This document shows, one piece after another, positions 1 to 32,000 of a stretch of 32,000 nt of DNA (position 1 is the first letter of the stretch; the number at the start of each line of letters is the position of its first letter). The translations under genes were made by a program, and so were the position numbers. The notes under the pieces were generated by a model, which was given only the letters and a program-made list of their open reading frames with translations, ran no database searches and was not told the origin of the DNA. Source of the DNA: Candidatus Saccharimonadota bacterium (GTDB taxonomy: Bacteria; Patescibacteriota; Saccharimonadia; Saccharimonadales; Saccharimonadaceae). The DNA lies in the NCBI GenBank assembly GCA_039920285.1, contig JBDSDX010000001.1, positions 30,001 to 62,000 on the forward strand, given 5' to 3'.

Positions 1-146
1 CGGTGACGAGCGTACTGGACAGGATATTTAAATCGGCGACCCCCAGCCAAGATGCTCTCGCGGTGTTCGGCGATAGTTTCGGTGGTAATACGTGCCGACT
101 CATCGACGGTCGATTTACGACGAACTTTATTCAGTAACTTCTTCAT
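1..146 (-). CDS. hypothetical protein, N-terminal part only (gene runs off the left edge)
   Basis: Absent from the ORF track because it is truncated. Minus-strand ATG at 146..144 is preceded by AAGGAG. It reads MKKLLNKVRRKSTVDESARITTETIAEHRESILAGGRRFKYPVQYARH and stays open to position 1. It overlaps the end of the upstream gene by 20 nt in a different frame. Confidence 0.4.
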   Translation of the reverse strand, partial: MKKLLNKVRRKSTVDESARITTETIAEHRESILAGGRRFKYPVQYARH

Positions 147-660
147 GATCTCCTTGGCTCTCAATAGCGCTGCTGACAGCGTCTTGTAGCTTGTTGTAAG
201 TCTTCTCGGGGTGCTCAACGTAGCGAATGACTAAGTCCCCTACGAACGTCTGGATAACGATGGTTCCAAAACCAAAAATCTCTCCAGAGAATCCTGGTAT
301 ATTATAGCTTATGTTCTGGATCTTTGACAGTCGCAACTCCACGACATCTTTACCAAATACCCCCCTTTGAGTCACTTGTCGGATGCGTTGATTGGTCACC
401 AAATATATCGTGAAATACCACATCATCAGATGGTAGAAGAACAAAATGAGGCCAAGGATAAACCCACCGAGTGGTAAGAAAAAGAGTTCAAGATTTGATT
501 GCCAAATAAGCGGCGGAATCGCTGTGATGACTAAGGGAATAAGAAGCAGGTAAAAACCTTTGCGCATGGCGATGATATGACGACGAAAGACGAACAATAC
601 TTCTTCGCCAGGTCGTTGTCCTTCAAAGTCTAACTGTGCCGATTCCTTATCTTTTGCCAT
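127..660 (-). CDS. membrane protein with bacterial PH-like (YdbS/bPH_2-like) architecture
   Basis: 177-aa ORF. It has two hydrophobic helices (LLLIPLVITAIPPLIW, LGGFILGLILFFYHLMMWYF) followed by a soluble beta-rich domain (TNQRIRQVTQRGVFGKDVVELRLSKIQNISY), which matches the bPH_2 layout. Family assignment is from memory of that architecture. Confidence 0.55.
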   Translation of the reverse strand: MAKDKESAQLDFEGQRPGEEVLFVFRRHIIAMRKGFYLLLIPLVITAIPPLIWQSNLELFFLPLGGFILGLILFFYHLMMWYFTIYLVTNQRIRQVTQRGVFGKDVVELRLSKIQNISYNIPGFSGEIFGFGTIVIQTFVGDLVIRYVEHPEKTYNKLQDAVSSAIESQGDHEEVTE

Positions 661-663
661 GAT

Positions 664-1218
664 CTACTCGTTGTTATCGTCGAGGTTTACTTTGATCGTC
701 ACATTCGATGGACCAGCGTTCTGGTCGATTGCAAGTGCTGCATCAGTTGACTGGTTCATTAAAAGCGCATTTCGGAATGCATCGTCGCGTAATTTGCTCG
801 TCACCGAGAGGCGGACGTACTCATTATTTGATGACTTAAAATGTTGCTGTCCCCCATTGTACGGCTCATCAAACAAGATATAGCCGGCGTTGCCAATTTT
901 TTTCTTAAGATCAGCGATAGTGTTCGAGACGGTATCACCGTGAACGAAGGTTTCTTCTGAAGCGTACGTGCGGCTTTTGTCCCAGTCATAGACGCGTTTA
1001 TCACCAAAAACATTGCTACTCTGTAGCACATAGCTATCCCCAAGTGGAATACTGCTGTAAATATTAAGGATGCGTTCTTGGCGCTGTGCGACAGTATGGC
1101 GATTGTATGAATTCACCACGACGAATCCGAAAGACGCGACCGCAAGTAGCACAATCCCGATGATCACTACCATGAATGGGATTTTGTGATGTTGACTTTG
1201 TTTTCGTTTCTTTGCCAT
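664..1218 (-). CDS. single-pass membrane-anchored hypothetical protein
   Basis: 184-aa ORF with ATG at 1218. Basic N-terminus, one TM helix (IPFMVVIIGIVLLAVASFGFVVV) and an extracytoplasmic domain with no family I recognise. It lies 3 nt upstream of the next gene. Confidence 0.6.
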   Translation of the reverse strand: MAKKRKQSQHHKIPFMVVIIGIVLLAVASFGFVVVNSYNRHTVAQRQERILNIYSSIPLGDSYVLQSSNVFGDKRVYDWDKSRTYASEETFVHGDTVSNTIADLKKKIGNAGYILFDEPYNGGQQHFKSSNNEYVRLSVTSKLRDDAFRNALLMNQSTDAALAIDQNAGPSNVTIKVNLDDNNE

Positions 1219-1264
1219 AACCTTTATTATATCCTACACCAAAACGCTCACTAAGGATACGTCC

Positions 1265-2593
1265 CTAGTTGGGCATCGTGTTGAGTGGATCCCATTCGGG
1301 GATCATGATAGCTGGTTTCTCAAGCGCTTTTTGTTGTGTTTCCGTGAGAAGTTCTTTGCGAATAACGACAACGTAGCCGTTCTTATCAAACCAATCGTTG
1401 CTCATCGTGTAATAACCTTTAAAACCGCGCTCGTCTCCCCAGCTGTTTTCAACTTTCCATTGGGCTGGCGTATCGTCGACGACATCAACACCGGTAATCG
1501 TCATGGCGTGCGTGACAGAGCTATCGCGGCTTTCGAGGCGTTCAGCTTTGGATAGCGAGAAGTCGATGCCGAAAGTGCCATTAAAATCATAGGTGTCGAG
1601 TGACATAAAGCCTTTTTTATTCGTGTCAGTACCGACGTCACAGCCAAACCAAACAGTTTCGCCCTTTTTAATTTGCGCGTACGTGAGATCTTTCAGCGAT
1701 TGCATGTCAAGATTGAGCCAACGAATATCTAGGCCATCGACGACGTTACCCCCATGCTGAAATTCATAGGTTTGCAGATACACTTTGCTTGGACTTGGGT
1801 CGTTTAAAATCACGACGTAGTCGTCGAATGATTTTTTGTAATATTTCTTTAAGAATTTAACTGGCGTGGTCGCAGTGTCACGGTGATATTTCTTATCTTT
1901 GTCTTTGTACACAAAATCGAATGATTGCGGTGGTGTTCCGATCGCAATTGTGAGGAGACGATAGACTCCTGCTAGCATTGTTTCCTTCGCTTTTTGAATC
2001 TCAGCGTCAGATTTTTTATCAGCAACCAGCTTTCGAAGTGCGAGGCCGCCCTTACGAAGATGAAGATCTAATACTGTATTAAGTTGATGCGACTCAGACG
2101 TCGTAATCGCCTCTGGCATGACGTTCGATGGCACGACACCATACTTTTCGATAACTGAGACAGCATATTCCCACCAGCCACCGTCACCTTGTGGCCATTC
2201 AAAAAATCGCGTCACCCAACGATCATCGACTGGCTTGTCGGCCGTCTCGATAATACGTTCAAAGAAGCTATTTGATTTCTCTAATTTGTCCCAGAAGTAC
2301 GAATAGCTCTGTGAGAGTTCGAGGTCGTCGAGTTTAAAATCTTTAACAATCTGATGACGAATTGTATTGAGTTCAGCGAAGAGCCAACAGCGACCACTTT
2401 GTTTTTGGTCGGTTACGCTCCCCGTTTCAATCTCATCAGAGAAAATTGTTGTGTTGGTCGCACTCAGAATGTTGCTTTCAGAGGCGGCGTATATACCATT
2501 TTTCGTGACAGCACGTTGCATGACCGTTAGTTGCGAATCATGGGACTGTGCAGCGAATGATTTGAGGAGTGTGGGAGTTATTGCTTTAGACAT
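1265..2593 (-). CDS. pepC: aminopeptidase C / bleomycin-hydrolase-type C1 cysteine peptidase
   Basis: 442 aa. Catalytic Cys motif QKQSGRCWLFA, His in VTHAMTITGV and the NSWG motif near the C-terminus. Length is typical of PepC. Confidence 0.85.
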   Translation of the reverse strand: MSKAITPTLLKSFAAQSHDSQLTVMQRAVTKNGIYAASESNILSATNTTIFSDEIETGSVTDQKQSGRCWLFAELNTIRHQIVKDFKLDDLELSQSYSYFWDKLEKSNSFFERIIETADKPVDDRWVTRFFEWPQGDGGWWEYAVSVIEKYGVVPSNVMPEAITTSESHQLNTVLDLHLRKGGLALRKLVADKKSDAEIQKAKETMLAGVYRLLTIAIGTPPQSFDFVYKDKDKKYHRDTATTPVKFLKKYYKKSFDDYVVILNDPSPSKVYLQTYEFQHGGNVVDGLDIRWLNLDMQSLKDLTYAQIKKGETVWFGCDVGTDTNKKGFMSLDTYDFNGTFGIDFSLSKAERLESRDSSVTHAMTITGVDVVDDTPAQWKVENSWGDERGFKGYYTMSNDWFDKNGYVVVIRKELLTETQQKALEKPAIMIPEWDPLNTMPN

Positions 2594-2611
2594 AGTCTTA
2601 TTCTAGCAAGA

Positions 2612-4018
2612 TTAGTCGTCTAATTCTGTGCCGCGCGCAATTTTTGCAGCGTAACCCACATTAGTTGCAGGAGTTTGCGCCCGTAAGCGTTCTACTTCTT
2701 CACCCGGAAGTTCAGCCGCGATTGCATCAACGACTTCAAGATAAACATCTTTCGTAAACTTCTTTCCACGAGAAATTTCTTTCATCTTGTCATAGCCACC
2801 AACCGCATTGTAGCGACGCATGACTTGTTGGATATTCTCAGTCAGAACCTCCCAGTGTTGATCGAGGTCAGCACTAATAACTGGTTCGTTTACATCAACT
2901 TTTGCGAGCCCTCGCTTCAAGGATGTAATACCGATGAGAGCATGTCCAATCGCTGGGTACATTGCACGACGAGAAGATGAATCACTCAGGTCTCGCTGCA
3001 GACGCGATTGCGTGAGCTTACGAGCAAGTCCATCAGCACCGTTATAGAACGTTTCAAAGTTAGACTCAGCTTTTTCAAACATGATTGGATTAATCTTTTG
3101 TGGCATAGTAGATGATCCCACTTCACCCTCTACTGGAATCTGTTTAATATAATCTTGAGAAATATACAGCCACATATCCTTTGTGAGATCAGTCATCGGG
3201 TACAGTGCACCGCTCAGACCATGCAGATACCGCGCCATCCAGTCATGCGGTTCAACTTGAGTCGTCGCACGATTAAATTCAAGTCCAAGAGATTCAACGA
3301 ATTCCTTCGAAAGTTGCGCCCAGTTTACATCGGGGTATACATATGCCAACGCATTGTAGCCGCCAGTAGCACCATTGAGTTTTCCTTTCGCAGCAACCGC
3401 CGCAAAATGCTCCGTTGCTTCTTCAATACGATCCTTGAATACAACAATCTCTTTACCGAGGGTTGTTGGCGTTGCGGGTTGTCCATGAGTACGACCGAGC
3501 ATAGGAATATCGGCCCATGCGAGCGCTTTTTCTCCAAGATCATTCACCACTCCGCCAATTGCTGGCAATAAGACCTGCTCACGAGCATCACCCAGACCAA
3601 TGCCTTCGGCAAGGTTATTTACATCTTCTGACGTGAGTCCGAAATGGGTAAATTCGATATGATCACCGAATGAGCCGTTGTCGGCGAATCGGTCCCGAAG
3701 CATCAATTCAACTGATTTTACATCGTGATTGACGACTGCTTCATGCGTTTTAATGTCTCCCATTTCGGCGGCACCAAATGCCTCACCTGTTGAAAGTTTT
3801 TCGAGAAGCTCACGTGCTTGATCGGGCAAGATAGGAATTTCAGGAAGTTTTACTGATAAAAAAAGCATCCACGCTGCTTCAACACGGGTGCGATTTTTCA
3901 TGAGTCCAAATTCACTCAAATGAGGGCGGAGTGCAGTGACCATACTTGCGTCTCGTCCATCAACAGTACTTAATGCACCATACTCACTTTTACCAAACAA
4001 TTCAGACTCAGCAGCCAT
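2612..4018 (-). CDS. purB: adenylosuccinate lyase
   Basis: 468 aa. Fumarate-lyase superfamily signature GSSTMPQKINP. N-terminal YGALSTVDGRD...LSEFGL and overall length fit the long-form PurB. SD GAGGGGAG lies upstream of the ATG. Confidence 0.9.
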   Translation of the reverse strand: MAAESELFGKSEYGALSTVDGRDASMVTALRPHLSEFGLMKNRTRVEAAWMLFLSVKLPEIPILPDQARELLEKLSTGEAFGAAEMGDIKTHEAVVNHDVKSVELMLRDRFADNGSFGDHIEFTHFGLTSEDVNNLAEGIGLGDAREQVLLPAIGGVVNDLGEKALAWADIPMLGRTHGQPATPTTLGKEIVVFKDRIEEATEHFAAVAAKGKLNGATGGYNALAYVYPDVNWAQLSKEFVESLGLEFNRATTQVEPHDWMARYLHGLSGALYPMTDLTKDMWLYISQDYIKQIPVEGEVGSSTMPQKINPIMFEKAESNFETFYNGADGLARKLTQSRLQRDLSDSSSRRAMYPAIGHALIGITSLKRGLAKVDVNEPVISADLDQHWEVLTENIQQVMRRYNAVGGYDKMKEISRGKKFTKDVYLEVVDAIAAELPGEEVERLRAQTPATNVGYAAKIARGTELDD

Positions 4019-4087
4019 ACAACACTCCCCTCGGTTAATGAAATCTATTCTGATGTACAGAGAAAACGATTACAAGCATAAATACTT

Positions 4088-4164
4088 TGGTACCCCGGGC
4101 AGGAGTTGAACCTACAACCTTATCCTTAGGACGGATCTGCTCTATCCAGTTGAGCTACCGAGGC
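4088..4164 (-). tRNA. tRNA-Arg (anticodon CCU), CCA end encoded
   Basis: Reverse complement reads GCCTCGG-TA-GCTC-AACTGGATA-GAGC-A-GATCC-GT-CCT-AA-GGATA-AGGTT-GTAGG-TTCAACT-CCTGC-CCGGGGT-ACCA. The acceptor stem pairs with two G-U wobbles. The D arm (GCTC/GAGC) and T arm are canonical. The anticodon loop carries CCT. Confidence 0.85.
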
Positions 4165-4189
4165 GCTTCCCTATTATAGGGTAAGATGG

Positions 4190-4717
4190 CTACTTTTTTT
4201 CAGGGATACGGCCATGAACGACTTTTGCGTGTACATTTTCGTATTCAGAATGGATTTCATCTTTATCAAACCAGAGTGCAATCTCTTGAACTGCTTCTTC
4301 TGCATCACCTGAGGCGTGAAGAATATTCGGCAATGTGCGGCCAACAGGATTAGTGTAGGCACGGGTTACGTGCGTGTAATCGCCACGGATTGTACCTGCA
4401 GGAGAATCTTGAGGATCAGTCGTCCCGACCAGCTTGCGGACGTAAGAAACGACCTCAACACCTTCAAGGACAAAGACAATCACCGGTGTGGTCGTCATGT
4501 GACTCATCGTCACGCTGTAGATGTCTTCACCCCAACGACTAATGAGTTTTCCAATACCTTCGTAGTGGTCGTGAAAACGCTGTTCGCTTGGTTTTACCAT
4601 TTTCATGGCAACAATCTTAAGACCAGCTCGTTCAAAGCGGGATAAAATTTCACCAACTAGTCCACGCTGAATCGTATCGGGTTTCAAAATAATAAGTGTT
4701 TGTTCAATTTCTGCCAT
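4190..4717 (-). CDS. ndk: nucleoside-diphosphate kinase (long, divergent form)
   Basis: 175 aa. N-terminus EQTLIILKPDTIQRGLVGEILSRFERAGLKIVAMKM is the classic NDK start. TIRGDY and the active-site His region NILHASGD are present. SD AAGAGGAG is upstream. Confidence 0.8.
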   Translation of the reverse strand: MAEIEQTLIILKPDTIQRGLVGEILSRFERAGLKIVAMKMVKPSEQRFHDHYEGIGKLISRWGEDIYSVTMSHMTTTPVIVFVLEGVEVVSYVRKLVGTTDPQDSPAGTIRGDYTHVTRAYTNPVGRTLPNILHASGDAEEAVQEIALWFDKDEIHSEYENVHAKVVHGRIPEKK

Positions 4718-4738
4718 AATTCTCCTCTTTCGTTCTGC

Positions 4739-5527
4739 CTATTGTAGCAAAAGTACGATGATCAATACTACTGCCAGAGCGATTCGATACCAACCGAATG
4801 CGGCCAATGAGTGTTTTTGTAGGTATCGCATCAAGAAACCGACAGCGAAGAGTCCGCTCATAAAGGCGACTGCGTTTGAAAATGCGAGCGTCGGAAGATG
4901 TGCGAGAAGATACGCATGATCGCTCGCGAGAACTTTGAGTGTGACACCAATCATAAGTGGTAACGAAACCAAGAAACTATATTCGGCCGCTTCGGCAGGC
5001 TTCAAACCACTAAAACGTCCAGCGAGAATCGTCGCACCTGAACGTGAGACTCCAGGGATTAAAGCTAACATCTGGACCAGACCAATAATAAAGGCGCGCC
5101 AACCACTCAGATGTTCGCCGTCTTTCACTTCTTTTGCGTGTGGCAGTTTCTCTGCAACAACCATCACAATACCAACGATCAGTAGAGCGACCGCAACAAC
5201 CGAAACGCTCGTAAAAAATGGCGTCCGCTCAATAAAGCCTGCAGAAACGTAGCCAATAACACCGGCTGGAATAGCAGTAATAAGAATGTTACGTGCTAAA
5301 CGATATTTTTTATCAACAAAAATATCTTTAAAAATATTGGCAATCTTTGCACGAAAGAAAACCAATAGTGCAGCGAGCGTACCGACATTAATAAACTCTA
5401 AAAAGAGATGGTCAGATGCGCCTGACAAGAGTGTTTGAACGATCACCAAGTGCCCCGAACTACTAATCGGAATAAATTCAGTCAGACCTTGGACGAGTCC
5501 TAATATCAGTGCGTCGAGCCATTGCAT
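4739..5527 (-). CDS. uppP: undecaprenyl-diphosphate phosphatase
   Basis: 262 aa polytopic membrane protein. It has the BacA/UppP motifs GLTEFIPISSSGHL and PGVSRSGATI. Confidence 0.9.
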   Translation of the reverse strand: MQWLDALILGLVQGLTEFIPISSSGHLVIVQTLLSGASDHLFLEFINVGTLAALLVFFRAKIANIFKDIFVDKKYRLARNILITAIPAGVIGYVSAGFIERTPFFTSVSVVAVALLIVGIVMVVAEKLPHAKEVKDGEHLSGWRAFIIGLVQMLALIPGVSRSGATILAGRFSGLKPAEAAEYSFLVSLPLMIGVTLKVLASDHAYLLAHLPTLAFSNAVAFMSGLFAVGFLMRYLQKHSLAAFGWYRIALAVVLIIVLLLQ

Positions 5528-5573
5528 TGCTACTATTGTACCGTCCCGTCAGGTTTTAGGCTATGCTTAGGGT

Positions 5574-6491
5574 ATGTATATGTCCGAATTAATCCTGGAT
5601 TACATCGAACACCTTGAAGTTGAAGGTGGTCGGTCTGCGAAAACTGCCGAGAACTATCGTCTTTATCTTGAACGTTTTGTTGAATTTACTGAAGATATTA
5701 AAGTTGAAAACATCACCAGCGAAGTTATTCGTAAATATCGTTTGTGGCTCAATCGCTACAAAAACGACAGTGATGGCGAGCTCGCGACAATCACCCAATC
5801 CTATCATCTCATCGCACTTCGTGGCTTCCTTGGCTATTTATCACAACGAGATATTCCGACGCTCGCACCAAACAAGATTACCTTACCGAAAGTCTCTCGA
5901 AAACAAGTTACCTTCCTTCACTACGACGAAGTGCAGCGCCTCATTGGCGTTATTGATATAGCTAGCGAACCGGGTTTACGTGACCGCTCGATCATTGAAT
6001 TGTTATTCTCGAGTGGCCTCCGTGTCTCTGAATTAATCAATCTCAATCGAGATCACGTCAACACAAAACGACGCGAGTTTATGGTCCGCGGTAAAGGACA
6101 AAAGGACCGCCCAATCTTTATTAGCGAATCGGCCGCTAGCTGGGTTGACCGTTACCTCGACGCTCGTCAAGATACCTTGCCTCCCCTATTTTTGAGCTAC
6201 AGTAAAAATAATATCGCCAGTACCAGTGGTGATTATCGACGACTCACTGCCCGTAGCGTACAGCGCATGGTCTCACAATATGCACGCTTGGCTGGTATCA
6301 CAAAGCATGTTAGCCCACACACCATGCGTCACAGCTTTGCAACAGATTTACTTATGAATGGTGCCGACATTCGCAGTGTTCAAAGCATGCTTGGTCATAG
6401 CAATATTAGTACTACCCAAGTGTACACACACGTGACCGATGAGCACCTTAGAGAGGTCTACGAAAAGTTTCATAGCGAAGCTGACGATTAA
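5574..6491 (+). CDS. tyrosine site-specific recombinase, XerC/XerD family
   Basis: 305 aa. It has an N-terminal SAM-like core-binding domain (YIEHLEVEGGRSAKTAENYRLYLERF). Catalytic residues are readable as R in GLRVSEL, HTMRHSFAT and LGHSNISTTQVYTHV. The start may be the second ATG at 5580. Confidence 0.85.
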   Translation: MYMSELILDYIEHLEVEGGRSAKTAENYRLYLERFVEFTEDIKVENITSEVIRKYRLWLNRYKNDSDGELATITQSYHLIALRGFLGYLSQRDIPTLAPNKITLPKVSRKQVTFLHYDEVQRLIGVIDIASEPGLRDRSIIELLFSSGLRVSELINLNRDHVNTKRREFMVRGKGQKDRPIFISESAASWVDRYLDARQDTLPPLFLSYSKNNIASTSGDYRRLTARSVQRMVSQYARLAGITKHVSPHTMRHSFATDLLMNGADIRSVQSMLGHSNISTTQVYTHVTDEHLREVYEKFHSEADD

Positions 6492-7700
6492 TTAGGGCGT
6501 GCACGGAACGGGATTATATGTTGGATAGTCGGCTGCTACGTCAGTCAACGAGAAGTCTTTACACAAGTTACCAGTAGTATCAATTTCAGCATCTGGGTAT
6601 GGGAACGTCGTGTCGATCAATTCGACGCGAGTCTTCACACGGCGAAATAAGTCGTTCGCACGACCTGTTGAATCAATCTCTGGTTGGACACCGTGGAATG
6701 GCACTGGAACCGTACTCGATGCACCGTTCGTCATAGTGACACGAAAGTGAGTTGCACTATAAAATGGCGTCAAGCGGAGATATGCAGTTCGGTCGCCACC
6801 CGTCACAGGGTTTGGTAGTGTCAGCTTGGCACTACATGCGAAACCACCAGCAGCCAAAGTGTCTTCACAATGAATTGGCAATGGTGCATCAGCAGCAACC
6901 TTAGCGGTTTGACGTTTGTCATACGTGGTAAATGAACGGCTCAACGCGGTCACATTCGATGTTGGATATAAGAACAAAGTGTTTGCATTACTTAGCACAT
7001 CGCCACCTGAGTTAACATTGCTGTTAAATTGATCGAGTGTAAACGATGAACCAAATTGCATAAACTGCGCACGCATAACTGCAGGACGACCCGATGGCCA
7101 AGTAGTCGTCTTATATAATGACTGGCCAGTACTCACACCCTCGAGACTCACTGTTTTCGTGGTATTAGTTGTACTGATGTCATCGAGACTATACCATTCG
7201 ACGGTCACCGTATCAAAAGTTGCGCCACCGGCATACAACGGCACGATACGCGATTGGTAGGCACTCAATGTTCCGAGATAGTCAGGTGTATCAAGTGCAA
7301 TTTTTACACACGTATAGGCTTGGTCTAATTTAGCGTCGGTCGTGCCGTTACTTGTTTGCTGAATCGACACTTCTCCCGCAGGGTCGGTCACGACATTACC
7401 TAGGCGGAGCGCGTCGTTACAGGCAGCGGCATTGATTTGGGCAGCCAATGCTGTACAGGCGCCAGCTCCAGTGGCACAAACATTTTGATAATTCAAAAGT
7501 GCACGCTTGGCATCCTCGACACCAGCTTGAGACGAGTCGTAAGCACTCTGCGAAAGGTCAGCATTGCTGGCCTGGGTCTGATCTTTAATCATAAGACGCA
7601 GGAAACTAACGGTAACAATTGTAATGAGAAGTGTTGCGAACAAAACGACGAACAATGAGACGGCTCCGGACTGACGATTGGTTGCGCTTATGCTTTTCAT
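6492..7700 (-). CDS. PilX-like pilus-associated protein (last gene of the pilus locus)
   Basis: 402 aa. N-terminus RQSGAVSLFVVLFATLLITIVTVSFLRLM...SQSAYDSSQAGVEDAKRAL resembles the PilX N-terminal domain, with a hydrophobic helix but no Glu5. The C-terminal IDSTGRANDLFRRVKTRVEL matches the PilX-type STGR..R motif. It has 8 Cys and sits directly after three minor pilins. Confidence 0.55.
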   Translation of the reverse strand: MKSISATNRQSGAVSLFVVLFATLLITIVTVSFLRLMIKDQTQASNADLSQSAYDSSQAGVEDAKRALLNYQNVCATGAGACTALAAQINAAACNDALRLGNVVTDPAGEVSIQQTSNGTTDAKLDQAYTCVKIALDTPDYLGTLSAYQSRIVPLYAGGATFDTVTVEWYSLDDISTTNTTKTVSLEGVSTGQSLYKTTTWPSGRPAVMRAQFMQFGSSFTLDQFNSNVNSGGDVLSNANTLFLYPTSNVTALSRSFTTYDKRQTAKVAADAPLPIHCEDTLAAGGFACSAKLTLPNPVTGGDRTAYLRLTPFYSATHFRVTMTNGASSTVPVPFHGVQPEIDSTGRANDLFRRVKTRVELIDTTFPYPDAEIDTTGNLCKDFSLTDVAADYPTYNPVPCTP

Positions 7701-7704
7701 AGTA

Positions 7705-8418
7705 CTAGTTAACCCTATTCCCTGCCCTTAGGACAAGAGTAAATTGTTGAATTGAACAATATGCCAGATCAGCTTGGAGATCTCCAGGAGGACGACACGC
7801 GGTTTGTGTGGCGTTCAATGCAGTCAAATCGTTCGTCCCAATTGTGTACGTGACGCTGTAGAGACGTTGGCCCGTACTCGCATCGTAGGCATTCGCTCCT
7901 GACGATACATCAAATTGGTGAATCGTGAGATTGCGATCACCTACTTTCAATAGTTCATATGGTGCGTCGGCGACTGCGATCGTTTTATAAGCATTCGGAT
8001 TGAGACAATAATTTCCACCACTATCATTAACCCGAACAAAGTGAACGACAGTGCCGTCAGCTAATTTTGCGAGAGTCGCCCCATTCGCGACAATATCTTT
8101 TCCATAATTCCAAATGTATGAATACTGACCCATACACAGTTGGCCCCCCGTTGCTCGACCACCATTAGCACTCGTGACGTAGCGCTGGTCTGTTGCGACC
8201 AATGAGAATGATTCGCTCGAAGTAAAGTCACGGCTAAATTCAGTGCTAAGTGTTCGGCCAGCTTCATTTACCTCTTTGAGTGTCGTGCCACGGTTGTAGA
8301 TGTTTCCAATTTGAATAATCGTCATCGCGATCGCGAGCAATAGCACCGCGATAAATGACATCGCTAGCACGAGTTCAATGAGAGTAAATCCCTCTTGTTT
8401 ATTAGCCTTGTGGTTCAT
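7705..8418 (-). CDS. minor (pseudo)pilin with prepilin-type N-terminal cleavage/methylation motif
   Basis: 237 aa. MNHKANKQEG|FTLIELVLAMSFIAVLLLAI has a class III signal with Gly-1, Phe+1 and Glu+5. Confidence 0.8.
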   Translation of the reverse strand: MNHKANKQEGFTLIELVLAMSFIAVLLLAIAMTIIQIGNIYNRGTTLKEVNEAGRTLSTEFSRDFTSSESFSLVATDQRYVTSANGGRATGGQLCMGQYSYIWNYGKDIVANGATLAKLADGTVVHFVRVNDSGGNYCLNPNAYKTIAVADAPYELLKVGDRNLTIHQFDVSSGANAYDASTGQRLYSVTYTIGTNDLTALNATQTACRPPGDLQADLAYCSIQQFTLVLRAGNRVN

Positions 8419-9019
8419 ATAACCTCACGATTGTTCCTAACGTCATTGGGACGCTCAGTCCCACACTGTCCCAACAAGCACGGATATGAAAATCAATATA
8501 GCCACTTGATGACTTGAGCGCTTCAACCCAGATACCATCAGCAGATTGGAAAGTATTTCCAGTACCGTAGGTCAGTTGCGAGAAACTAGTGGCTAACTTG
8601 AGAGAGGATACTGCTTTGTAATACACGGCATTACGTGGGTCAACAGCAAATGCACCGTTCTGGTGAGTTGTCGGGCAGGTCGCCCCAACATTGAAATCAG
8701 ATGTGTTGGTGTTATTGATAGTGACAATATCACGGTGCATCTTGTTCCACTCTTCGGCTGGAGAAGTGACGTTATCTGTTTCGTCAAAAGTAATGCCTGG
8801 TTGATAGACGTTGACGTATGAGTCGTGCATAAATCGAAGTGTTTCAGCCTGAGCATCGATTTGCTGACGGACTAATGAGATTTCAAGTGAACGTTGTGAA
8901 GCAGCAGTTCCCTGGTTCATGATCGCCAGTGAACCAACAACAACTGAACTAAAGACTGCGACGGCAAACAGCACTTCAATAAGTGTGTCGCCGCGTTCAT
9001 TTTTTAGACGTTTTAACAT
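8402..9019 (-). CDS. minor pilin-like protein with atypical prepilin motif
   Basis: 205 aa. MLKRLKNERG|DTLIEVLFAVAVFSSVVVGSL keeps Gly-1 and Glu+5 but has Asp rather than Phe/Met at +1. It overlaps both neighbouring pilin genes. Confidence 0.7.
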   Translation of the reverse strand: MLKRLKNERGDTLIEVLFAVAVFSSVVVGSLAIMNQGTAASQRSLEISLVRQQIDAQAETLRFMHDSYVNVYQPGITFDETDNVTSPAEEWNKMHRDIVTINNTNTSDFNVGATCPTTHQNGAFAVDPRNAVYYKAVSSLKLATSFSQLTYGTGNTFQSADGIWVEALKSSSGYIDFHIRACWDSVGLSVPMTLGTIVRLYEPQG

Positions 9020-9843
9020 TGGAGTGAATACTGCCCATCTCCGCGAGTACCGGTCAACCCATCGATATATGCATTAGACCTGGTTTCGACAGAACTTGGT
9101 CCTGATGCGGCCGCGTAGATATAGATTGACTGATCTGATCCGAGAATTGAACCGTTTGAATCAATGCAGAGCGTCCTTGAACCCTGTTTACCCGGTGCGG
9201 TCACACCAGCAACGATCATCGCTTTCAATGTTGTCGGGCTTGGGTCAGCTGGCACAATGTCGCTCGTAAAAGTGTAGGTCACCCCAGTTTCTGGTGAACG
9301 TATGAAAAGCATAGCAATTGAACGGGAACTTCCTGAAGGTTTACTGCCTTGGCCCAGCGTTGGCCACGCAATGCGTGCACCCCATTCAAGTTGTGAATCG
9401 TCTTTCGTGTCGCTCGCGAGATTATAATTATAACTATTCGCCATTTTCGAGACATCAGTATCACCAGGAACAGCTGCCGGTGGGTTAGATAGCTTTCTTG
9501 CGGTCACACTATACGCGGTAATGTCAGAATCAACGATCGTCACATAGCGACCGACTAGTTCACAATCACTTTGCCCGACAGGCACACCATCCGTTGGAAT
9601 CGACGTCGCTATCGTTGATCCATTCGCATCACAGGTCCAACCACTGTCACGACCATTTCGGACACTGGAAAGTTCAGCATATTGACCTTGAAGAAATGAC
9701 TTAAAGGTTTCGACTGAGTCTTTGTACCGCTGAATTCCGATAGTAGCGCCAGTCCCCGCCAAGAGAGAGACAATCAAAATACCGCTGATTCCTAGAAACA
9801 GCATTGTTTCGATGATCGTGAAGCCGTGTGAACGATTGCCCAT
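9013..9843 (-). CDS. minor pilin with prepilin-type N-terminal motif
   Basis: 276 aa. MGNRSHG|FTIIETMLFLGISGILIVSLL has a class III signal with Glu+5. Confidence 0.8.
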   Translation of the reverse strand: MGNRSHGFTIIETMLFLGISGILIVSLLAGTGATIGIQRYKDSVETFKSFLQGQYAELSSVRNGRDSGWTCDANGSTIATSIPTDGVPVGQSDCELVGRYVTIVDSDITAYSVTARKLSNPPAAVPGDTDVSKMANSYNYNLASDTKDDSQLEWGARIAWPTLGQGSKPSGSSRSIAMLFIRSPETGVTYTFTSDIVPADPSPTTLKAMIVAGVTAPGKQGSRTLCIDSNGSILGSDQSIYIYAAASGPSSVETRSNAYIDGLTGTRGDGQYSLQC

Positions 9844-9881
9844 TTGAGCTTCATTATAGCATAAGCACTACTGTAAAAGTG

Positions 9882-10769
9882 CTAGATGAGTGTCGAAAGA
9901 TAGAGGCTCACGATTCCCGTGCCAATGAGCTGAGCAACGATTGTGCCAGCAATGAGCAAAGGACCGAATGGAACGCGCGAGTTGCGTTTCAATTTTTTAG
10001 TGACTAACAGTGGTATCACGATAAAACAACCGATCAGATTAGCCATAAAGAGGGCTACTAACGCAAGCTGCCAATCAATTAAGAGCAGTGCTAAGCCGAT
10101 ACCAAGCTTTACGTCACCCAGTCCCACCCAACGGCCCTTCGAGACGACGTACAAGACAAGATACAAGCCGCTGAGGATACCAACGCCACCAGCTGCGCTG
10201 AGTACTGTCGCAAGGGCATCGTGTGACTGCTGAGTTGCAATAACAACTGTCGCAACTCCTAGACCTGCGAGAACAATATTCAGCTTATCAGGAAGTAAGA
10301 ACCACTTAATGTCATAGGCTGCTAACATTGCCAACACCACACCTGAGGCTAACCAGATAAAGAATCGAGCAGTTTCGAGTGATGTATTGAGATCGAATGG
10401 CCAAAGTGCATAGGAAACGACGAAGAACGCTGCGACTGAGAGCTCAATCAATAGTTCAAAGTAACCGATTGGTTTACGACAGTGGCGACACTTCCCTTTC
10501 AGGCTTAGCCAGCTCACAATCGGCACGAGGTCATACCATTTCAACTGATAATCACAGTGCAAACAATGCGAATGGTCTTTCGACAGCTTCACCTTTGCAA
10601 GAGGAAGAAGTTTTTTATATTCCTTCTCATCAACTTTTTCACCGAGTTTCTTATCATGCTTCAATTGACGTGCACGCAAACGCCATACTGTCGCGCCAGC
10701 GAAACTCCCAAACGTAGCACCAAGAATGATCAGTGCAAAATAGATAACAAATTCCATAAGCACTATCAT
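9882..10769 (-). CDS. pilD: prepilin peptidase / N-methyltransferase (A24 family)
   Basis: 295 aa polytopic protein. It has the Cys-rich cytoplasmic loop CLHCDYQL...CRHCRKPI and the two catalytic Asp contexts AAYDIKWFLLPD and GLGDVKLG. Confidence 0.9.
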   Translation of the reverse strand: MIVLMEFVIYFALIILGATFGSFAGATVWRLRARQLKHDKKLGEKVDEKEYKKLLPLAKVKLSKDHSHCLHCDYQLKWYDLVPIVSWLSLKGKCRHCRKPIGYFELLIELSVAAFFVVSYALWPFDLNTSLETARFFIWLASGVVLAMLAAYDIKWFLLPDKLNIVLAGLGVATVVIATQQSHDALATVLSAAGGVGILSGLYLVLYVVSKGRWVGLGDVKLGIGLALLLIDWQLALVALFMANLIGCFIVIPLLVTKKLKRNSRVPFGPLLIAGTIVAQLIGTGIVSLYLSTLI

Positions 10770-10789
10770 AGCAAGATTACCGACGAAAA

Positions 10790-10817
10790 CAAAAAAGCTC
10801 CGGAAGGAGCTTTTTTA
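10790..10817 (-). terminator. intrinsic terminator/attenuator downstream of pilA (perfectly symmetric, would work in both directions)
   Basis: AAAAAAGCTCC-GGAA-GGAGCTTTTTT sits between the pilA stop and the pilD start. On the minus strand the stem is followed by TTTTTTGTTTT. Coordinates are +/-1 nt. Confidence 0.7.
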
Positions 10818-10830
10818 AAAACTATCTCAC

Positions 10831-11349
10831 CTAGTTGGTCTGACAGTATGGACTACCAGTGCTTGGTCCACTTTCAAGCGCTACCAAGATCGCTGCTTGC
10901 TTTGTCGTACCCTTCACAATTTGGTTGTTAGCGGTACCACATTTAAATCCGTACCAGACTTTGATTTCATCATCGTACAATGTTTTTCCGCTCGCGCCAC
11001 TTGTTCCAAGTGCTGCGGTGATTGCAACAGGACTTGCGCCACCACCATTGGCATATGACGTAGCTGCGACAATGACTTTCGTACCGCTATCGAGTGTTGT
11101 TGCGCCGGTTGTGCCGGTCACGTACTGCATAATGTCAGCTGCGGTTGGTTGCGCGTTACGGTTATTGCTCATGAAACTTCCAATTGCTGAACCAACGGCA
11201 CTGGCTTCGTTCTTACGAGCTGAGTCACGTTGACTGCGCTGCAGAGATGGCAACGCGATGAAGACCATGAGGAAGATAAGACCAGCAATCGCGAGTACCA
11301 ACACGACTTCGATGATGGTGAAACCTTTTGCTTTTTGTTGAACGTTCAT
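10831..11349 (-). CDS. pilA: major type IVa-like pilin
   Basis: MNVQQKAKG|FTIIEVVLVLAIAGLIFLMVFIALPSLQRSQRD has a short leader, Phe+1 and Glu+5. A C-terminal Cys pair (FKCGT...SPYCQTN) fits a disulfide-bonded D-region. The gene has its own promoter-like sequence and terminator. The ORF track starts at GTG 11364. I prefer ATG 11349, which gives a 9-aa leader, but either is possible. Confidence 0.85.
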   Translation of the reverse strand: MNVQQKAKGFTIIEVVLVLAIAGLIFLMVFIALPSLQRSQRDSARKNEASAVGSAIGSFMSNNRNAQPTAADIMQYVTGTTGATTLDSGTKVIVAATSYANGGGASPVAITAALGTSGASGKTLYDDEIKVWYGFKCGTANNQIVKGTTKQAAILVALESGPSTGSPYCQTN

Positions 11350-11398
11350 AGGAACTTTTTCCACCTTTCGTATGAACAGATTTTTACTGCTTATGTTA

Positions 11399-11427
11399 AT
11401 AGTAGCCCAGGGAATAATAATTGTCTA
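11399..11427 (-). promoter_or_regulatory. candidate sigma70-type promoter for pilA
   Basis: The minus strand reads TAGACA-17 nt-TACTAT in the 68-nt pilC-pilA gap. This is a match by eye only. Confidence 0.3.
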
Positions 11428-11432
11428 GTCAT

Positions 11433-12647
11433 TTACCCGACGTTGATGCCGTTTACGAGGCCGTAGATCGGAAGCAGCACTGCTCCGACCATTCCACCAG
11501 CAACAACAGCGAGTACCACCATCAGGATCGGTTCGATTGCAGTTGAAATGGTACGAATCTGTTCGTCAAGCTCATCTTCATAGATTTGGGCGACTTTTCC
11601 CATCATTTCGTCAATACGACCAGATTGTTCACCAATCTTAATCATCTGTGGAACGAGCGGCGTAATTGTATTCTCTACTTCGAGAGCAGCTGAGAGCGCT
11701 TTTCCTGATTGAACTTTGTCGGTTGCACGGACAAGACTCTCTTCAACCAAACGGTTGTTGATAGCGTGACCAGTCACCTTGAGCATATCAATCATACTCA
11801 CCCCAGTACTGAGCAAGGTTTGACCGGTACGGGCAAAACGAGCCATGTATAGTTTGCGGAACATTGGGCCAAAGACAGGTGCGCGAAGTTTGACCGTATC
11901 CCAGAGACGAATCCCCGCATCAGTCTTTCGATACTGATTAATAAAGTACACTCCGGCCACAACAACGATAATAACGATCCACCAGAAATTGGTCAGGAAG
12001 TTCGCGGCCGTCACCATAACCTGAGTAATCCACGGAAGTTGTTTATCAAGATCTTTATACAGTTTTTCAACTTGTGGAACGACGGTGAACAACATAAAGG
12101 CCATCACACCAAAGATGACGACCAACACGATAACTGGATACGTTAATGCACCTTTAATCTTACTCGCAATGGCGGCATCTTTTTCTTGTTGGTTAGCAAC
12201 GCGGACCAATGAGTCATCAAGCGTTCCCGATAACTCACCTGCCGAGACGAGTGAAATAAAGACTTCGTTAAAGACGTTCGGGTGTTTGGCGAATGATTCA
12301 GACAGCGATTTACCACCTTCAACTGCACCAGAGATGTCTTGGACAATTGATTGTAACTGCTTGTTCTGAGTCTGCTCCAAGACCGTGTGAAGACTCTGAC
12401 TCAGTGGCAATCCTGCACCAATCAGTGTTGCGAGTTGACGAGTAAAGACGACTTTATCTTTCGTCGTAATGCGTCCTGTGATACGAGCGAAAAGACTGCC
12501 GTCACCGATTTGTTCATGGATCGATAGTGGCACAAACCCTTGCTTGATCAGTAAACGAGCAGCTGAGTTTTCAGATTCAGCCTGAAGTGTCGCTTTGACG
12601 ATTTTGTTGGTTGCCTGATCACGGGCTTCGTAAGCAAATTTCTTCAC
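11433..12647 (-). CDS. pilC: type IV pilus platform protein (GspF/PilC family)
   Basis: 404 aa with the duplicated T2SS-F domain layout, three TM segments and motifs such as LATLIGAGLPL and LSTGVSMIDML. It starts at GTG, with GAGG 8 nt upstream. Confidence 0.9.
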   Translation of the reverse strand: MKKFAYEARDQATNKIVKATLQAESENSAARLLIKQGFVPLSIHEQIGDGSLFARITGRITTKDKVVFTRQLATLIGAGLPLSQSLHTVLEQTQNKQLQSIVQDISGAVEGGKSLSESFAKHPNVFNEVFISLVSAGELSGTLDDSLVRVANQQEKDAAIASKIKGALTYPVIVLVVIFGVMAFMLFTVVPQVEKLYKDLDKQLPWITQVMVTAANFLTNFWWIVIIVVVAGVYFINQYRKTDAGIRLWDTVKLRAPVFGPMFRKLYMARFARTGQTLLSTGVSMIDMLKVTGHAINNRLVEESLVRATDKVQSGKALSAALEVENTITPLVPQMIKIGEQSGRIDEMMGKVAQIYEDELDEQIRTISTAIEPILMVVLAVVAGGMVGAVLLPIYGLVNGINVG

Positions 12648-12650
12648 GCG

Positions 12651-13721
12651 TTAGCCTCGCATTAACCTTTCGAATTCAGCCAAGTCGACAGCGTACTCAC
12701 GCGCACTATCGTAGGTGATCGTACCGGCTTGAACAAGACTCACGAGTGTACGGTCCATCGTCTGCATTCCTTGGTCGGCACCCGTTTGGATGATGGCATC
12801 GAGTTGGTGAGCCTTTCCTTCACGAATAATGTTACGGACAGCAGAGTTGGCGACCAGAATTTCGGCAGCGGCAACACGTCCTCCACCGATAGATGGCACG
12901 AGGCGCTGTGACACAATGGCCATCAAAATGTTCGAAAGCTGCGCACGAATTTGCGGTTGTTGGTGTGGCGGGAAAACGTCGATCATACGGTCGATTGATT
13001 GTGCGGCTGAGTTGGTATGGAGTGTCGCAAAGACAAGGTGTCCCGTTTCAGCAATCGTAATTGCTGCTGAGATCGTCTCTAGGTCACGCATCTCACCAAT
13101 CAAGACAACATCGGGGTCCTGACGTAGGCTTGAACGGAGTGCAGCCGAGAAGCTATAGGTGTCATAGTGAACTTCACGTTGGACAACCACTGATTTCTTT
13201 GACTTGTGAGTAAACTCGATCGGGTCTTCAATCGTAATAATGTGGTTCGCTTTTTCAGTATTAATCTTGTCGACAAGCGCAGCCAGTGTGGTCGACTTAC
13301 CTGACCCAGTTGGTCCGGTAACAAGCACGAGTCCTCGTGGGAAATCAGCAAAACCAAGCACGACATTTGGCATACCGAGTTCGGTGATTGACTTAATTTC
13401 ATTCGGAATCAAACGAAGTGCAGCGGCAAGGTTACCACGTTCGTGAAAGGCGTTCACACGGAAACGACCGAGTGTACCGAAGGCGAAGCTAAAGTCGAAT
13501 TCTTTATCTTTCAAAAGAATCTGACGTTGATCCTGGTCCAAAATAGCAAAAATAAGCGTTTCGACAGAGGCTTCGTCGAGAGGATTAAAGCCAGCAACCG
13601 GCACTAAAGAGCCATCAATACGGAGCATTGGTGGCAAACCGACTTGTAAGTGAAGGTCGGATGCGCGTCGGCGCACGACTTCTTCGAGTAGGACTTCAAT
13701 TCTGAGTTGTTGCGGTTGCAT
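12651..13721 (-). CDS. pilT: twitching-motility retraction ATPase
   Basis: 356 aa. Walker A GPTGSGKSTT, Walker B/Asp box, His box, and the PilT-specific AVRNIIREGK motif near the C-terminus. Confidence 0.9.
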   Translation of the reverse strand: MQPQQLRIEVLLEEVVRRRASDLHLQVGLPPMLRIDGSLVPVAGFNPLDEASVETLIFAILDQDQRQILLKDKEFDFSFAFGTLGRFRVNAFHERGNLAAALRLIPNEIKSITELGMPNVVLGFADFPRGLVLVTGPTGSGKSTTLAALVDKINTEKANHIITIEDPIEFTHKSKKSVVVQREVHYDTYSFSAALRSSLRQDPDVVLIGEMRDLETISAAITIAETGHLVFATLHTNSAAQSIDRMIDVFPPHQQPQIRAQLSNILMAIVSQRLVPSIGGGRVAAAEILVANSAVRNIIREGKAHQLDAIIQTGADQGMQTMDRTLVSLVQAGTITYDSAREYAVDLAEFERLMRG

Positions 13722-13736
13722 ATTTATCTCTCCACC

Positions 13737-15500
13737 TTATGCCGTATCTGACGTGACGCGGTTAACTTCCTCTATTGTCGTGAGTCCGGAGAGTGCCTTA
13801 AGGTACCCATCCTGACGCATCGTAATCATTCCTTGTGACACTGCAAGTCGCTGAATCTGTCCGCTTGTGGCGTGATCAATGATAAGTTTTTGAATATCAG
13901 TGTTCACATCCATGACTTCGTAGATACCGGCACGACCGCTGTAACCATGAGGAGTTTGAGGAGTATCAATACCTCTTACCAAAGTATAAGCGCTTTGGTC
14001 CGCCAGGGGAAGGTCTTTGTAGCCTAAATCTTGTGAAACCTTCGCAACGTCTGCTGCAGTTTTCGGCAAAAGATGACCAATAGTTGCCTTAATGTTCTGT
14101 GTTTCAATCGGTGTTGACTGATAGGTCTCCCGTTTATTTGAAACGCGACGCACCAAACGCTGACCAATAATCGTATTAACCGTACTTGCGATCAAGAATG
14201 GTTCAATATCCATATCGAGCAAACGCGGCAAGACACCGGCAGCGCTATTGGTGTGAAGTGTACTAAAGACAAGGTGTCCCGTCAGGGCGGCCTGGACTGC
14301 CAGTGCTGCGGTCTCGCCGTCACGGATCTCTCCTACCATCACGACGTCAGGGTCCTGACGCAGAATTGAACGAAGACCATTGGCGAACGTTAATCCAACG
14401 TCGGCGTTGACCTGAATTTGATTGACGCCTTCCATTTTGTACTCAACTGGGTCTTCGAGTGTGACGATATTGACGGTGTCATTCTTAATTTCTTTGATCA
14501 ACGCGTAGAGACTTGTCGACTTACCTGATCCAGTTGGTCCAGACGTCAGCACCATTCCGTTTGGTCGTTTCACACCGCGACGAATGACACGGAGCGCGCG
14601 TCCCGCGTAGCCCATTTCTTCAATATCAAATGAGTTACCCGTTTTATCAAGTAGACGAATGACAATTTGTTCACCCCAAACAACTGGACTGATGGCAATA
14701 CGAAGGTCAACTTCTTTGTTGGCGATTTTAACGGTAAATTGACCATCCTGAGGGACACGGTGTTCGTCAATTTTTAGGTTCGCAAGAATTTTTACACGAC
14801 TCACAAGCGCTGGTTCAATACTCTTTGGTAGCTGCATAATCTCACGCAACACACCGTCGACGCGACAACGAATTTTGAGTGCATTTTCGAGTGGTTCGAT
14901 GTGGATATCACTGGCACGAGACTTGATAGCGTATTCCAAAATTTTGCTCAGTGCCTGACTGATCGGCGAATCTTGAACAATCGTTTTAACATCACTGGCC
15001 TCTTCGGCTTTCGCTTCTTCGACTGAAACTTCAGCGGCTTTGTCGACGCTCGAAAGGTCGGTACGATATTGATCCAATACATGGCGGACACCGGCCTCTG
15101 AGGCCATAAACACCTTGAGCGGACGTTGAATACGATTGGCCAAATAATCGACTGCCTGTACGTTGTTAGCATCGATCATTGCAACCGCAAGACGGTTCTG
15201 TACCTCTGCAAGAGGGACTGCCATGAAGCGTTCAGCGATATCTTCCGGTAATAGTCCGAGGATGTTTTGATCAATTAATGTGTTCGTTAAGTTAACGTAA
15301 GGAACGCCTGAGACTTGAGCAATTGCGTGGGTCAACAATTCATCATCGACGATTGCTTGTTCAGTGAGCAGACTAAAGAGTGGTTTGCTGTTTTTGATTG
15401 CCTCAGCTTCGACTGCCTGAAGGACACTTGAAGACACTAGTCCCTCGTCAACGAGTAACTTGATGAGCTTCCCTTGGATGTCATCAGTCAATAAAGCCAT
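13737..15500 (-). CDS. pilB: type IV pilus assembly (extension) ATPase, GspE/PilB family
   Basis: 587 aa. N-terminal MshEN/T2SSE_N-like domain, Walker A GPTGSGKSTS, and RQDPDVVMVGEIRD. SD TAAGGA lies 7 nt upstream of the ATG. Confidence 0.9.
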   Translation of the reverse strand: MALLTDDIQGKLIKLLVDEGLVSSSVLQAVEAEAIKNSKPLFSLLTEQAIVDDELLTHAIAQVSGVPYVNLTNTLIDQNILGLLPEDIAERFMAVPLAEVQNRLAVAMIDANNVQAVDYLANRIQRPLKVFMASEAGVRHVLDQYRTDLSSVDKAAEVSVEEAKAEEASDVKTIVQDSPISQALSKILEYAIKSRASDIHIEPLENALKIRCRVDGVLREIMQLPKSIEPALVSRVKILANLKIDEHRVPQDGQFTVKIANKEVDLRIAISPVVWGEQIVIRLLDKTGNSFDIEEMGYAGRALRVIRRGVKRPNGMVLTSGPTGSGKSTSLYALIKEIKNDTVNIVTLEDPVEYKMEGVNQIQVNADVGLTFANGLRSILRQDPDVVMVGEIRDGETAALAVQAALTGHLVFSTLHTNSAAGVLPRLLDMDIEPFLIASTVNTIIGQRLVRRVSNKRETYQSTPIETQNIKATIGHLLPKTAADVAKVSQDLGYKDLPLADQSAYTLVRGIDTPQTPHGYSGRAGIYEVMDVNTDIQKLIIDHATSGQIQRLAVSQGMITMRQDGYLKALSGLTTIEEVNRVTSDTA

Positions 15501-15510
15501 GGATCAATCC

Positions 15511-15762
15511 TTACTGACCTGTCGGTGGAGTTGTCGTTTGGGTCGATTCTGAACCAAGCGAAATACTCCAGGTTGGGTTGATAGCATTCTCATTGAAGAT
15601 AGTTGGACTCGGTTCTTCGATGGTCGAGCTAATTGGGTCAATCGTCTGAACATTCACGGATTCGGTCGTCCCTTCACCGAAGATAGACTTCGTGACAAAG
15701 AAAGCGACAAGAATGCCTACTGAGGCAATGAGAACAATCATCGCAATATCACTTCGTTTCAT
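15511..15762 (-). CDS. small single-pass membrane protein (occupies the position PilP has in diderm loci; no recognisable similarity)
   Basis: 83 aa with one TM helix (IAMIVLIASVGILVAFFV) and a Thr/Ser/Pro-rich tail. Its ATG overlaps the upstream stop as TAATG. Confidence 0.5.
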   Translation of the reverse strand: MKRSDIAMIVLIASVGILVAFFVTKSIFGEGTTESVNVQTIDPISSTIEEPSPTIFNENAINPTWSISLGSESTQTTTPPTGQ

Positions 15763-16457
15763 TATGGTTTCACCGCCTTATCATGTAATTCAACCGTCTT
15801 GGCTGGCTCATAGAAAGCACGTCCCTGCACACTCATGAGTTGTTGTGAGCCTTGGTTTTCAATACGAAGTGACGTAATGTCGATAGCGCGGATCGAACGC
15901 TCAAGGTTATTCAGAACCTGCTTTAGGGCTGCTTGGTCACCGATAACTGAGAACTGGAAAGTAATCTGGTTAGAACTTACTGAGTCGCTGAGTGAAGCGT
16001 CTTGAACAGCCGCATCACCAGACACTTCAACTCCCACCACTGGATCAACCTGAAGTGATTCGAGTGATAGCCCAGGAATACCAGCAAGTAATTTATTCTG
16101 TAACGATGCACCGAGCGCTAACGAGTTAGCATCTGCTGGAAGTGCGTCAAGAATTACCTGAAGTGCTTGGTCATCAGGGTTTGCCTTTACCTTTGCAAGA
16201 GCTGCATTGGCATCAAGTACTCGGACTTGATCTTTTAAGGCACTGACGACACTATTGTTAGCCTGCAAGGTTGCAACGGTCTTCTCTTTCTCAGATAGTA
16301 CCTTTTCATTGAAGAACAATTTTTGCGCCAAGAAATAAGACACAACCAAAGCGCTTCCGACGATGACGGATGCAGCAGCAATCCAAAGGAGCATCATTCG
16401 ATTAGTTTTACTAATCTGTGTGCGCTTGCGTAGTGCGGTTTCTTTTTGTGGTTCCAT
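15762..16457 (-). CDS. pilO: PilO-like pilus alignment protein
   Basis: One TM helix (MMLLWIAAASVIVGSALVVSYFLA), then a coiled-coil segment (EKEKTVATLQANNSVVSALKDQVRVLD) and a C-terminal alpha/beta domain. The start is revised to the ATG at 16457 (MEPQKE...), 1 nt after the pilN stop. The track's longer ORF (to 16532) overlaps pilN by 74 nt. Confidence 0.5.
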   Translation of the reverse strand: MEPQKETALRKRTQISKTNRMMLLWIAAASVIVGSALVVSYFLAQKLFFNEKVLSEKEKTVATLQANNSVVSALKDQVRVLDANAALAKVKANPDDQALQVILDALPADANSLALGASLQNKLLAGIPGLSLESLQVDPVVGVEVSGDAAVQDASLSDSVSSNQITFQFSVIGDQAALKQVLNNLERSIRAIDITSLRIENQGSQQLMSVQGRAFYEPAKTVELHDKAVKP

Positions 16458-16458
16458 A

Positions 16459-17187
16459 CTAATTGCTCTCCAAATCTTTGGCCGCATCAGTAAAGATGCT
16501 TCGTGGAATTCCGATATACGAGTCAGTTGCATTACCTTGACCTGAAATCTTTATAGTCAGGCCGTCGATTTTCGGTGAGAAGAGCTCTTCAGCGTAGGTA
16601 AAGGTCATCGTGAAACGCAGAACTTTTGTGCCGCTGGTGTTTTCACCAAAGCTCACGTCTGAAGTGCTAATTTCACTGCCGAGTGCGACTGTTTGATCTT
16701 CTTTGTCATCTTTGTTTAGTTTGTAATTGATCACGGCATTGTTAATCGTCTTCTTGAAGACTTCGAGTGAGTCGTACCCACTGGTTTGACCTTCGATTGA
16801 AATCTTTTTAGTCGACGCATCGATAGAGACACCTGAAACTTGTACTTGGTTTTCAGCAACGGGTAGAATCGCGAGCAACATATCGAATAAACGTGAATCA
16901 AGTTTTTTCTCGTCGTTCAGCGCAGAAATCTTCGTCAACTGATTTTGAATCGTCAGCACTTTTGAAAGATCTTCAACGCCTGAAAGTTGAGTACTTCCCT
17001 TCTTGATATTGTCGTCGTCCACAACACCACGAACGGTCTGGACACCAAAGACATAGACTGACAATATAACGACGATCGCGATAGCGACGATACCAACAAC
17101 AATGGAGGTTGAAATAACGACAGCTCGAACCCGTTCAGCCTTGATCAGCTCTTGCTTGACGTCAGGGACAAGGTTAATTTCAATCAT
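16459..17187 (-). CDS. pilN: PilN-like pilus alignment protein
   Basis: 242 aa. The N-terminus MIEINLVPDVKQ resembles the PilN INLLP motif that binds PilM, and is followed by one TM helix. It has an ATGA overlap with pilM. Confidence 0.6.
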   Translation of the reverse strand: MIEINLVPDVKQELIKAERVRAVVISTSIVVGIVAIAIVVILSVYVFGVQTVRGVVDDDNIKKGSTQLSGVEDLSKVLTIQNQLTKISALNDEKKLDSRLFDMLLAILPVAENQVQVSGVSIDASTKKISIEGQTSGYDSLEVFKKTINNAVINYKLNKDDKEDQTVALGSEISTSDVSFGENTSGTKVLRFTMTFTYAEELFSPKIDGLTIKISGQGNATDSYIGIPRSIFTDAAKDLESN

Positions 17188-18230
17188 GATCGGTTTTCCC
17201 TTTGCGCGAGACCGATAACAGTGGCGAATTCAGAGGCAACGGTCAGGAGCTGCTGTTGGTCTTGTTGAGAGACGTTCACTTTTTGCCACGGGTTCGCAAT
17301 GCTTGAAGGAATACCCGTCTTAGCAGTCACGTATTCACCAAATTGTGGAACAATCGCACTAAAGCCAGACAACAAGATGCCACCGACAGGAGTATTTGGG
17401 TAACGAGTTTGGAAGAATTTCACTGACTTGGTCAGCTCGGTTGCAAAGTTATCAAGGGTTGATTCAATCGCACGGTAAACTTGTCCTTCGAGACGGTCTG
17501 GCGCCAGACCAAATTTCAAGATGAATTGACGCGCTTGGTCTTCTTGAACGTTCAAGTTCTGGACTGCAGCTTTGATGAGTGAACGAATGCCTGTCGGGAT
17601 CGTACGAACCAATCGAGGACTGCCACCAAAAGTAATCGCCAGATCAGTTGATTGTTCACCGACATCAATGATGAGACGACCGTCAGGAATACCTTCGGGT
17701 AACAGTGAACGAACCATCGCCAGAGGGTCTGGTTCGGCAGCGATAACGTTGAGACCGAGGCCTTCAATAAATTCGAGTCGCTCTTCAGCGTAGGCATTAG
17801 CTGTACTTGCCAGCAAAACTTCGACTTGTTTTGGATCATGTAAAGAGGTGCCAAGGAGCGCCCAGTCGACTTTTGCTTCGTTGACCGCCATTGGAATATA
17901 CTGGTCAGCTTGGTACTTCAAAGTACTGCGTAGCTCTGCTTCTGGCATTGCTGGCATTTCGATAACTGTTGTAAAAGTTTTACTTGAAGGTAATCCGATG
18001 ACGACATTCTTGGCTTTAATGCCACTTTGGCCAACAGCAGTCATGATCACTTCACCAAGTCGACGTTGGCTTTCAGGTGAGGCACTGCTTGCGGTTTTTT
18101 CGTCTAAAGGCGCATATCCAAAGTGTTGGAGGACCCAACTGTTAGGACCTGTCGAAGAAAGCTGTACCACTCGCACAGCATTTGTTCCTATATCTAGCGC
18201 AAAGAAGTCGCCCACGCCACGTAATGCCAT
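17184..18230 (-). CDS. pilM: actin-like ATPase PilM
   Basis: FALDIGTNAVRVVQL phosphate-1 motif with FtsA/PilM-like fold length. The track start is a TTG at 18251. The ATG at 18230 (MALRGVG...) has TAAGGGA 5 nt upstream, so I prefer it. Confidence 0.85.
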   Translation of the reverse strand: MALRGVGDFFALDIGTNAVRVVQLSSTGPNSWVLQHFGYAPLDEKTASSASPESQRRLGEVIMTAVGQSGIKAKNVVIGLPSSKTFTTVIEMPAMPEAELRSTLKYQADQYIPMAVNEAKVDWALLGTSLHDPKQVEVLLASTANAYAEERLEFIEGLGLNVIAAEPDPLAMVRSLLPEGIPDGRLIIDVGEQSTDLAITFGGSPRLVRTIPTGIRSLIKAAVQNLNVQEDQARQFILKFGLAPDRLEGQVYRAIESTLDNFATELTKSVKFFQTRYPNTPVGGILLSGFSAIVPQFGEYVTAKTGIPSSIANPWQKVNVSQQDQQQLLTVASEFATVIGLAQRENRS

Positions 18231-18240
18231 ATTGTCCCTT

Positions 18241-18270
18241 ATTATACGCAAAGCATAAGCGTAAAAGCAA
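18241..18270 (-). promoter_or_regulatory. candidate internal promoter in front of pilM
   Basis: The minus strand reads TTGCTT-18 nt-TATAAT in the short gap between the upstream large gene and pilM. This is a match by eye only. Confidence 0.3.
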
Positions 18271-18281
18271 GGTCATTTACT

Positions 18282-20168
18282 CTAATAGCGTGGTGGTAAT
18301 TCTTGAGAGTACACCGTTTGGACCCGGCCGGTCGTTGAAGCACGATTTATTGCCCAGAAATATGCATCTGGTCGAAGATTGAACACCTCTGCTGGATCGC
18401 CTGCCCCAGCCCCTTGAGTTGCTCCAGCTGTTCGGTGCAAGTATACTTTTTTTGCCATAACAGGGCCGTTAATAGTCAGTGTATTCGTACATAGTGCCGA
18501 ACTGAGATTGATCATATCTCCTGAATCAGCAGCATCTCGACACGTATTAAGAGTTCCCTCGGCGCCATTCGCGATGAGCCATGCGTCGACTCGCGTCACA
18601 TTACTTCGAATGTTGATGTGATTGGCAATAATAACAAGCTGCGGAATGTCACTAAGTGCCGTGAATGGACCATTGTCGTAGGTGATATTTCCAAGAATAT
18701 TGACCGTTGCTGTCGGTGCATTAATCACGATCCATTGACCCTTGCCTAGTCCTGTTGTGGTCAGATTAATAACTGCGTTGGTGTCAGTTTTATATACGCC
18801 CTGTTTACCAGACGCGCCAAGATCAACTGTTCCTGTTAGCTTTGGCGCAGCGCTAGTGAGAAAACGATTTGAGATATCAGGAATAGTTCGATTGGTATCA
18901 AAGTTGCCGAGGCTCGATTGATCCACACACTTTCCACCCGGGCTTTTTGCTTTTGTGTTCGCAAATGTCAAAAGTGAGACTGCGCAATCGGTTGTTTTGG
19001 ATATACCTCCCGCATATCCAGAACCTGAGGCTAAGCCCTTAATCGCTCCGCTTGCGACGACGCCATATTCGGCCCATGAGCCGTATTGTTTTGTGATTTG
19101 ATTTGTGACACCAACTGAAATCAATGAAACCATAGAGACGGAACCAGCAAAAGGCCTTCCCACTAATACATCACTCCCCAATACTTGGATCTTCGGCTTT
19201 TTGGTCACCGTAATACAGAACGGTGCGCTATAGCGCCAATCTGTCGTTTCAAAACTATACGTTTTAACTGAAAGTCCGAAACATATTCTTGTCCCCACTG
19301 GCCAGTCGGCGATTGATTGTGTGCCCACGTTATTCGTCAAGTTTGATGTGCCGACGCCAAAGATTGTTCCCGTTGCAGTTTTTACGTCCACAGCGTCTTT
19401 ATTACCGTAATATGTCACTGGCGCAATGCCTCCAGTTCCTGTGAGAGGAACAGAACCACCTGGATCGACACGGAATTTCGTGACACGCCACTCAACACCA
19501 TTACTACTCGTTGGGCCGTCGTTCTTCACCGTTGGAGTAAGCTTTACATTATCTGTTGCTGCATCGCTCACACTCGGGGTACCCGTAATACTCGGCGTAA
19601 GATTAAAATTGTAGCGCGTGTAACAGAACCACGAAAGGTTACTACTTCCGGACCATGTGTAGCCGTTATTTTGCCCAAGAGCGGCTGCTTCATTAAAGGC
19701 AGTGTGTACAGCTGGCCATGAATAGCCTCGATCGTTCACTAGTGTACTTGGCAGAGGGTTAGATGCATCTTGAGCGGGATAATAATTAGTACCGCCTCCA
19801 AAATAGCGGCTAATGTCATCGTTATCACCACTACTCGAACCGATCGTCCAAGACCTCGTGTCGCGCGAACCGTCGGTTGCGACCAGTACGTACGCAAAGA
19901 ATCCCCCAGCAGTAGCACAACCTCGTACGTGTGTTTGTGTCTGTTTAAAAACATTCCAAATAGGAACGTCGTCAGAATTGGTCGTATAGTAGCGCCACGT
20001 CGCGCCATAACAAGTACTAAAACCGTCACCACACCCCGGACTTCCGCCGGTCGGAGAATCACCTGCTCCGGCAGAGGCAAAACGAGGCATCAAAACAACA
20101 GCAAATACTGCGAATAATACGACAGCTAGTGAATAGAAAAGCGGCCTAACCCGATACCCTTGTATCAT
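18282..20168 (-). CDS. secreted Cys-rich protein of unknown family, paralog B
   Basis: 628 aa. Signal peptide ends FASA|GAG. It has 10 Cys, all positionally conserved with paralog A. The middle segment is Ig/CARDB-like (LTPSITGTP...TPTVKNDGPT...EWRVTKFRV) and the C-terminal half is beta-rich, ending RVQTVYSQELPPRY. The ATG overlaps the upstream stop as ATGA. Confidence 0.8.
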   Translation of the reverse strand: MIQGYRVRPLFYSLAVVLFAVFAVVLMPRFASAGAGDSPTGGSPGCGDGFSTCYGATWRYYTTNSDDVPIWNVFKQTQTHVRGCATAGGFFAYVLVATDGSRDTRSWTIGSSSGDNDDISRYFGGGTNYYPAQDASNPLPSTLVNDRGYSWPAVHTAFNEAAALGQNNGYTWSGSSNLSWFCYTRYNFNLTPSITGTPSVSDAATDNVKLTPTVKNDGPTSSNGVEWRVTKFRVDPGGSVPLTGTGGIAPVTYYGNKDAVDVKTATGTIFGVGTSNLTNNVGTQSIADWPVGTRICFGLSVKTYSFETTDWRYSAPFCITVTKKPKIQVLGSDVLVGRPFAGSVSMVSLISVGVTNQITKQYGSWAEYGVVASGAIKGLASGSGYAGGISKTTDCAVSLLTFANTKAKSPGGKCVDQSSLGNFDTNRTIPDISNRFLTSAAPKLTGTVDLGASGKQGVYKTDTNAVINLTTTGLGKGQWIVINAPTATVNILGNITYDNGPFTALSDIPQLVIIANHINIRSNVTRVDAWLIANGAEGTLNTCRDAADSGDMINLSSALCTNTLTINGPVMAKKVYLHRTAGATQGAGAGDPAEVFNLRPDAYFWAINRASTTGRVQTVYSQELPPRY

Positions 20169-20686
20169 TCAAACACCTTTATCGGTACCTTCTTATAATA
20201 TTCATCGGCCTTTATTGTATCGCCAATAACGTCATAGGCACGAGCGAAATGGGTATCGATTTTATACTTATATGCGTCACTATCTCCATATTTCGCTTCG
20301 AGAGGAATGAGAATTGTATCAATTGCTTCTTGCGGTTTGTCGGTATTAATAAGCAATATTGCTTTCGCAAGACGGGCATCAACACTATAGCTTTCGTTCC
20401 CGCTCTTGTCGGCTTCAGTAATCTGAGAATCAATAATTTTTATTGCTTGCTGCGTTGATTGTGTATCGTCGGCCGAGAGAAGTTTTGCGACTTGATCTTG
20501 CGTCTTATTAAATGTATCTCGATATGCCGTGCCCGACTTTTCAATATTTGTCGTACCTTGATCTTCCTTGGTTGAGCTAAAATACCCAGCAAAGTACGCA
20601 TAGGTTGCACCTCCGACCACCAGTACAATAAGAATGATGCTCGCGATAATGGTTTTTTTATGGGTAATACGCATATTCATAGTCAT
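20165..20686 (-). CDS. membrane-anchored TPR-like helical-repeat protein, paralog B
   Basis: One N-terminal TM helix (IIASIILIVLVVGGATYAYFAGYF) and a helical-repeat domain (ARLAKAILLINTDKPQEAIDTIL, FARAYDVIGDTIKADEYYKK). The start is revised from the track's 20761 to the ATG at 20686, which overlaps the upstream stop as TAATG. The Met at 20680 aligns best with the paralog A start. Confidence 0.7.
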   Translation of the reverse strand: MTMNMRITHKKTIIASIILIVLVVGGATYAYFAGYFSSTKEDQGTTNIEKSGTAYRDTFNKTQDQVAKLLSADDTQSTQQAIKIIDSQITEADKSGNESYSVDARLAKAILLINTDKPQEAIDTILIPLEAKYGDSDAYKYKIDTHFARAYDVIGDTIKADEYYKKVPIKVFE

Positions 20687-22578
20687 TAAAATCGTGGTGG
20701 TAATTCTTGAGAGTACACCGTTTGCACACGTCCAGTAGCTGAAGCGCGCGCTGTAGCCCATAGATAGGCGTCTGGTCGAAGGTTAAATATCTCTGCAGGG
20801 TCACCTGCCCCAGCACCTTGTGTTGCTCCGACTGTTCGATGGAGATAGAGCTTCTTCGCCATGACAGGACCGTTAATAAACAATTGTTTATTACACGTGA
20901 CGGAACTTAGATTAATCATGTCGATGGTATCAACCACATTTCGACAGGTGTTTACTACCCCTTCAGTGCCGTTCGCAACTAACCACGCATCGATATTTGT
21001 AACCGTACTTTCAATGTTAATGCGACTAGCAATAATGACAAGTTGTGGAATATCATCGATTGAATTCAACGTTACGGGTGAGTACTTGATGTCTCCTGAA
21101 ATAACGACAGTTGCTTTTGGTGCGTTGATCACCACCCACTGTTTTTTCGCGAGCGTTGTTGCACTCAGTGTAATCGTCGTCGTACCATCACTTGTATACA
21201 CACCCTGTCGGTTCGATGCGCCAAGATCAATTGTTCCTGTTAGTTTTGGTGTCGTTGCGGTCGTCGGAAATCGGGTTGAGATATCAGGAATGGTTCTTTT
21301 CGTATCAAACTTGCCAAGGCTTGATTGATTTGTACACCGACCACCTGGACTTGTGGTCACTGTATTTGAAAATGTCAGCAACGCAACAGCGCAATCGGTC
21401 GTCGTCGATACTCCCCCAGCGTAGCCTGAAGCTGAAGCAAGTCCGTTAACAGCCCCGCTCGCCGCGACGCCGTACTCACTCCATGAGCCGTATTGTTTTG
21501 TGATTTGGTTTGTGACGCCGACTGAAATCAGCGAGGTAAGAGCAGTTGAACCTGGGAAAGGTCTCCCCACAAGTACATCACTCCCCCAGACTTGAATTTT
21601 TGGTTTTTTCGTAATCGTCACGCAAAATGGTGGACTGTAGCGCCAATTCCCCGACGACTGAGAATAGGGTTTTACCGAAAGCCCAAAGCATATCCTCGTC
21701 CCCAGTGGATAGTCACCGACTGACTGTTTCGCGACTTCACCAGCAAGATTCGTCGTCGTCACCCCAAACGTTCTTCCTGTCACGACCTTCACGTCAGTCC
21801 CGTCTTTATTGCCATAAAAACTTATCGGAGTACCACTTCCAGTACTGCCTCCGGGAACTGCTATCCCTGGTTCAACTCGAAATTTCGTAATACGCCATTC
21901 AATGGAGCTACTATTCGTTGGTCCCGCGTTCTTTACCGTCGGCGTTACAGTAATGTCATTCGTACTACCATCAACGTCTTTTGGTGTCCCCGTGATTAAA
22001 GGCGTGAGATTGAAATCAAGCCCTCGATAACAGAACCATCCGAGTGAACTCCCACCATCCCATGAATACCCTGCGTTTTGTCCCAGAGATTTAGTTTGCT
22101 CAAATGCCTTTTGGGCAGAGAACCAACTGTACATTCCGTCGCCAGGGTTAACAGGAAGCGCATCACCAGGATCGCTGTAGAGGTAGTATTTTGTCCAACC
22201 GCCAAAAAACTTACTTCGGTTACCTGAGTCCCCATCAACTGGACCAATTTTCCATGACCTCACTAGTGAGCCGTCGTTAGGTGAATATCGATTCACCAAG
22301 ACATAAGCAAAGAATCCACCGGTTGATCCACAACCTGTGACTGTCGTATATCCTGAACCAACATTCCTAATATTGTACGCATTGGAGCTTGTCCGGTAAT
22401 ATCGCCAAACTGCCCCGGTACAAGTGCTGTAATTATACGCCGCACAACCGTTTGACCCACCGCCACCGCCTGGCCCAGCACCCGCTGACGCAGAGTGAGG
22501 TGTTAATAAAACCGCCAATATAGCAAAAAGCCCAATGACTATTGAGTACATCGACACAGAGCGGATACGAAGACGCAT
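20686..22578 (-). CDS. secreted Cys-rich protein of unknown family, paralog A
   Basis: About 630 aa. Signal peptide ends SASA|GAG. Domain order and the 10 Cys are the same as in paralog B, and it ends RVQTVYSQELPPRF. The ATG at 22578 overlaps the upstream stop as TGATG. The track start at 22581 is a TTG. Confidence 0.8.
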   Translation of the reverse strand: MRLRIRSVSMYSIVIGLFAILAVLLTPHSASAGAGPGGGGGSNGCAAYNYSTCTGAVWRYYRTSSNAYNIRNVGSGYTTVTGCGSTGGFFAYVLVNRYSPNDGSLVRSWKIGPVDGDSGNRSKFFGGWTKYYLYSDPGDALPVNPGDGMYSWFSAQKAFEQTKSLGQNAGYSWDGGSSLGWFCYRGLDFNLTPLITGTPKDVDGSTNDITVTPTVKNAGPTNSSSIEWRITKFRVEPGIAVPGGSTGSGTPISFYGNKDGTDVKVVTGRTFGVTTTNLAGEVAKQSVGDYPLGTRICFGLSVKPYSQSSGNWRYSPPFCVTITKKPKIQVWGSDVLVGRPFPGSTALTSLISVGVTNQITKQYGSWSEYGVAASGAVNGLASASGYAGGVSTTTDCAVALLTFSNTVTTSPGGRCTNQSSLGKFDTKRTIPDISTRFPTTATTPKLTGTIDLGASNRQGVYTSDGTTTITLSATTLAKKQWVVINAPKATVVISGDIKYSPVTLNSIDDIPQLVIIASRINIESTVTNIDAWLVANGTEGVVNTCRNVVDTIDMINLSSVTCNKQLFINGPVMAKKLYLHRTVGATQGAGAGDPAEIFNLRPDAYLWATARASATGRVQTVYSQELPPRF

Positions 22579-23099
22579 CAATCAAATCCTTTTACTGGTA
22601 TCTTGTTAAAGTATTCTGCTGATTTCTCAGTGTTACCCAAAACTTCGTAAGCTCGGCTAAAATAACCGTAAATATTATATTTATAAGATTCATTGTCACC
22701 ATACTTCTGATCAAGCGGTGTCAGAATAGTATCAATTGCCTCCTGTGATCGATTGGTATCAATATATAAACTAGCCTTTGCCAAATACGCGTCGACACTG
22801 TAGCTGTCGTTTCCACTTCTGTCGGCTGAAGCGATCTGAGAATCAACGATCGCCGTCGCCTGTTGAATCGATTTCTCGTCACCAGCAGTTACTAACGTTG
22901 TGACCTGAGTTTGATTTTGATTCAAGCTCTTCTTATACGTCGTGCTTGTTTTAGTCGGATCGGTTGTCCCAGTCGATGTATCCTTGGCTGGAGCAGTAAA
23001 ATAGCCTGCATAATAGGCATACGCACCACCGCCTCCAAGAAGAACAACCACGACGATTGCCGTGATAATAATCTTTTTGCGAGCGATTCTAATGGCCAT
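22578..23099 (-). CDS. membrane-anchored TPR-like helical-repeat protein, paralog A
   Basis: 173 aa. MAIRIARKK is followed by a TM helix (IIITAIVVVVLLGGGGAYAYYAGYF), a Thr-rich linker and helical repeats (AYLAKASLYIDTNRSQEAIDTIL, FSRAYEVLGNTEKSAEYFNK). It is the first gene of the co-directional block. Confidence 0.75.
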   Translation of the reverse strand: MAIRIARKKIIITAIVVVVLLGGGGAYAYYAGYFTAPAKDTSTGTTDPTKTSTTYKKSLNQNQTQVTTLVTAGDEKSIQQATAIVDSQIASADRSGNDSYSVDAYLAKASLYIDTNRSQEAIDTILTPLDQKYGDNESYKYNIYGYFSRAYEVLGNTEKSAEYFNKIPVKGFD

Positions 23100-23125
23100 G
23101 CGTACCCCGTGTTATCTTAAGCTTG

Positions 23126-23154
23126 AGTATAATATACCGCTTATGCGAATACAA
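23126..23154 (-). promoter_or_regulatory. candidate sigma70-type promoter for the duplicated module / pilus super-operon
   Basis: The minus strand reads TTGTAT-17 nt-TATACT in the 81-nt divergent gap, about 26 nt upstream of the first ATG (23099). Confidence 0.3.
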
Positions 23155-23162
23155 CTGACATC

Positions 23163-23171
23163 TGTTAAAAT
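23163..23171 (+). promoter_or_regulatory. candidate extended -10 promoter for ychF
   Basis: TGTTAAAAT (TGn + TAAAAT) ends 9 nt before the ychF ATG. No SD lies between them. Confidence 0.3.
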
Positions 23172-23180
23172 AAGAACCAT

Positions 23181-24263
23181 ATGAGTCTCTCTATTGGCAT
23201 CGTCGGTCTCCCAAACGTTGGTAAGTCTACCCTCTTTAACGCTCTCACGGATAACAACATCCTAGCGGCTAATTATCCATTCGCGACAATCGAACCGAAT
23301 ACCGGCATTATTGCCGTGCCTGACACACGTCTTGGTGTGCTTGAAGATATGTATAAAGCAGAGAAAGTCATCCCTGCGACAGTGACGTTTGTTGATATCG
23401 CGGGCCTCGTTGCTGGTGCGAGTAAAGGCGAAGGACTCGGTAATAAGTTCCTCGCGAACATTCGTGAGTGTGATGCTATCGTGCACGTGGTGCGCGCCTT
23501 TGAAGATCCAGATGTTATCCATACCTCTGATCAAATCAATCCAAAGCACGATATCGAGACAATCAACACTGAGCTTATCTTGGCCGACCTTCAATCTCTG
23601 GAACGTCACCTGCCGAAAATTGAGCGAGAAGCAAAGGCTAATGCCACCGCTCGCGCTGCTGTTGATCAAGTGAAGGCGCTCCAAAACTCTCTCGAGCAAG
23701 GAACACTTATCTCAGAACTTGGTAGCGTGAACACAGAACTTATTCAAGAACTACAACTACTGAGTGCCAAACCAGTCATCTACGTCTTCAATGTCGACGA
23801 GCATACCCTTGGTAATACAGAGAAGAAGGTATCACTCGCTGCGTTGGTTGCGCCTGCTGAGAGTATCTTCATCTGCGCTAAGCTCGAACAAGACCTCCGC
23901 GGTCTCACAAAGTCAGATGCCGAAGAATTACTCTCTGCATATGATGTGTCTGAATCAGGTCTCGCCCAACTCGCCCGCGTGGCGTACGCGACGTTAAAGC
24001 TACAAAGCTACCTCACCGCTGGACCAAAAGAAGTTCGTGCTTGGACTATTCGCCAAGGTAATACTGCCCCGCAAGCCGCTGGAGTCATTCATACTGATTT
24101 TGAGAAAGGCTTTATCGCCGCCCAAATCGTCGACTTTGATGATTTAATTGAGGCTGGGAGCGAAGTAGCAGCCAAGAGCGCTGGTAAGATTCGCACTGAA
24201 GGTCGCGACTATGTGATGCGTCCTGGTGACGTAGTCGAGTTCCGATTCAACGTCAGCAAATAG
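23181..24263 (+). CDS. ychF: ribosome-binding ATPase YchF (Obg-family P-loop)
   Basis: 360 aa. G1 motif GIVGLPNVGKSTLFNALT, the central coiled-coil insert, and a C-terminal TGS-like domain (RAWTIRQGNTAPQAAGVIHTDFEKGFI). Confidence 0.9.
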   Translation: MSLSIGIVGLPNVGKSTLFNALTDNNILAANYPFATIEPNTGIIAVPDTRLGVLEDMYKAEKVIPATVTFVDIAGLVAGASKGEGLGNKFLANIRECDAIVHVVRAFEDPDVIHTSDQINPKHDIETINTELILADLQSLERHLPKIEREAKANATARAAVDQVKALQNSLEQGTLISELGSVNTELIQELQLLSAKPVIYVFNVDEHTLGNTEKKVSLAALVAPAESIFICAKLEQDLRGLTKSDAEELLSAYDVSESGLAQLARVAYATLKLQSYLTAGPKEVRAWTIRQGNTAPQAAGVIHTDFEKGFIAAQIVDFDDLIEAGSEVAAKSAGKIRTEGRDYVMRPGDVVEFRFNVSK

Positions 24264-24961
24264 AACCGTTCTTGATTCCCCTTCGCACCGGCGACTTCAC
24301 TATCCCTTTTGTCATTGATCACGAACCAATCCTTCGCCCATACCTCAAAATCTTTTAAGATCTGACGACGAATTGCATCGTTTTTAATGACACCTTTGTT
24401 AATTTGCTCACGACCTGCTTCAAATTGTGGCTTCACCATGGCGACAATCTGCGTGTCTGGTCCAGATAAGGATCGAGCAATGTGTGGCAAGATGTCACGT
24501 AAGCTAATGAACGACACATCGATGACCGTAATGTCTGGTTTTACATCGAGATGAAAATCACGAATATCAGTTTTTTCATGAAGCTCAATCCGTGGGTGTC
24601 TGTGTAGGCTTGGGTGAAGTTGATCGGTACCCACATCAACAGCAAAGACGTTCTTGGCCTCGTGTTGCAACGCATAATCAGTAAAACCGCCGGTGCTACT
24701 TCCAACATCGAGCACGACTTTATTTCTAAAGTCCAGATTCAGTAACTGTGCGACGCTGGCAAGTTTTAAACCTGCGCGGCTCACATAGCGTTCGTTGCCT
24801 TCGATAGAAAGTTCCATAATACTCGTCACAAAGTGACCAGGTTTGGTAATAACTTTGCCATTTACCGACACTTTACCGAGCTTAATTAAGCTTTCGGCTT
24901 GAGAACGGGTCGTCGTCATGCCGCGACGTGCTAGTTCAGCATCGAGACGTCGCTTATCCAT
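24209..24961 (-). CDS. tlyA: TlyA-family rRNA 2'-O-methyltransferase (hemolysin A-like)
   Basis: S4-like N-terminus RLDAELARRGMTTTRSQAESLIKLGKVSVNGK and a SAM-MTase motif VLDVGSSTGGFTD. The start is revised to the ATG at 24961, 7 nt after the efp stop. The track's 44 extra residues overlap efp. Confidence 0.85.
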   Translation of the reverse strand: MDKRRLDAELARRGMTTTRSQAESLIKLGKVSVNGKVITKPGHFVTSIMELSIEGNERYVSRAGLKLASVAQLLNLDFRNKVVLDVGSSTGGFTDYALQHEAKNVFAVDVGTDQLHPSLHRHPRIELHEKTDIRDFHLDVKPDITVIDVSFISLRDILPHIARSLSGPDTQIVAMVKPQFEAGREQINKGVIKNDAIRRQILKDFEVWAKDWFVINDKRDSEVAGAKGNQERFYLLTLNRNSTTSPGRIT

Positions 24962-24968
24962 GAAAAGA

Positions 24969-25538
24969 TTAGTCTTTCTTTCGTTCGCGGTATTCACCAG
25001 TCGATGTATCGATCGAGATGATATCACCGGTTTTGATGAAAGAAGGAACTTTAACGATAAGGCCAGTTTCCATGGTCGCGTCTTTGAGAACACTACTGGT
25101 AGTATCCCCTTTTACGACGTCTTCAGAATACGTCACTGTAAGATGAACATTCTTTGGCAGTTCAACGGTAATCACGCGACCATCGAAGAATTGTAAGCTG
25201 AGTTCATCACCTTCTTTGAGATATCCTTTGACGTCTTCGACAACTTCAGCAGGAAGCTGGAATTGTTCAAACGTTCCTGGATCCATAAAGTAAAAATCTG
25301 CACCGTCATTATAGAGATACTGAACAGTTTGATTATTTACTTCGGCTGAATCAATTTTTTCTTGGCCTTTAAAGGTCTTCGGAATGACTGATCCATCGAT
25401 AAGGTTCTTGAGTTTGACGTTTACAATACTGCCACCACGACCCATCACCTTCTGGTTGTAATCGATGACTTTAAAAGGCTTGTTATCGATTTGAAGGACA
25501 ACACCTTTTTTTAAATCAGTTGGCTGGTAATACGCCAT
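24969..25538 (-). CDS. efp: translation elongation factor P
   Basis: 189 aa with the three-domain EF-P pattern. The loop KVMGRGGSIVNVKLKNL aligns with E. coli KPGKGQAFARVKLRRL. Confidence 0.9.
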   Translation of the reverse strand: MAYYQPTDLKKGVVLQIDNKPFKVIDYNQKVMGRGGSIVNVKLKNLIDGSVIPKTFKGQEKIDSAEVNNQTVQYLYNDGADFYFMDPGTFEQFQLPAEVVEDVKGYLKEGDELSLQFFDGRVITVELPKNVHLTVTYSEDVVKGDTTSSVLKDATMETGLIVKVPSFIKTGDIISIDTSTGEYRERKKD

Positions 25539-25544
25539 GCCGGA

Positions 25545-25748
25545 TTAACCCTGTGAGACGAATGGTAGTAACGCGAGGTGACGAGCACGCTTGATAGCGG
25601 TCGCAAGTTGGCGTTGTTGCTTTGCACTGAGGCCAGTCTTACCGATTGGTTCGATCTGTCCGTAAATGTTAATAAAACGTTGCAGCGTTTTGACATCTTT
25701 GTAGTCAAAATACGCAGGAAAGTCTTTCTTTGATCGTTTTTGCATCAT
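25545..25748 (-). CDS. rpsR: 30S ribosomal protein S18
   Basis: 67 aa. [49 protein letters not shown] is the canonical S18 core. Confidence 0.9.
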
Positions 25749-25784
25749 TATCTTATTCTCCTAAATTATATGGATCTAGCGCTG

Positions 25785-26231
25785 CTAGAATGGAATTTCA
25801 CTTAAATCAATTGGTTTGTCGTCAATGTCTTCAATAACGACATCTTCAGATTTTTTCGGACTTGCCGAACGAGGAGCTGAGCTCTGACCGGCACCGCCAG
25901 CGTTATCGCCAGATGGTCCGTCCAGGAAGGTAACGTCAGTTGCGGTTACTTCAACGCGTGAGCGTTTTTTACCGGTTTCTTTGTCGTCCCAGCTATCTTG
26001 GCGGAGTCGGCCTTGAACGAGAACACGGCGACCTTTTCCAAGGTACTGCATCACGAGTTCGCCGAGTTTTTCCCAGGCAGTGATTTCAAAAAAGTCCGCA
26101 GCGTCGTCTTGACCACCACGGTCGACAGCGATACTAAAGTTCGCGATCACTTTACCGGTTGATGTCGTGCGCTGTTCTGGGTCTCGTGTGAGACGACCCA
26201 TCAAAATGACTTGGTTGATACTCTTTGCCAT
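25785..26231 (-). CDS. ssb: single-stranded DNA-binding protein
   Basis: 148 aa. It has an OB fold (INQVILMGRLTRDPE...RVLVQGRLRQDSWDD), a Gly/Ser/Pro-rich linker and an acidic tip DLSEIPF. It sits between rpsF and rpsR as in most bacteria. Confidence 0.9.
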   Translation of the reverse strand: MAKSINQVILMGRLTRDPEQRTTSTGKVIANFSIAVDRGGQDDAADFFEITAWEKLGELVMQYLGKGRRVLVQGRLRQDSWDDKETGKKRSRVEVTATDVTFLDGPSGDNAGGAGQSSAPRSASPKKSEDVVIEDIDDKPIDLSEIPF

Positions 26232-26236
26232 GGTCC

Positions 26237-26590
26237 CTACTCCTCCTCTTTGACTTCCTCGCGGCTGTCGACTTGTTTTGCTTGCTCTTCGAGAGCGCGG
26301 CGAGCCTTCTCATTTACTGTGACCAGTAAGTAGCGAAGTACTTCGTCGGTAATATTGAAGATATTGCTAATCTTCAAAGGTGCATCTGCTGGCAGTGCAA
26401 CGTCCATGTAGACGTACACGGCGAATTCTTCACGGCGAATACTGTACGCAAGTTTTTTCTTGCCCCAGTTGTCTTCGCGGATGATGTTTCCACCAGCATT
26501 TTTGATGATATCGCGCACTTTTGTGAGTGGCGTTTCGAGATCTGCTTCCAGATCAGGGTGAATCAGAACGGTGAGTTCATATTCTTTCAC
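26237..26590 (-). CDS. rpsF: 30S ribosomal protein S6
   Basis: (M)KEYELTVLIHPDLE is the canonical S6 N-terminus. The start is revised to the GTG at 26590, which has AAAGGAGAG 6-7 nt upstream. The track ATG at 26629 adds 13 non-conserved residues and sits inside a predicted leader hairpin. Confidence 0.85.
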   Translation of the reverse strand: MKEYELTVLIHPDLEADLETPLTKVRDIIKNAGGNIIREDNWGKKKLAYSIRREEFAVYVYMDVALPADAPLKISNIFNITDEVLRYLLVTVNEKARRALEEQAKQVDSREEVKEEE

Positions 26591-26668
26591 TAGGCTCTCC
26601 TTTTGGAATCCGTGTGACCGGATGCCCATGCGTTACGTGAGTAACCTATGGGCTTGAGTTAATATAAC
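26591..26668 (-). promoter_or_regulatory. structured 5' leader of the rpsF operon (possible S6:S18 autoregulatory element)
   Basis: The minus-strand RNA has two hairpins. The first is GCCCAT-AG-GTTAC-TCAC-GTAAC-GC-ATGGGC, with 6-bp and 5-bp stems and a 2x2 internal loop. The second is ATCCG-GTCACA-CGGAT. The SD and GTG follow directly. Confidence 0.35.
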
Positions 26669-26674
26669 CCTGTT

Positions 26675-26703
26675 ATTATACCCTACCTCATCTGTTATTG
26701 CAA
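26675..26703 (-). promoter_or_regulatory. near-consensus sigma70-type promoter of the rpsF-ssb-rpsR-efp-tlyA operon
   Basis: The minus strand reads TTGCAA-17 nt-TATAAT. Confidence 0.5.
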
Positions 26704-26724
26704 CTGCTCCACCCCTTACTATAA

Positions 26725-26744
26725 GCGCGCCCAGACGGACGCGC
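26725..26744 (-). terminator. possible terminator hairpin after ftsK
   Basis: The minus strand reads GCGCGTCC-GTCT-GGGCGCGC, an 8-bp GC-rich stem with one G-U. It is followed by only a weak U tract (TTATAGT). Confidence 0.4.
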
Positions 26745-26780
26745 AATATGAATCAATTGTTGGTTAATGAGCTGTTAAGA

Positions 26781-29024
26781 TTACCCGAGCGCTTCGTCTT
26801 CACCAGTATCACTACTACCGAATACATCATCAAGGCTACTCACAAGGACGTCACGAGGCCGTGCACCGTCAGCAGGACCAATAATACCCTGTTCTTCCAT
26901 TGTCTCAATCAAGCGAGCTGCGCGGGCGTAGCCGACACGCAGACGACGTTGCAGAAGACTAGCACTGGCTTTGCCGGCGTCAACAACAACACGGACAGCG
27001 TCGCGGTACATATCGTCATCACCCGTATCGTTGAAGTCCATGACCACTCCACCCTTACCGTTCAGCTGAACGGGTTGGCTGACTACTTCGTTGTTATATT
27101 GTGGTGGTGATTGTGCACGAAGGTGATCAGTAATCTTCACGACTTCTTCATCAGTGACCCATGCACCTTGGATACGTTTCGGTTTGCTCATACTTGGGGT
27201 CAAAAGCAACATGTCACCTTGACCAAGCAGCTTCTCAGCTCCCATTTGGTCAAGGATAGTGCGACTATCGATTTGTGAAGCAACCGTAAAGGCAATACGA
27301 GCTGGTACGTTGGCCTTGATCAGACCGGTAATGACATCGACTGACGGACGCTGAGTCGCAAGGACTAAGTGAACACCGACGGCACGGGCTTTTTGTGCCA
27401 GACGAACAATCAACGCTTCAACGTCGCGCGCCGCGGCCATCATAAGATCGGCCAACTCGTCGATCACAATCACGATATATGGCATAGCGCCGTTCTCGTG
27501 TTGTTGTTGGTGACCATCTTCATCGGCAACCATAATTTTTTGACCAGCAGATTGCATCAATTTGTTATACGTTTGGATATCGCGAACTTTGTGTTCAGCT
27601 AGCAGTTTATAGCGACGCTCCATCTCGTTGACGGCCCATTTGAGGGCGCTAATCGTTTTCTCTGGCTCTGTAATAACAGGAGTCAAAAGGTGCGGAATAT
27701 CTTCGTATGGTGCCATTTCAACTTGCTTCGGGTCGACAAGAATCAACTTCATTTCACTTGGGCTGTTGTGATACAGCAAGCTCGTGAGAAGTGTATTAAT
27801 CATGACTGATTTACCAGACCCAGTTTGACCAGCAATCAAAAGGTGGGGCATTTTGTTAAGCTCACCAAGCGTTGGTTGACCAGCAATGTCTTTACCAATC
27901 GCGAACTCAAGCGGTTCTCCGCTTTTACCCCATTGTGGACTGGTGAGGATCGAGTGCAAGCGAACATCAGCAGCTTTACGGTTCGGTACTTCGATACCGA
28001 CGGCTTTTTGGCCCGGAATCGGTGCTTCCATACGCAAACTCTGTGCCGCAAGATTGAGAGCAATGTTTGTCTCGAGCGCCGTAATACGACCAAGCTTCAC
28101 ACCACTTGGTGGACGCAGTGTATATTGAGTCACCTTTGGACCAATATTCGCCCCTTCCATATCAACATCAATACCGAATTCACCGAGAGTGTCTTTAATA
28201 ATTTGGGCATTTTGCTGAACATCACCGGCATCAGCGGGCGATTGTTTCTTTTCAAGGAGATCGAAGCCTGGCGCTTTCCAGTTTGGATCACTGATGGTAA
28301 CCAGAGCGGCTTTTTCTTCAGCCGCTTGGTCACGAGGTGTTGAGTCACGGAAACTCGCACGACGAGACGACTTCTCTTCTCCATCGAGCGTTGGAACACC
28401 AGCGTTAAGTTTAAAGTCAGCAATCGTTGTTTTTGGTGTATCAAGCGCGGCTGCGTTACGCATCACCTTGACATTAGCTTCTTGTTCGCTTGTATCACGA
28501 CGGAGGAGTTGCCAGATCTTTTTAATAATCGTGAATGGAGAGACACGGATAATAAACAGCGCCGTAATAATAATGAGCAGAATATAAACAAAGGCGGCAA
28601 CTCCCTTGTTGACGAGCATTAGCAGTCCACTATTAGCGAGGTCGCCGACGAATCCACCAGTTGTCGTCCCGGCAGCGTTTGTGAGGAGTCCAAACAGTCC
28701 CGCAAAGAAGACGAGCGAGAAGATAGTTGCCGCTTTCATCACAAATGGAAGTTTGTTTTCTTCAGCGCGGAACACTTCAACCGCAACGTAGATAAAGATA
28801 ACTGGCAATACATAGACGGCATAGCCAACAGTGCTGAGTGCTGCTTGGTAGAGCCAATCAAGAATTGGACCACCTATGTGGAACCAGCCGAGAACGAGCA
28901 AGAAAGAGAACGCGATCAAGAAAAGAGCGCCTACTTGGGACCAGAAGCCTACGGGCAGCATATGTTGCGGTGCAACTGCTGCTTGCTTCTTCTTGCTTGA
29001 ACTTCGTCTTTTTCTTTTTGCCAT
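26781..29024 (-). CDS. ftsK: DNA translocase FtsK/SpoIIIE
   Basis: 747 aa. It has an N-terminal multi-TM domain, a linker, a motor domain with Walker A GQTGSGKSV and Walker B VIVIDELADLM, and a C-terminal gamma winged helix (ASASLLQRRLRVGYARAARLIETMEEQGIIGP). Confidence 0.9.
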   Translation of the reverse strand: MAKRKRRSSSKKKQAAVAPQHMLPVGFWSQVGALFLIAFSFLLVLGWFHIGGPILDWLYQAALSTVGYAVYVLPVIFIYVAVEVFRAEENKLPFVMKAATIFSLVFFAGLFGLLTNAAGTTTGGFVGDLANSGLLMLVNKGVAAFVYILLIIITALFIIRVSPFTIIKKIWQLLRRDTSEQEANVKVMRNAAALDTPKTTIADFKLNAGVPTLDGEEKSSRRASFRDSTPRDQAAEEKAALVTISDPNWKAPGFDLLEKKQSPADAGDVQQNAQIIKDTLGEFGIDVDMEGANIGPKVTQYTLRPPSGVKLGRITALETNIALNLAAQSLRMEAPIPGQKAVGIEVPNRKAADVRLHSILTSPQWGKSGEPLEFAIGKDIAGQPTLGELNKMPHLLIAGQTGSGKSVMINTLLTSLLYHNSPSEMKLILVDPKQVEMAPYEDIPHLLTPVITEPEKTISALKWAVNEMERRYKLLAEHKVRDIQTYNKLMQSAGQKIMVADEDGHQQQHENGAMPYIVIVIDELADLMMAAARDVEALIVRLAQKARAVGVHLVLATQRPSVDVITGLIKANVPARIAFTVASQIDSRTILDQMGAEKLLGQGDMLLLTPSMSKPKRIQGAWVTDEEVVKITDHLRAQSPPQYNNEVVSQPVQLNGKGGVVMDFNDTGDDDMYRDAVRVVVDAGKASASLLQRRLRVGYARAARLIETMEEQGIIGPADGARPRDVLVSSLDDVFGSSDTGEDEALG

Positions 29025-29069
29025 AATCTTTATTTATTATAGGCGGTTTTGTCGCCGATTAATATTTAT

Positions 29070-29098
29070 ATTATAGCAAAATTTACTACATTTTGCAA
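29070..29098 (-). promoter_or_regulatory. near-consensus sigma70-type promoter with extended -10 for ftsK
   Basis: The minus strand reads TTGCAA-17 nt (ending TGC)-TATAAT, about 45 nt upstream of the ftsK ATG. Confidence 0.5.
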
Positions 29099-29116
29099 TA
29101 GGGCTTATGGTTAGAC

Positions 29117-29142
29117 AAAAAAGAGACCCTCGAAAGGGCCTC
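29117..29142 (-). terminator. intrinsic terminator downstream of rnj
   Basis: The minus strand reads GAGGCCCT-TTCG-AGGGTCTC, an 8-bp stem with one G-U and a UUCG tetraloop, followed by TTTTTTGT. It begins about 17 nt after the rnj stop. Confidence 0.7.
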
Positions 29143-29159
29143 TCCTATGCCGAATCGGA

Positions 29160-31322
29160 CTAGTAGCCGCGAGTTTCGGTCTGCGCTTTCGGCTCAACAG
29201 TCTCAACATCAGGGACGGCTGGTGCTGGGAACGTCTTTGGTTGTGGACGTTGGAAGCGTTGACCACCTGAACGTTGTTCACGAGGACCCTCTTGGCCTTC
29301 GTTTTGTGGCTTACCACCGCCACCAATTTCGTTGATCACAGGGATCACGATTGGAGTACGGCGAGTTTGGTCATACAGAACGTGCGTGAGTTCATCTTTG
29401 ATCTCTTTTTTAATGACATCAAGATCAACACGACGTCCGCCGAATGAACGAGCAACTTTTTGCTTCAGATACTGGCGAATGATACCCATGAGCTCTTCAC
29501 TATCACGAAGATAGATAAATCCACGAGAGATGATATCAGGGCTCGTCAGTAAACGACCACTTCCCTTTGATACCGTCAGGATGACGACAAACATACCTTC
29601 GCTCGCCATGTGGATACGGTCCTTCAAGACAACTTCTGAGACGATTGCGCCTGAATCATCGTACATGACACCGCCAACTTGGACGCGTCCCGCACGTTTT
29701 GCAACGCCGTCAGGAGTAATTTCGATGACATCACCGCTATCACAGACGAAGATGTTTTCACGTTTGATACCACACTCTTTCTCAGCGAGTTCAGCGTTGT
29801 GAACCAACATATGGAACTCACCGTGAATTGGGAGGTAGTATTTCGGATTAAGCGCACTAATCAATTTGACGTGGTCATCATAGTAGCCGTGACCTGAAAG
29901 GTGAATACGTCCGATACCATAGAGGTGAGTCTTACGGTCTTGAATCACTTCGCTTCCCTCTCGCATCAGACCATCGACAGTACGAACAATGTATTTCTCA
30001 TTACCCGGGATGCTACTTGAGCTAAACACGATAATGTCAGTGTTTTTCACTTTAAGGAAACGGTGTGAGCCGCTGGCCATTCGGTTAAGGACAGCGTTGA
30101 ACTCGCCTTGAGAACCAGTACAAAGCACGATAACCTTGCTATCTGGGAGTTTCACGACATCTTCCATCTTTATGATAGTGTCTTTTGGTACCTTGATCGT
30201 TCCTGTACGAAGCGCGACTTCAACGTTTTGAATCATACTGTATCCAGCGATCGCAACCTTACGGCCGTGGGCCGCAGCTTCTTCCATAATAATCTGAAGG
30301 CGATGAAGCTGAGATGAGAAAGTCGAAATAATAATACGGCTCTCTGGATGACCATCCATGATTTGTCCCATACTTGCTTTGACATCAAACTCGCCGTGCT
30401 GGTGGGTTCCTTCGTCTTCACAGTTGGTACTTTCGTTCATCATGAGCACGAAGCCTTCTTTAGTGGCAATTTCCGTGAGCCGTTCGAGGTCGAATTTTAC
30501 ACCATCGACAGGGTTATCTTCGAATCGCCAGTCACCGGTATCGAGGACGTTACCGACTGGTGTACGAATAACGACTGCCGAAGCGTCAGGGATCGAGTGA
30601 CACACGCGAACAAGTTCGATTTCGAAGCTGTCCCCAAGTTTCACCTTGTCGTGAGTTTCTGGATTAATTTCGTTGTATTCAGGAACAAAGCCATCAGTTG
30701 ACTCTTCCATTGTCCGCTGAACCATTGCGAGGGTAAATTTACTCGCGAATACTGGTGCTTCAAGTTGTGCGAGCAGGTGACGTGCTGCACCGATGTGGTC
30801 AAGGTGTCCGTGCGTGAAAACAACACCACGAATCTTGTGCTTGTTCTCGAGGAGGTATGAAATATCTGGCACGATGTAGTTAATGCCTGGATAATCAGCA
30901 CCTGGGAACAAGAATCCCATGTCGATAACGACGATGTCATTATCGTATTCGAGTGCCATCATGTTTTTACCAATACCCATTTCACCGAGACCACCTAGTG
31001 GGATAACTCTCAGTTTCGGGCCGTTAGTCTTTGGTAGTTTTTTGTTCTCGACAACGCTAAATTGACGACCACCCAAGCCGTTAAAAATTGACTTGTTTAC
31101 AGGGACGTTAATGATATGTTGTGAGGCGCGAAGATTCACATCTTCGCTGGTACGACGCTGCGCACGAAATACTTCGCCGCGGCGAGTCTGCGTGTTCGCA
31201 AGAACCGTATTACTTTGTTTTGGACGTTGGGTATTCCCATTGTTGTTGCCACCTTGTCCTTGTGGACGTGGCTTTTTTGAATTTTCATCACCTTGTGGTG
31301 ATGAGAGTCTTTGTTGACCCAT
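29160..31322 (-). CDS. rnj: ribonuclease J (metallo-beta-lactamase / beta-CASP) with low-complexity N- and C-terminal extensions
   Basis: 720 aa. The core starts at KLRVIPLGGLGEMGIGKNMM. It has the HxHxDH motif FTHGHLDHIG, and beta-CASP and C-terminal domains are present. About 100 aa of Q/G/N/R-rich N-terminus and about 60 aa of G/Q/R/P-rich C-terminus flank the core. Confidence 0.9.
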   Translation of the reverse strand: MGQQRLSSPQGDENSKKPRPQGQGGNNNGNTQRPKQSNTVLANTQTRRGEVFRAQRRTSEDVNLRASQHIINVPVNKSIFNGLGGRQFSVVENKKLPKTNGPKLRVIPLGGLGEMGIGKNMMALEYDNDIVVIDMGFLFPGADYPGINYIVPDISYLLENKHKIRGVVFTHGHLDHIGAARHLLAQLEAPVFASKFTLAMVQRTMEESTDGFVPEYNEINPETHDKVKLGDSFEIELVRVCHSIPDASAVVIRTPVGNVLDTGDWRFEDNPVDGVKFDLERLTEIATKEGFVLMMNESTNCEDEGTHQHGEFDVKASMGQIMDGHPESRIIISTFSSQLHRLQIIMEEAAAHGRKVAIAGYSMIQNVEVALRTGTIKVPKDTIIKMEDVVKLPDSKVIVLCTGSQGEFNAVLNRMASGSHRFLKVKNTDIIVFSSSSIPGNEKYIVRTVDGLMREGSEVIQDRKTHLYGIGRIHLSGHGYYDDHVKLISALNPKYYLPIHGEFHMLVHNAELAEKECGIKRENIFVCDSGDVIEITPDGVAKRAGRVQVGGVMYDDSGAIVSEVVLKDRIHMASEGMFVVILTVSKGSGRLLTSPDIISRGFIYLRDSEELMGIIRQYLKQKVARSFGGRRVDLDVIKKEIKDELTHVLYDQTRRTPIVIPVINEIGGGGKPQNEGQEGPREQRSGGQRFQRPQPKTFPAPAVPDVETVEPKAQTETRGY

Positions 31323-31440
31323 AAGTTATATTTTCTCCTTATTTATGAAAAAATTTCTTTATTAATTTATAACGAATTCGAGGTTGAGAAGGGTGCATAT
31401 GCGGGATTATTCCTCTGCCTTCTCTGTATCAAGTGACCTT

Positions 31441-31469
31441 AGTATAGCAAACTATCCCTCTTTTGGCAA
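31441..31469 (-). promoter_or_regulatory. candidate sigma70-type promoter with extended -10 for rnj (the -35 lies inside the end of the UDG gene)
   Basis: The minus strand reads TTGCCA-17 nt (ending TGC)-TATACT. This predicts a leader of about 110 nt before the rnj ATG. Confidence 0.45.
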
Positions 31470-32000
31470 TGTCTCTGACGTTGAGATGATGGCTGGAACC
31501 TTTAAAAAATCGTCAATCAATGTCTGGCGAAGACTGCCGTTATAGAGCGCAGCAGCGGGGTGAAATAGTGGGATAATGATGATTTCGTGATCACCTAGTT
31601 GAATGCGTTTTGGTTCGCCGTGGACCTCCCCTATTTTCATACCAGGTAAGAAATATTCCATACTGTGGCGACCCAAGGTGATAATAACCTTGGGACTGAT
31701 AATTTCCAATTGTTTTAAAAGGTACGGCCAAAAAGCAGCTTTTTCCTCTGGTGACGGATCACGATTCTTTGGAGGACGGTATTTGACGATGTTCGTAATA
31801 TAGACATCGCTTCGTTGCATACCCGCAGCGGTCAACATGTCGTTCAAAAATTTCCCCGACGCACCAATAAACGGAATGCCTTCCAGATCTTCTTTTTTTC
31901 CCGGCGCCTCACCAATAAAGACGATGTCGGTGTCCAGGTTACCCTCCCCTATGACGAGGTTGGTTGCCTGCTCGGCCAAATCTGGGCAGATATTCTTGTT
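31452..32000 (-). CDS. uracil-DNA glycosylase, family 4-like (5' end outside the window)
   Basis: Motifs GEGNLDTDIVFIGEAPGKKEDLEGIPFIGASGKFL, YITNIVKYRPP and PLFHPAA. The track start at 31979 is a TTG. The frame stays open to 32000 (upstream residues NKNICPD), so the true N-terminus is off-window. Confidence 0.8.
   Translation of the reverse strand, partial: NKNICPDLAEQATNLVIGEGNLDTDIVFIGEAPGKKEDLEGIPFIGASGKFLNDMLTAAGMQRSDVYITNIVKYRPPKNRDPSPEEKAAFWPYLLKQLEIISPKVIITLGRHSMEYFLPGMKIGEVHGEPKRIQLGDHEIIIIPLFHPAAALYNGSLRQTLIDDFLKVPAIISTSETLPKEG

Follow-up and report, generated by a model that had tools for sequence, protein, structure and literature searches.

A duplicated gene pair ahead of pilM in Saccharibacteria is a candidate accessory module of the type IV pilus

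Directly ahead of pilM in the window, the whole 32,000-nucleotide stretch of DNA analysed here, lies a real, duplicated and coupled two-gene module from an uncharacterised family, each copy encoding a small TPR protein and a large protein with a Sec-type signal peptide. We tentatively read the pair, with somewhat less than even confidence, as a module accessory to the type IV pilus of Saccharibacteria, composed of a PilY1-like non-pilin adhesin or tip plug and a dedicated TPR chaperone or anchor. The four genes occupy a minus-strand block (23099-18282) in the order small1-large1-small2-large2 and are followed by the genes of the pilus machine (Table 1).

Table 1. Positions of the duplicated pair, the pilus genes and the promoter-like elements in the window
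Feature	Position	Strand	Description
Possible pair promoter	23126..23154	-	TTGTAT-N17-TATACT, then a GGGG Shine-Dalgarno-like element; weak, from reading the sequence only
small1	22578..23099	-	173 aa; ORF and sequence
large1	20686..22578	-	630 aa counted from ATG; 62% identical to large2
small2	20165..20689	-	174 aa; small1 paralogue, 53% identity
large2	18282..20168	-	628 aa; large1 paralogue
Promoter-like motif	18241..18270	-	TTGCTTTTA-N14-GTATAAT; large2-pilM gap; fixed distance, many species
pilM	17184..18230	-	PF11104, E = 3e-41; opens the pilus machine block
Pilus block after pilM	down to 6492		pilN-like, pilO-like, 83-aa TM protein, pilB, pilT, pilC; then major pilin, pilD, four minor-pilin-type genes

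By sequence comparison, the duplication of the small/large pair is far above chance: the large copies are 62% identical across 632 columns (E = 0) and the small copies 53% (E = 8e-67), bearing out the preliminary description of a tandemly duplicated two-gene module. By domain, identity between the large copies rises from 48% (head) through 66-78% (solenoid) to 82% (tail). Three stop/start overlaps had also been described, and TGATG, TAATG and ATGA can all be read. At the small1/large1 junction (gatTGATGcgt) the large1 start ATG overlaps the small1 stop, the sequence reads tttTAATGact between large1 and small2, and at the small2/large2 junction (gaATGAtac) the large2 ATG overlaps the small2 stop. 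However, the large1/small2 overlap is unsure, as small2 opens with three in-frame ATGs (MTMNMR...; at 20689, 20683 and 20677) and its true start could, by homology to small1, be the third; only the small-to-large couplings are thus unambiguous. A Shine-Dalgarno-like AAGGA or AAGGTG lies 5-8 nt 5' of both large genes, within the small gene. The ORF listing for large1 opens one codon before the ATG, at TTG. Ahead of small1, the candidate pair promoter lies within the 81-nt divergent ychF/small1 intergenic region and is not called by a simple sigma-70 scan.

As originally described, the block shares the strand of pilM (minus) and stops about 50 nt ahead of it, the gap to the pilM ATG (18230) measuring 51 nt. 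The physical linkage to pilus genes proved to be strongly conserved among related genomes: of 78 Saccharibacteria species loci, the best-scoring of 219 matches, 76 have pilM starting within 200 nt past the large-gene stop, a linkage that may be overestimated given this selection, and the two others have no adjacent pilM. The median gap is 57 nt, a TPR gene lies upstream of the large gene in 58/65 loci, and the four loci first examined, at 36-46% identity, are arranged as in the window. The 51-nt gap of the window is laid out as TTGCTTTTA-N14-GTATAAT-N10-ATG, with the -10 hexamer ending 10 nt before the pilM ATG. In about 70 of the 78 species loci this motif recurs with constant spacing to pilM; it is unique in the window and is matched in 0/100 shuffles; a simple sigma-70 scan does not call it, because its -35 matches only TTG. 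Its conservation at a fixed distance argues that pilM very probably has its own promoter. The module therefore adjoins pilM as claimed, whereas the notion that it is fused to the front of the pilus operon is weakened by this promoter-like motif. No terminator was seen between large2 and pilM, so that co-transcription of the pair with pilM is possible, but not implied. Within the pilus block, the minor pilins make up a core set with an E5-less 402-aa PilX/GspK-like pilin, to which the large-protein family has no profile similarity, and the window encodes no PilY1/PilC homologue by Pfam. Nor, as noted earlier, was a secretin found among its larger, non-overlapping ORFs (about 130 aa and up, Pfam).

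The large proteins carry the features first ascribed to them. Both have a signal peptide with the ASA|GAG cleavage site (..SASA|GAG), all 10 positionally conserved Cys align between large1 and large2, one pair (C296/C318) being in the Ig-like middle domain, and the invariant RVQTVYSQELPPR(Y/F) tail is identical in the two. In large2, the signal peptide (residues 1-33) is followed by a head (34-180) and an Ig-like domain (181-320; AF2 and Foldseek), then by a beta-solenoid (about 321-600), a flanking helix (600-613) and a tail (614-628; AF2) ending in ..RVQTVYSQELPPRY; large1 is likewise composed of a signal peptide, a Cys-rich variable head, a CARDB-like Ig domain, an ice-binding-type beta-solenoid and a tail ending in ..RVQTVYSQELPPRF. 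The Ig/CARDB-like middle is modelled by AF2 with a pLDDT of ~90 (residues 180-320) and matches 3idu in Foldseek (probability 1.00, TM 0.65), and the beta-rich C-terminal half is predicted to be the solenoid (AF2 pLDDT 86.5, pTM 0.87). Neither large protein has a Pfam match even at E <= 1, an NCBIfam match or a PDB sequence match. A profile search with the large proteins retrieved 4,677 cluster representatives (50% identity clusters), and to date the family has been seen in Saccharibacteria-type genomes only. Its members span 560-1,140 aa, with a well-conserved C-terminal two-thirds and a poorly conserved N-terminus of variable length, which in some relatives contains DUF7507, DUF11 or Ricin-B lectin modules. 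A Sec-type (type I, n-h-c) signal peptide is present in 178/178 members examined, and 150 of these 178 end in ELPPR[FYL], a tail that is unstructured in the AF2 model (pLDDT < 50) yet near-invariant. The Sec signal peptides, conserved Cys pairs and N-terminal modules of relatives fit the extracytoplasmic, surface-type module originally proposed.

For the solenoid, the top Foldseek match is ice-binding 3uyv (E = 0.034), followed by ComZ, whose tip-pilin solenoid (6qvi_B) ranks second at E = 0.041 and probability 0.89, a weak match with a TM of 0.38; DUF3494 is again the top match in the viral library BFVD. Similarity to ice-binding 3uyv, 4nu2 and 9lhr and to viral DUF3494 is weak (E = 0.03-5, TM = 0.25-0.37); no Foldseek match of the solenoid reaches E <= 1e-3, and DUF3494 (PF11999) gives no Pfam match at E <= 1 for large1 and large2 or at E <= 1e-3 for 41 long relatives. 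The absence of any known motif noted at first stands for family profiles, but not for the C-terminal domain, whose weak structural matches point to an ice-binding-type beta-solenoid fold. Lyases, hydrolases and phage tailspikes are often built on a right-handed beta-helix, and there is a small chance that the large protein is a secreted beta-helix enzyme, such as a polysaccharide or cell-wall depolymerase, that opens the cell's own wall for the pilus or attacks the host envelope, with the head and Ig domain targeting the substrate. Besides the scaffold itself, PL6 alginate lyases among the low-ranked Foldseek matches and the many invariant acidic, basic and aromatic solenoid residues (GSWxEY, DIPQ, DAWL, PAExFNLRPDAYLW) are in line with such an enzyme, yet all lyase or hydrolase matches have E > 3 and probability <= 0.01, no Pfam catalytic family is matched, and ice-binding proteins and ComZ, which match best, are binding modules and not enzymes. 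The invariant charged solenoid residues could equally mark an active site, which counts against an adhesin.

The small1 protein is a type II membrane protein with a K/R-rich N-terminal tail, one N-in TM helix and an S/T-rich linker, followed C-terminally by 2-3 extracytoplasmic TPR repeats; the linker of the small proteins spans ~30-50 residues. When the TM helix and positive-inside pattern were assessed across 46 family members, the K/R-rich tail and TM helix were found in 44, i.e., those with a placeable start codon, and none of these 44 has a lipobox. The TM helix and TPR-like repeats assigned to the small partner hold at the family level, with a TPR_2 match in 17/32 members (best E = 1.6e-12) and a match of the family profile to consensus-TPR structures (E = 1.7e-69), whereas the copies in the window fall below the Pfam cut-off (TPR_8, 22.3 bits versus 25.7). 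PF09976 (TPR_21) is matched by 7/32 members (best E = 1.8e-8) and by neither window copy.

The module is plastic and unevenly distributed. Tandem duplication occurs in 8/78 loci, some duplications being lineage-specific; in some paralogue pairs only the C-terminal ~450 aa align, and the head-plus-Ig unit is also found as a stand-alone gene. As read from these alignments, duplications recur and N-terminal heads are swapped among large proteins. Some arrays have a single TPR gene for two large genes, which counts against a fixed-pair adhesin. Nanosynbacter has only a distant large-protein homologue of 1,084 aa, located elsewhere in the genome and unlinked to pilus genes. In Southlakia epibionticum, ychF abuts pilM with no pair between them and the T4P1 genes are essential (PMC10633639), and the locus description for TM7x contains no pair either (PMC11623550). 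Since the pilus of S. epibionticum is essential in a cell without the pair, the pair is accessory rather than core. These observations also bear on a structural role in the envelope, in which the large protein would form an oligomeric collar or conduit across the wall or outer layer and the TPR protein would be its assembly factor, the two being functionally equivalent to a secretin and its pilotin (PilQ with PilF, Tgl or TadD). The position of the pair at the head of pilMNO, the pairing of a TPR protein with a large beta-protein, which recalls pilotin and secretin, the lack of a secretin among the window ORFs scanned (Pfam) and the outer layer seen by cryo-ET in a Saccharibacterium (PMC11880426) would be consistent with such a role. 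We nevertheless consider it improbable: the large proteins lack secretin (PF00263) C-domain and N-domains (Pfam, NCBIfam, Foldseek), their partner is TM-anchored and not a lipoprotein, the pair is missing where the pilus locus is essential and functional, and a hypervariable N-terminus, head swapping and tandem paralogues are untypical of a conserved channel. The earlier suggestion of an envelope component for a secretin-less cell is thus disfavoured by S. epibionticum, the distant Nanosynbacter homologue, and the variable head and duplication.

Much of the same evidence could be accommodated by a pilus-independent cell-surface adhesin that the TPR partner tethers to the membrane or wall and whose gene merely sits beside the pilus genes, perhaps under shared regulation, on account of a common function in attachment to the host; we regard this as unlikely. 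The Sec signal peptide, disulfide-type Cys, solenoid and Ig domain, the last resembling Gram-positive adhesin stalks (8f9l, 9blo), the lectin, DUF11 or DUF7507 heads of relatives, the variable head and recurrent duplication, the separate conserved promoter of pilM and the Nanosynbacter homologue away from pilus genes are all compatible with it. However, a near-universal pilM adjacency of ~57 nt across lineages at 36-46% identity is difficult to account for unless there is a functional tie. Moreover, the large proteins lack the wall-anchoring signals looked for (LPXTG, a C-terminal TM helix, and SLH or LysM in Pfam) and have no sortase- or exosortase-type sorting signal, no hydrophobic segment following the terminal ELPPR[FYL], and the short TPR linker is unlikely to serve as an outer-surface tether.

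For an accessory pilus module, the following sequence of events may be envisaged. The overlapping genes would keep the output of small and large protein at a constant ratio, and the large protein, given its signal peptide and conserved Cys, would cross the membrane via Sec and form disulfides. The TPR domain, just outside the membrane on its short linker, would hold the newly exported large protein, possibly through the invariant unstructured ..ELPPR[FYL] tail; TPR domains typically bind extended peptides, and the modelled tail is a candidate docking peptide for the TPR partner. The "constant" part, Ig plus solenoid, would then be passed to the priming complex of minor pilins, whose genes close the locus, and the large protein would cap or ride on the pilus, in a manner resembling PilY1, ComZ and cyanobacterial PilX, leaving the rapidly diverging, swappable N-terminal head to touch the host bacterium or substrate. 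Tandem duplication would equip a single cell with two heads, the constant part being the same. PilY1 and ComZ genes normally sit in the minor-pilin cluster. The adhesin reading is weakened because the large gene instead lies before pilM, because a conserved pilM promoter means that expression need not be coupled, and because the ComZ and ice-binding matches are weak (E about 0.03-0.04, TM 0.29-0.38). The most specific version, in which a non-pilin Sec-exported solenoid caps the pili of environmental Saccharibacteria, the TPR protein loads it via ELPPR[FYL] onto the complex of minor pilins and the swappable head sets the host, is doubtful, and we put it forward as such.

Type IV pili have been implicated in the binding of ultrasmall CPR epibionts to specific host bacteria, and Saccharibacteria genetics has so far been limited to oral strains, which are without the cassette. 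Abundant, fixed at the pilus locus and hypervariable in its head, the cassette is a concrete candidate determinant of host specificity in environmental Saccharibacteria. If so, tandem copies and head swapping would be a genomic record of host-range evolution, and the mammal-associated G1 clade, in losing the cassette, would have turned to recognition by pilins. The modelled solenoid would represent a second, independent case of a type IV pilus making use of an ice-binding-type solenoid, in this instance as a free secreted protein and not as a pilin insertion as in ComZ and PilX. In addition, the promoter motif in the pilM gap offers a ready handle on pilus regulation in the phylum.

The pair was compared with several known systems. 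The Pam donor-strand pili of CPR bacteria consist of two-domain pilins PamA/B with a truncated Ig CTD, encoded near ATP synthase genes, with PapD-like chaperones PamC/D that carry a C-terminal TM helix (bioRxiv 10.64898/2026.03.03.709456); by this published description they are set apart in architecture, partner type and genomic context. Like the TPR pilotins (PilF/PilW, Tgl, TadD), the small protein contains TPRs and is encoded alongside a pilus system, paired with a large beta-rich exported protein, but pilotins are outer-membrane lipoproteins acting on secretins, whereas the small protein is TM-anchored. Pilotin identity was rejected, as a lipobox is lacking and the Pfam scan of window ORFs gave no secretin. 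YfgM (TPR_21, PF09976), a periplasmic TPR-like chaperone that is TM-anchored and located at the Sec translocon, shares the N-in TM helix and a small extracytoplasmic TPR-like domain (~170-200 aa); YfgM, however, is a general factor uncoupled from any single client gene, and the window copies have no PF09976 match. In the large protein, residues 181-320 superpose on CARDB/Ig-like stalk domains (3idu, TM 0.65; ester-bond adhesin repeats 8f9l and 9blo), although this middle region is a generic Ig-like sandwich with no Pfam CARDB match. Ice-binding/DUF3494 proteins are the top structural match in both PDB and BFVD, and the large protein may share their right-handed, triangular beta-helix and flanking alpha-helix, but TM-scores reach only 0.26-0.37, its context is an epibiont pilus locus and not cold adaptation, and there is no Pfam match. 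ComZ of Thermus thermophilus and all cyanobacterial PilX proteins bear, at the tip of the pilus, an ice-binding-like solenoid that has been proposed as a substitute where PilY1 is missing (PMC6561018; bioRxiv 10.64898/2026.02.12.705559). The large protein resembles them as a type IV pilus-associated solenoid of the same general fold, yet they are pilins with a prepilin leader and alpha1 helix, the solenoid being inserted in the pilin fold, whereas members of the large-protein family start with a Sec signal peptide and lack the pilin fold; a type IV pilin (class III G|FxxxE plus alpha1-N helix) was ruled out, 0/178 members having a prepilin-like motif. PilY1/PilC was likewise rejected by profile (PF05567), with no Pfam match at E <= 1, a solenoid model and no PilY1 structure among the Foldseek matches: the PilY1 domain is a beta-propeller with no sequence or fold relation to the solenoid, and the large-protein gene lies before pilM, outside the minor-pilin operon, has a dedicated TPR partner and is dispensable in some lineages. 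The conserved C-terminal domain of PilY1 binds minor pilins and PilO (PMC7541494). What the large-protein family shares with PilY1/PilC is a type I signal peptide, a variable N-terminus and a conserved C-terminal domain, a tie to a pilus locus with a core minor-pilin set, and the proposed role as adhesin or plug.

The preliminary description had reported two tandem copies of a translationally coupled small-plus-large gene module directly upstream of pilM, an observation confirmed by the junctions, the paralog identities, the cysteine alignment and the family searches. Read from the sequence, the three stop/start junctions in the block are TGATG, TAATG and ATGA; three in-frame ATGs could each start small2, which leaves the overlap of this gene with large1 uncertain. 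The overlap of each small gene with the large gene following it is fixed, and a Shine-Dalgarno-like AAGGA or AAGGTG precedes each large gene inside the preceding small gene. The large paralogs are 62% identical, with saturated synonymous sites at this amino-acid identity, and the small paralogs 53%. All 10 positionally conserved Cys residues (10/10) align between large1 and large2, and ASA|GAG ends both large-protein signal peptides.

Features of the duplicated pair and of the type IV pilus genes in the window
Feature	Coordinates	Strand	Remarks
small1	23099-22578	minus	locus tag ABIP50_00310
large1	22578-20686	minus	large proteins' locus tags: ABIP50_00295 and 00305
small2	20689-20165	minus
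large2	20168-18282	minus
Gap large2 to pilM			51 nt
Promoter-like motif CTTGCTTTTA-N14-GTATAAT	18241-18270	minus	ends 10 nt before pilM ATG
pilM	18230-17184	minus	followed by pilN-like gene, pilO-like gene
83-aa single-TM protein	15762-15511	minus	between pilO-like gene and pilB
pilB, pilT, pilC, major pilin, pilD		minus	downstream of 83-aa TM gene, in this order
Four further prepilin-type genes	9843-6492	minus	after pilD

Upstream of the pair, ychF is transcribed divergently. GC content is flat over the block, nothing suggests a foreign island, and Rfam finds no RNA families in the gaps of window positions 15000-24000. Three of the prepilin-type genes after pilD encode proteins of 276 aa (HG|FTIIE), 205 aa (G|DTLIE) and 237 aa (EG|FTLIE); the fourth product, of 402 aa (G|AVSLF), is PilX/GspK-like and lacks Glu5. 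The four together have the appearance of a full set of core minor pilins (for priming or for the tip), yet the window holds no PilY1/PilC homolog. Directly beyond the last of them, on the plus strand, lies a XerC/D-type tyrosine recombinase gene (5574-6491), probably a housekeeping gene. The slot of the 83-aa TM gene is filled by a 67-75-aa gene in seven other Saccharibacteria loci (L001-L007) and in Southlakia epibionticum (SEML1_0107, scored essential); the 83-aa protein may belong to the machine as a PilP-like or other, unnamed part.

That the large proteins belong to no recognised family is borne out by the absence of any Pfam or NCBIfam match at E <= 1. Searches of PDB sequences with large-family profiles likewise gave no real match, the first returning a poly-Q artefact (huntingtin) and the second nothing. 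A word-indexed homolog search found at least 34 relatives of the large protein and at least three of the small protein among the matches listed. When 1.84 billion cluster representatives were searched exhaustively with an HMM, 4,677 matched the large family at E <= 1e-3, of which 2,499 did so at E <= 1e-30; the family is big but unnamed. The source names of its matches are Saccharibacteria or Patescibacteria, bar three MAGs with other taxon labels, whose loci are still arranged ychF-large-pilM. Conservation lies in the C-terminal two-thirds, and the N-termini vary in sequence and length (proteins of 560-1,140 aa). A Sec-type leader is present in 178/178 readable members and a prepilin motif in 0/178, and 150/178 members end in ELPPR[F/Y/L]. 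The additional N-terminal segments of 41 long members match DUF7507 (5), DUF11 (2) and Ricin-B lectin (1), which are typical surface or adhesin modules. In many relatives (proteins P0041-P0073), a brief conserved motif, GYF(T/S/N) or YF.N, follows the signal peptide closely at the mature N-terminus; the window large proteins begin with GAG..GG..GC instead.

The small partner was found in most loci with an HMM made from ORFs upstream of large genes, and its family has a common layout of an N-terminal tail rich in K and R, a single, strongly hydrophobic helix, a 30-50-residue linker and two to three TPR repeats. The window small proteins give only sub-threshold TPR matches in Pfam and NCBIfam; among 32 family members, 17 match TPR_2 (Pfam) and 7 match YfgM-type TPR_21, and a comparison of the family profile with consensus-TPR structures gives E = 1.7e-69. 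By the positive-inside rule, the TPR domain is placed outside the cytoplasmic membrane. A lipoprotein was ruled out, as the N-terminus carries the K/R-rich tail and one TM-type helix. Both partners carry extracytoplasmic location signals.

The physical linkage to pilus genes extends well beyond the window. Among relatives at 30-46% identity, six of seven loci are ordered ychF (divergent), TPR gene, large gene, pilM, and an independent tandem pair was shown for two of those six (one relative). A scan with one genome per GTDB species gave 219 large-gene relatives, of which the best 78 loci were taken. In 76 of these 78, pilM starts <200 nt past the large-gene stop, with a median gap of 57 nt (range 49-105), and the TPR gene is present in 58 of the 65 loci with enough upstream DNA; since the 78 are the best-scoring of 219, these linkage fractions may be inflated. 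Only two of the 78 loci have a large gene without pilM after it, one keeping the TPR partner (L056) and the other neither (L079). The adjacency of the pair to pilM is tight and ancient, and we consider it rather unlikely that the large protein is an adhesin of the cell body whose gene only shares a location with those of the pilus.

Duplication and head exchange recur. Two large genes occur in 8/78 of the best loci. In the window and in loci L053 and L060, the best match of each paralog is its neighbour; duplications are partly lineage-specific, as in these three, and one is older (L014/L017). Several paralog pairs align in the C-terminal ~450 aa only, indicating that the head was replaced. 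Stand-alone secreted proteins of 345-361 aa (L026 4985-6067, L043 5178-6224, L049 5013-6098; also proteins P0011 and P0020) have an N-terminus matching the window large-protein head (..AGPGGGGGS.GC..YSTC.GAVWRYY..) and have the TPR gene on one side and, on the other, a 565-aa solenoid protein whose head differs; with the head occurring as a stand-alone gene, the head(+Ig) unit acts like a module that can be separated. Some tandem arrays (L017 4821-7067, L028 2735-3799) have 44 nt between the first large gene and a second one that lacks its own TPR gene, so that the small:large ratio is not always 1:1. In some relatives, an extra unannotated gene of 450-524 aa, with no Pfam match, separates ychF from the TPR gene (L001 5834-7408; L003 5867-7240; L002 5648-7000), on the opposite strand in L002.

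The pair is dispensable in some clades. In the gene table of S. epibionticum ML1, EF-P, TlyA and ychF (SEML1_0103, ends 103880) are followed by pilM (SEML1_0104, starts 103892) with no gene in between, and genes of T4P1, its type IV pilus locus, are class I essential (PMC10633639 supplement). The TM7x T4P-1 locus is described with machine genes and pilins only (PMC11623550). A distant 1,084-aa Nanosynbacter homolog has no adjoining pilus genes, and the site corresponding by synteny in Southlakia lacks such a gene. Because the pair is missing from the Southlakia and TM7x pilus loci, the cassette does not belong to the core of the machine but is an accessory, kept by environmental lineages and missing from the oral G1 clade. 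A wall collar or conduit with its assembly factor is very unlikely, as both the Southlakia data and the variability of the large protein speak against it.

Alignment on the pilM ATG across species with PilM 62-90% identical showed that the 45 nt upstream are strikingly conserved, with CTTGCTTTTA at -41 to -32, GTATAAT at -17 to -11, a purine-rich run at -10 to -6 and CAAT at -4 to -1. The motif occurs at fixed distance in ~70 of the best 78 of 219 loci (equivalent position in L001-L085), is unique in the window and was reproduced by no shuffle, and Rfam has no family there. A simple sigma-70 scan misses it because the -35 hexamer matches consensus at TTG only; the evidence is cross-species conservation, not consensus score. 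Within the spacer, a T at -27 and TT at -21/-20 are conserved and may be a regulator site. We infer a promoter here, with transcription starting 3-4 nt ahead of the ATG and a pilM mRNA that would be nearly leaderless. The GAGGG before pilM would then be used only on read-through transcripts that come from the pair; such read-through is plausible, as no terminator was seen in the large2-pilM gap. The pair had been described as fused to the pilus operon: the conserved pilM adjacency stands, but the promoter-like motif in the gap weakens the word "fused".

The full-length AF2 model of large2 (pLDDT 64.6) is confident at residues 180-320 and 430-545 only, and Foldseek with it returned mostly generic Ig folds. 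The Ig/CARDB-like middle segment proposed earlier holds up, with residues 180-320 matching CARDB 3idu (TM 0.65) and ester-bond adhesin repeats in Foldseek. Re-modelling of residues 316-628 with a 115-sequence alignment gave a beta-solenoid flanked by a short helix (AF2; pLDDT 86.5, pTM 0.87), in which the near-invariant tail (last 13 residues) is unstructured. The large-protein architecture is a variable head, an Ig domain, a solenoid and an invariant tail. Foldseek found no PDB structure matching the solenoid model at E <= 1e-3, the best two matches being 3uyv, an ice-binding protein (E = 0.034), and 6qvi_B, the solenoid of ComZ, a competence pilin of Thermus (E = 0.041, probability 0.89); DUF3494 also tops the viral structure library as a weak match, and no tail-fibre or tailspike relation appeared there. 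The modelled fold is likely an ice-binding-type solenoid, its membership in any named family being unproven. A beta-helix depolymerase is hardly probable, given no enzyme-like structural match. The idea of a solenoid shared with the window's 402-aa PilX-like pilin was rejected (hhalign probability 0.2%).

The papers searched, on the pili, Tn-seq, cryo-ET and genome surveys of Saccharibacteria, do not describe the pair. The pair is real, strongly conserved and uncharacterised, an accessory cassette that is specific to Saccharibacteria and belongs to their type IV pilus locus. Membership in the Pam donor-strand pili of CPR bacteria was rejected on architecture and genomic context, from the published description. 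The theme that fits the pair best is a pilus-associated adhesin that is not a pilin, together with a helper; what the pair does is unproven, and roles beyond an adhesin or plug, a cell-body adhesin, a collar and a depolymerase are quite unlikely. [quoted passage not shown] ComZ places an ice-binding-like solenoid at the pilus tip (PMC6561018), and all cyanobacterial PilX proteins carry ice-binding-like solenoids, proposed to replace PilY1 (bioRxiv 10.64898/2026.02.12.705559). The PilY1-like pattern, the tip solenoids of ComZ and PilX and a minor-pilin set without PilY1 lead us to favour, tentatively, a non-pilin pilus-associated adhesin or plug, in which the constant part of the large protein would dock on the priming complex and the TPR partner would hold the large-protein tail during export and loading.
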